NCBI GenBank assembly: GCA_964403465.1
Contig: CAYOFY010000001.1
Coordinates: 1-58,592, forward strand
Direction of reading: 5' to 3'
DNA: 58,592 nucleotides
Source: an uncultured bacterium
Lineage (GTDB): Bacteria > Ratteibacteria > UBA8468 > B48-G9 > JAFGKM01
In this document: in pieces, positions 1 through 58,592 of the stretch
Layout of the letters: each line of letters begins with the position of its first letter
Position numbering within the stretch: position 1 is the first letter of the stretch
The notes under the pieces: model-generated
Database searches by the model: none
Seen by the model: the letters and a program-made list of their open reading frames with translations, nothing else
What the model was told of the DNA's origin: nothing
Position numbers and translations under genes: made by a program

Positions 1-31
1 TTTTTTTCTATGCTCCTGGGAAACAGGTGTG

Positions 32-59
32 TTAAGCTGGATGCAAAATATGGTATAAT
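32..59 (+). promoter_or_regulatory. candidate sigma70 promoter upstream of ligA (TTAAGC-16 nt-TGgTATAAT)
   Basis: TTAAGC at 32-37, a 16-nt spacer, then extended -10 TGgTATAAT (TG 51-52, TATAAT 54-59). It lies 20 nt upstream of the ligA ATG. Confidence 0.35.
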
Positions 60-75
60 TTATATTGGGAGATGA

Positions 76-2061
<1,986 letters not shown>

Positions 2062-2949
2062 ATGAAAGAACCGAAAGAACTGAAGGATTATTTCCTGCAG
2101 CATCTTCAGGTTGAACGCAACCTTTCAAGGAACACCGTTGCCGCATACTCCGAAGATCTTAAGAAATTGCTGAATTTCCTGCATGTCAATAACTACAGAC
2201 TTGCCGGACTGGACAGCGAAAAAATAATATCCTTCATTCTCTTCCTGAAAAAACAGGGGCTTTCTTCCTCCACGATTGTAAGAACTCTTTCCTCCGTCAG
2301 GAATTTTTATAAATTCCTGGCCGGTCAGGGCATCATGAAAACAGATTCCCTTCCACTCATAGAATCCCCGAAAGTCCACAGGACACTTCCGGAGGTTCTC
2401 AACAAAGACGAGGTAAATCTTTTGATAAAAAACATCACCGGAACAAGAGATAACATCCGCAACCTTGCGATGATTGAACTGATCTACGGAGCCGGGTTGA
2501 GAGTTTCCGAGGCGTCCGGAATAAGAATCGCTGACATCAACTTTGAAAAAAACTCCATAAGAATAACCGGCAAGGGAAGCAGGGAACGTATCGTTTTCAT
2601 GAATAGGAATTCCCTCGCCGCCACGCAACGCTATCTTGAGGCACGGAACAAAATGAAAAAGGCGGCGGCATCGCCCTATCTTTTCGTGAACAACAGGGGA
2701 GGAAAAATCTCAAGGCAGTCCATCTGGAAACTGATAAAAAAATTGAACGCATTATCATACACCGGCAAGAATGTTTATCCCCACACCCTGAGGCATTCAT
2801 TCGCCACGCACCTGCTTGAAGGAGGTCTTGACCTGAGGATAGTGCAGGAACTCCTTGGCCACAAAACCCTCGCTACAACAGAGATTTACACACATATAGA
2901 TAAAAAACATATCAAGTCGCTCTATAAGAAATTCCACCCCCGTACCTGA
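2062..2949 (+). CDS. xerD: tyrosine site-specific recombinase, XerC/XerD family
   Basis: N-terminal core-binding motif 'LSRNTVAAYSEDL'. Catalytic region 'GLRVSE', 'HTLRHSFATHLLEGGLDLRIVQELLGH' and 'TEIYTH' (nucleophilic Tyr). XerC versus XerD cannot be decided from sequence alone. Confidence 0.88.
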   Translation: MKEPKELKDYFLQHLQVERNLSRNTVAAYSEDLKKLLNFLHVNNYRLAGLDSEKIISFILFLKKQGLSSSTIVRTLSSVRNFYKFLAGQGIMKTDSLPLIESPKVHRTLPEVLNKDEVNLLIKNITGTRDNIRNLAMIELIYGAGLRVSEASGIRIADINFEKNSIRITGKGSRERIVFMNRNSLAATQRYLEARNKMKKAAASPYLFVNNRGGKISRQSIWKLIKKLNALSYTGKNVYPHTLRHSFATHLLEGGLDLRIVQELLGHKTLATTEIYTHIDKKHIKSLYKKFHPRT

Positions 2950-3004
2950 AATTTCTTGAAAGCAGTATGGACCTTCCCCCTAAAAATTGCGCCAAGGATA
3001 ATTA

Positions 3005-3215
3005 GAGATTGCCGCGCCCCCCATTACGGGGCTCGCAATGACAAAGAAAAGAGAGTGCGACTTGAACCGTTCTACGGGATGAATCGCACCGCTAAAAATA
3101 TAGATCCTGAATCAAGTTCAGGATGACAATGAGAGTGGCATGAATGCACCGCTGCAATCACCCCTCATCCTATCTCTCTCCCCGAAGGGTAGAGGGAAAA
3201 GAGGGTAGGGCACCG
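3005..3215. repeat. cluster of REP-like hairpin modules (GTCAT family) between convergent xerD and aroC
   Basis: The module gattgccgcgccccccattacggggctcgcaatgaca (3007-3043) recurs at 11823-11859 (32/37 identical) and in inverted form at 34016-34065. Also present are the hairpin cctgaatcaagttcaggatgaca (3106-3128) and an internal duplicate 'gagagtg..atgaat(c)gcaccgct' (about 3051-3093 and 3131-3153). Confidence 0.85.
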
Positions 3216-4367
3216 CTACTGTTTAAGGCGCAGCCACTTTTTGTCAAGTTTGGCGAGGGAGTCGTAGGCTCTTGCCAGGTATAGAGAATCCAAAATGGCT
3301 ATGGCCATCATCGCTTCGGCAACGGCATAGATTCTCGCTACCAGCGTCGGGTCTCTCCTCGTGATGGGCTTCAGCTTCTCCTCCTTCATTTTCTTCATGT
3401 TTATGGAGGTCTGCTCTATTGATATCGTAGGGGTTGGTTTTACCGCTATTCTCACGATGACATCCTCTCCGTTTGAAATGCCGCCCAAGAATCCTCCGGC
3501 GTTGTTCGTCCTGAACCTGACCTTGCCATCCTTCGTCATATAGGGCTGGTCGTTGTTCTCGGAACCCTTCATGCTGCCCACCTTGAACCCGGCACCGAAC
3601 TCTATGCCTTTCACCGCGCCGATGCTGCATAGGGCGTGGGCAATAACTGCATTCAGTTTGTCAAAGACAGGCTCTCCCAATCCAGGAGGAACATTGTGAG
3701 CAATCAATTCTATAATGCCTCCGGCAGTATCCCCTTCATCCTTTATTTCCAGTACCCGCTTTTCCATCCTCTTCGCCGCTTCAAGATCGGGACAGTTGAT
3801 CTCGTTCTTCCTGTAGTTCTTCCTTATCTCCTCCCATGTCATGTCCTTCGCCTTTATCCCCATGCATTCTTTCGTATATCCCAGAATCTCTATCTTTTCC
3901 CGCCCAAGGATGAACCTGGCAACAGCTCCTCCTGCAACCCTCCCGACGGTTTCCCTGCCTGATGACCTTCCTGCGCCGCACCAGTCCTGCGCCTCGCCGT
4001 ATTTCAGAAAGAAGGAGTAGGTGGCATGGCCCGGCCTGAATATATCCCTGTATGCCCTGTACTGTTCAACGTGAATCTTCTGGGTATCAACGTTGTAAAT
4101 GATTATTCCCACGGGCGCTCCGGTGGTTACTCCGTCCTGCCCGATGCCGGCGAATATCTCGCACTGGTCGGTCTCTTTCCTGGGGCTGTTGAGTTTCCCG
4201 CGGCCGGGCTTCCGCTTGTCCAGTTCCTTCTGTATCACATCTCTCGTGAGTCTCAATCCCGGCGGGACGCCGTCAACAATGACCGCAAGAGCAGAGCCCT
4301 TTCCCTTTCCGTACGATTCCCCGCAGGTTGTGACACGGAATATCCTTCCAAAGGTATTTCCCAGCAT
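3216..4367 (-). CDS. aroC: chorismate synthase
   Basis: 383 aa. '[11 protein letters not shown]' matches the AroC N-terminal signature, followed by '[18 protein letters not shown]' and '[13 protein letters not shown]'. Confidence 0.95.
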
Positions 4368-4368
4368 G

Positions 4369-5724
4369 TTATTCCTCCGTTTTTATGTTTGCTCCCAGAC
4401 CCTTCATCAAATCCACGAAATCAGGGAATGTCACGTTGACTGCCTCGGCAGTCGTTATTTTAGTGGTGCCTTCCGCAATCAATCCCGCAAGAGCCAGCGA
4501 CATGATTACCCTGTGGTCGTAATACCCGTTGACCTCCGTTCCTTTCAAAACGCTCTTCCGGATTATCAGTCCGTCCTTCATCTCCTCAACTTCGGCGTTC
4601 ATCTTTGACAGTTCTTCCGCCATCACCTTTATCCTGTCGGTCTCTTTTATCCGTGCATGCGCAACATTGCAAAGTCTGGTTGCCCCTTCGGCAAAACAAC
4701 CCAGAACAGCCAGTGCAGGCAATGCATCGGGAGTGCTGTTCAAGTCCAGTTCCGTCCCGTGCAGTTCAGCACCCCTGATTCTTATACCTCCCTTTTCCGG
4801 CTTTATCTCCGCACCCATCTTCCTCAGATGTTCAACAATCGTCTTGTCGCCCTGGACATCATTCATATCCAGCCCTTTCAGCAGGATATCAGAGCCTGTA
4901 ATCGCGCCGGCAACGAGCAGGAACGTTGCGGAACTCCAGTCCGCGGGAATCGTCTTCTCCACAGGCCTGTATCTCTGCCTGCCTTCTATCCTGAAATGTG
5001 TGCACTCGCTGTTTCTGCCGTATATAATTCCCTGTTCATCCAGCCATTTCAACGTCATCTCTATGTATGGAATTTCATGGACATTCACAACATCTATCTC
5101 CGTATCCTCATCCGCAAGCGGGGTTGATATCAACAGCGAGGATACATACTGTGAACTTATTCCGTTAACCCTCGTTCTGCCTCCTTTTATTCTTCCTTTC
5201 ACCCTTACGGGTGGATTCCCGTTATTCCTGACGGATACCGCCTGCGCCCCGAGAATATTCAAAGCATCCAGCAATGGCTGTATGGGCCTTGATCTCAACG
5301 ATTCGTCGCCGTCCAGAGTAACTTCGGTCTCGCCGAGGGATACCACGCCGGTGACCAGGTTCATGGATGTCCCTGAATTCGCCATATTCAGAGTCGTTCC
5401 CGGATTGCACGGTTGACCTCCGAAACCACTGATTGTCCAGGTATTACCTGAGGTATCTATATTCGCCCCCAGCTTCCTGCATGCATTTACTGATGTCATT
5501 GTATCCGCGGAATCCAGAGGGTTTTTTATCCTGGATATGCCCCCTGCGAGTGAACCCATAACCACACCTCTTATCGTGTGGGATTTCGAGCCGGGAATAA
5601 GGACCTCTCCTCTCAACCTATCAGTTTTTTCCACAATTAAATTCACCCATAAATAATAACACAAGAAAGCCATGAAGACAAAACCTGCAAGGTTTCCCGG
5701 AAAGTCGCATATTTTGTGAACCAT
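4369..5724 (-). CDS. aroA: 3-phosphoshikimate 1-carboxyvinyltransferase (EPSP synthase); start codon uncertain
   Basis: Motifs 'IPGSKSHTIRG', 'MANSGTSMNL', 'RIKETDRI' and 'DHRVIMSLALAGL'. Homology only begins near 'LIVEKTDRLRGEV', so a later start (for example GTG at 5646) is as likely as the ATG at 5724. The 5724 start would leave only 26 nt to aroB. Confidence 0.9.
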   Translation of the reverse strand: MVHKICDFPGNLAGFVFMAFLCYYLWVNLIVEKTDRLRGEVLIPGSKSHTIRGVVMGSLAGGISRIKNPLDSADTMTSVNACRKLGANIDTSGNTWTISGFGGQPCNPGTTLNMANSGTSMNLVTGVVSLGETEVTLDGDESLRSRPIQPLLDALNILGAQAVSVRNNGNPPVRVKGRIKGGRTRVNGISSQYVSSLLISTPLADEDTEIDVVNVHEIPYIEMTLKWLDEQGIIYGRNSECTHFRIEGRQRYRPVEKTIPADWSSATFLLVAGAITGSDILLKGLDMNDVQGDKTIVEHLRKMGAEIKPEKGGIRIRGAELHGTELDLNSTPDALPALAVLGCFAEGATRLCNVAHARIKETDRIKVMAEELSKMNAEVEEMKDGLIIRKSVLKGTEVNGYYDHRVIMSLALAGLIAEGTTKITTAEAVNVTFPDFVDLMKGLGANIKTEE

Positions 5725-5742
5725 CGCTTTTTAATATATAAT
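5714..5742 (+). promoter_or_regulatory. candidate promoter of aroB-pheA-DAHPS operon (TTGTGA-17 nt-TATAAT)
   Basis: TTGTGA at 5714-5719, a 17-nt spacer, TATAAT at 5737-5742. The -10 ends only 8 nt before the aroB ATG (5751) and there is no Shine-Dalgarno sequence in between. Confidence 0.35.
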
Positions 5743-5750
5743 CTTTAGAT

Positions 5751-6836
5751 ATGAAAAAGATCAGGATGAATCTTGGTGAAGACAGCTATTTTATTTATGC
5801 AGGATATCCCATAGAGAAACTCGGCAGCAGGATGGATAAAAGGAATTACGGCAAAAAGGTGATGCTTCTGACTGATAGTAATGTATTTCCCCGTTATGGC
5901 CGTGCCATTGAGAAAGCTGTCACAGGAACAGGCAGGGAGGTCATTGACTTTCTGGTAAAGCCCGGCGAAGAAGTAAAAAGCCTCAGGAAGATTTACGAAA
6001 TAATGGAGGCATGCGCAAAAAACCGGATGGGCAGGGACGATACGCTTCTGACGCTTGGAGGAGGAGTAGCGAGCGACCTGGGAGGTTTTGCAGCATCCAT
6101 CTACATGAGAGGAATCAATTTCATCGCCGTTCCGACCACTTTGCTGGCTCAGGTTGATGCCTCAATAGGTGGTAAGACCGGCGTTAACCTGCCTTTCGGG
6201 AAGAATCTTGTCGGAAGTTTCTATCAGCCATCCTTCGTATATATGGATTTCAAAACACTGCAGACATTGCCGGAAATAGAGTTGAAACAGGGCCTGGCCG
6301 AAATAATAAAATACGGGGTAATAAAGAGCAGAAAGATATTTGGCATACTGGACAGCGTTTCTTTCACCGGCATAAGGAAATATCTTCCCCGGCTTATTGA
6401 GGAAAGTATCCTGATTAAAAGAGATGTCGTGGAGAAAGACGAGAAAGAGAAAAAAGGATTGAGGGAGATACTGAATTTCGGACATACGCTCGGACATGCA
6501 ATTGAAATTGCGCATTTCCCGAAACTGAGTCACGGCGAATCCGTTGCTCTGGGAATGGTCGGGGAAGGTTATTTTTCGTGGCGGCTCGGCATATGCAGGA
6601 GAGAGGTTTACTCCGACATAAGAGAGATTGTAAAAAAATGCAGGCTGCCGTTTTCATTCCAGACCGTGAAAACAGAAAGGTTGCCTGATTTCCTTCAATA
6701 TGACAAGAAAGCAAGGCGGGGCAATATAAGGTTTGTCATGGTCAGGGACATCGGAACAGTGAAAACAGGAGTGGTGATAAAGCCAGAAGAAGTGACAAGA
6801 CTGTTAAAGGAGATGGGACAGAATGAAAAACCTTAA
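5751..6836 (+). CDS. aroB: 3-dehydroquinate synthase
   Basis: 361 aa with 'LGGGVASDLGGFAA', 'DASIGGKTGVN' and 'LNFGHTLGHAIE'. Confidence 0.94.
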   Translation: MKKIRMNLGEDSYFIYAGYPIEKLGSRMDKRNYGKKVMLLTDSNVFPRYGRAIEKAVTGTGREVIDFLVKPGEEVKSLRKIYEIMEACAKNRMGRDDTLLTLGGGVASDLGGFAASIYMRGINFIAVPTTLLAQVDASIGGKTGVNLPFGKNLVGSFYQPSFVYMDFKTLQTLPEIELKQGLAEIIKYGVIKSRKIFGILDSVSFTGIRKYLPRLIEESILIKRDVVEKDEKEKKGLREILNFGHTLGHAIEIAHFPKLSHGESVALGMVGEGYFSWRLGICRREVYSDIREIVKKCRLPFSFQTVKTERLPDFLQYDKKARRGNIRFVMVRDIGTVKTGVVIKPEEVTRLLKEMGQNEKP

Positions 6837-7899
6837 TGATATCAGAAAAAAGATAGACGATATAGACAGGACGGTACTTGACCTTCTGAACTTGCGGGCA
6901 AAGAAGGTGCGGGAGATAGCGGAGGTCAAGAACCTGCATAACCTTCCACCTTTTGACCCTTCAAGGGAGAGAAAGATCATAGATGACCTTTCTTCAAAAA
7001 ACAGAGGGCCGCTGACAGGAGAAGATATTGAACTGATAATGGGCACATTGTTCAAGATATACAGGGGAATGGTCAGACCCATGCATATAGCATATTTCGG
7101 TCTTGAGGGGACGTTCGCACACCAGGCGGCGCTCAAAAAATTCGGAGAGAAGAGCGAGTATCTGCATTGCAAGACAATAGATAACGTATTCCGCGAAGTG
7201 GAGAAGGGCAGGGCGGATTACGGGGTTGTCCCTGTGGAAAATTCCACCGAGGGAGTCGTGACACATACGCTTGATATGTTCGTGGAGAGCAACCTGAAGA
7301 TAACTTCCGAGATACTGCTTGATATTCATCACTACCTGCTTTCCAGGGAAACCTCTCTGTCAAAGGTCAGGAAGATTTTTTCGCATCCGCAGGCAATAGC
7401 ACAGTGCTGGAACTGGATAATGGATAATATACCTGATGTCAAAATCATAGAAACCGAAAGCACGGCCGCTGCTGCAAAGAAAGTGAAAGCGGAGAAAAAC
7501 GCTGCTGCAATAGGTTCGTTGACTGCCTCCAGCATTTACGATATAGGCGTGCTGGCCGAGAAGATAGAGGATTACAGTGAGAATATCACAAGATTTCTCG
7601 TGATAGGTACATCTTTCACCGGAAAGACCGGACAGGACAAGACATCAATACTGCTGTCAATAAAAGACAAGGTTGGCGCATTGCACGACATCCTTCTGCC
7701 TTTCAGGGAAAACCGTATCAATCTTACGAGGATTGAATCACGTCCCAGCAAGAAGAAAGCATGGGATTACATCTTCTTCTTTGACTTCATAGGACACAAG
7801 GACGATGCGCCGGTCAAGAAAGCCCTTTCAAGGCTTGAGAAGGAAAGCGCGTTCCTGAAAATTCTCGGGTCTTACCCGACAGGCGGCAAGAATGTCTGA
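6823..7899 (+). CDS. pheA: bifunctional chorismate mutase / prephenate dehydratase (P-protein)
   Basis: N-terminal CM helix 'IDDIDRTVLDLLNLRAKKVREIAEVK'. PDT domain 'IAYFGLEGTFAHQAA' and 'VPVENSTEGVV'. C-terminal ACT 'LTRIESRPSKK..WDY.FF.D..GH'. Confidence 0.93.
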   Translation: MKNLNDIRKKIDDIDRTVLDLLNLRAKKVREIAEVKNLHNLPPFDPSRERKIIDDLSSKNRGPLTGEDIELIMGTLFKIYRGMVRPMHIAYFGLEGTFAHQAALKKFGEKSEYLHCKTIDNVFREVEKGRADYGVVPVENSTEGVVTHTLDMFVESNLKITSEILLDIHHYLLSRETSLSKVRKIFSHPQAIAQCWNWIMDNIPDVKIIETESTAAAAKKVKAEKNAAAIGSLTASSIYDIGVLAEKIEDYSENITRFLVIGTSFTGKTGQDKTSILLSIKDKVGALHDILLPFRENRINLTRIESRPSKKKAWDYIFFFDFIGHKDDAPVKKALSRLEKESAFLKILGSYPTGGKNV

Positions 7900-7930
7900 C
7901 CAGACCTGACCGCAGGAAGGAGTTGCCAGA

Positions 7931-8953
7931 ATGGCTGATATAATAATAATGGGTTCCGGAGCCACGGAAAAACAGATAAGTACAGTCATAAAAAAGATAA
8001 AAGGCCTGGGCTTTGACATCAACCTGAGCAGGGGGACTGAAAAAACCATAATCGGCATTATCGGGGATACACGGGACATATCGGATGAAGTCTTCAAGAT
8101 TCTCCCGGGTGTGGCACAGGTAATCAGCATCCTGAAGGGATACAAACTGGCAAGCCGTGAATTTCATCCGCAGGACACCGTTATAAAAACCGATGCTCTT
8201 GACATAGGAGGAGACAGTCTTACGATTATAGCGGGTCCCTGTTCAGTTGAAAGCAAGAAACAACTTTTGAACACCGCCGAACGTATCAGGAAATCCGGAG
8301 CAAGGATTCTGAGAGGCGGAGTTTTCAAACCCAGGACGTCTCCCTATTCCTTTTCCGGTCTGGGACTTGAAGGACTGCAGATCCTGAAGGAAGTGAAAGA
8401 GAAAACAGGAATGCCTGTTGTAACCGAGGTGCTTTCCCCTGAAGACGTTGACAGAACCGCAGCGATAGCGGACATCCTTCAGATAGGAGCAAGAAATATG
8501 TTTAACTACAGGTTGCTTCAGAGGGTGGGCAAAAGCAGCAGGCCGGTCCTTCTCAAAAGGTCTTTCTCGGCAACCATATCGGAGTTTCTGAATTGCGCCG
8601 AGTATATACTGAAAGAGGGAAACAAAAATGTGATACTCTGCGAAAGGGGCATAAGGTCATTTGATTCCGATTTCACAAGAAATACACTTGACCTTACGGC
8701 TGTCGCCGTCTTAAAGAAGGAGTCCCATCTGCCGGTATTTGTTGACCCGAGTCACGGAACGGGAAGGAGAGATCTGGTAACCCCCATGAGCAAGGCCGCC
8801 ATAGCGGCAGGTGCCGATGGGCTCATGATAGAGGTGCATCCAAAGCCGGAAGAGGCTCTTTCCGACGGTTTTCAGTCATTGACCCCTGAAATGTTTGCAG
8901 AGTTCATGGATGAGATAAAACCTGTGGCACGGGTAATGAACAAGAAATTCTAA
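7931..8953 (+). CDS. aroF: 3-deoxy-7-phosphoheptulonate (DAHP) synthase, type I-beta, with N-terminal ferredoxin-like regulatory domain
   Basis: Core motifs 'IIAGPCSVES', 'ILRGGVFKPRTSPYSFSGLG', 'QIGARNM' and 'VDPSHGTGRRD'. An extra N-terminal domain of about 65 aa gives the Thermotoga-type architecture. Confidence 0.9.
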   Translation: MADIIIMGSGATEKQISTVIKKIKGLGFDINLSRGTEKTIIGIIGDTRDISDEVFKILPGVAQVISILKGYKLASREFHPQDTVIKTDALDIGGDSLTIIAGPCSVESKKQLLNTAERIRKSGARILRGGVFKPRTSPYSFSGLGLEGLQILKEVKEKTGMPVVTEVLSPEDVDRTAAIADILQIGARNMFNYRLLQRVGKSSRPVLLKRSFSATISEFLNCAEYILKEGNKNVILCERGIRSFDSDFTRNTLDLTAVAVLKKESHLPVFVDPSHGTGRRDLVTPMSKAAIAAGADGLMIEVHPKPEEALSDGFQSLTPEMFAEFMDEIKPVARVMNKKF

Positions 8954-8986
8954 TTATCGTGGTAAGGAGGGAAAGGGAACAGGAAG

Positions 8987-10063
8987 ATGAAAAAACTGAG
9001 AGTTGGAATAATAGGAGCGGGAGGAATAACACAGGCTGTACATATCCCCTCTTTCAGGAAGGTGGAAAGCGTGGAGGTTGCGGCAATCTGCGACATTAAC
9101 AAAGACAAGCTTGAATACGTGGCAAGAAAGTTTGAGATAAAACAGAGTTTCACTGAATGGGAAAGACTGATTGAACAGGATCTGGATGCAGTGGTCATAT
9201 GTTCTCCGAACGCCCTGCACGCGGAACAGTCAATCAAAGCTATGAAATCAGGACTGCATGTACTATGTGAAAAACCCGTATGTCTCACGAGCGCGGAAGC
9301 GGAAAAAGTTCTTGCGACTGCAGAAAAATCAGGGCAGAAATTTATGGCGGCCTTTCCGAGAAGATTTTCAGGCGAGGCAAAGGTCCTCAAACCCATGATA
9401 GAACGGGGTGACTTCGGTGAGATTTATTATATGAAGGCCGGGTACCTGAGAAGGAGGGGAATTCCCGGGCTGGGTTCCTGGTTTACAAGCAAGAAACTCG
9501 CGGGAGGAGGTCCAATGATGGACGTCGGGGTTCACATGCTTGACCTGGTGATTTACCTTGCTGGAGCTCCGATGCCGGAGACAATAAGCGGTTCAGTCTA
9601 CAGCAAATTCAGGGATAGAGCCGTTGACGGCGGATGGCCTCCCATGGAGACAAGAAAAGGGGACAAAAACACAGGCGGGATGGAAGTGGAAGAACTTGCG
9701 TCCGGGTTTATAAAACTTTCAAATGGAGCAACCCTGTTTATCGAGGCAAGCTGGGCCGGTAATTCTGAAACAGGTTCAAGAGCGAGTCTGTTCGGCACCA
9801 AAGCCGGGGCGCAGATGCCGGATCCACTTGATGTCAAAAACCCCGTAAGAATATATTCCGAGAATAATGGTGTTCTGGCAGATATAATGCCAAACATGCC
9901 AGGTTCTGACATGTATCAGGAAGAGGTTAATCATTTTGTGGAATGTATAAGAGAGGACAGGAACCCCATAACAAAGAGAGAGGAAATACTCTCCGTTGTC
10001 GGTATAATCGAAGGCATCTACCGTTCGGCTGAAACAGGCAAACCCGTAATTCTGAAGAGATAA
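8987..10063 (+). CDS. Gfo/Idh/MocA family NAD(P)-dependent oxidoreductase
   Basis: N-terminal Rossmann 'LRVGIIGAGGITQAVHIPS', then 'VICSPNALHAEQ' and 'HVLCEKP'. Confidence 0.8.
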   Translation: MKKLRVGIIGAGGITQAVHIPSFRKVESVEVAAICDINKDKLEYVARKFEIKQSFTEWERLIEQDLDAVVICSPNALHAEQSIKAMKSGLHVLCEKPVCLTSAEAEKVLATAEKSGQKFMAAFPRRFSGEAKVLKPMIERGDFGEIYYMKAGYLRRRGIPGLGSWFTSKKLAGGGPMMDVGVHMLDLVIYLAGAPMPETISGSVYSKFRDRAVDGGWPPMETRKGDKNTGGMEVEELASGFIKLSNGATLFIEASWAGNSETGSRASLFGTKAGAQMPDPLDVKNPVRIYSENNGVLADIMPNMPGSDMYQEEVNHFVECIREDRNPITKREEILSVVGIIEGIYRSAETGKPVILKR

Positions 10064-10626
10064 TGGAAAGGAGAGAATCAAAAAGTTTCCCGTACAGACT
10101 GAAACAGGGATTGGTCCATGTCTATACCGGAGATGGCAAGGGAAAAACCACCGCTGCGGTCGGTCTGGCGGTGAGAGCCGCAGGAGCAGGATTGAAGGTC
10201 GGGTTCTTCCAGTTTTTCAAGAAACCGTTTTCCGGTGAACTGGCAGTCATGAACAGGACAAGGAATATCCATACGTACAATCTTGCACCGATGCATCCCC
10301 GCTTTCAGTATTTTTCAAGGGAAGACCTGAAGAAATACCGAGAACAATTTGAAAGAACATGGAAGACAGGGGTGGTGAGCAGGATAAGACAGAATCATTA
10401 TGACGTAATAATACTTGATGAAATTCTCATCGGAATCAGGGATAAATTCATAGGAGAGGAAAAAGTACTGGAATTGATCGGCGAGAGACCTGTGCACTCC
10501 GAGATTATCCTTACCGGAAGGTATGCCACCGACAGAATTATTGACATAGCAGACATAATAACAGATATGAAGGAAGTGAAACATCCATTTCCTGCCGTGA
10601 AGGCACGCAGGGGTATAGAGTATTGA
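10063..10626 (+). CDS. cobO: cob(I)yrinic acid a,c-diamide adenosyltransferase (CobO/BtuR family)
   Basis: 'GLVHVYTGDGKGKTTAAVGLAVRAAGAGLKV.FFQFFK' is the P-loop signature of the family, followed by 'DVIILDE'. TAATG overlap with the upstream gene. Confidence 0.85.
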   Translation: MERRESKSFPYRLKQGLVHVYTGDGKGKTTAAVGLAVRAAGAGLKVGFFQFFKKPFSGELAVMNRTRNIHTYNLAPMHPRFQYFSREDLKKYREQFERTWKTGVVSRIRQNHYDVIILDEILIGIRDKFIGEEKVLELIGERPVHSEIILTGRYATDRIIDIADIITDMKEVKHPFPAVKARRGIEY

Positions 10627-10685
10627 CGTGAAACAGATAAACAACCGGCAGAATATTATTTTTCTGAGGAAGAACAGGAGGTATC

Positions 10686-11192
10686 GTGGAATCAACAAAA
10701 AAAGAGGCATTGCAGGTACTGAAGGAACGCAGGAGCGTGCGAAGATACAAAGAAAAGGAAGTCCCTGAAAACGTAATAATGGACATCATAGACTGCGCGA
10801 GGTTTGCTCCCACTGCCATAAATATCCAGCCATGGAAATTTGTGGTCATAACAGACGCGTCGGAAAGGAAGAGAATCGCGGGTGTGGCGGACTACGGGAA
10901 ATTTATCGCCGACGCTCCTGTGTGCATAGCCGTTTTCTGCGAAGATACGAAATACTATCTTGAAGACGGGTCGGCAGCCACAACATATGTGCTTCTTGCC
11001 GCAAAGGCATACGGACTCGGCAGTTGCTGGGTTGCTGGAGACAAGAAACCTTATGCAGAGAAGATAAGAATTATGTTGAATATGCCTCAGGGTTATAAAC
11101 TTGTGAGTCTCATACCCATCGGCTATCCCGAAGAAATCCCGTCTCCGCGAAAGAAATCCTTGAAAGAAGTCCTCCATGGAGAGCGGATATAG
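10686..11192 (+). CDS. nitroreductase family protein
   Basis: 'RRSVRRYK' and 'ARFAPTAINIQPWKFVV'. GTG start 5 nt after AGGAGG. Confidence 0.85.
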   Translation: MESTKKEALQVLKERRSVRRYKEKEVPENVIMDIIDCARFAPTAINIQPWKFVVITDASERKRIAGVADYGKFIADAPVCIAVFCEDTKYYLEDGSAATTYVLLAAKAYGLGSCWVAGDKKPYAEKIRIMLNMPQGYKLVSLIPIGYPEEIPSPRKKSLKEVLHGERI

Positions 11193-11200
11193 AAAAGATG

Positions 11201-11647
11201 CTACCTTGCCCAGCTGGAAAGTGATAACATGAATTTCAGGACTTCAACTGCCTTTTCATCATCGCTGGAAGAAAATATTATTGTTGTATTTGCTCCCTTG
11301 CCTGCCGTGGTTCCGTACAGATACTTGATGTCTATATTTTCCTGTTTGAGTTTGTCCGCCACCTCCTGCAATGCGCCAGGGCGGTTTTCAAGCGAAAGCA
11401 TGACAACTTCTCTCTCCTCAAATTTATATCCCTTTTCAAACAGAATCCCGCTGAGTTTCTTATTATCATCCGTCACAATGTAAAAAACCGCGTCCCCTCC
11501 TGTCGTATAAACGCAGATATCCTCTATATTCAGACCTTTTTCGGAAATCATTTTTGAGAGGTCGGCAGTTGCCCCGATCCTGTCTTTCATTGAAACCTTC
11601 AACTCGCTCTTTCTTATGACCTTTTCCATAAATTCCCTCCCTTCCAT
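11201..11647 (-). CDS. ACT-domain (amino-acid-binding) protein
   Basis: 148 aa with two short beta-alpha-beta-beta-alpha-beta-like halves ('VSMKDRIGATADLSKMISEKGLNIEDI' and 'LSLENRPGALQEVADKLKQENIDI'). Assignment is by pattern only. Confidence 0.55.
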   Translation of the reverse strand: MEGREFMEKVIRKSELKVSMKDRIGATADLSKMISEKGLNIEDICVYTTGGDAVFYIVTDDNKKLSGILFEKGYKFEEREVVMLSLENRPGALQEVADKLKQENIDIKYLYGTTAGKGANTTIIFSSSDDEKAVEVLKFMLSLSSWAR

Positions 11648-11726
11648 CCTTATTTTACCTTTTTGGAAATATGTTTTAAACTATTTGCACAAGAAAGGAC
11701 TGAAGCATAAAAGCAAAATAATGAAC

Positions 11727-11902
11727 CCCTCACTGGAGGGTGAAACGTGAGAAGTGAAAAGTGAGACGTAAAAAAGGCAGAGACTGCCACGCACAAGACG
11801 CTCGCAACGACAAAAAGCGCCGGATTGCCACGCCCCAAAGAACGGGGCTCGCAATGACAAGAAATGTCATTTCACATCTTACATTTCACATCTCACGCTT
11901 TT
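11727..11902. mobile_element. MITE-like non-coding element with GTGAAA/GTGAGA-rich terminal inverted repeats (copy 1)
   Basis: Left arm cactggagggtgaaacgtgagaagtgaaaagtgagacgt (11731-11769). Right arm gtcatttcacatcttacatttcacatctcacgctttt (11866-11902), which is its approximate reverse complement. The interior carries the 37-nt GTCAT-family module (11823-11859). A second copy lies at 28671-28880. Confidence 0.75.
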
Positions 11903-11936
11903 GAAAGGACGGGGCAAGCGGGATAAAGGAGGTAAA

Positions 11937-12311
11937 ATGTACTGCAGAAACTGTGGAAAAGAAATAGACGATAAGACTATTGTATGTGTTGCGTGCGGGG
12001 TACCCCCGGCAAAAGGCAGGAAATATTGCCGTTATTGCGGAGTTCCGACCGACCCGAATGCCGAGATATGTGTAAAATGCGGGAGGCGTCTTCAGCAGTC
12101 AGAAGAAGGAAAAGACTGGCTTGCCACACTTCTGCTATCCGTATTCACCGGATATTTCGGAGTGGATAGATTCTACACGGGATATGTCGGACTTGGCATA
12201 TTGAAACTTCTGACCTGCGGCGGATGCGGTATCTGGTGGCTCGTGGATGTCATACTCATAGCCACGGATGCTTATAAGGACAGCGACGGAAATAAGCTGG
12301 TGAGAAGATAG
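11937..12311 (+). CDS. zinc-ribbon / TM2-domain membrane protein
   Basis: The ATG at 11937 follows AAGGAGG. The TTG at 11901 used by the ORF track lies inside the repeat. Two CxxC...CxxC ribbons ('CRNCG..CVACG', 'CRYCG..CVKCG') precede a TM2 domain ('GYFGVDRFYTGYVGLGILKLLTCGGCGIWWLVDVI'). Confidence 0.85.
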   Translation: MYCRNCGKEIDDKTIVCVACGVPPAKGRKYCRYCGVPTDPNAEICVKCGRRLQQSEEGKDWLATLLLSVFTGYFGVDRFYTGYVGLGILKLLTCGGCGIWWLVDVILIATDAYKDSDGNKLVRR

Positions 12312-12317
12312 GCGGAG

Positions 12318-12632
12318 ATGAAAAGAAGAAGAATCCTGATAAGAATATTGTTCCTGTATCTCTTGATTCCGGCGATACTTTTTGTCATTCCTCCTGAAAG
12401 TCTTGAATCTCTCCCGCAGATTTGCCTTTATAGAAACATATTCGGCAGGGAGTGCCCGGGCTGCGGAATGACAAGGGCTTTCCTGTACGTACTCCATCTA
12501 CGCTTCGCTGATGCGTTTACCCGCAACCGGCTGATCATAATCATCTTTCCCCTGACAGTCTATCTTTTCTTCAAAAATCTCATTCTGGATGTCAATCAAC
12601 TCAAGAGGGGATGGCAAAGCAATTTGACTTGA
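12318..12632 (+). CDS. DUF2752-like small membrane protein
   Basis: 'CLYRNIFGRECPGCGMTRAF' between two hydrophobic segments. Confidence 0.65.
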   Translation: MKRRRILIRILFLYLLIPAILFVIPPESLESLPQICLYRNIFGRECPGCGMTRAFLYVLHLRFADAFTRNRLIIIIFPLTVYLFFKNLILDVNQLKRGWQSNLT

Positions 12633-12695
12633 AACCGCCTCTCAATTACAATGATACCAAGGCATATTGCAGGATGGAAATACTGCCCACCGAGT

Positions 12696-12765
12696 GTCAT
12701 TGCGAGCTGTCAAAACCAACCCGGTAATCTATGAGCATGTTCCGCAAGACAGGCCTCGCATTGAC
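12696..12765. repeat. inverted pair of GTCATTGCGAG-type REP modules (REPIN-like)
   Basis: gtcattgcgagc at 12696-12707 faces gcctcgcattgac at 12753-12765 (reverse complement gtcaatgcgaggc). Confidence 0.8.
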
Positions 12766-12792
12766 GAAAACGCAAGCAGCAAAGGAGAGGCC

Positions 12793-14160
12793 ATGGAAAG
12801 AAAAACAGGTTGGGAAATATGGAACGAAAAAATAAGAAAAGATGCAGAGAAATTCTGTGAGGGCTACAAAGAATTTCTTTCAAAGAACAAGACCGAAAGG
12901 AAGTTCGTCAAAGGATGTGCGGACAGGGCAGAAAAAGAGGGGTTTAAGCCCCTGAATGCTTTCAAAAAGCTTCTTGCAGGCGACAGATTTTACATGGTCA
13001 ACAAAGGAAAAGTGATAGCACTCGGGAAGATAGGTAAGAAATCCCTTGATTCAGGATGCAGGTTTATCGTGGCCCACATAGATTCCCCGCGCCTTGACCT
13101 GAAAGCAAACCCTCTTTACGAGGATGAAAACATATGTCTTCTGAAAACATGTTACTATGGCGGGATTAAGAAATATCAGTGGCTTACCATTCCCCTTGCA
13201 ATACATGGTACAGTAGTTTTCAAGAACGGGAAGAGCAAAGAGATAGAGATCGGAGAACGTGATAGTGACCCCGTATTCAATATAACCGACCTTCTTCCCC
13301 ATCTGGGAAAAGATCAGGCAAAGAAAACCATAGAAGAAGGGTTCCCCGGTGAAAACCTGAACATCATTGTGGGAAGTATTCCGGATGTCAGACAGAAGAA
13401 AGAAAAAACAAAAAATAATATCCTGAAGATTTTGAAAGATTCTTACGGAATTGAAGAGGCCGATTTTATCAGCAGTGAATTTCAGTTTGTTCCGGCCGGG
13501 AAATTGAAAGATGCCGGGTTTGACAGAAGCATGATTCTTGGATACGGACAGGACGACCGTGTCTGTGCGTACACGGGCATGGAAGCAATGCTGTCCGTAG
13601 AAAAACCTGAACAGACCACCTTCTGCATTCTTGTTGACCAGGAAGAGATAGGCAGCCGCGGCTCAACCTCCGCCCAGTCGGAATTTTTCAGGTTTTTGAT
13701 TGAGGAGGTGCTGGAAAAATCCGGCCTGGCCGCGAAGGACTTCAAATCCGCCATGCAGAATTCCAGGGCAATCTCCGCAGATGTTGATACCATATTTGAC
13801 CCGAATTACAAGGAAGTGACTGACCCCAGAAATACGGCCCGACTTGGATGCGGCGTTATACTCACCAGGATAACTGGAGGCAGAGGGAAAGGCGGCAGCA
13901 TTGAACCGCCGGCAGAATATATTGCCTATATAAGAAAAATCTTCGATGAAAACGGGATCGTATGGCAACCAGGCGAGATAGGAAAAATAGAACAGGGCGG
14001 AGGCGGAACCATCGCTACCTATATTGCCAGATATAACATGGATACGGTTGACTGCGGAACCGGAGTTCTGTCAATGCACGCCCCCTATGAACTGACCAGT
14101 AAGGCAGATATATACTCCACATATCTTGCTTACAGGGTATTTTACTCGGAAAAGATCTGA
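12793..14160 (+). CDS. M18-family aminopeptidase
   Basis: The ATG at 12793 follows AAAGGAGAGG; the upstream part of the track ORF runs through the repeat. Motifs 'VAHIDSPRLDLK', 'LVDQEEIGSRGSTSAQS' and 'SMHAPYE'. Confidence 0.85.
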   Translation: MERKTGWEIWNEKIRKDAEKFCEGYKEFLSKNKTERKFVKGCADRAEKEGFKPLNAFKKLLAGDRFYMVNKGKVIALGKIGKKSLDSGCRFIVAHIDSPRLDLKANPLYEDENICLLKTCYYGGIKKYQWLTIPLAIHGTVVFKNGKSKEIEIGERDSDPVFNITDLLPHLGKDQAKKTIEEGFPGENLNIIVGSIPDVRQKKEKTKNNILKILKDSYGIEEADFISSEFQFVPAGKLKDAGFDRSMILGYGQDDRVCAYTGMEAMLSVEKPEQTTFCILVDQEEIGSRGSTSAQSEFFRFLIEEVLEKSGLAAKDFKSAMQNSRAISADVDTIFDPNYKEVTDPRNTARLGCGVILTRITGGRGKGGSIEPPAEYIAYIRKIFDENGIVWQPGEIGKIEQGGGGTIATYIARYNMDTVDCGTGVLSMHAPYELTSKADIYSTYLAYRVFYSEKI

Positions 14161-14181
14161 CACAGTCATACAAACATAAAA

Positions 14182-16785
14182 GTGAAAAGGCATATCGCAT
14201 CAGTCATAATGGCAGCAGGCAAGGGGACGAGAATGCGCTGTTCCTCTGTTCACAAGGTATGCTTTCCCCTGGGCGGAAAACCTGTCATAAACAGGACCAT
14301 TGAAACTCTTCATAGTTGCGGTATTCATTCACATTTCATAGTGATAAGGCATCTGGCCGAACAGTTGATGCAAACCGTTTCTTCGGCCCCCGGCATACAC
14401 TATTTTTGTTACCAGCAACAAACCCGGGGTACCGGTAATGCGGCAAAGACCGCCGCAGAGATAATGGTAACGATACCTGATATAGATGACGTGCTGGTTA
14501 TGGCAGGAGATAAGGTTATTGAAAAAGGAATTCTGAAAAAACTTATTGACAGATTCTATGAAACGGACAGCGATTTGACTTTTATTGTCGGTAACGCATC
14601 CGGTTTCAAAAATTCAGGACGTGTTCTTTACAAGAAGGGGAAAATCCTGGGTATCCTGGAGGTTCCGGACATATCCCGTAACAAGATCCTGAAGAAATTT
14701 CAGGAACAGGTTTCCACAAAACCATTATCCGCAGAAGATGCAGAGAAAATAGTTTTTTCATACCTTCCAGATGAACACAAAGCCGGCATTGCCCTTGGTC
14801 CATTATGGGAAAGGGTCAAAAGGGGTAAATCCATAACTGCCGAGATCATGAAGGAATTTATTTCACCCGATGATTATTCCCTGACTGTTAACGGCATGGA
14901 AATTGACCCCGGGTGTATCTCAAACGCCAGATACGCAAATCTTTCGGTTTATCTGTTCAAGAGGGAAAAATTCATTTCTTCTCTGAAATCTCTCAAAGAT
15001 GACAATGCCCAGAAGGAAGAATATCTGACGGACGTCGTAGGAATACTGGCAAAAGGCGGAGCAAAGGTTACGGTTCTGCCCCTGAACAACACCAATCAGT
15101 TGATGACTTTCAATACACCGGAAGAGTTGACAAAAATAGAGACTGTTCTTGCCGCAAAAGAGGTTGTATACCTGAGAGAGAGACCGCAGTCAATTCGCAA
15201 ACCGCTGGACTGGCTCAGACATCTGGAGACAGATTCCCTTTCATCCTTGAAGTATTTCCATGGCATCTACGGAACCGCCTATCCTGGCACAGACAAAAAA
15301 AGACTGATGCTCATCAACGCAATGAAAGAATACATGGCGAGATTCGGAAATAATCCGGTCGTGGTAACAAGAGCACCGGGACGGATAAATCTGATGGGCA
15401 GACACATAGACCACCAGGGCGGGGATGTGAATATGATGGCGCTGGACAGGGATATATACTGCATAGCAGGAGAAAGAGCCGACCGTCTGATATCTGCAAA
15501 CAGCATAGAGCCCATGAGATTCCCGCACAGGCAGTTTTCCATAGACGAATTGGGCATAGGCGCAAACGAAAACTGGCATGCTTTTGTAAACAGTTCAAGG
15601 CCAAAAATATCCGGAACCGTTCCGAGGGGAGACTGGGGACAATATGTCAAGGCGGTCATATGCAGATTTCAACATTTTTCAGGGAAGAAGCACCTTAAAG
15701 GCATGAACATACTGACTGCCAGCGATCTGCCATCCGGGGGAGGAATCAGTTCATCTTCGGCACTATTCGTTTCCATAGCTGAAGCGTGCATTCTATTGAA
15801 CGATATCAAAGTTTCTGCGGAAAGATTTGTGGAACTGTGCGGAGAGGGCGAACAATACGTCGGTACACGAGGAGGGAGCGGAGACCACGCAGCCATAAAA
15901 TATTCCCAAAAAGGCTCCGTTACCCATATAGGATTTTATCCTCTTAAAAAAATAGAGACCGTTCCCTTTCCAAGCCGGTACATCATATCCGTGTGCAACT
16001 CGCAACGCCAGGCGCATAAGACCAGGGGAGTAAGGAATATTTTCAACCAGAGGGTTGCCTGCTACCATATAGGTATGGAACTGCTCAGCAAGCAATTTCC
16101 GCGGCTTATGAATGCCATGAAATATATGAGGGATATGGTTTACGGAAAACCGTCCCTGTCTGAGAAGGATATTTTTTCAATGCTGTCAGTACTGCCTGTT
16201 GAAATATCGGCAGAAGAACTTTTACGTATGGGGATATCCGACGGGTTAAGGGCAAGGATAGAAAACCTCCCGGATGCGGCCGGGCTTTACCGCGTCAGGG
16301 AGGTCTTCATCTACGGGCTTGCAGAATGCCTGAGAAGCCGGAGATGCAGTGAGCTTCTGCTTCATAACGAAATAGGGGAATTTGGCAGGTGGATGAATAT
16401 CTCCCATGAAGGCGACAGGGTTATGCGCTGGACGGTAAAAGAGACATCAACACCTTTCCATATCAACTATTCCGATGAAAAGATGAAAAACCTTGCGCGG
16501 CGTGCCCGGGAATCTTCAGATATGCTGATCTGCCAACCGGGTTCGTACAGGTGCAGTATTCCCGAGATAGACAGGATGGTTGATGTGTCACTTTCCGTGA
16601 GAGGCGTTGCCGGAGCACAAATCTCAGGTGCGGGACTGGGAGGATGCATAATGGTCATGGTAAAAGAAAGCGCCTATGAAGATCTGGAAAAAAAGATGCT
16701 TGACAACTACTACGACCCGTTGAATCTTGAACAGGAAATGTTCATCACCTACCCGGCGGAAGGAAGCGGACTCGTTCGTTTCTGA
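14182..16785 (+). CDS. fusion protein: N-terminal sugar-1-phosphate nucleotidyltransferase domain + C-terminal GHMP (galactokinase-like) sugar kinase domain
   Basis: N-terminus 'VIMAAGKGTRM' is the NTP-transferase signature. Further along, 'APGRINLMGRHIDHQGG' is a galactokinase-type signature and 'PSGGGISSSSALFVS' is GHMP motif II. C-terminus 'ISGAGLGGCIMVMV' is motif III. 867 aa with a GTG start. Confidence 0.8.
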   Translation: MKRHIASVIMAAGKGTRMRCSSVHKVCFPLGGKPVINRTIETLHSCGIHSHFIVIRHLAEQLMQTVSSAPGIHYFCYQQQTRGTGNAAKTAAEIMVTIPDIDDVLVMAGDKVIEKGILKKLIDRFYETDSDLTFIVGNASGFKNSGRVLYKKGKILGILEVPDISRNKILKKFQEQVSTKPLSAEDAEKIVFSYLPDEHKAGIALGPLWERVKRGKSITAEIMKEFISPDDYSLTVNGMEIDPGCISNARYANLSVYLFKREKFISSLKSLKDDNAQKEEYLTDVVGILAKGGAKVTVLPLNNTNQLMTFNTPEELTKIETVLAAKEVVYLRERPQSIRKPLDWLRHLETDSLSSLKYFHGIYGTAYPGTDKKRLMLINAMKEYMARFGNNPVVVTRAPGRINLMGRHIDHQGGDVNMMALDRDIYCIAGERADRLISANSIEPMRFPHRQFSIDELGIGANENWHAFVNSSRPKISGTVPRGDWGQYVKAVICRFQHFSGKKHLKGMNILTASDLPSGGGISSSSALFVSIAEACILLNDIKVSAERFVELCGEGEQYVGTRGGSGDHAAIKYSQKGSVTHIGFYPLKKIETVPFPSRYIISVCNSQRQAHKTRGVRNIFNQRVACYHIGMELLSKQFPRLMNAMKYMRDMVYGKPSLSEKDIFSMLSVLPVEISAEELLRMGISDGLRARIENLPDAAGLYRVREVFIYGLAECLRSRRCSELLLHNEIGEFGRWMNISHEGDRVMRWTVKETSTPFHINYSDEKMKNLARRARESSDMLICQPGSYRCSIPEIDRMVDVSLSVRGVAGAQISGAGLGGCIMVMVKESAYEDLEKKMLDNYYDPLNLEQEMFITYPAEGSGLVRF

Positions 16786-16816
16786 CACAATTTCCCTCCG
16801 ATACCAAACCTCAGAA

Positions 16817-16968
16817 ATTCCGACATAAGGAATGCATGTTGACTATGCCCAACCGGGCGGCTTTCTTCATCCCGATTCTTCCCAATCGGGACGCTCCTCC
16901 TTCAGACGCCCGCTTCCGAAACCGCCCGGCAGGGCACTGCAAGAGAAAACTCTGTCTTATGTCGGAAT
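16817..16968. repeat. 152-nt nested palindrome containing a 76-nt hairpin repeat (copy 1, core 16855-16930)
   Basis: The outer 13-bp stem pairs 16817-16829 (attccgacataag) with 16956-16968 (cttatgtcggaat). The inner element gggcggctttc...gaaaccgcccggc has its own terminal inverted repeats. The core recurs at 28519-28594 (71/76 identical, same orientation). Confidence 0.85.
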
Positions 16969-17024
16969 CCAAGAGACCTTCATAAAATTGATTTTTGGCG
17001 GTTCAGAGTGTAAAATTAAACGCT

Positions 17025-17978
17025 ATGCCAGAAACAGTCTTTTTCATAGCAGGAGCACGGGTTGAGGTAAAAGAGGGCAATCTTGCGGAAGAAAAGGTTG
17101 ATGCCATTGTCAATGCCGCCAACAACCGCATGGTTATGGGAGGAGGAGTCGCCCTCGCCATAAAAAGAGCGGGCGGAGATATTATTGAAAAACAGGCAAT
17201 GGAGAAAGGTCCCGTAAGGGTAGGGGAGTCGCTATATACCCGGGGCGGGAAACTTCCGGCTGGATACGTGATACATGCAGCCACCATGGGGATGGATTTC
17301 AGAACCGATGCAGAAAAGGTGCGCAAATCCGCGGCGAGCGCTTTGTCGCTTGGAAATACTCTGAAGATTTCTTCAATAGCTTTTCCTGCGCTCGGATGCG
17401 GAACCGGAGGGCTCTCTCCATCCATGGTTGCGGACATAATGATTGAAGAAACACTCAGATGCCTCTCTGTGAAAGGGGGGTCATTGAAGGACATACGGTT
17501 TGTCCTGCACGACAGGAGAACTTTTGACGTTTTCCGGTCAAGCGTTGAGGGATATCTTGTCAGCATGACTCAGAAAACATACAGGAATCCCGTGCCCACG
17601 GTTGACGTCATAATAGAACTGCCCGGCGGTATTGTACTGGTCAAGAGAAAGAACTATCCTTACGGGTGGGCAATCCCGGGAGGATTCGTGGATTACGGGG
17701 AAAGCCTTGAAGACGCGGCGAAAAGGGAAGCAAAGGAAGAGACGGGAATGGCTGTTTCCGGACTGGAACAGTTCCATACATATTCGGCGCCGGGAAGGGA
17801 CCCCAGGCACCACACGATATCAACCGTTTTCACCGCCAGAGGCAGCGGAAATCCGAAGCCGGACGACGATGCGGAGGAAGCGGCGGTTTTTACCGAAAAC
17901 AATCTTCCGGACAATTTTGCCTTTGACCACAAAGAGATAGTGAAGGAATATTTCAGGGAGCATAAAAAAGAGCAGTAA
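17025..17978 (+). CDS. macro domain - Nudix hydrolase fusion protein
   Basis: Macro domain: '[27 protein letters not shown]' and '[13 protein letters not shown]'. Nudix box: '[23 protein letters not shown]'. Start taken as the ATG at 17025; the TTG at 16995 is possible. Confidence 0.85.
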
Positions 17979-18009
17979 TGAAGTTATGAACTTATGGAGT
18001 TAAGCCATC

Positions 18010-18999
18010 ATGAAAAAGAATATACTGAGCGGAATGCGGCCAACCGGACCTCTGCACATAGGGCATCTTTTCGGGGCGCTTGCAAACTGGAAACGGCTCC
18101 AGGACGAAGGATATAACTGCTTCTACATGATAGCGGATTACCACGCGCTGAGCACCGAATACGCCTCAATGGGAAACGTGAAAACTTATGCCGAAGAGAT
18201 GGCAATGGACTTTATAGCCGCGGGGCTTGATCCGGAAAAATCGACAATATTCGTGCAGTCTATGGTTCCTGAGCACGCTGAACTGCACCTGATTCTCTCA
18301 ATGATAACCCCTACCGCGTGGCTCGAAAGAAACCCGGTTTACAAGGAGCAGAAGAAACAGCTCGCGGCGAAGGACCTCAATACTTACGGATTCCTCGGTT
18401 ATCCGGTTCTGCAGGCGGCCGATATAATGATATACAAGGCAAATTACGTTCCCATAGGAATAGACCAGGCCCCTCACGTGGAACTGACGCGCGAGATAGC
18501 CAAGAGATTCAATTATCTCTACGGAGAGATGTTCCCCGTCCCGGAGGTACTGCTGACCGAAACACCGAAAATCCCTGGCACGGACAACAGGAAGATGAGC
18601 AAATCCTACAATAACTGCATCTACCTCCAGGATGCGCCGGAAACAATCAGGGAGAAAACAGGCAAGATGTTTACCGACCCCAGGAGGATATACAAGAAAG
18701 ACCCGGGACATCCGAAAACCTGTCCCGTCTTCAGTTACCATAAAATTTTCAACGCAGGAAGGGCGGGGCAGATAGAAAAGGAATGCAGGGGTGCGGTCAT
18801 AGGATGCACCGAGTGCAAGAAGGAAGCCGGAGAGGCACTCGCTCTTTATCTCAAGGACATAAGGGATAGAAGAAACGCTCTGGCAAGAGACAGAAAAACA
18901 TTGTGGGAAATACTTGACGGAGGCGCGGAAAAAGCAAAGAAAGTGGCTCTTGCCACCATCAACGAAACCAGGATGAAAACGGGATTGAAATATGGATAA
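18010..18999 (+). CDS. trpS: tryptophan--tRNA ligase
   Basis: 'GMRPTGPLHIGH' (HIGH motif) and 'KMSKS'. 329 aa. Confidence 0.97.
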   Translation: MKKNILSGMRPTGPLHIGHLFGALANWKRLQDEGYNCFYMIADYHALSTEYASMGNVKTYAEEMAMDFIAAGLDPEKSTIFVQSMVPEHAELHLILSMITPTAWLERNPVYKEQKKQLAAKDLNTYGFLGYPVLQAADIMIYKANYVPIGIDQAPHVELTREIAKRFNYLYGEMFPVPEVLLTETPKIPGTDNRKMSKSYNNCIYLQDAPETIREKTGKMFTDPRRIYKKDPGHPKTCPVFSYHKIFNAGRAGQIEKECRGAVIGCTECKKEAGEALALYLKDIRDRRNALARDRKTLWEILDGGAEKAKKVALATINETRMKTGLKYG

Positions 19000-20086
19000 G
19001 GGCATAGAAAAAATCGTCAGAGATGGAATAAAAAAAATTGAGCCGTATGTTCCGGGAAAACCCATGGAGGAATTGCAGAGGGCGTATGGATTCGACATGG
19101 CAGAAATAATCAAGATAGCGTCCAACGAGAATCCCCTGGGCACATCCCCGAAGGCGGCTGAGGCGGCCATGAAATCCATTGAGAAATTTTCAAGGTACCC
19201 GGAGAGTTCAGGATATTACCTAACGAACAAATTATCGGATGTCCTGAAGGTCCCGACGGAAAATATAATCCTTGGAAGCGGCTCCAGCGAAATAATATCA
19301 ATGGCGATGGAAATAGTTACAAACCCCGGCGAAGAGGTCATATATCCGACCCCTTCGTTCCTGATTTACAGAATTCTGGCCTACAAGATGGGAGCGACGG
19401 CGGTCGAGGTCCCTCTGAAGAGCGATTTCTCCTATGACATGGACATGTTCCTTGACAGGATAACGGACAAGACGAAGGTCATAATACTCTGCAATCCGAA
19501 CAATCCCACCGGCACAATAATTTCCAGAAACCAGATTGAAAAATTTATTGCAAAGGTGCCTGACAATATGCTTATCATCTCGGATGAAGCCTACAGGGAA
19601 TATGTTGAAGACGAGAATTTCGGGACATGCTTTTCCTACTGGGAAAGGAAAAACGCCATAATAGTAAGAACATTTTCAAAGATTTACGGTCTTGCAGGGT
19701 TAAGGATAGGATATGGAATTGCGAAAAGCGAGATAATCGGTTTTATGGAGAGAATCAGGCCGCCTTTCAACACCACGACACCCGCGCAGGAGGCCGCCCT
19801 TGCGGCGCTGGACGACAGGGAGCACGTGGAAAAATCCATCAAGAACAACAAGAAAGGCAAGCACTACCTCTACGGGGAATTGAAGAAGCTTGCCATAGAG
19901 TACGTCCCGACGCAGGCAAATTTCATACTCTGCAGGTTCAGGGACAATGCCATAATACAGAAGCTTGAAAAGAAAGGTATAATCATAAGGAGTATGGCAG
20001 GCATAGGCCCTGGATACGCGAGAATCACCATCGGCACACCTCGGGAAAACGCCGAACTGATAGGTGCTTTGCGGGAATTGCTATAA
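18992..20086 (+). CDS. hisC: histidinol-phosphate aminotransferase
   Basis: 'ASNENPLG', 'CNPNNPTG' and 'FSKIYGLAGLRIGY' (PLP lysine). Confidence 0.93.
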   Translation: MDKGIEKIVRDGIKKIEPYVPGKPMEELQRAYGFDMAEIIKIASNENPLGTSPKAAEAAMKSIEKFSRYPESSGYYLTNKLSDVLKVPTENIILGSGSSEIISMAMEIVTNPGEEVIYPTPSFLIYRILAYKMGATAVEVPLKSDFSYDMDMFLDRITDKTKVIILCNPNNPTGTIISRNQIEKFIAKVPDNMLIISDEAYREYVEDENFGTCFSYWERKNAIIVRTFSKIYGLAGLRIGYGIAKSEIIGFMERIRPPFNTTTPAQEAALAALDDREHVEKSIKNNKKGKHYLYGELKKLAIEYVPTQANFILCRFRDNAIIQKLEKKGIIIRSMAGIGPGYARITIGTPRENAELIGALRELL

Positions 20087-20150
20087 ATAGGGAATAAGCA
20101 AAATCAAAAATCCCTCACGATGCATCATATCAAAGGAGAGTTCGGGATAA

Positions 20151-20867
20151 ATGAAACTTGGAATAAATATAGACCACGTAGCGACGGTAAGACAGGCAAG
20201 GAGAGGAAACAGCCCTGACCCTGTCCATGCCGCGGTGCTTTGCGAACTTGCAGGATGCGATTCAATCGTATGCCACCTCAGGGAAGATAGAAGACACATC
20301 CAGGACAGGGACGTATATCTGCTGAAGCAGACCATCAAGACATACCTGAATCTTGAGATGGCCCTCTCGGAAGAGATAGTAAAAATAGCGCTTGACGTGA
20401 GACCGTACCAGGTAACCCTGGTTCCCGAAAAACGCGAGGAGCTCACGACAGAAGGCGGCCTGGACGTAATCAGGAATTCCAAGAAGATACGCGATAGCGT
20501 GAAAAAATTTTCGGACAGAGGAATCAGGGTCAGCCTCTTCATAGAGCCCGATAAAAGCCAGATTGAGGCAGGCAAGGAGACGGGCGCCGAATTCATAGAA
20601 ATTCATACCGGCCGGTATGCCGATGCGAAGACGGAAAAAGACGTCACGTCCGAATTGGAAAAAATATCCGATGCCGTAGAATACGCCCTGTCAATAGAAC
20701 TCAGGGTGAACGCGGGACACGGTCTTGATTATAAAAATACCCCGGCAATATGCAGGATAAGAGGCATTGAGGAACTCAATATAGGTTACAGCATAATAGG
20801 AAGAGCGCTTTTCGCAGGGATTGAAAATGCAGTCAGGGAAATGCTGAGTCTGATGCGAAAACAATGA
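20151..20867 (+). CDS. pdxJ: pyridoxine 5'-phosphate synthase
   Basis: 'LGINIDHVATVRQAR', 'HLREDRRHI', 'EIHTGRYA' and 'VNAGHGL'. Confidence 0.95.
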   Translation: MKLGINIDHVATVRQARRGNSPDPVHAAVLCELAGCDSIVCHLREDRRHIQDRDVYLLKQTIKTYLNLEMALSEEIVKIALDVRPYQVTLVPEKREELTTEGGLDVIRNSKKIRDSVKKFSDRGIRVSLFIEPDKSQIEAGKETGAEFIEIHTGRYADAKTEKDVTSELEKISDAVEYALSIELRVNAGHGLDYKNTPAICRIRGIEELNIGYSIIGRALFAGIENAVREMLSLMRKQ

Positions 20868-21544
20868 AAAAGAAGATAATTGATGCATTGAAAGAGCCGG
20901 TAAAAAATCAGGAAAATGTCATAAATCTGCTGATAGGAGGTGTTCTTACATTTTTCCCCGTGGTGAATTTCATCCCCATGGGATATCTCGGGATAAAACT
21001 GAAAAAGAGCATAGAGCAGGATAGGTCATCCGTCAAGTGGGATGAAAATATCTCCAAACTCTTCAAAAAAGGCGCTTTCTTGTGTCTAATAACCCTATCC
21101 TACGCGATAATCCCGCTTTTATTGCTTTTTTTGAGTGCCCGCTTTATGCTAACCCTTTCCGGAGGCAGATTTTTCTCTTTATTTTACTTTAGAGGGCAAA
21201 TTCTCAATATTATAGGTACATTATTACTTCTCATAGCCTTCTATTTTCTTCCTTTTGCCGTATGCCTATATCTCGAGGACGATGACCTTAGAAATGCATT
21301 TCAATTTCGCAAGATCCTTTCGAAAATTTTCCTTGTCATAAAAGAATATTCTGTCATATATGTCCTATTGATAGCACTTCTTTCTTTTTCCGTGGTTATA
21401 CTGTTTCTCCTTTTGAACTGGATAGCCGGGATTCTTACAGGCGGTTTCATATTTTTTTACGACGGCCTTGTTATCAGCAGCATCCTCAGCAAGTTCTTTC
21501 CCAGAAAAGCCATTACGATATCTCTTCTTGAGGTTCCGGAGTGA
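20864..21544 (+). CDS. polytopic membrane protein (DUF4013-like)
   Basis: 226 aa with 4-5 hydrophobic segments. The N-terminus 'ALKEPVKNQENVINLLIGGVL.F.PVVNFIPMGYL' resembles DUF4013. ATGA overlap with pdxJ. Confidence 0.5.
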   Translation: MKKKIIDALKEPVKNQENVINLLIGGVLTFFPVVNFIPMGYLGIKLKKSIEQDRSSVKWDENISKLFKKGAFLCLITLSYAIIPLLLLFLSARFMLTLSGGRFFSLFYFRGQILNIIGTLLLLIAFYFLPFAVCLYLEDDDLRNAFQFRKILSKIFLVIKEYSVIYVLLIALLSFSVVILFLLLNWIAGILTGGFIFFYDGLVISSILSKFFPRKAITISLLEVPE

Positions 21545-22070
21545 GTCTTCTGCACATATAGAAATTAATCAATTATCAAAAAAATGCACGTCCTTGAATA
21601 TTATCTAAGATTTTATTTATCAGACGATAAGACATATAACGTCGGATAAGAAATATTATGTTAACTTAACTGTCCCACAAACTCGTCCGAAGGAACCCCG
21701 AATACAGATTAAAGTGTTGAAAGGCTTCTCTTAAGAAAAACTTTGATATAATGCGCTCTAAGTCATTCATGTAGAATAACTTATCATTCAAAAGTTATAA
21801 GAGCTTTTTTTGGGTATTTTTTATGAAATCCCCTGCATATTCAGCCTCAAAATAGTAGACGGAGCGCGCGGACAGATATTATTACACCTAAATCAGACAA
21901 TTATTATGCATCATCTGACCAGAACATAGAATTTCTGGTGGTGAACACACATACCGTCTGTCCTGATACCGATGATCAAAACCGCCCAGAAATACGGCCT
22001 TATGGTCTGCAATCAAAGACGGAGAAAGGCTACAACTTAGCGTCCGCAAACTATATTTTTTTGTGAATTT

Positions 22071-22578
22071 TCACGCTTTCAGCTTCTTCTTTCCTGTTTC
22101 CTGGACTGAATTATATAAGTGTATATCTATCAGGTAGTTATAAGTCCTTGCTTCATGTAATATGTAAATTAAAATCCCGCCCTGCAGCTCCACTCCATGC
22201 CGAAAAATTTTCAAAGCGACCCCCGTATGTGAAATTTCCATAAAATTCTGCCACCGGAATTCTCTTAGTACATCCAACCGGAAAATTGCCTTTTCCTGTT
22301 TTATGCGCCCAGCATCCGCATGAAAATCAAAAATTAGGCTTTCTTTCTCCGTTTAAGAACGTTTTATACGCCTTTATATCATTTGAGGGCCCTATTACCC
22401 CTGATTCTGGGCCGTTAATTACCCGCAAGTCATATTTAAGCATCCCAATCCGCCTGGCACGGCTTCTCATATCCCCTGTCCACCCTCCCCTGAAAATCCT
22501 TCCATGAGGGTAAAAATAAACTTTTCTTCCACATTCATATGACAAACCTGGAACTTTGCTCTTCACCCCAATGTCCAA
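22071..22578 (-). pseudogene. decayed REP-associated tyrosine transposase (RAYT / IS200-like Y1 transposase) remnant
   Basis: Two minus-strand reading frames are needed. 'HGRIFRGGWTGDM' resembles the RAYT N-terminus 'Y.KGGTWFFT'. 'FMEISHTGVAL' sits where the HUH motif should be, and the His pair is lost. 'ARTYNYLIDIHLYNSVQETG' aligns with the C-terminal 'DY...VDYIYINPVKHG', and the catalytic Tyr position is changed. A frameshift lies between 22277 and 22327. Confidence 0.45.
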
Positions 22579-22617
22579 AAAGAAAGTGCACGGACTCCTT
22601 TTCCTCGGAGTCCGTGC
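22572..22617 (-). terminator. rho-independent terminator of ppdK
   Basis: An 11-bp perfect stem pairs gcacggactcc (22588-22598) with ggagtccgtgc (22607-22617) across an 8-nt loop. On the minus strand it is followed by CTTTCTTTTT. Confidence 0.8.
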
Positions 22618-22633
22618 GCCTCACGGTTCTTGT

Positions 22634-22705
22634 TACAACTTAGTAACTTTAAAAGTTTGGGAGTTATATAGTTAAGAAGTTAAGTACTTCGTAAGTTCCA
22701 AACTT
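22634..22705. repeat. nine tandem 8-bp units, each ending in an A[C/G]TT box
   Basis: Boxes start at 22638, 22646, 22654, 22662, 22670, 22678, 22686, 22694 and 22702. In order they read ACTT ACTT AGTT AGTT AGTT AGTT ACTT AGTT ACTT. The register is lost on both flanks. Confidence 0.9.
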
Positions 22706-22710
22706 CAGTA

Positions 22711-25431
22711 TTACCTTTGCTCCTCTATCGCTGCCTGTGCTGCGGCGAGGACGGCAATTGGAATTCTATACGGAGAACAACTGACATAGTTCATTCTTAC
22801 CCGGTGGCAGAACTTGACTGATTCTGCTTCGCCACCATGCTCTCCACATATACCGACCTTCAGTCCAGGTCGTGTGCTTCTGCCGCGTCTGATCCCTATG
22901 TCAACCAGTTCGCCTATACCCTCCTGGTCAAGAACCTGAAAGGGATCTTCGGGAAGAATTTTTTTCTCGATGTAGTCCGGTGCGAAAGCCCCGATATCGT
23001 CTCTTGAAAATCCGAAACCCATCTGTGTCAGGTCATTCGTACCGAACGAAAAAAATTCGGCCTCGGACGCGATTTTCCCGGCAGTCAGTGCCGCCCTTGG
23101 GATTTCAATCATCGTTCCGTAGAGGTATTCTATCTTTTTAACCCCATACTTACCGCACACTTCCTCGTGAATTTTATCCACTATTTTTTTCTGGTCCTGC
23201 AATTCTTCGACGGTGCTTACAACCGGCACCATAATCTCCGGCAATGCCTCCTTGCCCTCCTTTATCAATTCTACTGCGGATTCAAAGATTGCCCTGACCT
23301 GCATCTCGGTAACTTCGGGATAGGTAACTCCTAAACGTACACCGCGATGTCCCATCATGGGATTTGTTTCATGCAGATTCTCTCCCCTCTTTTTAAATTC
23401 TTCCAGTGATATTCCAAGACTCTTTGCAAGCTTGGATTGTTCACTCTCGCGCTTCGGCACAAATTCATGCAACGGAGGGTCAAGCAGCCTTATGGTAACA
23501 GGGAGCCCGTTCATAACCTCCATCGTAGCCTTAATATCCTTTTTTACGTACGGCAGCAATTCTTCCAAAGCCGCCCTCCTCTCTTCAGTCGTATTAGCCA
23601 CAATCATCTTTCTCAGGTGGAACAATGGCTCTTCCGAACCCTTTCCATAAAACATATGCTCCGTTCTGAAAAGCCCTATGCCTTCCGCACCGAAAGCAAT
23701 CGCATTCCTTGCGTCGTCAGGTGTGTCGGCATTAGCCCTTACGCCCAGTCTGCGCAGAGAATTCGCAATTCTCATGAATTCGGCAAAACGCGGGTTTTCC
23801 GTTGCATCAATCATAGGCAGGCTTCCTTCATAGACATACCCTCTCGTTCCGTTAAGAGTAATAACGGCGCCTTCCTTGAAAGTTTTGCCGTCCACGATTA
23901 GAGTCTTCTTATGGACATCTATTTTTAGCGCGCTGCAACCGACAATACAACACTTGCCCCATCCACGGGCAACAAGGGCCGCGTGGCTTGTCATCCCTCC
24001 CCTCCCCGTAAGTATGCCCTGTGCCGCTCTCATCCCCTCAACATCTTCCGGATTGGTCTCCTCTCTCACCAGAATTGTCTTTTTGCCATGTTTTGTCCAT
24101 TTTACGGCATCGTCCGCAGTAAATACTATCAGACCTGTCGCTCCGCCGGGACCGGCTGGAAGACCCTTGGCAAGAGGCTTCGCATTTGCTTCTGATTTCG
24201 GGTCTATTAGAGGATGGAGAAGTTCATCAACCTGGCTGGCTGTCAGTCTCATAACAACCTCTTTTCTATCTATGAGCTTTTCGGAAAGCATATCCATCGC
24301 CATATTGAGGGCAGCCGTGCCCGTCCTCTTACCCACACGACACTGTAACATCCATAGACGGCCTTCCTGGATAGTAAATTCAATATCCTGCATATCCCGG
24401 AAATGATTTTCAAGATTTAACCTTATATCACATAATTCTCTGTAAACATCAGGCATCGCCTCCTGGAGAGAATGCAGATGTTGATTCTGTTCGTTTTTCG
24501 TCTCTTCATTCAGAGGGTTCGGCGTCCTTATTCCGGCCACGACATCTTCTCCCTGTGCGTTCACCAGCCACTCGCCGTAGAACTTGTTCTCGCCTGTCGC
24601 AGGGTTGCGGGAAAACGCAACGCCGGTGGCCGAAGTATTGCCCATGTTGCCGAAGACCATAGCCTGCACGTTTACCGCCGTGCCCCAATCATCTGGAATA
24701 CCTTCAATCCTGCGGTAGGAGACGGCCCTTTTCCCGTTCCAAGACTGGAAAACGGCCTTTATGCCACCCATCAATTGTTCCCATGCATTATCAGGAAATT
24801 CGGCTCCTATTACATCCTTTATTCTTTTTTTGAATGCCTCGCATAAATCCCTCAGGTCCTCTGCGGTAAGGTCGGTATCGGACTTATAACCTTTTTTGGT
24901 CTTTAATTCGCCCATCATCTTGTCCAGTTGAACCCTGATACCCCTGCCCTCCGACGGCTCCAGACCTGCGGCTTTTTCCATAACCACGTCAGAATACATC
25001 ATGATAAGACGTCTGTACGCATCATAGACGAAACGCGGGTTTTTTGTTTTCTTGATAAGACCTGGTATGGTCGCCGAACAGAGCCCCACATTGAGCACCG
25101 TCTCCATCATGCCAGGCATGGATTTGCGTGCGCCGGAACGAACAGAAACAAGCAGGGGATTCACTCCATCCCCGAACTTTCTGCCCATGATATCCTCAAC
25201 CTTTAAAAGGTGTTCCTTTATCTCCTCCTCCAGTCTATCAGGGAGATTCTTCCCTTTTTGATAGTAATAGGTGCATACTTCCGTCGTGATTGTAAACCCT
25301 GCAGGAACGGGGATGTCCAGCCTTACCATCTCCGCAAGTCCTGCTCCCTTCCCTCCGAGTAATTCTTTCATCTTCCCATCACCGTCCGCTTTACCTGCAC
25401 CAAAAAAATAAACGTACTTCTTGCCATCCAT
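22711..25431 (-). CDS. ppdK: pyruvate, phosphate dikinase
   Basis: The ATG at 25431 follows GGAGGGAGG ('MDGKKYVYFFG'). Motifs 'GGKGAGLAEM', 'GGMTSHAALVARGWGK' (phospho-His loop), 'FSFGTNDLTQ' and 'GICGEHGG'. Confidence 0.97.
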   Translation of the reverse strand: MDGKKYVYFFGAGKADGDGKMKELLGGKGAGLAEMVRLDIPVPAGFTITTEVCTYYYQKGKNLPDRLEEEIKEHLLKVEDIMGRKFGDGVNPLLVSVRSGARKSMPGMMETVLNVGLCSATIPGLIKKTKNPRFVYDAYRRLIMMYSDVVMEKAAGLEPSEGRGIRVQLDKMMGELKTKKGYKSDTDLTAEDLRDLCEAFKKRIKDVIGAEFPDNAWEQLMGGIKAVFQSWNGKRAVSYRRIEGIPDDWGTAVNVQAMVFGNMGNTSATGVAFSRNPATGENKFYGEWLVNAQGEDVVAGIRTPNPLNEETKNEQNQHLHSLQEAMPDVYRELCDIRLNLENHFRDMQDIEFTIQEGRLWMLQCRVGKRTGTAALNMAMDMLSEKLIDRKEVVMRLTASQVDELLHPLIDPKSEANAKPLAKGLPAGPGGATGLIVFTADDAVKWTKHGKKTILVREETNPEDVEGMRAAQGILTGRGGMTSHAALVARGWGKCCIVGCSALKIDVHKKTLIVDGKTFKEGAVITLNGTRGYVYEGSLPMIDATENPRFAEFMRIANSLRRLGVRANADTPDDARNAIAFGAEGIGLFRTEHMFYGKGSEEPLFHLRKMIVANTTEERRAALEELLPYVKKDIKATMEVMNGLPVTIRLLDPPLHEFVPKRESEQSKLAKSLGISLEEFKKRGENLHETNPMMGHRGVRLGVTYPEVTEMQVRAIFESAVELIKEGKEALPEIMVPVVSTVEELQDQKKIVDKIHEEVCGKYGVKKIEYLYGTMIEIPRAALTAGKIASEAEFFSFGTNDLTQMGFGFSRDDIGAFAPDYIEKKILPEDPFQVLDQEGIGELVDIGIRRGRSTRPGLKVGICGEHGGEAESVKFCHRVRMNYVSCSPYRIPIAVLAAAQAAIEEQR

Positions 25432-25592
25432 TATTTCCTCCCTCCGTACAAGATTTTTAAAGCTGGTAGTTTTAACGCCCACCAATTTTAATCTTTTTTC
25501 AATATACAGTCAAATTTCAATTTCATTTGTGTAATTGACGGTTATATATTATAGTAGTTTAGATTTGTTCCTTTAATAGGGAGGAGACTGGA

Positions 25593-26834
25593 ATGAAAAA
25601 GGGAGAACGGATGAAGTGGTGGACGGAAGCAAAGTTCGGCATGTTTATACACTGGGGGCTTTATTCCCTGCTTGAAAGAGGTGAATGGACAATGCTGGTT
25701 GAACGGATACCGCGCAAAGAATATGCGAAACTTGCATGGAAATTCAACCCACCGGGGAGTTTCACACCTGAAAACTGGGTTAAGATAGCCAAAGGAACCG
25801 GTGTAAAATACATGGTTCTGACAACAAGACATCATGACGGTTTCTGTCTCTTCGATTCAAAAGCAAGTGATTTCACATCCGTAAAAACGGCCGCAAAGAG
25901 GGACTTTGTGAAAGAATTCATAACTTCCTGCAGAAAACATGATATGCGCGTGGGCCTCTACTACAGCCTGCTCGACTGGCGTTTTCCAGGATATTTTCAG
26001 AGGAGGAAATACCCGGAGAGTTTTGAAGCCATGGTTAAGCAGGCCCATGCACAGGTGAAGGAACTGATGACAAACTACGGGAAGATAGATATCCTCTGGT
26101 ACGACGGAGGATGGATACCCGGAACGGACGTCAAGAAAGATACTCCGGTTCTCTGGAAAAGCAGGGAACTCAACGGCATGGTGCGCAGACTGCAGCCGCA
26201 CATAATAATAAACAACCGTGCGGGACTGCCGGAAGACACGGATACCCCCGAACAACACACCACAGCCTCGGAAGCCGGAAGATACTGGGAATCCTGCATG
26301 ACAATGGGAGATTCTTGCGGATGGGGTTATATCAAGAACAACCCTAATATGAAGCCCACGACGCAGCTTATACAGAACCTCGTAACCTGCGCAAGCAACG
26401 GGGGAAACTACTTGCTTAACATCGGACCCAGAGCAGACGGCAGCATCAGGAAAGAAGAGACCGTACGCCTGAAGGATATAGGCACATGGTTAAAGAAAAA
26501 TGGCGAGGCAATTTACGGCACGGAACGCATACCCGCAGGATTCGGATTATGGGGGGCAGGGATGCTCGGGATGGCCACTGCAAAAGGCAATAACTCCTAT
26601 CTGCACATCTTCAGATGGTCCGGAAAAACAGCTACAGTGACCGGAATAAGGACAGAGGTAGTTTCCGCTAAAATTCTTGCCACGGGCAAACAGGTGAAAT
26701 TCAGGCAGGATGGGGGAAAACTGGTTATCACCGGACTGCCTGAAGAGCCGCCGGATAGATACGGAACTGTTATAGCATTGAAACTGAAAGGCAAGCCGGA
26801 GACGTTTGATTACTCACACATACCTCTGCCCTGA
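25593..26834 (+). CDS. alpha-L-fucosidase (GH29)
   Basis: 'WWTEAKFGMFIHWGLYS', 'TTRHHDGFCLFDS' and 'LWYDGGW'. Confidence 0.9.
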   Translation: MKKGERMKWWTEAKFGMFIHWGLYSLLERGEWTMLVERIPRKEYAKLAWKFNPPGSFTPENWVKIAKGTGVKYMVLTTRHHDGFCLFDSKASDFTSVKTAAKRDFVKEFITSCRKHDMRVGLYYSLLDWRFPGYFQRRKYPESFEAMVKQAHAQVKELMTNYGKIDILWYDGGWIPGTDVKKDTPVLWKSRELNGMVRRLQPHIIINNRAGLPEDTDTPEQHTTASEAGRYWESCMTMGDSCGWGYIKNNPNMKPTTQLIQNLVTCASNGGNYLLNIGPRADGSIRKEETVRLKDIGTWLKKNGEAIYGTERIPAGFGLWGAGMLGMATAKGNNSYLHIFRWSGKTATVTGIRTEVVSAKILATGKQVKFRQDGGKLVITGLPEEPPDRYGTVIALKLKGKPETFDYSHIPLP

Positions 26835-26851
26835 CAGGTATTGGAGACGGT

Positions 26852-26879
26852 GGAACTTTCTGCCTGTTTTTGTGTCTAA
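26852..26879 (+). promoter_or_regulatory. ECF-type promoter P1 (GGAACTT-N16-TCTAA) in front of the ECF sigma gene
   Basis: GGAACTT at 26852-26858, a 16-nt spacer, TCTAA at 26875-26879, 22 nt upstream of the sigma ATG. The same architecture occurs at 28621-28648. Confidence 0.65.
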
Positions 26880-26900
26880 TAAATGTAAGGGATATCCCTG

Positions 26901-27440
26901 ATGGACAGAAAAGAGGAATTTGTTGGAATAGTGAACAGGGAAATGAACAGCGTTTTCAATCTCGCATACAGGTTATGCGGGAATTACCATCAGGCAAAGG
27001 ACATAACACAGGAGACTTTCCTGAGGGCTTATCAATCTTTCGACAGGTTTGAGGGGCGCTCAAAAATCTTCACATATCTTTACCGCATAACCTGCAACGT
27101 CTGGAAAAACACCCTCAGAAAGAAGAAAATCCAGAATTTCACATCATACACGGCAGGATTGAACACAAGGAAAATAGAGGATATTCCGGCAGCCGAGAAT
27201 ATGTTTCCGGATGAACGCACGCAGAACGATGCAAAAAACAGGATTGTCCAGAAATGTCTTGATTCTCTTCCGGCTGGTGATAGGGCAATTATTGTGCTCA
27301 GGGATATGGAGGGTCGCTCATACGAAGAAATAGCCGGCATACTTAATTGCCGGACAGGAACGGTAAAATCACGACTCGCAAGGGCAAGACAGAAACTTGC
27401 CGAAAAGATTCTGCCGTTCCGGGAGGATTTGAACCAATGA
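26901..27440 (+). CDS. ECF (RpoE-like) RNA polymerase sigma-70 family factor
   Basis: Region 2: 'DITQETFLRAYQSFDRFEGRSKIFTYLYRITCN'. Region 4 HTH: 'SYEEIAGILNCRTGTVKSRLARARQKL'. Confidence 0.92.
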   Translation: MDRKEEFVGIVNREMNSVFNLAYRLCGNYHQAKDITQETFLRAYQSFDRFEGRSKIFTYLYRITCNVWKNTLRKKKIQNFTSYTAGLNTRKIEDIPAAENMFPDERTQNDAKNRIVQKCLDSLPAGDRAIIVLRDMEGRSYEEIAGILNCRTGTVKSRLARARQKLAEKILPFREDLNQ

Positions 27441-28483
27441 AACTCCATGGAAACATGAGACTTTTCTCGCTCTATATTGACGGGGAACTGGATAAAAAGC
27501 TGAAGGATTCGGTTGCGCTGCATATCGAGACCTGCGATGAATGCAGAAAAACTGTCGAGATGCTGAAGGGAACGAGAGATCTCTTATCACGGACAGGAAG
27601 AATACAGGCACCCGCAGACCTTGCAAGGGATATAATGGACAATATCCCTGAAACAAAGCCTTCAGCCCTCCCGGTCAAAAAATTCTATCTTCCGGTCTTT
27701 GGAACGATTGCCCTGCTTATCGCCGCATTTCTTGTAATGCATAACAGAACTCAGGAAATTCAGATAGCCAGGGCACCCGTGCATGAAAGACCCCCTGAGA
27801 CAGCAAAAGGTGCGGCTATCCCTGAACTTCAGCAGGAAAAAAGGCCGGTTGATGAGGTGAAAAGAAAAAATGAAGAAGAGACTGTCAGTCAACCTGGGGC
27901 ATATCACAAACCATTCGCTTTGAAAGAAAAAGGCACGTCATTGGAAAAACCTGTTGATAGGTTATCCGATACATCCAGAGCAAGGGAAGGCACAAAAGTC
28001 ATAGCCAGGGAGGAAGGAACGGGAAAAGCCCTGGCAGGAGCAGCATCCGCTCCCTCATCGTCGTTGAAGACTGAAGGGCAGTACTGCATCATCGGAGAAG
28101 GCGGTAAGAAGGTATGCAGCAGCGCCAGCTCCGTATCCGACGAAGTATCGGGAACGGAAACTGCAAAAATTACAGAGGCAAGACCGCTGCCCAATGCGAT
28201 GGTAATACGGGATAAGAAGGAATGGTCCTCAATATGGAATACGCAGAACACTCTTCAAAATCTGACATTACCGCTTCCCGACGTTGATTTCAAGGAAAAG
28301 ATGGTTGTCGCCGTACCCTCCAGGCAGGCAGATAATGAGTATACCGTTGTAAACACTATTGAGGAAAAAGACAAAATCGTTGTTCAGTATAAGGAATTAC
28401 CCCTTCAGAAACTGGCACCTCCGCCATACCAGTTGAACGTAGTAAATAAGAAACCATCCGTTGAATTCCAGAAAATAGACTGA
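27437..28483 (+). CDS. anti-sigma factor (zf-HC2) with one transmembrane segment and a large extracytoplasmic C-terminal region
   Basis: ATGA overlap with the sigma gene stop. 'LHIETCDECRK' gives H-x3-C-x2-C. The TM segment is 'FYLPVFGTIALLIAAFLVM'. Confidence 0.75.
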   Translation: MKLHGNMRLFSLYIDGELDKKLKDSVALHIETCDECRKTVEMLKGTRDLLSRTGRIQAPADLARDIMDNIPETKPSALPVKKFYLPVFGTIALLIAAFLVMHNRTQEIQIARAPVHERPPETAKGAAIPELQQEKRPVDEVKRKNEEETVSQPGAYHKPFALKEKGTSLEKPVDRLSDTSRAREGTKVIAREEGTGKALAGAASAPSSSLKTEGQYCIIGEGGKKVCSSASSVSDEVSGTETAKITEARPLPNAMVIRDKKEWSSIWNTQNTLQNLTLPLPDVDFKEKMVVAVPSRQADNEYTVVNTIEEKDKIVVQYKELPLQKLAPPPYQLNVVNKKPSVEFQKID

Positions 28484-28518
28484 TCACTGCAATAAAACCT
28501 GTTAACCAATCCTGCAAA

Positions 28519-28594
28519 GGGCGGCTTTCTTCATCCCGATTCTTCTCAACCGGGATGTTCCTCCTTCAGACGCCCGCTTCAGAAACCGCCCGGC
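28519..28594. repeat. 76-nt hairpin repeat (copy 2 of 16855-16930)
   Basis: 71/76 identical to copy 1 in the same orientation. The terminal inverted repeat gggcgg(c)tttc...gaaaccgccc is preserved. The internal stem is kept in a shifted register (catcccg...cgggatg). Confidence 0.85.
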
Positions 28595-28620
28595 TGTTTG
28601 TCCCCTTTTGTACAAGAGAT

Positions 28621-28648
28621 GGAACTTCTTGTATCTCCGCGTGTCTAA
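28621..28648 (+). promoter_or_regulatory. ECF-type promoter P2 (GGAACTT-N16-TCTAA) upstream of the vWA operon
   Basis: GGAACTT at 28621-28627, a 16-nt spacer, TCTAA at 28644-28648. The flank 'gtgtctaa(c/t)aaat' is shared with P1. Confidence 0.6.
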
Positions 28649-28670
28649 CAAATAAATGGAAAAATCAAAA

Positions 28671-28880
28671 CCCGTCACTGGAAGGAGTGAAACGTGAAAG
28701 GTGACGTATTCTGTCATCCCTGCGGATAGTAAGCAGGGATCCAGGGAGAAAAATGGTTATGGACTATGGCTTACACATGCCGGAGCGACAAGGAACGTCG
28801 GGTTGCCACTCAAAAGACCCCGTAGAACGGGGCACGGCGCTCGCAAAGACAGAAGGCGTCGTTTCACATTTCACGCTTTT
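28671..28880. mobile_element. MITE-like element (copy 2) inserted between promoter P2 and the vWA start codon
   Basis: Left arm cccgtcactggaaggagtgaaacgtgaaaggtgacgt (28671-28707). Right arm gtcgtttcacatttcacgctttt (28858-28880). The arms are near-complementary (gtgaaaYgtgaaa..gacg). The interior holds GTCAT-family modules: gtcatccctgcggatagtaagcagggatcc and ccccgtagaacggggc..gctcgcaaagac. Confidence 0.75.
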
Positions 28881-28904
28881 AGAAGCGGGGTAAAGGAGGA
28901 GGAA

Positions 28905-30020
28905 ATGGACAGGAAAAGAAATGTCTGGAAAGCGCTGGCCGTTTTGAGTTTTGCTTTTTTTGTGAACTGCCACGGGGCTGAGAAAAAGCCGCTCATCCAG
29001 ATGGCGATTTTGCTTGACACCAGCGGCAGCATGGAGGGGTTGATTAACCAGGCAAGAAGCCAGTTGTGGACAATCGTAAACGAGTTTGCCTCAATCAAAA
29101 AGACAGGAGAACGTCCTGAACTGCAGGTGGCGCTCTTTGAGTACGGCAACAGCGGTTTACCCGCCGGTGAAGGATACATCAGGCTGATTGTGCCCTTCAC
29201 CACTGACCTTGACAGGGTATCCGAAGAACTCTTCGCCCTCAGGACCAACGGAGGAGACGAATACTGTGGATGGGTAATAAAAGACGCCGCTGAAAAACTC
29301 AAATGGAGCAAATCAAACGGCGACTACAAGGTGATATTCATCGCAGGCAATGAACCTTTCACGCAGGGAAACGTTGATTATAAAGAAACCTGCAAAAGCG
29401 CAATCGGCAAGGGAATCATGGTAAACACGATACACTGCGGAGATTATCAGACTGGAGTCACTTCCGGCTGGAAGGACGGAGCGGATATTGCCGATGGAGT
29501 TTATGCCAGCATCGACCAGGACAAGACTGTTGCCTACATTGAAGCGCCTCAGGATAAGTCGATAGCGGCACTCGGCATGGAATTGAACAAGACATATCTT
29601 GCCTACGGCAAGGCAGGAGACGAGGGTAAGAAGAGACAGGCAGAGCAGGAAGTAAACGCAGCAACAGTTTCAAAAGAAAGTTTTGTTGTAAGACAGGTTG
29701 CAAAAGCATCAGCCAACTATACCAACTCCGGGTGGGACCTCGTTGATGCGCTAAACGAAAAAAGCGTCAGGATGGAGGATATCAAAGAAAAAGACCTGCC
29801 AGAAGAGATGAAAAACATGAATGAAAAACAACGGTGGGAATACATAAAACAGATGACTCAGAAAAGACAGGATATTCAGAAGAAAATAAATGCGTTAAAT
29901 GCGGAGAGAGAAAAATATCTTGCGAAAAAAAGAGCTGAATCTTCCGGAGCAGAAGCCCTGGACGAAGCGCTTATAAAAGCGATAAGAACGCAGGTCAGGA
30001 AAAGACAGTTTTCCATTTAA
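28905..30020 (+). CDS. secreted von Willebrand factor A (vWA) domain protein with C-terminal coiled-coil
   Basis: The ATG at 28905 follows AAAGGAGGAGG. Signal peptide 'VWKALAVLSFAFFVNCHG'. MIDAS motif 'ILLDTSGSMEG'. The C-terminus is rich in K, E and Q. Confidence 0.8.
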   Translation: MDRKRNVWKALAVLSFAFFVNCHGAEKKPLIQMAILLDTSGSMEGLINQARSQLWTIVNEFASIKKTGERPELQVALFEYGNSGLPAGEGYIRLIVPFTTDLDRVSEELFALRTNGGDEYCGWVIKDAAEKLKWSKSNGDYKVIFIAGNEPFTQGNVDYKETCKSAIGKGIMVNTIHCGDYQTGVTSGWKDGADIADGVYASIDQDKTVAYIEAPQDKSIAALGMELNKTYLAYGKAGDEGKKRQAEQEVNAATVSKESFVVRQVAKASANYTNSGWDLVDALNEKSVRMEDIKEKDLPEEMKNMNEKQRWEYIKQMTQKRQDIQKKINALNAEREKYLAKKRAESSGAEALDEALIKAIRTQVRKRQFSI

Positions 30021-30032
30021 CAAGGGGGCGAA

Positions 30033-32246
30033 ATGCGCACGGCAAAAATTCTGACAGTAGCTCTGTTTCTATTCGGAGGTATGCTGAAAGCGGACGGTCT
30101 CATAGTAATTCCCAACCCGGTTCATCCGGGTTCAACCCCATACCCTCTCGAGGTTAAGTACCACCGCGTTGAGGTTGATATAGATAAAAGCGGTGTTGCG
30201 AAGACAAACATCAGCCAGGAATTTTACAACCCTACGGACTCCCGGCTGGAAGGCATGTATATATTCCCTGTGCCTGAAGGCGCCATAATCAGCGGCTTTT
30301 CAATGGACATAAACGGACAGGAGATTACTGCTGAATTGCTTGCCGCAGATAAAGCAAAGAAGATCTATGAGGACATTGTTAGAAAGATGAGAGATCCCGC
30401 CCTTCTTGAATATGCAGGCAGGGACGCATTCAAGGTACGCATCTTCCCTATAGAGCCCCGTTCAACCAAAAAAGTCAGCATCCGCTACGGGCAATTGTTA
30501 AAGTTAGATTCAGGGATGGTAAATTATGTATATCCTTTGAACACGGAAAAATTTTCCTCAAAACCTGTGGAAGAAGTCCGTATCAGAATTAATCTCGAGA
30601 CAAAGGAAAGAATTAAGACCCTTTTCTGTCCCACTCATGATATTAAAATACGGAAGCAGGACAGTTACAGGGCAATTATTGAATTTGAGGAGAAAAATGT
30701 TCTGCCCGACAAGGACTTCTCCTTTTATTATTCAACGGACAGAGCAGATATCGGAATAGACCTGCTTACGCATAAAACTGGAGAGGAAGACGGGTTTTTC
30801 ATCCTGAACATCTCTCCGTCGGATGAATTGGCATATGAAGAAGTTCTGCAAAAAAACATTGTTTTCGTTATAGACACATCCGGCAGTATGGCAGGCAAGA
30901 AACTGGAACAGGCGAAAAATGCGCTTATTTTCTGCATTGATAATCTTGGCAAAAAAGACCGGTTTGAGATTATCAGGTTTTCCACGGAAGCGGAGAACCT
31001 TTTCGGTTCTCTCAAAACTGCGGATGAAAGCAATATTGCTTCTGCAAAAACATTCATTGAAAGCATGCGCCCGATAGGCGGAACGAATATTGAGGAAGCT
31101 CTGGCCGGAGCTTTCTCCACTGTCGGGAAAGGTAAAAACATGAATCCCACAAGCATTTTTTTCATAACCGATGGAAAACCCACCATAGGGCTGACAGATG
31201 AAAACGGTCTGGTTGAAATTGTGAAAAAAAACAAGGATGAGACGCGGATATTCGTTTTCGGTATAGATTACGGCATAAACACCCATTTTCTTGACCGAAT
31301 TGCCGAGATATCAGCCGGATACAGAACTTACGTCACGCCTGAAGAAAATCTTGAACTGAAAATCTCTTCTTTTTATGAAAAAATAAGATTCCCTGTTTTT
31401 TCAAACCTTTCAATTGACTTTGGAGAATTGAAGGTAAAAAGCGCTTACCCGAAAAGACTCCCTGACCTTTTCAAAAACTCTCCCATTGTCATAGCAGGAC
31501 GGTACAAGAAAGGAGGCAGTACAAAGATCGTTCTGGAAGGGACAATCTCCGGCGGCAGAAAGAAATTTGAGTATACCCTTGAGTTCCCCCGGGAAAACAC
31601 ACAGAACGAATTTATACCTCAGATATGGGCGGCACAACATATTGGCTATCTACTGGATGAAATACGGCTGAACGGAGAGAGCAAAGAAACAAAAGATGAA
31701 ATAATAGATGTTGCCCGCAAATATGGAATAATAACGCCTTACACAAGTTTCCTGATCATGGAAGAAGAGGACCGCCGCAGGGCTGAGGGAGATTCAAAAC
31801 CTGCAGTGCAGTTATTGAGAAATGAAGTTGCCGGAGACGAATTGCTGGATAAGAGCATGAAAAAGGATTACGGCAGTATCCGCGAAAAAGAAGGGAAAAG
31901 AAGCATAGCCGCCAGCACTGAGATATACTCCTTGCAGAATGCAGCCAACCAGGAACAGATTTATCAGGGCAGGGAGCGCCTCTCTTACAGGGACGGCTCC
32001 GGCAACAAGCAAAACCTGGCGTCGCAGGTGAAAAATATCCAGGGCAGAGCCATGTATCAGAGTAACAAAATATGGATAGACTCCGAGATACAGAACGCAC
32101 GGAGTCCAAAAATAATAAAGATACAGTTTGCAAGTCCTGAATACTTTGAGTTGATCAGCAAGGAGCCGCAGTCCGCACAATTTCTTTCCCTGGGGAAAAA
32201 CGTGCAGTTTCTTATGAATAATGCCGTTTACGAGATTTACGAGTAA
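30033..32246 (+). CDS. secreted VIT domain + vWA domain protein
   Basis: Signal peptide 'KILTVALFLFGGMLKA'. N-terminal VIT-like region ('EVKYHRVEVDIDKSGVAKTNISQEFYNP...GMYIFPVP'). MIDAS motif 'VFVIDTSGSMAGKKLEQAKNAL'. 737 aa. Confidence 0.85.
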   Translation: MRTAKILTVALFLFGGMLKADGLIVIPNPVHPGSTPYPLEVKYHRVEVDIDKSGVAKTNISQEFYNPTDSRLEGMYIFPVPEGAIISGFSMDINGQEITAELLAADKAKKIYEDIVRKMRDPALLEYAGRDAFKVRIFPIEPRSTKKVSIRYGQLLKLDSGMVNYVYPLNTEKFSSKPVEEVRIRINLETKERIKTLFCPTHDIKIRKQDSYRAIIEFEEKNVLPDKDFSFYYSTDRADIGIDLLTHKTGEEDGFFILNISPSDELAYEEVLQKNIVFVIDTSGSMAGKKLEQAKNALIFCIDNLGKKDRFEIIRFSTEAENLFGSLKTADESNIASAKTFIESMRPIGGTNIEEALAGAFSTVGKGKNMNPTSIFFITDGKPTIGLTDENGLVEIVKKNKDETRIFVFGIDYGINTHFLDRIAEISAGYRTYVTPEENLELKISSFYEKIRFPVFSNLSIDFGELKVKSAYPKRLPDLFKNSPIVIAGRYKKGGSTKIVLEGTISGGRKKFEYTLEFPRENTQNEFIPQIWAAQHIGYLLDEIRLNGESKETKDEIIDVARKYGIITPYTSFLIMEEEDRRRAEGDSKPAVQLLRNEVAGDELLDKSMKKDYGSIREKEGKRSIAASTEIYSLQNAANQEQIYQGRERLSYRDGSGNKQNLASQVKNIQGRAMYQSNKIWIDSEIQNARSPKIIKIQFASPEYFELISKEPQSAQFLSLGKNVQFLMNNAVYEIYE

Positions 32247-32284
32247 TCGGATAATCGGGAGATATGGGCTGCAATCCTGCTCGT

Positions 32285-33193
32285 TTACATCTGAAGACCC
32301 GGTTCTTTTTTCAGCAGAGACTTTATTTTTTTCACATCCGCTGATATGCGGAGTTTCAGTTTTTCCTTATCCTTGAATTTAACCTGCTCTCTCAGTTTTT
32401 TGAATAAGAAAACCTTTATTTTTTCTCCGTATAAGTCTTTAGCGCCGAGGTCAATAATGAAAACTTCAAATTTTTCTCTTTTGTCATTGAAGGTGGGAGA
32501 AACACCGGCAACTATCGCCGCCTTGTATATTTTCCTGTCATGCTGCGCCCATCCCGCATAAACCCCCTGCCCTATCCGAACCTTGTTCTCGAGTGACAGG
32601 TTGGCGGTAGGAAATCCGATAGTACGACCCACGTTGATACCTGATACAACTTCGCCCGTCACCGAGAAATATCTCCCGAGGAATTTATTCGCCTCCGTTA
32701 TCTCTCCGTGCTTTATAAGCGTTCTTATCTTTGAGGAATTAACAATATCGCCGTCCACCCTCTGCGGAGGGACAATGACCAGATTAAATCCTTTCTCCTT
32801 CTGCTTTTTCTGCAGGAATTCTATGTCTCCTTTTCTCCCTGTTCCGAAACGGAAATTATAGCCCACAACAAGGGTTTTGAGCCCTGCGGAAAGCAAGGAA
32901 TTGAGAAAATTTTCATGGGATAAACCGGAAATTTCGTCAAGGTCACACCAGAAACATAATCGTATATGGGACTCTTCCAGGAAGTTAATCTTTTCGTCCC
33001 AGCTGCAAAGGAGAAACTCCGCCGGAAATTTCCGGAAGGTAAAAACCGCGGGCAGGAGACCCTTCTCTTTCGCTTCGGAAGAAATTGTCCTCAGAATCTC
33101 CCTGTGTCCCGTGTGAACGCCATCAAACTTTCCGATTCCGGTGACAAACTTTCCCTTGAATTTTCCCATGTCTCTGAAATGTATCTTTTCCAT
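32285..33193 (-). CDS. ribF: bifunctional riboflavin kinase / FMN adenylyltransferase
   Basis: 'IGKFDGVHTGH', 'GFPTANL' and 'EVFIIDL..DLYGEKIKV.F.KKLR'. Confidence 0.93.
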   Translation of the reverse strand: MEKIHFRDMGKFKGKFVTGIGKFDGVHTGHREILRTISSEAKEKGLLPAVFTFRKFPAEFLLCSWDEKINFLEESHIRLCFWCDLDEISGLSHENFLNSLLSAGLKTLVVGYNFRFGTGRKGDIEFLQKKQKEKGFNLVIVPPQRVDGDIVNSSKIRTLIKHGEITEANKFLGRYFSVTGEVVSGINVGRTIGFPTANLSLENKVRIGQGVYAGWAQHDRKIYKAAIVAGVSPTFNDKREKFEVFIIDLGAKDLYGEKIKVFLFKKLREQVKFKDKEKLKLRISADVKKIKSLLKKEPGLQM

Positions 33194-33195
33194 AT

Positions 33196-33963
33196 TCAGT
33201 AAGGGAATTTCTTATCAATCTCTGCATCAGATAATTCTTTTATAACGTCCGCTATCCTGTTTGTCGTTATTTCCACAATCTTTCCGCCTTTTTCCGCCGA
33301 TGCTTTCTCTGGATTTCCTTGACCGGCGTTTGTGGTAAGAAGATGCCATGGCCTTGTAATCCAGATATATTTTTTTCTTAAACCTTCCAGTACGGGTTCG
33401 TTCGCTTTCCCCTCATCGGCCCATTCAAGATGTACAAGTTCCGGATACATATACATGAACCATGATGTTTCCGCCTCATTGCCATGCTCCCCCGAGTTGT
33501 CTTCACAGACCTCCTGCGCTATATCTTCTCCTGTTTCCCACCAGTTCATAAGAAAAATCTGCACCTTTGTTCTTCCGTGTAACTCCCTTATCATGAATTT
33601 GAATTCATTTCCGCCGTGGCCGTTGAGTATAATCAGTTTATGCACCTTGTGCGTTTCAAGAGAAACGACAATATCCTTAAACATCTCAAATTCTGTCGTA
33701 GGTGCAAAACTCAATGTCATCGGGAATCCCATGGTATTAGAGTTAACTCCGACTGGCATCACCGGCAGCACAATAACTTTAGCTCCTCTTTTCTTTGCCT
33801 TTTCCGCGCTTATCTGGGCAATTTTCTCCGCCGTAAGCGCATCACATCCGTAAGGAAGGTGCATGTTGTGCGGCTCGCAGGAACCCCACGGCAAAACAGC
33901 CACTTCAAAAGGCCCTTCATCCCTCACTTCCTTCAGTGTCATCTCAGCCAGTTTTACCTTCAT
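33196..33963 (-). CDS. creatininase-family amidohydrolase
   Basis: The ATG at 33963 follows GGGGGAG. 'VLPWGSCEPHNMHLPYGCD' and 'ILNGHGGN' match the family metal-binding pattern. It lies 2 nt upstream of ribF. Confidence 0.78.
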   Translation of the reverse strand: MKVKLAEMTLKEVRDEGPFEVAVLPWGSCEPHNMHLPYGCDALTAEKIAQISAEKAKKRGAKVIVLPVMPVGVNSNTMGFPMTLSFAPTTEFEMFKDIVVSLETHKVHKLIILNGHGGNEFKFMIRELHGRTKVQIFLMNWWETGEDIAQEVCEDNSGEHGNEAETSWFMYMYPELVHLEWADEGKANEPVLEGLRKKYIWITRPWHLLTTNAGQGNPEKASAEKGGKIVEITTNRIADVIKELSDAEIDKKFPY

Positions 33964-33988
33964 TTGCTTCACTCCCCCACTATTCTTT

Positions 33989-34151
33989 GTCATTGCAGAC
34001 CCTCCCTCTCTTTTTGTCATTGCGAGCGGCTTGCCCCGTTCTACGGGGTTTTTTCCACGGCAATCTGACGTCTTTTGTCATCCCGATTCCTTTTATCGGG
34101 TTCCGCTCCACACTTGTCATTGCGAGGAGTGTTTTTCACGACGCGGCAATC
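33989..34151. repeat. four tandem GTCAT-family REP-like modules
   Basis: Modules start at 33989 (gtcattgcagac..), 34016 (gtcattgcgagcggcttgccccgttctacggggttttttccacggcaatc), 34077 (gtcatcccgattccttttatcgggttcc) and 34116 (gtcattgcgaggagtgtttttcacgacgcggcaatc). All have the same orientation, between the ADH stop and the creatininase start. Confidence 0.88.
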
Positions 34152-34152
34152 T

Positions 34153-35274
34153 CTACAGCGCCATTTCCAGAATCTTTTTCAGATCCCCTCTTTCCATCTT
34201 CACCTTCATGTTCTTCATGGACCGCTGCGTTCCGGTAACCGATAGATCCGTGAGTTCATCCAGTTCCTCGCGAGAAACACCCACCCCGTCGAGGGTCGAT
34301 GGAAGCCCTATATCCGATACGAAATCCTTAAGTTTCCCTGTATCACCCCAGATTTCTTCAAGCTCGAACATCTCCTCAGAATATCCGTTCTCTTTCAGGT
34401 ATTCAAAAACGTAAGGAAGCACTATCGCATTGGCGGTCCCGTGGTGAACGTTGTGTTTTATCGTCAGTGAATAACCTATACCGTGTACTATTATGGTCCC
34501 CGTTTTATTCAACGCGAATCCGGCAATCAGAGAAGCGAGAAATATTTTTTCTTTGACCTCAATATTATCCGGTTCTCTGTATGCCCTGGGTAGAGATTTC
34601 CACAGCATTTTTATACTCTCCTTTGAAAACATCCTTGACAGAGAGTCTGCCCTTGATGACAAGAAACTTTCTGCGCTGTGAGAAAAAGCATCCATCCCTG
34701 TCGCCATGACAAGTTTCTGGGGAAGCGTTTTCAAAACCTCCGCATCCAGTATTGAAACCTTTGGAATAATCTTCTCACTGCTTACGGTCTTCTTTGTCCT
34801 TTCTCGCCTGTCAACTATCACTGCAAATCTTGTCACCTCGCTACCCGTACCGCAGGTGGTCGGCACGGCAATTACAGGCAACGGTTTTTTCTCATATTCC
34901 ATCTCGCCGAAATAATCCCTTACCGAACCGCCGTTTGCGGCAATCACGGCTATCGCCTTCCCGGCATCCAGGGCACTTCCCCCTCCGACAGAAAAGACGC
35001 AGTCGCACCCTTCTTTTCTACATAACAGAGCACCCCTGTCCACGTCATCGGTATCAGGCTCCGGATTAACGTCAGAGTAAAAGACATGTTCTATGCCGTT
35101 TCTGGAAAGTATTCCAGATATCAGATCATAAAGGCCCGACTTGAAAATAAAATGCTTTCCTGTGACGATAAGAATTTTTTTTCCGTGCTCTCTTACCTCG
35201 GGGAGATATTTCCCAAGCCCTCCCCTCTCAAAATAAACCTTCGCCCCCATGCTGAAATAAATACCCTCCATCAT
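34153..35274 (-). CDS. iron-containing alcohol dehydrogenase family protein
   Basis: 'VFSVGGGSALDAGKAIA', 'AVPTTCGTGSEVT' and 'HGIGYSLTIKHNVHHGTANA'. Confidence 0.88.
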   Translation of the reverse strand: MMEGIYFSMGAKVYFERGGLGKYLPEVREHGKKILIVTGKHFIFKSGLYDLISGILSRNGIEHVFYSDVNPEPDTDDVDRGALLCRKEGCDCVFSVGGGSALDAGKAIAVIAANGGSVRDYFGEMEYEKKPLPVIAVPTTCGTGSEVTRFAVIVDRRERTKKTVSSEKIIPKVSILDAEVLKTLPQKLVMATGMDAFSHSAESFLSSRADSLSRMFSKESIKMLWKSLPRAYREPDNIEVKEKIFLASLIAGFALNKTGTIIVHGIGYSLTIKHNVHHGTANAIVLPYVFEYLKENGYSEEMFELEEIWGDTGKLKDFVSDIGLPSTLDGVGVSREELDELTDLSVTGTQRSMKNMKVKMERGDLKKILEMAL

Positions 35275-35428
35275 CCTCCCTGTCTATTTCGCTTTTTCAG
35301 TTCATAAAATTCATATTTACACAGGTAGTCTTCTCTAAGTTTCTTTATACCTTTTATTGCCTCTTCAATGACATCAAATTTTTTGTTTCTTTTCAGTTTG
35401 TTGCAAAACCGGCATGCAGGAACAAATC

Positions 35429-36175
35429 TTACCAGATACAATTGCATCTGATATTTTCGTAATTCAGCCCTACCAAATCCAGATAGTTTTTTAAGACAAG
35501 AACAAATGCTTCAAACGGAGTTATGTCTTTTATAAGAGTGTCTTTTTCAATGAGGTCTATAAGTCTTTGTTTGATTGTTTCATCTTCGGTAATTGGTACT
35601 GCGATTTTCCATAGCGAATTAAAATAATCCTCCGCGTCCTTGAAGCCGTAATCCGAGATTTCCACGTTGAATTCTTCCTGAGTGGTAAGTCCTACTCTTG
35701 TGAGATTACTGCTTCCCGTGATAAACAGTTTATCCCTGCCAACCTGCCCTTCTTCCAACTTAAAGATATAAACTTTGGAGTGATTGGGGTTAAATGTTTT
35801 GCGAATAAGAAGTTTATCTTCCCTGATAAGTTGAACAAAATACCTGACCTGCTCATAAAATTCCTCTGTATCAAAATCGTCTTTGTTCAGGGACTCTTTT
35901 ACAGACTGTAAAAACTTGTAAGTTTTTTCTTCATCGGATACATTGCTCTCAATGTCTGCCAATTCAATTATGCCAAGGTTTGTTTTGTCAACATTTAGAC
36001 CCACCAAAACCTTGATTGTTACATCCGGATTCTCTTTTAACGCTTTGTACAACTCCCGAATACCTGAAAAATAGAAAAAACCTACCAGGAATTTCAATTC
36101 TTTACTTTCTTTGATTAGTTCTACCAGTCGCTTGTTCAGAGTTCCTGAACCGTTGTTTGTAATAAAATTGTTCAT
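35429..36175 (-). CDS. single-HKD phospholipase D-like nuclease domain protein (possibly the N-terminal remnant of a PLD-helicase fusion)
   Basis: There is one HKD motif, 'HSKVYIF...GSSNLT'. The N-terminus 'LKFLVGFFYFSGIRELY' resembles the PLD domains found fused to SNF2/DEAD helicases. The ORF stops after 248 aa and is visibly AT-rich. Confidence 0.65.
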   Translation of the reverse strand: MNNFITNNGSGTLNKRLVELIKESKELKFLVGFFYFSGIRELYKALKENPDVTIKVLVGLNVDKTNLGIIELADIESNVSDEEKTYKFLQSVKESLNKDDFDTEEFYEQVRYFVQLIREDKLLIRKTFNPNHSKVYIFKLEEGQVGRDKLFITGSSNLTRVGLTTQEEFNVEISDYGFKDAEDYFNSLWKIAVPITEDETIKQRLIDLIEKDTLIKDITPFEAFVLVLKNYLDLVGLNYENIRCNCIW

Positions 36176-36236
36176 TTGATAGGATTATTTTACAACTTAT
36201 TGGGGCAAGGTCAAAAATTGATTGAGATGTAAAAAC

Positions 36237-36284
36237 TTGACACTTGTATGCATTTTGCATATAATTGTATGCAGCATGCATACA
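36237..36284 (+). promoter_or_regulatory. consensus sigma70 promoter (TTGACA-17-TATAAT) with two 19-bp palindromic operators, upstream of the MNT/HEPN pair
   Basis: TTGACA at 36237-36242 and TATAAT at 36260-36265. O1 is TGTATGCAtttTGCATATA (36245-36263, one mismatch). O2 is TGTATGCAgcaTGCATACA (36266-36284, perfect). Their centres are 21 bp apart. Confidence 0.7.
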
Positions 36285-36292
36285 GGAGCGCA

Positions 36293-36874
36293 ATGATGAA
36301 ATTGTTAACGGAAAATACGGCGAATTTGCTGCGGTTATTTTTTTCAAACCCGGAAAAGTCTTTTTACATGCAGGAGACAGGAAGGATATTAGGCAAAAAA
36401 CCGGGCACATTTCAGAGGACAATTAATAAACTGGTTGCCGAAGGCGTGATGGAGAGTGAATACAAAGGAAATGTCAGATTTTTCAGGGTAAATAGAAAGT
36501 ACCCACTTTATGAGGAGTTTAAGAGCATCGTATTTAAAACAGTCGGAATAGAGGGAGAATTGAAATCGGTGATAGAAAGCATAAAAGGAATAAAATTTTC
36601 ATTTATATACGGCTCTTATGCAAAAGGAAAAGAAACCGGCATTTCGGATATAGACCTTTTGATTATCGGCAATCCTGACGAAGATAAACTTATCAGAAAA
36701 CTGGCTCCTATTGAAAGAAAGACGCAAAGAGAAATAAATTATAAAATCTATGCGCCAAAAACATTTGAAAAAGATGCCGCTAATAGAGAACCATTTATAA
36801 TGAATGTTTTACGGAATAGAAAAATACTTTTGAAAGGAGATATAGATGCCTTACGAAAATTTTATAAGGGATAA
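36293..36874 (+). CDS. winged-HTH + minimal nucleotidyltransferase (MNT) protein, antitoxin-type
   Basis: The ATG at 36293 follows AGGAG. N-terminal wHTH ('FYMQETGRILGKKPGTFQRTINKLVAEGVM'). NTase motif 'GSYAKGKETGISDIDLLIIG'. Confidence 0.82.
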   Translation: MMKLLTENTANLLRLFFSNPEKSFYMQETGRILGKKPGTFQRTINKLVAEGVMESEYKGNVRFFRVNRKYPLYEEFKSIVFKTVGIEGELKSVIESIKGIKFSFIYGSYAKGKETGISDIDLLIIGNPDEDKLIRKLAPIERKTQREINYKIYAPKTFEKDAANREPFIMNVLRNRKILLKGDIDALRKFYKG

Positions 36875-37295
36875 TCTCATAAAAAGGCAAGAGCCAGATT
36901 TTAAACAAATATCACACCAATTGAAACGTTCTTTAAAAGACTTAAAAACTGCCGAAGCTAACCTCAAGATTGATGTAACATGGTCGCTGACAATCGCTTA
37001 TCACGCGATGATACGGGCAGGCAGAGCGCTTATGTTCGCAAAAGGGTTTTTGCCTACGCCGAAACAAACTCATAAGACAATTGTACATTGTACGGAAAGA
37101 ATTCTCGGAAGGGATTATGATGTGTTGATAAGAAAATTTGAAAGGCTTAGAAGGAGAAGACACGATTTTATCTACGATGCAGTTAACCACATAACCATGG
37201 CTGAAGCAAAATCCTCGTTAGATACGGCGGGAAAATTGATACATAAAATTGTTGAGATGGTATCAGAAATAGACCCTGAAGCAGGATTATTCTAA
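36846..37295 (+). CDS. HEPN domain protein, toxin-type partner of MNT
   Basis: Overlaps the MNT gene by 29 nt. It is helical, with 'RLRRRRHDFIYD' giving an R-x(4-6)-H HEPN motif. Confidence 0.75.
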   Translation: MPYENFIRDNLIKRQEPDFKQISHQLKRSLKDLKTAEANLKIDVTWSLTIAYHAMIRAGRALMFAKGFLPTPKQTHKTIVHCTERILGRDYDVLIRKFERLRRRRHDFIYDAVNHITMAEAKSSLDTAGKLIHKIVEMVSEIDPEAGLF

Positions 37296-37311
37296 ATTCT
37301 TCGGAATATTA

Positions 37312-38241
37312 CTATTTATTTAGGAGGAAATAGATAGCGAGGCAAAAGAGCGTGCCCATAACGGGAGTGAAAAACCAACCTGACAGTATCTTCAGAACTG
37401 TCTTCTTGTTTACCGTCTTTACGCCCTTCAGAAGCCCTATTCCAATAACTGCTCCAACAATAGCCTGGGAAGAGGAAACGGGAACGCCTATACGGGCATA
37501 AATGTGGAGCACCACTGAATGAGCCAGGACGGCAATAAGCGCGGAAAAGGCGTCAACGGGTATAATCCTCCTTCCGACTGTAAATATCACTCCCTTCCTG
37601 CATGTCAATGCACCCAGAGCAATGCTGATTCCTCCGATCAGTAATGCCTGATTGACGTCCATGACACCGGCTTGATAAAAAACCCCTGTCACGTTTGCGA
37701 CATTGTTGGCTCCCAGAGAATACGCTCCGTAGATTCCGGCAAGAATAAGTAAATTTCTCATCAACCTGTCATATGTCAGAAAATGGAGTGCCTGCTTATG
37801 CAGAATCCTTGACAGAACAATGTAAAGGATAACAGCAGTCAGCGCCGAGCCCACAGGTGTTGTAATCCAGCATATAAAAATCTTCATCAATCCCATGGCT
37901 TCCATCTGCCTGTTAATAACACCGATGCCCATGATGGCTCCTACGACAGCCTGGGAAGAGGAGACCGGTAATTTCAGAAAACTCATCAGGGTTACGGTCA
38001 TCGCGGCAGCAACAGAGATTATAAAGGCGGTATCGCCGGTCTGTGTTGTCAGTCCTGCAAGGGTTCCCATCCCGCGCCAGCCGCCGATGAATGAACCTGT
38101 GAGTACGAAAACAGCGGTCAGGACAACCGCGGTCCTGTACCTTACCATATACGAGGACACAGCTGTGCCGAATACATTTGCGGTATCATTTGAACCCAGC
38201 GCCCATCCCATACACAGCGGTCCGAGTAATCTCATATCCAT
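37312..38241 (-). CDS. inorganic phosphate transporter, PiT family
   Basis: Duplicated signature 'GSNDTANVFGTAVS' and 'GANNVANVTG', with about 8 hydrophobic segments. Confidence 0.9.
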   Translation of the reverse strand: MDMRLLGPLCMGWALGSNDTANVFGTAVSSYMVRYRTAVVLTAVFVLTGSFIGGWRGMGTLAGLTTQTGDTAFIISVAAAMTVTLMSFLKLPVSSSQAVVGAIMGIGVINRQMEAMGLMKIFICWITTPVGSALTAVILYIVLSRILHKQALHFLTYDRLMRNLLILAGIYGAYSLGANNVANVTGVFYQAGVMDVNQALLIGGISIALGALTCRKGVIFTVGRRIIPVDAFSALIAVLAHSVVLHIYARIGVPVSSSQAIVGAVIGIGLLKGVKTVNKKTVLKILSGWFFTPVMGTLFCLAIYFLLNK

Positions 38242-38243
38242 TC

Positions 38244-38891
38244 TTAAACCATTCTCTTTGCGGCGATGATATTCAACCTGTCAGTTACCTCTTCGGACTT
38301 ATCCGAGATGTTTCCTATCTCAATAATGAGGTCTTTCAGAAGAATCTTCTGGCCTATCTCATAGCCGGATGAAAAAACTCTGCGTATCAGGTCTCTTTCC
38401 ATCCTGTCCGAAGAGCTCTCTCGTTTGTCAACCTCTTTCACTTTTTCCCTCACGTCTTTTAGACTGTGAAAGAGCGTTCTGAATCCTTCAATAGCCCCTT
38501 CAAAAGCATAGATATTGTTGTTAATCAGTTTGAGCAAATCCTCTTTCAGTTCCTGGGGGATGTTGAGAGATTCCGTTTCAATCTGGTACAACACCGACTG
38601 TGCCTTGTTGAGAACAGCGTCTGTTGCTTCAATAAGACCCAGGATATCACCCCTGGACTCCGGTATAAGCGACTTCTGGTACATCTCCAGTTCTATCTCC
38701 CTGCGAAGGTCGTCGGCCATCGACTCAGAAAGGTGCGTATTTTCTATCATTTCCTTAAACTCTCTTGATATTCCGTTGCCAAAATAATTTTCCATTGTTT
38801 TCCTGAACATCTCAATGGTTTCCCGGATTCTGTTCAGGTACTTTTCCGTTTTCTCATACACCGCATTCTTTTTCCCGAAAAAAAAGTCCAT
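38244..38891 (-). CDS. DUF47 / PhoU-like phosphate transport regulator (PiT-associated)
   Basis: A 215-aa helical protein immediately upstream of PiT, which is the conserved pairing. Contains 'LSESMADDLRREIE' and 'ISDKSEEVTDRL'. Confidence 0.78.
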   Translation of the reverse strand: MDFFFGKKNAVYEKTEKYLNRIRETIEMFRKTMENYFGNGISREFKEMIENTHLSESMADDLRREIELEMYQKSLIPESRGDILGLIEATDAVLNKAQSVLYQIETESLNIPQELKEDLLKLINNNIYAFEGAIEGFRTLFHSLKDVREKVKEVDKRESSSDRMERDLIRRVFSSGYEIGQKILLKDLIIEIGNISDKSEEVTDRLNIIAAKRMV

Positions 38892-38925
38892 TGCACACCT
38901 CCGTCTTTATATTGACTCTTTCAGG

Positions 38926-40047
38926 TCAGCATTTGCTGATGACTTCCTGATATTCTTCCAAAATATGATTCAATCCGAGCAGTTTAAGGGTTGCTATCGC
39001 CGCCGAAACGTCAAAATACTCTTCGGGATTATCGGCAGGAAGAATATACCACAGTCTTACATCGGCAGGCAGTGTTTTAATGAGATGTTCAACATACCTG
39101 TCGTAGGAAGGAAATTCATCAATGCCCTTTGAGTTCAGACCGGGGGTAATCACTATATCCTTTCCAAGAACCTCTATAATCTTTTCAATGCGGCTCAAGG
39201 GGTACGAAGGATCTATACCTATCAAACCCGGTATTTCTTTTATTTCTTCCAGACTATGTTCAAACTGCCCGCAACAATGCATAAAGACACCTCCGGTCTT
39301 CCGTGCTATTTCTTTAACGTAAGGCAGTTCAAACTCACGGTACAACCTGGGAGATAGCAGAGGCAGTGAGTCCTGCGTGAGAGAAATACCCATGCCATCG
39401 GGAATCCAGACATACGGCCAGGTTACCGGTATAAAAGAATCTCCGAATTCCTTGCGGTAAACTGAAAGCACCTCAAGAATGACGTTTGTACATAGACGCA
39501 GCAGTTTATGCGCCAGTTCAGGCTCGGTATACATGCCGATGAAAAATTCCTCCTGTTTGATGGCAAGTATTGCATTGCCTACAGGTCCCTGTATGTCAGG
39601 GGGCGCTACGTATCCGAAACCATCGGTAATGTCGCGCCATCTCCGGCATCTGTCAAACTCTTCCTTCACCAGTCCGCTCATTACATCAGGGGGTTCAAGA
39701 TTGCGGACATCTTCAAGGGAACTGAAAGCGGGCTTAATCCACTGGTTCTGCCCATCGCTTTCTTTTATCAATTCCCCCCCGAAAACAGAAACCAGGGATA
39801 TTGTCCCCATGTCAGGCCAGAAAACAGGCACGTTGTCTCCGGGCAATTCCATTATCATGGAAAAGTAGCGAGCCGCCTTTTCAAACTGGAGATTCGCATC
39901 GTCAAAAATCTGCCGTGGTTCCAGACTGTACGGTACAAAAGAAAGCGGCGGTCTGCCTATATCCTTTCCCTTCCAGAAATCCCGAAGGCGTCGTTTCCTT
40001 CTCTCTATTTCATCACCATACCTCTTTGCAAGATCTTTCAATTCCAT
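38926..40047 (-). CDS. uroporphyrinogen decarboxylase (URO-D)-like superfamily protein, function unknown
   Basis: 373 aa. Only a general resemblance to URO-D/MtaA-type TIM-barrel proteins ('VFMHCCGQ', 'IGIDPS'), so this is a weak assignment. Confidence 0.4.
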   Translation of the reverse strand: MELKDLAKRYGDEIERRKRRLRDFWKGKDIGRPPLSFVPYSLEPRQIFDDANLQFEKAARYFSMIMELPGDNVPVFWPDMGTISLVSVFGGELIKESDGQNQWIKPAFSSLEDVRNLEPPDVMSGLVKEEFDRCRRWRDITDGFGYVAPPDIQGPVGNAILAIKQEEFFIGMYTEPELAHKLLRLCTNVILEVLSVYRKEFGDSFIPVTWPYVWIPDGMGISLTQDSLPLLSPRLYREFELPYVKEIARKTGGVFMHCCGQFEHSLEEIKEIPGLIGIDPSYPLSRIEKIIEVLGKDIVITPGLNSKGIDEFPSYDRYVEHLIKTLPADVRLWYILPADNPEEYFDVSAAIATLKLLGLNHILEEYQEVISKC

Positions 40048-40222
40048 GAGAAGACTCTCCTTCCGATTCGTCGGAACTTTCTGCCTTGATTATAAATTCT
40101 AACCACTTAGAAGTAAATGTCAAATGAATTGAGACCAGTATGATCGCATGAATTGAATTGAAAAAAAAATGGATTTGGAGTATATTTTATTGACGTTCAG
40201 GTTCGTGTGTGGAGAAAAATAA

Positions 40223-42670
40223 ATGGGGAAATACAACTTTCGGGAAGCGGAAGACAAGTGGCAGAAAAAATGGGATGAATCCGGCATATATAAAGCCCAA
40301 TTTGTAAGAGGCCAGAAAAAATTCTATGTGCTTGAGATGTTTCCCTACACTTCAGCGCAGATACATATGGGACATGTCAGGAATTATACTATCGGTGATG
40401 TAATCGCCCGTTTTCTTGCGATGAACGGTTTTAACATACTGCATCCGATCGGGTACGATGCATTCGGCATGCCTGCGGAAAATGCCGCAATAAAACAGAA
40501 GATACATCCAAAAGAATGGACATACAGGAATATAGAAACCATAAGAAGACAATTGAAAAAACTTGGTATTTCATACTGTTGGGAAAGAGAACTTGCAACA
40601 TGCGACCCTGAATATTACAGATGGAATCAGTATTTCTTTCTCCAGCTTTACAAGAAAGGCCTGATATATAAGAAATTGTCGCTTGCCAACTGGTGCCCTT
40701 CCTGCAATACAGTTCTGGCAAACGAACAGGTTGTTGACGGAGAGTGCTGGAGATGCGCTTCAGCGGTTGAACAGAAGGAACTATCGCAGTGGTTTGTCAG
40801 AATCACCGATTACGCTGAAAAACTTCTGGATTTCTCAGGGCTGAAAAACTGGCCGGAGCGCGTCATAACAATGCAGAAAAACTGGATAGGCAAGAGTTAC
40901 GGATGTGAAGTGCACTTCACAATACCGGAATTGAACAAGGACCTGAAGGTTTTCACCACCAGACCTGATACGCTCTTTGGGGCAACCTATGTTGTAATAT
41001 CTCCCAGGCATGCTCTGGTAAAAGAGATTATCGCAAAGAGCAGTTCTAAGAAGGAGATTGAATCTTTCCTCGCAAAGGTAAGAAACCAGAATATAACCAT
41101 TGAAGCAACCGCAAAGATGGAAAAAGAAGGGATATATACCGGAGTCACGGCAATAAACCCTGTCAACAATGAAAAAATACCCGTATGGATAGGCAATTAT
41201 GTCCTCCTGGAATACGGCACCGGGGCCATCATGGCTGTCCCCGCACATGACCAGAGGGACTTTGAATTTGCGGGAAAGTATAAACTTCCCATCAGGATTG
41301 TGATAAGAAACCCGGAGTGGAAAACAACGCCCCATAAGCTTGAACAGGCATACGAATCCGAAGGAATTATGATGAACTCAGGTATCTTTAACGGGATGAG
41401 CAGCACGGAATGCATCCGGGAAATAACCGAGCATCTTGAGAAACAGGACAAAGGGAAGAAAACAGTAAATTACAGCCTGAGGGACTGGTGCATATCAAGG
41501 CAGAGGTACTGGGGAACCCCGATTCCCATTATCTACTGCAAGAAATGCGGGACTGTCCCTGTTCCAGAAAAAGAGTTGCCGGTCAGATTACCCGAAGACG
41601 TTGAGTTAACAGGCAAGGGGGAATCGCCACTAAGGAACTCCAGTCGGTTTCTGTATTGCAGATGCCCGGAATGCAACGGCGACGCTGAAAGAGAGACCGA
41701 TACCATGGATACCTTCATGGACTCTTCATGGTATTTCTTGAGATACGCATCCGGTGATACAACGGAAAAACCATTCGGCAAGGAAGAGGTGAATTACTGG
41801 ATGCCTGTTGACCAGTATATAGGAGGCATAGAACACGCGATACTCCATCTTCTTTACAGCAGGTTTTTCGTCAAGGTATTAAATGACATGCACTTTCTTG
41901 ACTTTAACGAGCCTTTTGAAAACCTTTTATGCCAGGGCATGGTAATAAAAGATGGCGCCAAGATGTCCAAGTCAAAAGGTAATGTCGTGGATCCCGAAGA
42001 GATTATCAGGAAATACGGGGTTGATACCCTGAGACTCTTTATACTATTCGCCGCTCCACCGGAACTGGATCTGGAATGGGCCGAAACAGGGATTGAAGGT
42101 ATGTGGAGATTCATAAACAGGATCTGGATTTTGAATAACAACATACTGAATTACGAAGGTGCGGGCAAAAACGACGGAGATATGCTTTCCGAAAGACTTA
42201 TCAACAAAACCATAAAGGGAATTACCGGTGATATTGAAAAGGAATTCCATTTCAATACCGCCATTGCGAAAATGATGGAGTTTACCAATGACGTACACGG
42301 GATTATGGAAAAGAGGGAGTGTTCAAAAGAAAAATTACTTGATGTGTGGCAGCGTTTCATCAAACTTATGGCGCCTTTCATCCCTCATATATGCGAGGAG
42401 TTATGGGAGATACAGGGAAACAGAAAATCAGTATTTAATGAATCCTGGCCAGGAGTGCAAGAGGAATATCTGCAGGAGAAAGAATCATCTGTTGTGGTTC
42501 AGATAAACGGGAAGGTCAGGGGCAGGATAAGCGTTGTTTCCGGCTCATGCGAATCGGAAGTGGTTGAAAAAGCTCTCAATGACACGAACATTTCTAAGTG
42601 GGTGGCAGGCAAAAAAATCGCAAAGCGGATCTATATACAGGATAAGATACTGAACCTGGTAACAAAATAA
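40223..42670 (+). CDS. leuS: leucine--tRNA ligase
   Basis: 'PYTSAQIHMGHVRNY' (HIGH-class motif) and 'KMSKSKGNVV'. 815 aa. Confidence 0.97.
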   Translation: MGKYNFREAEDKWQKKWDESGIYKAQFVRGQKKFYVLEMFPYTSAQIHMGHVRNYTIGDVIARFLAMNGFNILHPIGYDAFGMPAENAAIKQKIHPKEWTYRNIETIRRQLKKLGISYCWERELATCDPEYYRWNQYFFLQLYKKGLIYKKLSLANWCPSCNTVLANEQVVDGECWRCASAVEQKELSQWFVRITDYAEKLLDFSGLKNWPERVITMQKNWIGKSYGCEVHFTIPELNKDLKVFTTRPDTLFGATYVVISPRHALVKEIIAKSSSKKEIESFLAKVRNQNITIEATAKMEKEGIYTGVTAINPVNNEKIPVWIGNYVLLEYGTGAIMAVPAHDQRDFEFAGKYKLPIRIVIRNPEWKTTPHKLEQAYESEGIMMNSGIFNGMSSTECIREITEHLEKQDKGKKTVNYSLRDWCISRQRYWGTPIPIIYCKKCGTVPVPEKELPVRLPEDVELTGKGESPLRNSSRFLYCRCPECNGDAERETDTMDTFMDSSWYFLRYASGDTTEKPFGKEEVNYWMPVDQYIGGIEHAILHLLYSRFFVKVLNDMHFLDFNEPFENLLCQGMVIKDGAKMSKSKGNVVDPEEIIRKYGVDTLRLFILFAAPPELDLEWAETGIEGMWRFINRIWILNNNILNYEGAGKNDGDMLSERLINKTIKGITGDIEKEFHFNTAIAKMMEFTNDVHGIMEKRECSKEKLLDVWQRFIKLMAPFIPHICEELWEIQGNRKSVFNESWPGVQEEYLQEKESSVVVQINGKVRGRISVVSGSCESEVVEKALNDTNISKWVAGKKIAKRIYIQDKILNLVTK

Positions 42671-42671
42671 A

Positions 42672-42699
42672 AAGGGGGAGTTTTGCTGGACTCCCCCTT
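42672..42699. terminator. bidirectional hairpin terminator between leuS and the convergent small membrane gene
   Basis: A 10-bp stem pairs aagggggagt (42672-42681) with actccccctt (42690-42699). The T-tract is present on the minus-strand side (ttttattttgtt). Confidence 0.7.
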
Positions 42700-42716
42700 G
42701 ATAAATAGTGTTTGTC

Positions 42717-42938
42717 TTATTTCTGTTCTTCTTTCTTCCCTTCCTCTTTCTTGGATTCCTTCTTTTCTTCCATCTTGTCTTTTATATCGCTTATCCCAGC
42801 CGCAATTGCTATCACCCCTCCGACAAGGAGCAGGAAAGGAACTGCAGCCATAACAGCCTTTATAAAATACTGCCACCATCCAGCAAGTCCCCATATCCCG
42901 AGAATTACCGCCACTATTCCGCCAATTAATGCTCCCAT
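42717..42938 (-). CDS. small two-TM membrane protein with K/E-rich C-terminal tail
   Basis: 73 aa. Two hydrophobic helices ('LIGGIVAVILGIWGLAGWW', 'VPFLLLVGGVIAIAAGI') are followed by 'KDKMEEKKESKKEEGKKEEQK'. The upstream sequence on the minus strand is aaaaggaggcctaaATG. Confidence 0.55.
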   Translation of the reverse strand: MGALIGGIVAVILGIWGLAGWWQYFIKAVMAAVPFLLLVGGVIAIAAGISDIKDKMEEKKESKKEEGKKEEQK

Positions 42939-43056
42939 TTAGGCCTCCTTTTTTCCTGTTAAGTTTAACTTTTTTGAATATACCATAACGTTCTATTAAT
43001 TGTCAAGAATAGTTGACTTGCTTTGCAGCATTGTGAAGAAATGTTATTCTCTTGAT

Positions 43057-44031
43057 ATGGAAAACATAAGAATAGCGGCGGCTCAGTTTGAAAACCGGAA
43101 TGCCGATAAGAGATACAACCTTTCTGTAATACATTCATTAACCGCCAGGGCAGTGTCACAGGGAGCTGAAGTGATAAGTTTTCATGAAGGCAGCATAACG
43201 GGTTACACCTTCATCAGACGGCTGAATAAGACAGAACTGCTTGACATCGCTGAACCCGTGCCGGGCGGAAATAGCATCCGGCAATTAATGGCTATCTCCA
43301 AAGAATTCAAAATTCATATTCTTGCCGGACTTATAGAAAAAGATTCCAAAGATAATATTTACAATACCTACATTTGTGTGAGTGGGACAAAATTGATTGC
43401 AAGATTCAGGAAGATGCATCCTTTCATAAACCCTTCTATTTCCCCGGGAAATGAGTATGTAACATTTGATATAAAAGGATGCAAATGCAGCATTCTGATA
43501 TGTTACGATAATAATCTGGTGGAGAACGTAAGAATCACAGCCCTCATGGGAGCAGAGATTGTTTTTATGCCGCATGTTACCTGCTGTCTGCCTTCACCCA
43601 TGCCTGGCAGAGGTTTTGTGGACAGGAAACTCTGGGAAAATCGGGAAAAAGATCCGGTTCCCCTCAAGATGGAGTTTATGGGGCCGAAAGGTCGAGGATG
43701 GCTGATGAAATGGCTGCCTGCAAGGGCCTATGAAAACGGTATCTATGCGGTATTTTCAAACCCCGTTGGAATTGATGACGACCAGGTCAGGAACGGCAAT
43801 GCCATGATTATAGACCCTTTCGGGGAAATCATTGCGGAATGCAACACGCTGGGCGATGATATGACTGTCGGACAATGTGTACCTGAAAAAATCGCCCTGT
43901 CTTCAGGAAGGCGCTATCTGAAAGCAAGAAGACCCGAACTCTACGGGAGACTTGTTGAGCCTCCGCCGGAAAAACCGGAAACAAAACCTGGATGGGATAT
44001 AAATATTAAAGATAAACGGAACGCTTCATGA
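43057..44031 (+). CDS. carbon-nitrogen hydrolase (nitrilase superfamily) protein
   Basis: 'IRIAAAQFE', 'FRKMHPF' and 'CSILICYD' give Glu, Lys and Cys in the expected order. The ATG at 43057 is preferred over the TTG at 43000. Confidence 0.85.
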   Translation: MENIRIAAAQFENRNADKRYNLSVIHSLTARAVSQGAEVISFHEGSITGYTFIRRLNKTELLDIAEPVPGGNSIRQLMAISKEFKIHILAGLIEKDSKDNIYNTYICVSGTKLIARFRKMHPFINPSISPGNEYVTFDIKGCKCSILICYDNNLVENVRITALMGAEIVFMPHVTCCLPSPMPGRGFVDRKLWENREKDPVPLKMEFMGPKGRGWLMKWLPARAYENGIYAVFSNPVGIDDDQVRNGNAMIIDPFGEIIAECNTLGDDMTVGQCVPEKIALSSGRRYLKARRPELYGRLVEPPPEKPETKPGWDINIKDKRNAS

Positions 44032-44851
44032 CTTCAACGGGGGCAGTTTTTCCCGTCCACAGTTCAAAAGAAATAGCCCCCTGGTATATCAGCATTGAAA
44101 GACCGTCAAGACAGCGTAATCCTTTTTTCTCAGCCGCCTTGAGCAATTCCGTTTTCCTGTTATAAACTATGTCATAAACAAACTTATCTCCGGCAAGATT
44201 TTCTGAATCTATAAGAAGAGGGTCGCCTTTTTTCATTCCGACCGAGGTAGTATTAATCAGGAGTTGTATATCCAGCCATATTTTCTTATCATTTCTTTCC
44301 CCAAACGGCACAACCTCAACGGATTTATATCCCAGATTTTTGAAGAGATGCCTCTTTAAAAGGATGGCCTTCTTTTCTGTTCTGTTGCATATGTAGATTC
44401 TGGATACTTTTCCCTTGGCCAGCGCCCCGCTTATGGCATAGGAAGAACCTCCTGAGCCAAGAATAAAAACTTTCTTGCCCCGTATGGTAAAGCCACAACT
44501 TTCTTTCAAAGAACGCGCGAATCCGCTTCCGTCAGTAGTATATCCCTTTAATTTGCCGTTTTTGTTTACAACGGTATTTACCGCTCCAAGAAGTTTAGCT
44601 TCTTCGTCTATCCCGTCAAGATATTTCAGAACCGCCCTCTTGTGAGGAATGGTGATATTCACCCCTGCAAAATTAAGAGCCCTTATACCTTCAATGGCTT
44701 TTCCTATCTCTTCAGGAGCAACCTCCATCGGGATATAAACACAATCCAGTTTCAAATATTCAAAAGCAGCATTTTGAAAGAGAGGTGATAGCGAATGGCC
44801 TACAGGATAGCCGAATACACCGGTAATTCTGGTTTTTCCCGTTATTTTCAT
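44006..44851 (-). CDS. aroE: shikimate dehydrogenase
   Basis: 'GVFGYPVGHSLSPLFQNAAF', 'GVNITIPHK', 'ILGSGGSSYA' and 'NTTSVGM'. The start is taken as the ATG at 44851; the TTG at 44887 would overlap the parA promoter. The 3' end overlaps the nitrilase gene by 26 nt. Confidence 0.9.
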   Translation of the reverse strand: MKITGKTRITGVFGYPVGHSLSPLFQNAAFEYLKLDCVYIPMEVAPEEIGKAIEGIRALNFAGVNITIPHKRAVLKYLDGIDEEAKLLGAVNTVVNKNGKLKGYTTDGSGFARSLKESCGFTIRGKKVFILGSGGSSYAISGALAKGKVSRIYICNRTEKKAILLKRHLFKNLGYKSVEVVPFGERNDKKIWLDIQLLINTTSVGMKKGDPLLIDSENLAGDKFVYDIVYNRKTELLKAAEKKGLRCLDGLSMLIYQGAISFELWTGKTAPVEVMKRSVYL

Positions 44852-44880
44852 ATTTAAAATATTACCATTTAAAATATCTC

Positions 44881-44929
44881 TTGACAAAAACAGGAGTTTA
44901 CTTTATATTATCAGGAAGTTCATAACTTC
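44881..44929 (+). promoter_or_regulatory. candidate parA promoter (TTGACA-17-TATATT) followed by palindrome GAAGTTcatAACTTC
   Basis: TTGACA at 44881-44886, TATATT at 44904-44909, and a perfect 6-3-6 palindrome at 44915-44929, roughly where a transcript from this promoter would start. Confidence 0.55.
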
Positions 44930-44950
44930 ATAAAAACAGTGGAGGAGTCG

Positions 44951-45718
44951 ATGAGAAAAATAGCAATCATAAATCAGAAGGGCGGTTCCGGCAAAACAAC
45001 CACGGTGGTGAATACGGGTGCATTCCTTGCACAGAGGGGGAAAAAGGTTCTTCTGATAGACCTTGACCCTCAGTCTCACACAACCATTCATCTTGGTTTC
45101 GAACCTCCAAGCATTAAAAACTCGGTTTATGACATTCTTATCAAGAAATTCCCTTTAAGGGAAGTGCTCCTGCCGACATACGAAAAAAACCTGTCCATAA
45201 TACCTGCCAGCATAGAACTTGCAAGCGCGGAAATAGAACTGGTAAATGAGATAGGCAGGGAGATAATCCTCAGGGATGCTCTGAAGAAAAGCAAAATGGA
45301 TTTTGATTACATACTCATAGATTGCCCGCCTTCCCTCGGTCTCCTGACTCTTAATGCACTGACAACCGCCGATGAGATATTCATTCCGATTCAGGCAGAA
45401 TTTTTTGCTCTTGAAGGGCTCACAAAATTAATGCAGACGATTGAAATAGTCAAAAAACGGTTGAATCCCCGTATTGAAATATCAGGCATAATAATAACAA
45501 TGTTTGATGCCAGAAAAAACATCTGCAGGGATGTCTCTGACAAAGTGGCCAGTTATTTCAAGAAGAAGATATTTAAGACAAAGATACGCGAAAATGTACG
45601 GCTTGCCGAAGCACCAAGTTTCGGAAAAACAATAAAGGATTTTGCACCCTGCAGCCATGGCTGGGAAGATTACAGGAAACTTGCTTCAGAGATAATAAAG
45701 CAGGAGAAGAAAAAATGA
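44951..45718 (+). CDS. parA: ParA/Soj-family partition ATPase
   Basis: Deviant Walker A 'KIAIINQKGGSGKTTT', then 'LLIDLDPQ' and 'DYILIDCPPSLG'. The ATG at 44951 follows GGAGGAG. Confidence 0.92.
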   Translation: MRKIAIINQKGGSGKTTTVVNTGAFLAQRGKKVLLIDLDPQSHTTIHLGFEPPSIKNSVYDILIKKFPLREVLLPTYEKNLSIIPASIELASAEIELVNEIGREIILRDALKKSKMDFDYILIDCPPSLGLLTLNALTTADEIFIPIQAEFFALEGLTKLMQTIEIVKKRLNPRIEISGIIITMFDARKNICRDVSDKVASYFKKKIFKTKIRENVRLAEAPSFGKTIKDFAPCSHGWEDYRKLASEIIKQEKKK

Positions 45719-46092
45719 AAAAAACAGGTCTGGGAAGGGACCCTTTGAGCTGGATAAATTCTACATCTGATGGAAAGAAATCAGTGGAGAAGGAGGTTGA
45801 ACTGCAAATTTCAACAGGGGAAAAAAAGGAAAAGGCGGGTATTCCAAAGTTCAAGACCTTTGATGTCCGCCTGACTTCTCTACTGAGGGAAGACCAGCTT
45901 GATTTTCTTGATAAATTGATACGGGAGATACAGAAAAACAGGGAGCCCCAATACAGGAAAGAAAGGATAACCAAAAATACCCTGATGCGGGTCTTCATAG
46001 ATGCTTTCATGAATATAAAGATAGACACGTCAAATATTCCGGACGAAGAAACTCTCCTTGAAAAGGTCCTGCGGACCATAAAACAGAAATAA
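45715..46092 (+). CDS. small ParA-coupled protein with ParB-like N-terminal peptide and putative ribbon-helix-helix C-terminal half
   Basis: ATGA overlap with parA. The N-terminus 'KKTGLGRDPLSWI' resembles the ParB 'GLGRGL' peptide. 'KTFDVRLTSLLREDQLDFLDKLIREI...ITKNTLMRVFIDAF' fits a strand-helix-helix pattern. 125 aa. The RHH call is pattern-based. Confidence 0.5.
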   Translation: MKKTGLGRDPLSWINSTSDGKKSVEKEVELQISTGEKKEKAGIPKFKTFDVRLTSLLREDQLDFLDKLIREIQKNREPQYRKERITKNTLMRVFIDAFMNIKIDTSNIPDEETLLEKVLRTIKQK

Positions 46093-46210
46093 AGCTTCCT
46101 TTGTTCCGGATCATCGCTTCACTGCAAGATTTTCATGCCTTCCAGAAAATGAAACCTGCGGTTCATCAGAAACATCTAAATCCCGGTAAATGAAAAAGGA
46201 GGTGTTTGGT

Positions 46211-46654
46211 ATGGACAAGATTGCAGGTTGGAATCCTCTCAGGGAGTTGCTGGATGTCAGGAATAATTTCGACCGGATAGTGGAGAGCATCTTCAAACCC
46301 GGAGTCGCTTTTGGGGAAGCATATGCGAATGTGCCGGCCGTTGATGTCTATGAGGATAAGAACAACGTGTTCGTGAAAGCTGAGATTCCGGGATTGAAGA
46401 AGGAAGATATGGATGTTTCACTGACAGATGATATTCTCACGTTATCCTCGACGAAATCAGAAACAAGAGAGGAGAAGAAGGAGAATTTCTACAGAAAGGA
46501 GATCAGGGAAGGGTCTTTTTCAAGAAGCTTGGAAATCCCCTGTGAAATTGACAGGGACAGGATAACTGCTTCTTACAGCAACGGTGTTCTTGAAGTCATC
46601 CTTCCAAAGACCCCCGAAGCAAAGAAGAAAACGCTTAAGGTCAACATCAAGTAA
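46211..46654 (+). CDS. Hsp20/alpha-crystallin small heat-shock protein
   Basis: 'PAVDVYEDKNNVFVKAEIPGLKKEDMDVSL' and 'ASYSNGVLEVILPK'. The ATG lies 7 nt after AAGGAGG. Confidence 0.92.
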   Translation: MDKIAGWNPLRELLDVRNNFDRIVESIFKPGVAFGEAYANVPAVDVYEDKNNVFVKAEIPGLKKEDMDVSLTDDILTLSSTKSETREEKKENFYRKEIREGSFSRSLEIPCEIDRDRITASYSNGVLEVILPKTPEAKKKTLKVNIK

Positions 46655-46666
46655 CACAGGTACAAA

Positions 46667-46700
46667 GGGGAGGGATAATAGCTTGCCCTCCCCCTTTTTC
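46667..46700 (+). terminator. rho-independent terminator of the hsp20 gene
   Basis: ggggaggg (46667-46674) pairs with ccctcccc (46686-46693), followed by CTTTTT. Confidence 0.8.
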
Positions 46701-46756
46701 CTCCTGCTTGGTTGATATCTGTGCTATAATACCTTCCTGCATAAGGGTGCATAACC

Positions 46757-47737
46757 ATGAGAAGAACTGCGATATTATGTGGTTTGCTTTTACTTGCGGC
46801 AAGTCTGTTTTTTGTGATCTCGAAGCGTTCCGCCTGTAATTACGTCGCAAGAGAAGAACTCGCAATGGATACATTTGTGAAGATAACCATGGAGAAATCC
46901 TCTGATGATGAAGCAATACTCAATGAAGCTTTCAGCAGAATAAGCGAACTTGAAAAGGTATTCAACGTTCATGATCCCGACAGCGAAATCAGCCGGCTGA
47001 ACAGGTTGAAGAAAAGCGAGGTTTCCGAAGAACTTCTTCACCTTATCAAGAAGAGCATCACTGTGAGCAAAGTGACCGGCGGTGCATTCGACATAACCGT
47101 GCTGCCGCTTATGAATCTATACAGGAACGCGGAGAAAAGAGGCACCCCTCCTTCAGAACAAGAGATAAGGAAAACTCTGGAACATGTGGGATGGGAGAGG
47201 ATAGGAATTCGGGGAAATACTGTAATCATCCCGGAAAGCATTGATATGGGGGGTATAGCAAAAGGATACATAGTTGACAGGACTGCTGAATTTCTGAAGG
47301 AGAAAGGTGTACGGAGCGCCCTTATAAACGCAGGAGGCGATATATACTGTTTCGGCAAAAACCCCGACGGAAGGAAATGGAAGGTAGGAGTACAGGATCC
47401 ATTCAGGAAAGACGGTATCAGGCAGATTGTCCGCTTGACCGATTATGGAATAGCTACATCGGGCGATTATGAAAGATACCTTAAAATAAAGGGGAAGAAA
47501 TACGGACATATAGTAAATCCGAGGACAGGTGAGAGTGTTCAGAATTATCCAGCAGGTGTAACGGTAATTGCAGATAATGCCGCAACTGCCGATGGATTCG
47601 CTACTGCGTTTTTCGTCCTGGGGATTGAGAAAAGCATTGAGCTTGCAAACATGGAAAAAAACCTGGAAGTTCTTTTGATAGATGACAAAGGCAAGATACA
47701 CGAAAGCAGAAATTTTTCAAAGTTCACCGCGCCATAG
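46757..47737 (+). CDS. apbE: FAD:protein FMN transferase (ApbE family)
   Basis: Lipoprotein-like N-terminus. Motifs 'AMDTFVKIT', 'MGGIAKGY' and 'ATSGDYERY'. Confidence 0.9.
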   Translation: MRRTAILCGLLLLAASLFFVISKRSACNYVAREELAMDTFVKITMEKSSDDEAILNEAFSRISELEKVFNVHDPDSEISRLNRLKKSEVSEELLHLIKKSITVSKVTGGAFDITVLPLMNLYRNAEKRGTPPSEQEIRKTLEHVGWERIGIRGNTVIIPESIDMGGIAKGYIVDRTAEFLKEKGVRSALINAGGDIYCFGKNPDGRKWKVGVQDPFRKDGIRQIVRLTDYGIATSGDYERYLKIKGKKYGHIVNPRTGESVQNYPAGVTVIADNAATADGFATAFFVLGIEKSIELANMEKNLEVLLIDDKGKIHESRNFSKFTAP

Positions 47738-48988
47738 GTCGTCGTATCTTTCTCTTTTCCTCACGGTGAAATCTTTATTCCCGTCCACCATCACCTCACA
47801 GGGTTTTGGTCTGCTGTTATAGTTTGAAGACATGCTGAAACAATAAGCCCCTGCGCTTGCCACGACAAGAAGGTCTCCTTGCTTTATCCCGGAAGGGATC
47901 CTTGCATCCCTTGCCAGATAATCACCTGTCTCACAGATGGGACCAACGATATCCGCCTTCATGCTTCTTTCACTCCTGCCGATTTTGGCCGGCAGCACGG
48001 TATGATGACTCCCGTAAAGAGCAGGCCTTATAAGGTCATTCATACCGGCATCAGTTATGACAAAATTCTTATCCTGCCTCTTCTTGACATACAGTACTCT
48101 GACGAGAAGAACAGCTGTATTTCCGACGATATACCTGCCAGGTTCAAGAACAAGGGTTTTCACTCCGATTTCTTTTATCTTTTCTGTTATCCTCCTGCCA
48201 AAATCCTCAATTTTCATTACTCTGTCGGTTGGAGAATAGGCGATACCGAAACCGCCCCCGATATCTATAATTTCGGGTTTAAATCCTGTTCTGCAGGAAA
48301 AACTTTTTACTTTCTCCAAAGCCATCATATAAGGAGCCACTTCCTTCAATTGTGAACCGAGATGCAGGTGAAATCCTCTTATGGCAATATGTCTGTTACC
48401 TGTGTTTTTCCTGATAACCTCTGCCGCCTCAGGCAGATCCAGGCCAAACTTGGTTTCTTTCTTGGATGTCTTCACATAATGATGGGTATCAACGTCTATA
48501 TCCAGATTCAGACGCAGATTGCACAGGATATTTCTCCTGTTGCATCTCCTGGCAAATTTTCCTATCACCCCTATTTCCTCTTTGTTTTCAATGTTGATAC
48601 AATATATATTCTTCTTTATGGCAAGCTCAATCTCGTTCTCTTTCTTCCCTGCTCCAGCAAATACTATCTTTCGCCTCGGGAAACCTGCGAGTAATGCCCT
48701 GCGCAACTCCCCTTCTGAAACCACATCGGCACCGAATCCGTTCTCTGCCATCAACCGCAGTATATGCTGATTTGAGTTTGCTTTCATAGAGTAACAGACA
48801 ATTGAGTTAACACCACCGAACGCTTTCTGGAAATTGTCCATTCTGGAAAGCAGGGAGTTCCTGCTGTAAATGTAGCATGGGGTTCCGTATTTTGCGGCTA
48901 TATCATCAACCGGTCTTTTCTCCGCATGAAAGATACCCTTTTCATATCCGAAAAACCCGTTGAAAATTATTTTAATACCTTCTTCCAT
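47717..48988 (-). CDS. lysA: diaminopimelate decarboxylase
   Basis: 'YSMKANSN' (PLP lysine), 'IDIGGGFGI', 'EPGRYIV' and 'GPICETGD'. Confidence 0.95.
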   Translation of the reverse strand: MEEGIKIIFNGFFGYEKGIFHAEKRPVDDIAAKYGTPCYIYSRNSLLSRMDNFQKAFGGVNSIVCYSMKANSNQHILRLMAENGFGADVVSEGELRRALLAGFPRRKIVFAGAGKKENEIELAIKKNIYCINIENKEEIGVIGKFARRCNRRNILCNLRLNLDIDVDTHHYVKTSKKETKFGLDLPEAAEVIRKNTGNRHIAIRGFHLHLGSQLKEVAPYMMALEKVKSFSCRTGFKPEIIDIGGGFGIAYSPTDRVMKIEDFGRRITEKIKEIGVKTLVLEPGRYIVGNTAVLLVRVLYVKKRQDKNFVITDAGMNDLIRPALYGSHHTVLPAKIGRSERSMKADIVGPICETGDYLARDARIPSGIKQGDLLVVASAGAYCFSMSSNYNSRPKPCEVMVDGNKDFTVRKRERYDDLWRGEL

Positions 48989-50337
48989 CTGTCTATCTCC
49001 CTTCTTACAAGTTGCGGAGCAGTCCCGCCGTATGACAGTTTTCCCTCAACCGAACCCCTGAAACTCAGGATTTTCTTTATGTCCATGGAAAACTTCGGGG
49101 AAAAATTCTTCCATTCCTTCATATCCAGGTCTGCCATACTCTTATTCTTTTCAATGCAGTATCTTATCAGTTCGCCGCACACACCGTGCGCCTTCCTGAA
49201 AGGAACTTCCTTTTTAACAAGATACTCGGCTATATCCGTGGCAAGTGTGAATTCCGTAAGCGCTCTTTCCGCGGCCTTCCTGTCAAAAATTATTGATGGA
49301 ACGACATGCGCAAGGATTTCAAGAGAAGCCATGGTATCCTCAAGTATCCCGAAAACCAGCCGTTTGTCTTCCTGCAGATCCCTGTCATAAGACAGAGGCA
49401 ACCCTTTCAGAAGAGCCATAAGCCCGGCAAGCATGCCCACTGACGAAGATGCCTTGCCCCTTATGAGTTCAAGAATATCGGGATTCTTTTTCTGAGGCAT
49501 TATGCTCGAACCCGTGCAGTATCTGTCAGGAAGTCTGATAAATCCGAATTCGTGAGTATTCCAGATGATAATATCTTCTGAGAACCTTGATAGATTCAGC
49601 ATCAGGATCGCACAGGCACACGCAGGTTCAAGCAAAAAATCCCGGGAAGCTACGGTGTCCATACTGTTGCGTGAAACCTGAGAAAACCCAAGGAGACTGG
49701 CAAGATGCTTTCTGTCAACCGGCAGTGATGTGCCGCAGCATGCGCAGACCCCGGAGGGGAGAACATCTACCACTCTGTACGCATTCTCAAAACGCTTCTT
49801 GTCCCTTTCAAGCATCTCTGTGTATGCAAGGAAATAATGGGCCGCGAGAACGGGCTGGCTCTGCTGCATATGCGTGTATGCGGGCATAACATGCGGGAAA
49901 ACCTCTCCTGATTTTGCGACCATTACTTTCTGCAGAATCGTTATCCCTGCGATAATCTCGCTTATCACGTCCTTCATGAACAATCTTTCATCAAGAACTA
50001 TCTGGTCATTTCTTGAACGGCCCGTATGCAGCCTTTCTCCATCCCCGCCAGCAATCTCTATGAGCCGCCTTTCTATCGCCGTATGTATGTCTTCATCCGA
50101 TTTATTGAACCGGAACCTGTTCTGCTCAAATTCTTTCCTTATTTTTTCCAGTCCTGCAACTATCCTTCTCCCTTCTCGTGCACCTATAATCCCGCATTTG
50201 ATGAGCATTTTCGTATGGGCGATACTGCCCTTGATATCGTATAAAGCAAGTTTTCTGTCTATATCCAGAGAAGAGGTAAAATGGATAACCCTGTCTTCCA
50301 CCTTCTCGTTGAACCTGCCTTCCCACATATATTCCAT
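48967..50337 (-). CDS. argH: argininosuccinate lyase
   Basis: The ATG at 50337 follows AGGGGGA ('MEYMWEGRF'). Motifs 'HTGRSRNDQ' and 'GSSIMPQKKNPD'. Confidence 0.96.
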   Translation of the reverse strand: MEYMWEGRFNEKVEDRVIHFTSSLDIDRKLALYDIKGSIAHTKMLIKCGIIGAREGRRIVAGLEKIRKEFEQNRFRFNKSDEDIHTAIERRLIEIAGGDGERLHTGRSRNDQIVLDERLFMKDVISEIIAGITILQKVMVAKSGEVFPHVMPAYTHMQQSQPVLAAHYFLAYTEMLERDKKRFENAYRVVDVLPSGVCACCGTSLPVDRKHLASLLGFSQVSRNSMDTVASRDFLLEPACACAILMLNLSRFSEDIIIWNTHEFGFIRLPDRYCTGSSIMPQKKNPDILELIRGKASSSVGMLAGLMALLKGLPLSYDRDLQEDKRLVFGILEDTMASLEILAHVVPSIIFDRKAAERALTEFTLATDIAEYLVKKEVPFRKAHGVCGELIRYCIEKNKSMADLDMKEWKNFSPKFSMDIKKILSFRGSVEGKLSYGGTAPQLVRREIDRWKKVLK

Positions 50338-50441
50338 CTCATCCCCCTGTTTATAGGTTTCAGTGCACCCGGTCACTGATAGTTTACAGCATTTGTCTCT
50401 CATGCGCAATAAAATCTGTGTTATAATATGCCGGAGAAACC

Positions 50442-51176
50442 ATGCAACAGAATATTGACCGGGAAAGGTTTTACAGGGACATACTGAACCACTCAGGATT
50501 TGAGAGATTTCAGGTGAGGGTTGAAGAGACCGACCTTCTCGTTATTGCTGAGAAAAATCTGAAAAATGAAGTTGAAACACAGGCAATAAAACAGCGGGAT
50601 ATCATAAAAAAATATATCAAGGGCCATCCGGAATTTTACACCTCCTTTTCACCCGTGCATTGCGAAAGCGATGAGGAAATCATACGGCTCATGTGTGATT
50701 CTTCCAGGATGACGTCTACCGGCCCGATGGCTTCGGTTGCAGGAGCAATTGCTGAACTGATTGGACGCAGCATCTTACCGTTAACAAGTCAGGTATTCAT
50801 TGAAAACGGCGGGGACATCTTTGCACTGATGCACAGGGATTTCACCGTCGGTATTTATGCCGGCAACTCCCCGCTATCTCTGAAGGTGGGGATAAGGGTA
50901 TCCGGCGGAAATTTTCCTGTTGGCATCGCCACTTCAAGCGGCACGGTTGGACATTCTTTCAGTTACGGTAAAGCGGACGCGGCAACGGTGCTTTCCGGTT
51001 CCGCCGCCTTTTCTGACGGAGCAGCAACTTATTTTGGGAACCTTGTAAACGCAAATACTATTGAAAAAGACCTGTTGGAACGCGAACTTGAGAAGTTCCC
51101 GTTCATAAATGGGTTACTGGTCATTAAGGGAAAAGAGATATTCGCATGGGGGCAGATAGAACTTGTTTCATTTTGA
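50442..51176 (+). CDS. UPF0280 / ApbE-superfamily-like protein
   Basis: 244 aa. 'TGPMASVAGAIAE' and 'ENGGDIF' resemble the UPF0280 family. Assignment by recollection only. Confidence 0.55.
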   Translation: MQQNIDRERFYRDILNHSGFERFQVRVEETDLLVIAEKNLKNEVETQAIKQRDIIKKYIKGHPEFYTSFSPVHCESDEEIIRLMCDSSRMTSTGPMASVAGAIAELIGRSILPLTSQVFIENGGDIFALMHRDFTVGIYAGNSPLSLKVGIRVSGGNFPVGIATSSGTVGHSFSYGKADAATVLSGSAAFSDGAATYFGNLVNANTIEKDLLERELEKFPFINGLLVIKGKEIFAWGQIELVSF

Positions 51177-51703
51177 AACTCGCAAGAAGAAGAACCGCAT
51201 TCAACCTGCTGTTTTTTGTTATCGTTGGAATTTTTGCAAAAGGCAGTTATTTGGACATACTGGCAGGAGCTCCTTTTATTCTGCTGGGCAGTTTTATGCG
51301 GATACTTTCCGCAGGCACTATCAGGAAAAATGAAGTTCTGACGAATACCGGTCCATACAGAGTTTGCAGAAACCCCCTGTACCTTGGAAGTTTCCTGATA
51401 TCCGCAGGCCTTGTTATAGTTGCAGACAGCATATTCCCGTTATTGTTTTTTATCGTTTTTTTCCCGCTGATATATATACCCGCAATATTTATGGAAGAAG
51501 AGTTCCTGCAAAGAAAATTCGGAGAGGATTACCTGCTCTACAGGAAACGTGTCCCGGCCTTCATACCTGCCGTGAAGAAGGTGGATTTTACTGATTTTTC
51601 GTGGGGAAGGATAAAGGAAAACAGAGAATATACAAACTGGGGAATTATATTCATACTGATAATAATAACGTTAATAAAATCCTATCTTGTATTTAACAAA
51701 TAG
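51146..51703 (+). CDS. isoprenylcysteine carboxyl / phospholipid methyltransferase-family membrane protein
   Basis: 'GPYRVCRNPLYLGSFL' and 'EEEFLQRKFGEDYLLYRKRVP', with 4 hydrophobic segments. The start is uncertain because it overlaps the upstream gene by 31 nt. Confidence 0.7.
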   Translation: MGADRTCFILKLARRRTAFNLLFFVIVGIFAKGSYLDILAGAPFILLGSFMRILSAGTIRKNEVLTNTGPYRVCRNPLYLGSFLISAGLVIVADSIFPLLFFIVFFPLIYIPAIFMEEEFLQRKFGEDYLLYRKRVPAFIPAVKKVDFTDFSWGRIKENREYTNWGIIFILIIITLIKSYLVFNK

Positions 51704-52975
51704 ACCTGCCCAGCATATTATCAGGGCAACCAGCGTCGGCAGGAAAGCAAGTTTAATCCACCGTCCCCAGCCTATTCTAATATGCTGGCTTTCCATAAAC
51801 GCATACCCCAGTACATTTGCACTTGCCCCTATGGGTGTGAAATTGCCTCCTATATCCAGTCCCAGGCTTGCCCCCCAGATGAGTAATGTAACGGAATAAG
51901 ACAGGACAGGCGTGAGATTTTTAATAAGATACCCTATACTTATGGCTTCAGGAACATTGTCTATAACACTGCTGGTAAGCGCTCCGCCCCAGAAGAGAAC
52001 ACTGGTCATGCCAAAGATATGCCCGGCAAAGTTACTGACTGACATGGCGAGCCTTCGCATGACGCCGGTCTTCTCCAGTGCCCCGACGATAACAAAAAGC
52101 CCTGTCAGAAATAACAGGGTTTCAATATCTATTTCTCGCAGGATGTTCTTGAGTTTCGGATTGTTTCCCTTTGTGGTAAGAATCGTAAATGCCGGTATGA
52201 GACTGGCAAGAGCTATGTTCAGCGGCAAAACATCCCTTGTAAAATCCCTGAGTATGAGCAAAGCCACAGTTGCCAGAAATCCCACCAATCCAATCTTCAT
52301 GAGAGACCTATCCTCAATTGCATCTTCAGGGACAAGTTTTTTCAATTCTTCTTTCTTAATCTTATTATTAAGCTTCAGAAGTTCTTTCCTGTGTCCTGCA
52401 TATAAAATAGATATTGCCCCGGCAGCCCCGACCATACTCAAAATCCAGTTATTTTTTACAAAATCCGTGAAGCCAAGACCAAACATAGAACCAAGAACTA
52501 CATTAGGAGGATCTCCCATAAGAGTACCTGTCCCGCCTATATTAGCCATGCAGATTTCGGCAACAATGTAGGGAGCCGCATCAAATCTCAATATCTTGCT
52601 TAGAGCATACGTGAGCGGCGCAAGAAAAACAATGACGCTTATGGAATCAATAAATCCGGAGAGAAAACATGCCATCAACGGAAAGAATATAAAAATTTTT
52701 GCAGGGTTAAAATCAAGTTTTCTGGCTATCAGCAGAGAGAAATAGTTAAAAAAACCGGATCCTTCAATAATCTTGACAAGCATGAAAACACCAAACAGGA
52801 AACCCAGTGTTTCCCAGTCAACATACAGGGAAACTTCTTTCGGTGTGTAAACCTTTAAGAGAACAAGCAGAACAGTTCCTGAGAGAGCAACATAAACCCT
52901 GGGTGATTTCTCTATTGCTATGAAAAAATAACATGCGACAAAAACCGTGATGCTTATCAGTGCTTTTATGTCCAT
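51671..52975 (-). CDS. ArsB/NhaD-superfamily (CitMHS-like) permease
   Basis: 434 aa with about 11 hydrophobic segments and the two-halves architecture typical of the ion-transporter superfamily. Substrate not inferable. Confidence 0.65.
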   Translation of the reverse strand: MDIKALISITVFVACYFFIAIEKSPRVYVALSGTVLLVLLKVYTPKEVSLYVDWETLGFLFGVFMLVKIIEGSGFFNYFSLLIARKLDFNPAKIFIFFPLMACFLSGFIDSISVIVFLAPLTYALSKILRFDAAPYIVAEICMANIGGTGTLMGDPPNVVLGSMFGLGFTDFVKNNWILSMVGAAGAISILYAGHRKELLKLNNKIKKEELKKLVPEDAIEDRSLMKIGLVGFLATVALLILRDFTRDVLPLNIALASLIPAFTILTTKGNNPKLKNILREIDIETLLFLTGLFVIVGALEKTGVMRRLAMSVSNFAGHIFGMTSVLFWGGALTSSVIDNVPEAISIGYLIKNLTPVLSYSVTLLIWGASLGLDIGGNFTPIGASANVLGYAFMESQHIRIGWGRWIKLAFLPTLVALIICWAGLFVKYKIGFY

Positions 52976-52987
52976 ATTTATGAATCC

Positions 52988-53440
52988 CTAAATCATAAAC
53001 GCTCTGCAAATTTCGTTCCTGGAAACGTAACCCACAGGTACATTGTCCTTGTTGACTACTATCAACCTGTGAATGTTCTTTTTCTTCATCATGACTGCCG
53101 CTTTGAGCATGGAATCTTCTTCCCTTATTGAACAAACAGTTGTTTGCATTATATCCCTGGCAAGAACCAGAGGAGAGATATGCTCTATATTTTCAACAAC
53201 ATCTGTGAGAAAATCTGCAAGAAAAGAGACCTTTTCAAGAATGGAAATCTCTTCTTTCGAAAAAAGCAGATCATCAAGCAAATCGCCAAGACTTATCAGC
53301 CCTACCAGTTTCCTTTCGCCGTTGACGACCGGTAGTATGTTATGACCGCTATTGGAAAAAAGTTCAAGTATGGTTCTGATGGATGTCTGTTCAGTAAGTG
53401 TCGGTATTTCTTCCACCATGAAGTCTTTGACTTTTTTCAT
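52988..53440 (-). CDS. CBS-domain pair protein
   Basis: The ATG at 53440 follows AAAGGAGGG. Two CBS repeats ('ILPVVNGERKLVGLISLGDLL' and 'IHRLIVVNKDNVPVGYVSRNEI'). It lies immediately upstream of the permease. Confidence 0.8.
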   Translation of the reverse strand: MKKVKDFMVEEIPTLTEQTSIRTILELFSNSGHNILPVVNGERKLVGLISLGDLLDDLLFSKEEISILEKVSFLADFLTDVVENIEHISPLVLARDIMQTTVCSIREEDSMLKAAVMMKKKNIHRLIVVNKDNVPVGYVSRNEICRAFMI

Positions 53441-53563
53441 GACCCTCCTTTTACCCCCTTTTTGATGCACAGTTCAAACTTTGGTCGTCTCAACAGGATC
53501 TGGACCAGCCATTATATATCTCCTCATAAACAGGGGGTCATTATTTATGTTTCAATTGCAACT

Positions 53564-53630
53564 TTGATTTTACAATTTTTTCTGGTATAATATCAACTTA
53601 ACTTGACATTAATGTTTTTTCAACTAAAAT
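53564..53630 (+). promoter_or_regulatory. two tandem candidate sigma70 promoters upstream of rpsB-tsf
   Basis: TTGATT (53564-53569)-16 nt-TGgTATAAT (TATAAT at 53586-53591), and TTGACA (53603-53608)-16 nt-TAAAAT (53625-53630). Confidence 0.5.
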
Positions 53631-53679
53631 ATATGAAACTTTTGAATCATGTTTTGTGAAGGAATGGGGAAAGGAGAAA

Positions 53680-54543
53680 ATGGAAGTTACAATAAAAGAG
53701 CTTTTGGAGAACGGGGTATACTTCGGACACCCGACAAGGCAATTTGACCCTCGAATAAAACCTTTTCTCTATGGCAAGAGACAGGGCATTTACATAATAG
53801 ACATTGAAAAGAGCCTTGAAAAGATAAAGGAAGCGGGAGAATTTCTCAGGAAATCTGCTGCGGATGGCAAGACGATACTATTTGTCGGGACAAAAAAACA
53901 GGCACAGGTTCCCATAAAAGAATCTGCCGAGAAATGCGGAATGCCTTATGTTGATTATAGATGGATAGGCGGTACACTCACCAATTTTAGCGAGATAAGA
54001 AAGAGGATAGCGCGTCTTGACGAAATAGAGGGACTTGAGAAAAGCGGAAAACTCTCCTTATACACAAAAAAAGAGGCGTCTCTGCTTTTGAAGGAAAAGG
54101 AAAACCTCCTTAAGAAATTCGCAGGGATCAGGAATCTTAACAAATACCCGGAAGTCATTGTTGTCGTTGACGTAAGGAAAGAGATTAATATAATAAGGGA
54201 AGCCAAGAAAGTCGGAATCAGAATCGTCGGGATAGTTGACACCAACAGTAATCCCGAACTTCTGGATTACCCAATACCCGCTAATGATGATGGACTTAAG
54301 TCAATCAGTTTGATTCTTGAGAAACTTGCTGAATGTATAGCTGAAGGAAAAGCGTCGGTTCAATACCCGCTACCAATCCCGGAACAGGATAAAGAATCGC
54401 TGATTCAGACACCTCTCGAAGAACAGAAACAGGCTCAATCAGAGGAGCCGGAAAGGAAAACTTCTGGCGGGAGAAGAGCAAGAGGTGCAAAACCGGATGA
54501 GGTATCAGAAAAAACAGAGGAGCCAGAAAAAAATGAAGGTTGA
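53680..54543 (+). CDS. rpsB: 30S ribosomal protein S2 (with acidic/Lys-rich C-terminal extension)
   Basis: The ATG at 53680 follows AAAGGAG. 'LLENGVYFGHPTRQFDPR', 'ILFVGTKKQA' and 'VVVDVRKE..AI.EA.K.GI..VGIVDTN'. Confidence 0.96.
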   Translation: MEVTIKELLENGVYFGHPTRQFDPRIKPFLYGKRQGIYIIDIEKSLEKIKEAGEFLRKSAADGKTILFVGTKKQAQVPIKESAEKCGMPYVDYRWIGGTLTNFSEIRKRIARLDEIEGLEKSGKLSLYTKKEASLLLKEKENLLKKFAGIRNLNKYPEVIVVVDVRKEINIIREAKKVGIRIVGIVDTNSNPELLDYPIPANDDGLKSISLILEKLAECIAEGKASVQYPLPIPEQDKESLIQTPLEEQKQAQSEEPERKTSGGRRARGAKPDEVSEKTEEPEKNEG

Positions 54544-55120
54544 TGTATCTATTGTGAAGGAAATCCGGGATGAAACAGCTGCAAGTGTAATTGAATGCAA
54601 GAAGGCGCTGGAAGAAGCCAATGGCGACAAAGAAAAAGCACTGAACATCCTGAAAAAAAGAGGCATGATTATATCCCAGAAGAAAGCTGGAAGAGAGACA
54701 CGGGAAGGGCTTATCGGCGCTTATATACATACCAATGGTAAGATTGGCGTTCTTTTGGAAGTAAACACCGAGAGCGACTTTGTAGCAAGGAACGATGAAT
54801 TCAAGGAACTTGTAAAGAACCTTGCGCTTCAGATTACAGCATCTGCCCCCAGATGGGTTGACAGAGAATCCATCCCGGAAGAAATACTTGCCCAGGAACG
54901 TGAGATTTTCAAAGAGCAGTACAGCAATAAGCCACCTGCAGTGATTGATAAGATCATTGAAGGTAAAATGCAGGATTTTTACAAGGCGAATGTTCTCCTT
55001 GAACAAGCGTTCATCAAGGATGAGAATATGACTGTAAGGGAATATATAGAATCCAAGATTGCAAAACTCGGGGAAAACATAAAGGTAAAAAGATTTGTAA
55101 AATATGAAATTGGGGAGTAA
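54533..55120 (+). CDS. tsf: translation elongation factor Ts (short form)
   Basis: 'IVKEIRDETAASVIECKKALEEANGDKEKALNILKK' (UBA-like N-domain) and 'LALQITASAP'. Overlaps the rpsB stop by 11 nt. Confidence 0.93.
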   Translation: MKVDVSIVKEIRDETAASVIECKKALEEANGDKEKALNILKKRGMIISQKKAGRETREGLIGAYIHTNGKIGVLLEVNTESDFVARNDEFKELVKNLALQITASAPRWVDRESIPEEILAQEREIFKEQYSNKPPAVIDKIIEGKMQDFYKANVLLEQAFIKDENMTVREYIESKIAKLGENIKVKRFVKYEIGE

Positions 55121-55158
55121 AATAAGAGCAAGAATATATTTCCTAACCGGGAGGTACG

Positions 55159-55467
55159 ATGGAATTTGAAACTGGATATCTGTTAGCGCTGGTTGTTGTG
55201 GGATTGAGCTTTCTTGGTTTTTTTCTGGCGATGATGATTTCCGAGATAAACAAAAAGAAGGGCATAGTATTTTTTATACTCTCATTGATTCTCTTTGGAC
55301 TGGGAGTATATTATTACTATGTGGTCGGGCAATGGCAGAAGACAGTCGGAGGACCGAGTCCGAACAAGCTGAATGAGTATCTGTCCATCTATAAACCGGT
55401 TCCTGTATCCCAGCTGCCTTTTGAAGAAATGCCCAGTGAACCAAGTACACCGGAACTCCCGAAATAA
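55159..55467 (+). CDS. small membrane protein, unknown function
   Basis: 102 aa with two hydrophobic helices and GGGAGG upstream. No recognisable family. Confidence 0.45.
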   Translation: MEFETGYLLALVVVGLSFLGFFLAMMISEINKKKGIVFFILSLILFGLGVYYYYVVGQWQKTVGGPSPNKLNEYLSIYKPVPVSQLPFEEMPSEPSTPELPK

Positions 55468-55482
55468 TTTCGGACATTCCAG

Positions 55483-55520
55483 AAAAAAACAGGATATATT
55501 TTGATTTGCCTGTTTTTTTC
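55483..55520. terminator. bidirectional terminator between convergent genes
   Basis: aaaaaaacagg (55483-55493) pairs with cctgttttttt (55509-55519) across a 15-nt loop. An A-run and a T-run flank the hairpin. Confidence 0.65.
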
Positions 55521-55654
55521 TTTTATATGCAAAAGGGCGGAAATCTCTTTCAAGAAGGAATAATCTCTGTTATGTTGCTACCACGGTTTTCTGCACACTT
55601 CCAAAAGGCGTAAGTGATACAATCGTACGTATTGCCTGAACAAGATACGAATAT

Positions 55655-55942
55655 CTAAAAAAGCTCATCTTTCCCCGCATGGGTTTTATATAATCTTGTA
55701 ACTTTGAAAACAACTTTGTTTCTCTCCGGAATAAGAACCTCTGTTCCTGTCTTGGGATTTCTGCCCTTTTTCCTTTTCACTTTTTTAACTGAGAAAACCC
55801 CGAATCCTCGTAACTCAACTCTTTTACCTTCAGCCAGGGCATGTGACAGAACCATCAGAAATTTATCAGTGATCTCTTTCACTATAATTTTATTCAATCC
55901 GGTCTTCTCCGCAACCGCTTCAACTATGTCTTTTTTGATCAT
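55655..55942 (-). CDS. HU/IHF-family nucleoid-associated DNA-binding protein
   Basis: The ATG at 55942 gives 'MIKKDIVEAVAEKTGL'. 'LRGFGVFSVKKVKRKKGRNPKTGTEVLIPERNKVVFK' is the beta-arm signature. Confidence 0.9.
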   Translation of the reverse strand: MIKKDIVEAVAEKTGLNKIIVKEITDKFLMVLSHALAEGKRVELRGFGVFSVKKVKRKKGRNPKTGTEVLIPERNKVVFKVTRLYKTHAGKDELF

Positions 55943-56010
55943 TTTCTTTTTTTCTCTGCTGGTATTTCTGTCAGCCTTCAAATTCCTGACAGACCGCTCA
56001 TAAATTTGTC

Positions 56011-56029
56011 ATGCCGGAGGAGGGAGTTG
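56011..56029 (-). repeat. partial copy (19 nt) of the tRNA-Leu 3' end, followed by degenerate tRNA-like sequence
   Basis: atgccggaggagggagttg is identical to 56298-56316. The adjacent sequence keeps a 'gaatggc.gac' D-loop-like stretch on the minus strand, but the T-loop is not canonical. Confidence 0.8.
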
Positions 56030-56140
56030 GCGCCCTCGCCTCCCAAAACGGCTCAGGTCGGCCATTCGCTGTCCGATGTTCTTATTCATCACATCGGACT
56101 GACTTCGCTCTCTTCAACTCCCTCTTCAATGAAGCTTAAA

Positions 56141-56171
56141 ATGCCGGAGGAGGGAGTTGAACCCTCACGAG
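56141..56171 (-). repeat. partial copy (31 nt) of the tRNA-Leu 3' end (acceptor 3' strand + T arm)
   Basis: atgccggaggagggagttgaaccctcacgag is identical to 56298-56328, after which the two sequences diverge. Confidence 0.85.
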
Positions 56172-56298
56172 TCGCTTCGCTCTTTAGGAGGGGGAGATTC
56201 CCCCTTCCTAATGTTCTCCCCCCGACACCGACTGCATGGGAAAACCCTTTCCCCATACCCTTTTGCCTCGTTCGGGTTCTCTTTCATGAAAATTGCTA

Positions 56299-56381
56299 TG
56301 CCGGAGGAGGGAGTTGAACCCTCACGAGGTTGCCCTCACCGGATTTTGAGTCCGGCGCGTCTGCCATTCCACCACTCCGGC
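56299..56381 (-). tRNA. tRNA-Leu (anticodon CAA)
   Basis: The minus strand reads GCCGGAGTGGTGGAATGGCAGACGCGCCGGACTCAAAATCCGGTGAGGGCAACCTCGTGAGGGTTCAACTCCCTCCTCCGGCA. Acceptor stem is 7 bp (GCCGGAG/CTCCGGC). Anticodon stem CCGGA/TCCGG has loop CTCAAAA. There is a long variable arm, and the T arm is GAGGG-TTCAACT-CCCTC. No CCA is encoded. Confidence 0.92.
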
Positions 56382-56542
56382 CATTCATACCACGCTAGAT
56401 TATACTCTACCCTACCCTCTTTTTCAACACCCGCAGGGCAAAAACTGCACCCTGCAAGTGGTACGCTCTGGAGGAAGCAGTCAGTTGCGGAGATTGACTT
56501 TTTCTCAGGGCAGAGGTATATTCGTCTTACAGACCGATAACG

Positions 56543-57163
56543 ATGGAAAACATAACATGGCTGGGGCATTCAAGCATTCTCATAGAGAAGGAAGGACATA
56601 ATATCTATATTGACCCATGGAAGATTAAGACAGGAGGTAATAAAGCAGATATTATTCTCATTACGCATTCTCACCACGATCACTTCAGTCCCGAAGATAT
56701 TAATAAAATAACAGGAAAGGATACTGTGATTGCGGGTCCGTCCGATACTCTGGAGAAAATTCAGGTTGGAGATAAACGGCCTTTTGTCCCAGGAAATGAG
56801 GCAGACCTCGGCTGGGTGAAAATTGCCGGTGTTCCCGCCTACAACGTGAACAAATCTTTTCATCCGAAGGCAAACATGTGGCTGGGATTTCTCATAAAGT
56901 TTCCCGAGGCATCAATCTATATCGCAGGTGATACGGATTTCATCCCTGAAATGAACCAGATCAGGGCGGATATTGCAATCCTTCCTGTAGGGGGAACCTA
57001 TACAATGGATGCAGAAGAGGCGGCACATGCGGTAAACATCATCCATCCCGGGGTGGCAATACCAGTGCACTTCGGGGATACTGTTGGCTCAAAAGCAGAT
57101 GCAGAAAAGTTTGCATCTCTTGTAAAATCGGCCCAGGTAAAAATCCTCTCTCCTGAAAGGTGA
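56543..57163 (+). CDS. metallo-beta-lactamase-fold hydrolase
   Basis: 'DIILITHSHHDHF' (HxHxDH motif), 'IAGDTDF' and 'AIPVHFG'. Confidence 0.85.
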   Translation: MENITWLGHSSILIEKEGHNIYIDPWKIKTGGNKADIILITHSHHDHFSPEDINKITGKDTVIAGPSDTLEKIQVGDKRPFVPGNEADLGWVKIAGVPAYNVNKSFHPKANMWLGFLIKFPEASIYIAGDTDFIPEMNQIRADIAILPVGGTYTMDAEEAAHAVNIIHPGVAIPVHFGDTVGSKADAEKFASLVKSAQVKILSPER

Positions 57164-57181
57164 CAATATCCAGGGACAGGG

Positions 57182-58561
57182 CTATTCCCTGCAACCCCGG
57201 TCTTTTTGAAACACTTCTCCGCCCTTCCCTCTTTCTGATATCCCTCTCTCCGAGGATATCTCGCTTCCTTGCGTAACATCTGATGCCCACTCTATCTTCC
57301 TCCCGAGAGAGAGTTTCGTTTCACCGGGATAGGAACGATCTTTTTCGCGGTCCCCCGATTTGTTTTTTAATGCCCCTTCAATCTTTCCTGTCAGGGATCT
57401 ATCTGCAAATTTTTCTTTAGACGGAGAGGTTTGAGTATTTTCCCTGTCAGGGTCTGTCCGACGAGATTCTGTATCCTTGTTGTCACGCTCAACTCTGGGA
57501 TAAAAGACCCCGGACTTCTCTTTTGCTATTGCAGGAGAAGTCTTTTCTGAAGCATCGGGATGAGAGTTTTCTTTCTCCTTCTTTGCCAGCTGAGATTCTT
57601 TGACCCTATTGTATTCTATCCCAGAATGTGATGTATCTGCTGCCTTTCCTGAAGCATAATCCCCCTTCTCGGAACCTTTCCGTATGAGGTCTGGCGGATT
57701 CTGTTCAAATCGTTCACGCGTTTCCCTGTCCCTGTAATTAACACCTCTCCTGTGATATGGGTCATGATGCCAGTATGAATCATCGTCCCGGCAGACAAAG
57801 TGTCTGTGGTACCGACCTGCATCGTTGATTACTATGTAGATACGGAAAACCGGCCAGTCAAACCATGTCCACGAGAACCAGCCTATGCTTATGAAAACTG
57901 GCGGGTCGAAAAACACATAGGTTGTCCTGAAAGCGAAGCTGTCAGGATAGTACCAGTAATATGGTTTGTGAGAAGTGTAGCGCCACGCGCCATATACGAA
58001 CAGAGGGTTGTATATCGGAACGTATACCACATTGGAGATAGCCGGTTCGATTCTTATTATCCTGCTCTCGAACACGACTTTCTGTTCTTTTGTTGTCTTT
58101 AGATTCCCGTTCTCATACGCCCTGTTGCGCAATTCCTGGACGGTATTCATAACATCTTCTTCCTGGCTCAGGAATGCATCTCCAAGTCTTCTTGTCTGTT
58201 CAATCCTGTCGCTCAGGGCAAAGAGAACATCGGGAAAATTGCAAAGCGATTTAACGCTTGTATCCCAGTCTTTCTCCGGAAGGGCGCTGTACAGCGCATC
58301 GCCTTCCAACCCCTTGTTCATGCGCAGCCACCGTTCTGCCTCGACAATCTCAAGCGGATAGGTTGATGCCATCAGTACCTGGGCAAGCAGGGAATCAGGA
58401 TAAAGGGCAATCGGGGCCAGCATCTGCTCAAGTTCTTCTTTGCTGAACCTGTCGTCCTGACCTGTTGCTGCGGAAGCCAGTACCGGCGTTGCTGACAGAA
58501 TCACAAGTAGCGAAAAAGCAATAAGAACAATATTTCGTACAGCAATCCGTATAGTCTTCAT
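57182..58561 (-). CDS. secreted DUF3300-domain protein with long charged C-terminal region
   Basis: Signal peptide 'IVLIAFSLLVILSATPVLASA'. 'LEQMLAPIALYPDSLLAQVLMASTYPLEIVEAERWL' is the DUF3300 signature. Confidence 0.75.
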   Translation of the reverse strand: MKTIRIAVRNIVLIAFSLLVILSATPVLASAATGQDDRFSKEELEQMLAPIALYPDSLLAQVLMASTYPLEIVEAERWLRMNKGLEGDALYSALPEKDWDTSVKSLCNFPDVLFALSDRIEQTRRLGDAFLSQEEDVMNTVQELRNRAYENGNLKTTKEQKVVFESRIIRIEPAISNVVYVPIYNPLFVYGAWRYTSHKPYYWYYPDSFAFRTTYVFFDPPVFISIGWFSWTWFDWPVFRIYIVINDAGRYHRHFVCRDDDSYWHHDPYHRRGVNYRDRETRERFEQNPPDLIRKGSEKGDYASGKAADTSHSGIEYNRVKESQLAKKEKENSHPDASEKTSPAIAKEKSGVFYPRVERDNKDTESRRTDPDRENTQTSPSKEKFADRSLTGKIEGALKNKSGDREKDRSYPGETKLSLGRKIEWASDVTQGSEISSERGISERGKGGEVFQKDRGCRE

Positions 58562-58592
58562 GGCATTTCACCTCCTTCTCTTTTCCTATTAT

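Follow-up and report, generated by a model that had tools for sequence, protein, structure and literature searches.

Between the stop codon of ppdK, the gene of pyruvate, phosphate dikinase (PPDK), and the terminator of its transcript lie nine short palindromic boxes in an exact 8-bp register. We propose, with a probability of about 0.7 for the combined statement read loosely, that this array is the loading site of a 125-aa protein encoded next to a Soj-like ParA ATPase, and the main centromere-like site of a type-Ib-like chromosomal partition system. Related genomes keep the array, its boxes are symmetric, it occurs together with a two-box operator of the same design and with the family of the 125-aa protein, and homologues of this protein are found on plasmids together with arrays. 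An earlier reading, made from the DNA letters only, had favoured a centromere- or iteron-like loading site linked to a palindrome at the parA promoter; this is supported by the conservation of the array, the operator pairs in 37 of 39 loci, the box symmetry and the plasmid arrays.

A phased box array follows the ppdK stop codon

Divided into 8-nt units, the sequence from 22634 to 22705 reads TACAACTT AGTAACTT TAAAAGTT TGGGAGTT ATATAGTT AAGAAGTT AAGTACTT CGTAAGTT CCAAACTT. The box A[CG]TT starts at 22638, 22646 and so on up to 22702, at nine of nine steps with an exact period of 8 bp. The re-reading thus agrees with the sequence-only reading, which had described nine A[C/G]TT boxes in register and the loss of this register at both flanks. 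In the ppdK sense the stop codon is followed by 5 nt, the nine units, 16 nt and the terminator. The placement of the array between the ppdK stop codon and a hairpin at 22588-22617, also proposed earlier, was confirmed, with ppdK identified by Pfam and the hairpin found. As the array sits between stop codon and terminator, it is transcribed. The mechanical open reading frame of ppdK reaches 25485 (22711-25485, minus strand, confirmed by Pfam), while the real product is probably the 906-aa protein. The coordinates of all features are compiled in Table 1.

In the window, by which we mean the whole 58,592-nucleotide (58.6-kb) stretch of DNA analysed, the next-longest run of boxes with a period of 8 has 3 members, and all other periods from 5 to 13 give at most 2 boxes in a run. 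Across 160 ppdK loci, which amount to 1.18 Mb, runs of at least 4 boxes were observed in the two closest relatives alone, at the same place in both, and no array of at least 4 boxes was present in the 42 parA-operon loci from GTDB described below. An abundance of phased arrays in background DNA had been named as an argument against a specific site; such arrays are common neither in the window nor in the ppdK loci or the parA-operon loci. A metagenome scan with PPDK gave a nearest match of 76% identity and no arrays, and Rfam yielded no match at the array at gathering or permissive thresholds. For the HU gene of the window (55655-55942, minus strand) no link to the array was found, and HU/IHF is not implicated.

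Table 1. Coordinates of the box arrays, genes and signals in the window.
Feature	Position	Strand	Description
Three-box in-phase array AAGTTatgAACTTatgGAGTT	17981..18001	none	between the Macro-NUDIX stop codon and the trpS start codon
Intrinsic-terminator-like hairpin and T tract	22578..22617 (hairpin 22617-22588)	-	ends the ppdK transcript
Main array	22634..22705	none	nine 8-bp units, in ppdK sense AAST[T]nnn
ppdK CDS (pyruvate, phosphate dikinase)	22711..25431	-	Pfam; database product 906 aa
Sigma-70-type parA promoter	44881..44909	+	TTGACA (44881-44886), 17-nt spacer, TATATT (44904-44909)
Two-box candidate operator AAGTTcatAACTT	44916..44928	none	between the -10 element and the parA ribosome-binding site
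ParA/Soj-type Walker ATPase, 255 aa	44951..45718	+	ATG at 44951 after GGAGG ribosome-binding site
125-aa ParA partner, candidate centromere-binding protein	45715..46092	+	N-terminal MKKTGLGRDPLSWI, K/E-rich linker, C-terminal PKFKTFDVRL...ERITKNTLMRVFIDAF
Strict pair AACTTgagAAGTT	51085..51097	none	inside ORF 50442-51176; status uncertain

The array is conserved at ppdK in related genomes

Comparison of the region downstream of ppdK in related genomes, as the sequence-only reading had suggested, revealed that the array is kept in relatives that have the parA pair. The ppdK loci of close relatives were fetched by protein similarity, independently of the array pattern, and the best PPDK matches were Omnitrophota MAGs with 84-86% identity, the window itself being from a Candidatus Omnitrophota bacterium. 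In all eleven species-level relatives with a PPDK identity of at least 81%, 5-11 AAST[T] boxes in register adjoin or overlap the ppdK stop codon (array-bearing loci with 81-90% identical PPDK: L001, L002, L284, L285, L287, L289, L290, L292, L293 and L295). Among the matches listed, a ppdK-linked array was also seen in the more distant Omnitrophota L371, L393, L384 and L412, the PPDK of which is 56-69% identical. The GTDB-wide DNA pattern scans do not amount to a census; the matches listed are mostly ordinary 8-nt or 16-nt microsatellites, and the second scan contained at least six ppdK-linked arrays.

The 14 non-redundant array-bearing Omnitrophota relatives have 5-11 boxes each. In 13 of them the array directly adjoins the stop codon of ppdK or overlaps it, starting within -15 to +5 nt of the end of this codon, and in L384 it lies 65 nt beyond the stop codon. 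The TGA stop is itself within a unit ('tgAACT') in five of the close relatives. L285 has two slots without a box and still keeps the register; its array is followed by a hairpin homologous to that of the window, and other terminator-like hairpins follow the arrays of L293 and L295. The genes further downstream vary, being a convergent DUF4013-pdxJ pair, a DUF362 gene, an MFS transporter or an ADP-ribosylglycohydrolase, and hence it is ppdK that the array stays with. As the array touches or overlaps the stop codon, a rearrangement that separates it from ppdK would damage one of the two. No more than this physical link is needed to account for array and gene staying together.

The box is a palindrome and the spacers are free to vary

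The composition of the unit was determined from the 14 non-redundant arrays with 106 slots. Positions 1 and 2 are A in 90% and 96% of the slots, position 3 is C (39%) or G (59%; together S 98%), and positions 4 and 5 are T in 99% and 81%. Less strict preferences follow, with A more frequent than C and T at position 6, A or T at position 7, and T more frequent than G at position 8. The unit is palindromic past its core, K-AASTT-M plus W, giving the box (T/G)AASTT(A/C). At position 8 the base composition corresponds to the complement of that at position 6 (chi-square p = 0.05), whereas a direct comparison of the two positions shows them to be strongly different (p = 6e-14).

C- and G-centred boxes follow one another in random order, as 47 of 88 adjacent pairs differ compared to an expected 48%. 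The spacers of different species are unrelated and not alignable, while the boxes are constrained. The same picture is obtained within the species: three same-species contigs, compared over ~18.7 kb, show 5 differences from the window, 3 of which are located in one array spacer (22650 and 22652), the variants within the array being confined to this spacer. Box symmetry, random C/G order and variable spacers point to recognition of duplex DNA. An S-centred palindrome that is indifferent to orientation is characteristic of a two-fold symmetric protein on duplex DNA, not of a reader of single-stranded RNA.

The same boxes are found at the parA promoter and at further sites

The parA promoter of the window carries a pair AASTT-N3-AASTT, with box and 8-bp spacing identical to those of the array. 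The encoded ParA matches the AAA_31, CbiA and ParA models, is ~50% identical to Soj-type ATPases and has no N-terminal HTH extension; the stop codon of its gene overlaps the start of the gene for the 125-aa protein. With an alignment of homologues of the latter, 42 GTDB loci were retrieved, in 39 of which ParA and the 5' end of parA are present. The order parA, then small-protein gene, is kept in all 39. In 35 of these loci a strict AASTT-N3-AASTT pair immediately follows a TTGACA/-10 promoter and lies no more than 75 nt before the ATG of parA, and two further loci have one 83-115 nt upstream, bringing the total to 37 of 39. The pair at the promoter holds down to a ParA identity of 66%. In all 194.5 kb of parA-operon loci there are 42 strict pairs, including these 37. 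The promoter pairs comprise all four C/G combinations, among them direct pairs unable to form a hairpin. The contig with a distant homologue (L457) ends before the promoter. By its position the two-box site is an operator, which suggests autoregulation.

Within the window, the strict pattern AASTT-N3-AASTT has 6 matches, compared to 0.31 expected by chance. Three of them are in the main array, one is at the operator, one at 17981-17993 and one at 51085. The sequence-only reading had regarded the pair at the parA promoter as the sole other one in register, which is incorrect in view of the last two. The site at 17981 is part of a three-box array, and the Omnitrophota genome B48_G9 (L325), with a TrpRS 65% identical, has a 5-box array at the same Macro-NUDIX/trpS junction. 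Judged from these two sequences, the junction is probably a second conserved site. An apparent array in L331 is situated inside the coding sequence of a small-protein homologue, where AAGTTcaaAACTTttgAAGTc encodes the peptide PKFKTFEV, and was not counted as a site.

The ParA partner belongs to a family that is also found on plasmids

The taxonomic labels of 94 close homologues of the 125-aa protein are all Omnitrophica/Ratteibacteria except for one 'Firmicutes', most of the homologues being unlabelled. When aligned, they all have M-K-K-x-G-L-G-(R/K)-D-P-L-x-W-I at the N-terminus, followed by a K/E-rich linker that varies and by a conserved C-terminal domain, PKFKTFEVRLT...ERITKNTLIRVFIDAF. 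The N-terminal GLG(R/K)DPL, with Arg or Lys at its centre, is of the ParA-binding type, a class of motif described for ParB, and is a putative ParB-like ParA-contact motif. Residues 1-50 have low pLDDT in an AF2 monomer model. Sequence searches of Pfam, NCBIfam, PHROGs and PDB with two profiles gave no match for the 125-aa protein, and no ParB, HTH or CTPase domain was found in it.

The sequence-only reading had taken the partner to be ribbon-helix-helix (RHH)-like. The sequence pattern, a strand-like KTFDVRL and then two helices with ERITKNTxIR, fits such a fold, and so do the helices of the AF2 monomer model (59-75, 87-99 and 111-124), two of which follow a disordered strand region. Profile and structure comparisons did not provide a match: Foldseek with the monomer model gave no hit and is uninformative, and in an hhalign comparison with the RHH proteins Arc, Mnt, CopG, omega and ParG the probability was 0.5%. 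One distant relative has a faint match to RHH_1 (E = 0.065). RHH is a candidate fold for the partner that these comparisons did not confirm.

An exhaustive profile search extended the family to ~310 clusters at 50% identity, with proteins of 100-200 aa. A tblastn search of PLSDB detected distant members encoded by plasmids from Thermus thermophilus, Prosthecochloris aestuarii and Geminocystis. Two of them were confirmed by hhalign, that of Thermus with a probability of 97.9% (E = 4e-13) and that of Prosthecochloris with 99.1% (E = 8e-19), while the Geminocystis protein was assigned by the tblastn search alone. On all three plasmids the homologue gene directly follows a ParA gene. The Thermus plasmid has two 9-unit (A/G)AGT arrays with an exact 8-bp period, one of which is located just upstream of the HTH-parA-partner operon; one array ends in an inverted AACT box. 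On the Geminocystis plasmid, TAAC boxes with an 8-bp period are found upstream of parA. The family thus occurs beside 8-bp-phased arrays of short boxes, which is the classical arrangement of plasmid partition.

Array and protein family occur together

In assemblies that have the 125-aa family and for which the ppdK locus was obtained independently of the array pattern, the array is present in 7 of 7; in Omnitrophota/Ratteibacteria ppdK loci from assemblies in which the family was not found, it is present in 0 of 8, a comparison that is not phylogenetically independent and involves incomplete MAGs. Likewise, Omnitrophota ppdK loci with a PPDK identity of at most 78% and without the family have no such array. 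Of the assemblies that provided the 42 loci, 12 also carry an in-phase array, which is located at ppdK in 11 of them and between Macro-NUDIX and trpS in QNCF/L325. The distance between array and par operon is about 22 kb in the window and about 18 and 16 kb on two other contigs. The window is chromosomal, containing ligA, aroA, aroC, leuS, rpsB, argH, lysA, HU and a tRNA. Its GC skew follows gene orientation and is uninformative on the position of the replication origin.

Other explanations of the array

The same protein could bind the array and yet be mainly a transcription factor, in which case the boxes near ppdK would be regulatory and not a centromere. We consider this unlikely, and equally so its possible forms, in which the array would act on ppdK as a roadblock or enhance its terminator, protect against convergent transcription, or titrate the repressor as a reservoir that buffers its free form. 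The array does lie within the ppdK transcription unit, at the stop codon in all of the 14 relatives except L384, the two-box site at the parA promoter has the position of an operator, and omega and ParG are repressors as well as centromere-binding proteins. A predominantly regulatory role is, however, difficult to combine with a small protein that is always encoded together with a ParA ATPase and has a putative ParB-like ParA-contact motif, and with plasmid homologues in partition-type operons with adjacent arrays. Moreover, the ppdK promoter has no box pair, and as the genes beyond the array vary from genome to genome, there is no evident target of regulation shared by all.

The interval between stop codon and terminator is not where a centromere would usually be expected, and it would equally suit an element of the ppdK 3' UTR, in which AAGUU/AACUU units recruit an oligomeric RNA-binding protein or fold into mini-hairpins, with control over mRNA stability or termination. 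Wherever a terminator is recognisable, the array is always located in this interval, with its start in the narrow range around the stop codon given above for 13 of 14 relatives, and arrays fold more stably than mononucleotide shuffles. The folding energy of the natural unit order is, however, no better than that of random unit permutations (window z = +1.7), and the G- and C-centred boxes are unbalanced (7:1 in L371), so that they cannot all pair as RNA. For a reader of single strands there is no reason to impose a duplex palindrome that includes the flanks, and in RNA the two bases that alternate at the box centre, G and C, have no base edge in common. The parA promoters carry the boxes in every C/G combination, some of them as direct pairs without hairpin potential, and Rfam is without a match. 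An RNA element therefore appears improbable, and the RNA mini-hairpins that the sequence-only reading had offered as its alternative are disfavoured by the symmetry and the permutation tests. Octanucleotide repeats with ACTT/AGTT cores are common in many bacteria among the matches listed, and the array might accordingly be a decaying, functionless microsatellite. In those microsatellites a single type of box recurs with nearly identical spacers. The arrays described here, in contrast, combine C- and G-centred boxes, their spacers are unrelated although four or five positions of the unit reach 81-99% conservation (106 slots, 14 species), and empty slots keep the register (L285). This conservation pattern rules out a neutral microsatellite, the chance of which we regard as negligible.

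Proposed function in chromosome partition

Binding by the 125-aa protein, its cooperativity, the fold of the protein and a function in partition are inferred. It is likely that the array is the binding site of the 125-aa protein, and the odds are somewhat better than even that it acts as a centromere. One dimer would occupy each palindromic box (T/G)AASTT(A/C), and the dimers would polymerise side by side along the array with a step of 8 bp, in the manner known for ParG on parH, omega on its heptads and MetJ on met-boxes. At the two boxes of its own promoter the protein would exert autoregulation, while the 9-box array together with the 3-box array at 17981 would give rise to a partition complex of high avidity. 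The N-terminal GLG(R/K)DPL peptide may then engage and stimulate the Soj-like ParA, with the result that this region of the chromosome is segregated.

More tentatively, and with odds below even, we suggest that in this Omnitrophota/Ratteibacteria clade a Soj-like ParA and a small non-HTH protein of an undescribed family, which polymerises on 8-bp-phased AASTT arrays, segregate the chromosome in place of ParB/parS, the 3' end of ppdK being fused to the main centromere; that this is the first bacterial chromosome with such a plasmid-type (type Ib-like) system; and that the family also serves plasmids of Deinococcota, Chlorobiota and Cyanobacteria. Systems in which a ParA works together with a small protein that coats an iterated centromere are known from plasmids. 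What appears to be new, as far as sequence analysis can indicate, is its bacterial chromosomal form, with a putative centromere detached from the operon and placed at the 3' end of a housekeeping gene, and an unannotated protein family. A literature search found no description of such a system, and according to reviews all centromere-binding proteins of bacterial chromosomes are HTH ParB proteins (PMC5002424). If the proposal is correct, it would contradict this ParB-only rule for one clade and imply that chromosomes of a large uncultured phylum, too, have taken up the plasmid-type solution. The analysis defines a new protein family together with its DNA motif, and protein, operator and centromere are predicted at base resolution. 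It would also provide an annotation rule for these genomes, namely that AASTT arrays with an 8-bp phase mark partition sites.

Comparison with known systems

The sequence-only reading had compared the site architecture with that of ParG and parH of plasmid TP228, and its account was accurate (PMC3130281). ParG binds ACTC boxes, 8 of them at the operator and 12 at the centromere, in direct and inverted orientation and with 4-bp AT-rich spacers; each box takes up one dimer, and coating is cooperative (PMC3130281). In agreement with ParF/ParG/parH-OF of TP228, the array described here has an exact 8-bp period, AT-rich spacers and boxes of mixed orientation, the small-protein gene directly follows that of a Walker ParA, and boxes are also present at the operon's own promoter. 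In contrast to TP228, the box is a palindromic pentamer, AASTT, and not ACTC, the operator has just two boxes, and the main array is chromosomal, 16-22 kb from the operon at the 3' end of a housekeeping transcription unit. The partner also differs from ParG, being 125 aa long with a ParB-like GLG(R/K) N-terminus, and no similarity to ParG was detected by hhalign.

In the delta/omega/parS system of pSM19035, omega binds 7-10 contiguous repeats, direct or inverse, with one dimer on each, forming a left-handed helix on straight DNA, and its unstructured N-terminus contacts the ATPase (PMC3074150). Arrays of short repeats in either orientation are common to both systems, while those of pSM19035 have a 7-bp period without spacers, overlap promoters and are plasmid-borne. 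ParB of pCXC100 has no DNA-binding motif detectable from its sequence and is nevertheless an RHH protein, and its centromere consists of nine contiguous 9-nt direct repeats that are bound successively and cooperatively (PMC3074162). Likened by description, this type Ib system shares with ours the nine-unit array and a binder, here a candidate, without detectable DNA-binding motif; it differs in its 9-nt direct repeats and in being plasmid-borne. A chromosomal ParA-type ATPase with a small site-specific DNA-binding partner is also found in SegA/SegB, which is archaeal (PMC8682754).

With canonical ParA/ParB/parS the present system has in common a Soj-like ParA, an N-terminal motif of the ParA-binding type and sites clustered within tens of kb. 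The partner lacks a ParB, HTH or CTPase domain, however, and the sites are phased pentamers instead of the 16-bp parS palindrome; a search of the window for parS with 3 mismatches gave 3 matches compared to 1.3 expected, which is at chance level, and on these grounds the partner and the sites of the window were not assigned to canonical ParB/parS. The met-boxes of MetJ are tandem 8-bp palindromic units, as are the units here, each of them taken up by one RHH dimer with neighbouring dimers in contact. MetJ is, however, a metabolic repressor that acts on 2-5 boxes at promoters and has no ParA partner. TRAP-type RNA arrays, finally, are built from a strand-specific single-stranded RNA motif, whereas the motif found here is strand-symmetric including its flanks, with random C/G order, and does not place the array among them.

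The features of type Ib systems that are observed here are a ParA without N-terminal HTH extension, encoded immediately upstream of a small partner, and, as judged from the sequences, a flexible N-terminal putative ParA-contact region in this partner and probable binding boxes iterated at a fixed phase that recur at the operon's own promoter. Known type Ib systems are plasmid-borne and their centromeres adjoin the operon, whereas the array analysed here is chromosomal and 22 kb distant from it. Because of this location and distance, we refer to the proposed system as a variant of type Ib and not as a member of it.

Further box motifs in the window

Beyond the nine-box array 3' of ppdK, the window holds a shorter in-phase array and a strict box pair (table). 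The shorter array, AAGTTatgAACTTatgGAGTT, probably represents another conserved site, the second, at which the small protein encoded directly after parA is predicted to bind, and the corresponding Macro-NUDIX/trpS junction of Omnitrophota B48_G9 carries five boxes (L325 5735-5775). The pair AACTTgagAAGTT could be an additional site or a chance match; the ORF that contains it has no Pfam match, and the pair precedes a PEMT-family gene by ~50 nt.

In some genomes, box motifs also occur in phase within the small-protein gene itself. AAGTTcaaAACTTttgAAGTc is one possible coding sequence for PKFKTF(E/D)V, the best-conserved peptide of the protein, and therefore the gene holds its own putative binding motif in these genomes. 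This placement is probably a coincidence of codons. At window positions 44006-47737 the genes are arranged as aroE (divergent), parA, the small partner, hsp20 and apbE, an order that is conserved in JAOAIL010000003 (L462).

Coordinates of box motifs, the conserved block and related arrays
Feature	Sequence	Position	Strand	Context
Three-box in-phase mini-array	AAGTTatgAACTTatgGAGTT	window 17981-18001		between Macro-NUDIX gene stop codon and trpS ATG
Conserved 30-nt block	AAGTTAACATAATATTTCTTATCCGACG	window 21638-21667	minus	intergenic, downstream of ppdK
Strict box pair	AACTTgagAAGTT	window 51085-51097		within ORF 50442-51176
In-phase box motif		L331 5624-5663		small-protein gene
In-phase box motif		L439 at 2639		small-protein gene
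In-phase box motif		L442 at 1178		small-protein gene
Two nine-unit arrays, 8-bp period	(A/G)AGT	L460 521-585 and 1413-1485		Thermus thermophilus plasmid pAA1-1c

The region downstream of ppdK

Between the DUF4013 gene and the ppdK terminator lies a non-coding stretch of ~1.05 kb (21545-22587), unusually long for this gene-dense window, in which the longest ORF does not exceed 83 aa and the small ORFs have no Pfam match. It contains the 30-nt block AAGTTAACATAATATTTCTTATCCGACG, which is 93-100% conserved at the ppdK loci L292, L290, L285, L001 and L289 and ~80% conserved at L003; the sequence around it is not alignable. The block lies between ppdK and the next gene downstream, also where that neighbour is a different gene, and a comparison with Rfam gave no match for it.

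In Omnitrophota MAG161 (L027, ~5730-5830), whose PPDK is 71% identical, the stop codon of ppdK is followed by another kind of repeat. It consists of ~9 GCGTAAA-like units with a 7-nt period, followed by an inverted copy, and may serve a separate system as its site or form a long terminator hairpin. This assembly does not figure among those in which the small protein was found.

Comparison with repeats in other bacteria

Among the matches listed from two pattern scans (including loci L161-L414), tandem octanucleotide and 16-nt repeats with ACTT/AGTT cores are frequent in Bacteroidota, Acidobacteriota, Cyanobacteria and other phyla, and the listed matches include many variable AACTCAYM arrays in Prevotella genomes. 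On the Thermus plasmid, one of the two (A/G)AGT arrays adjoins a CopG/VapC toxin-antitoxin module, and the other is located upstream of an operon of the HTH-parA-partner type, whose partner protein is annotated solely as 'ATPase'.
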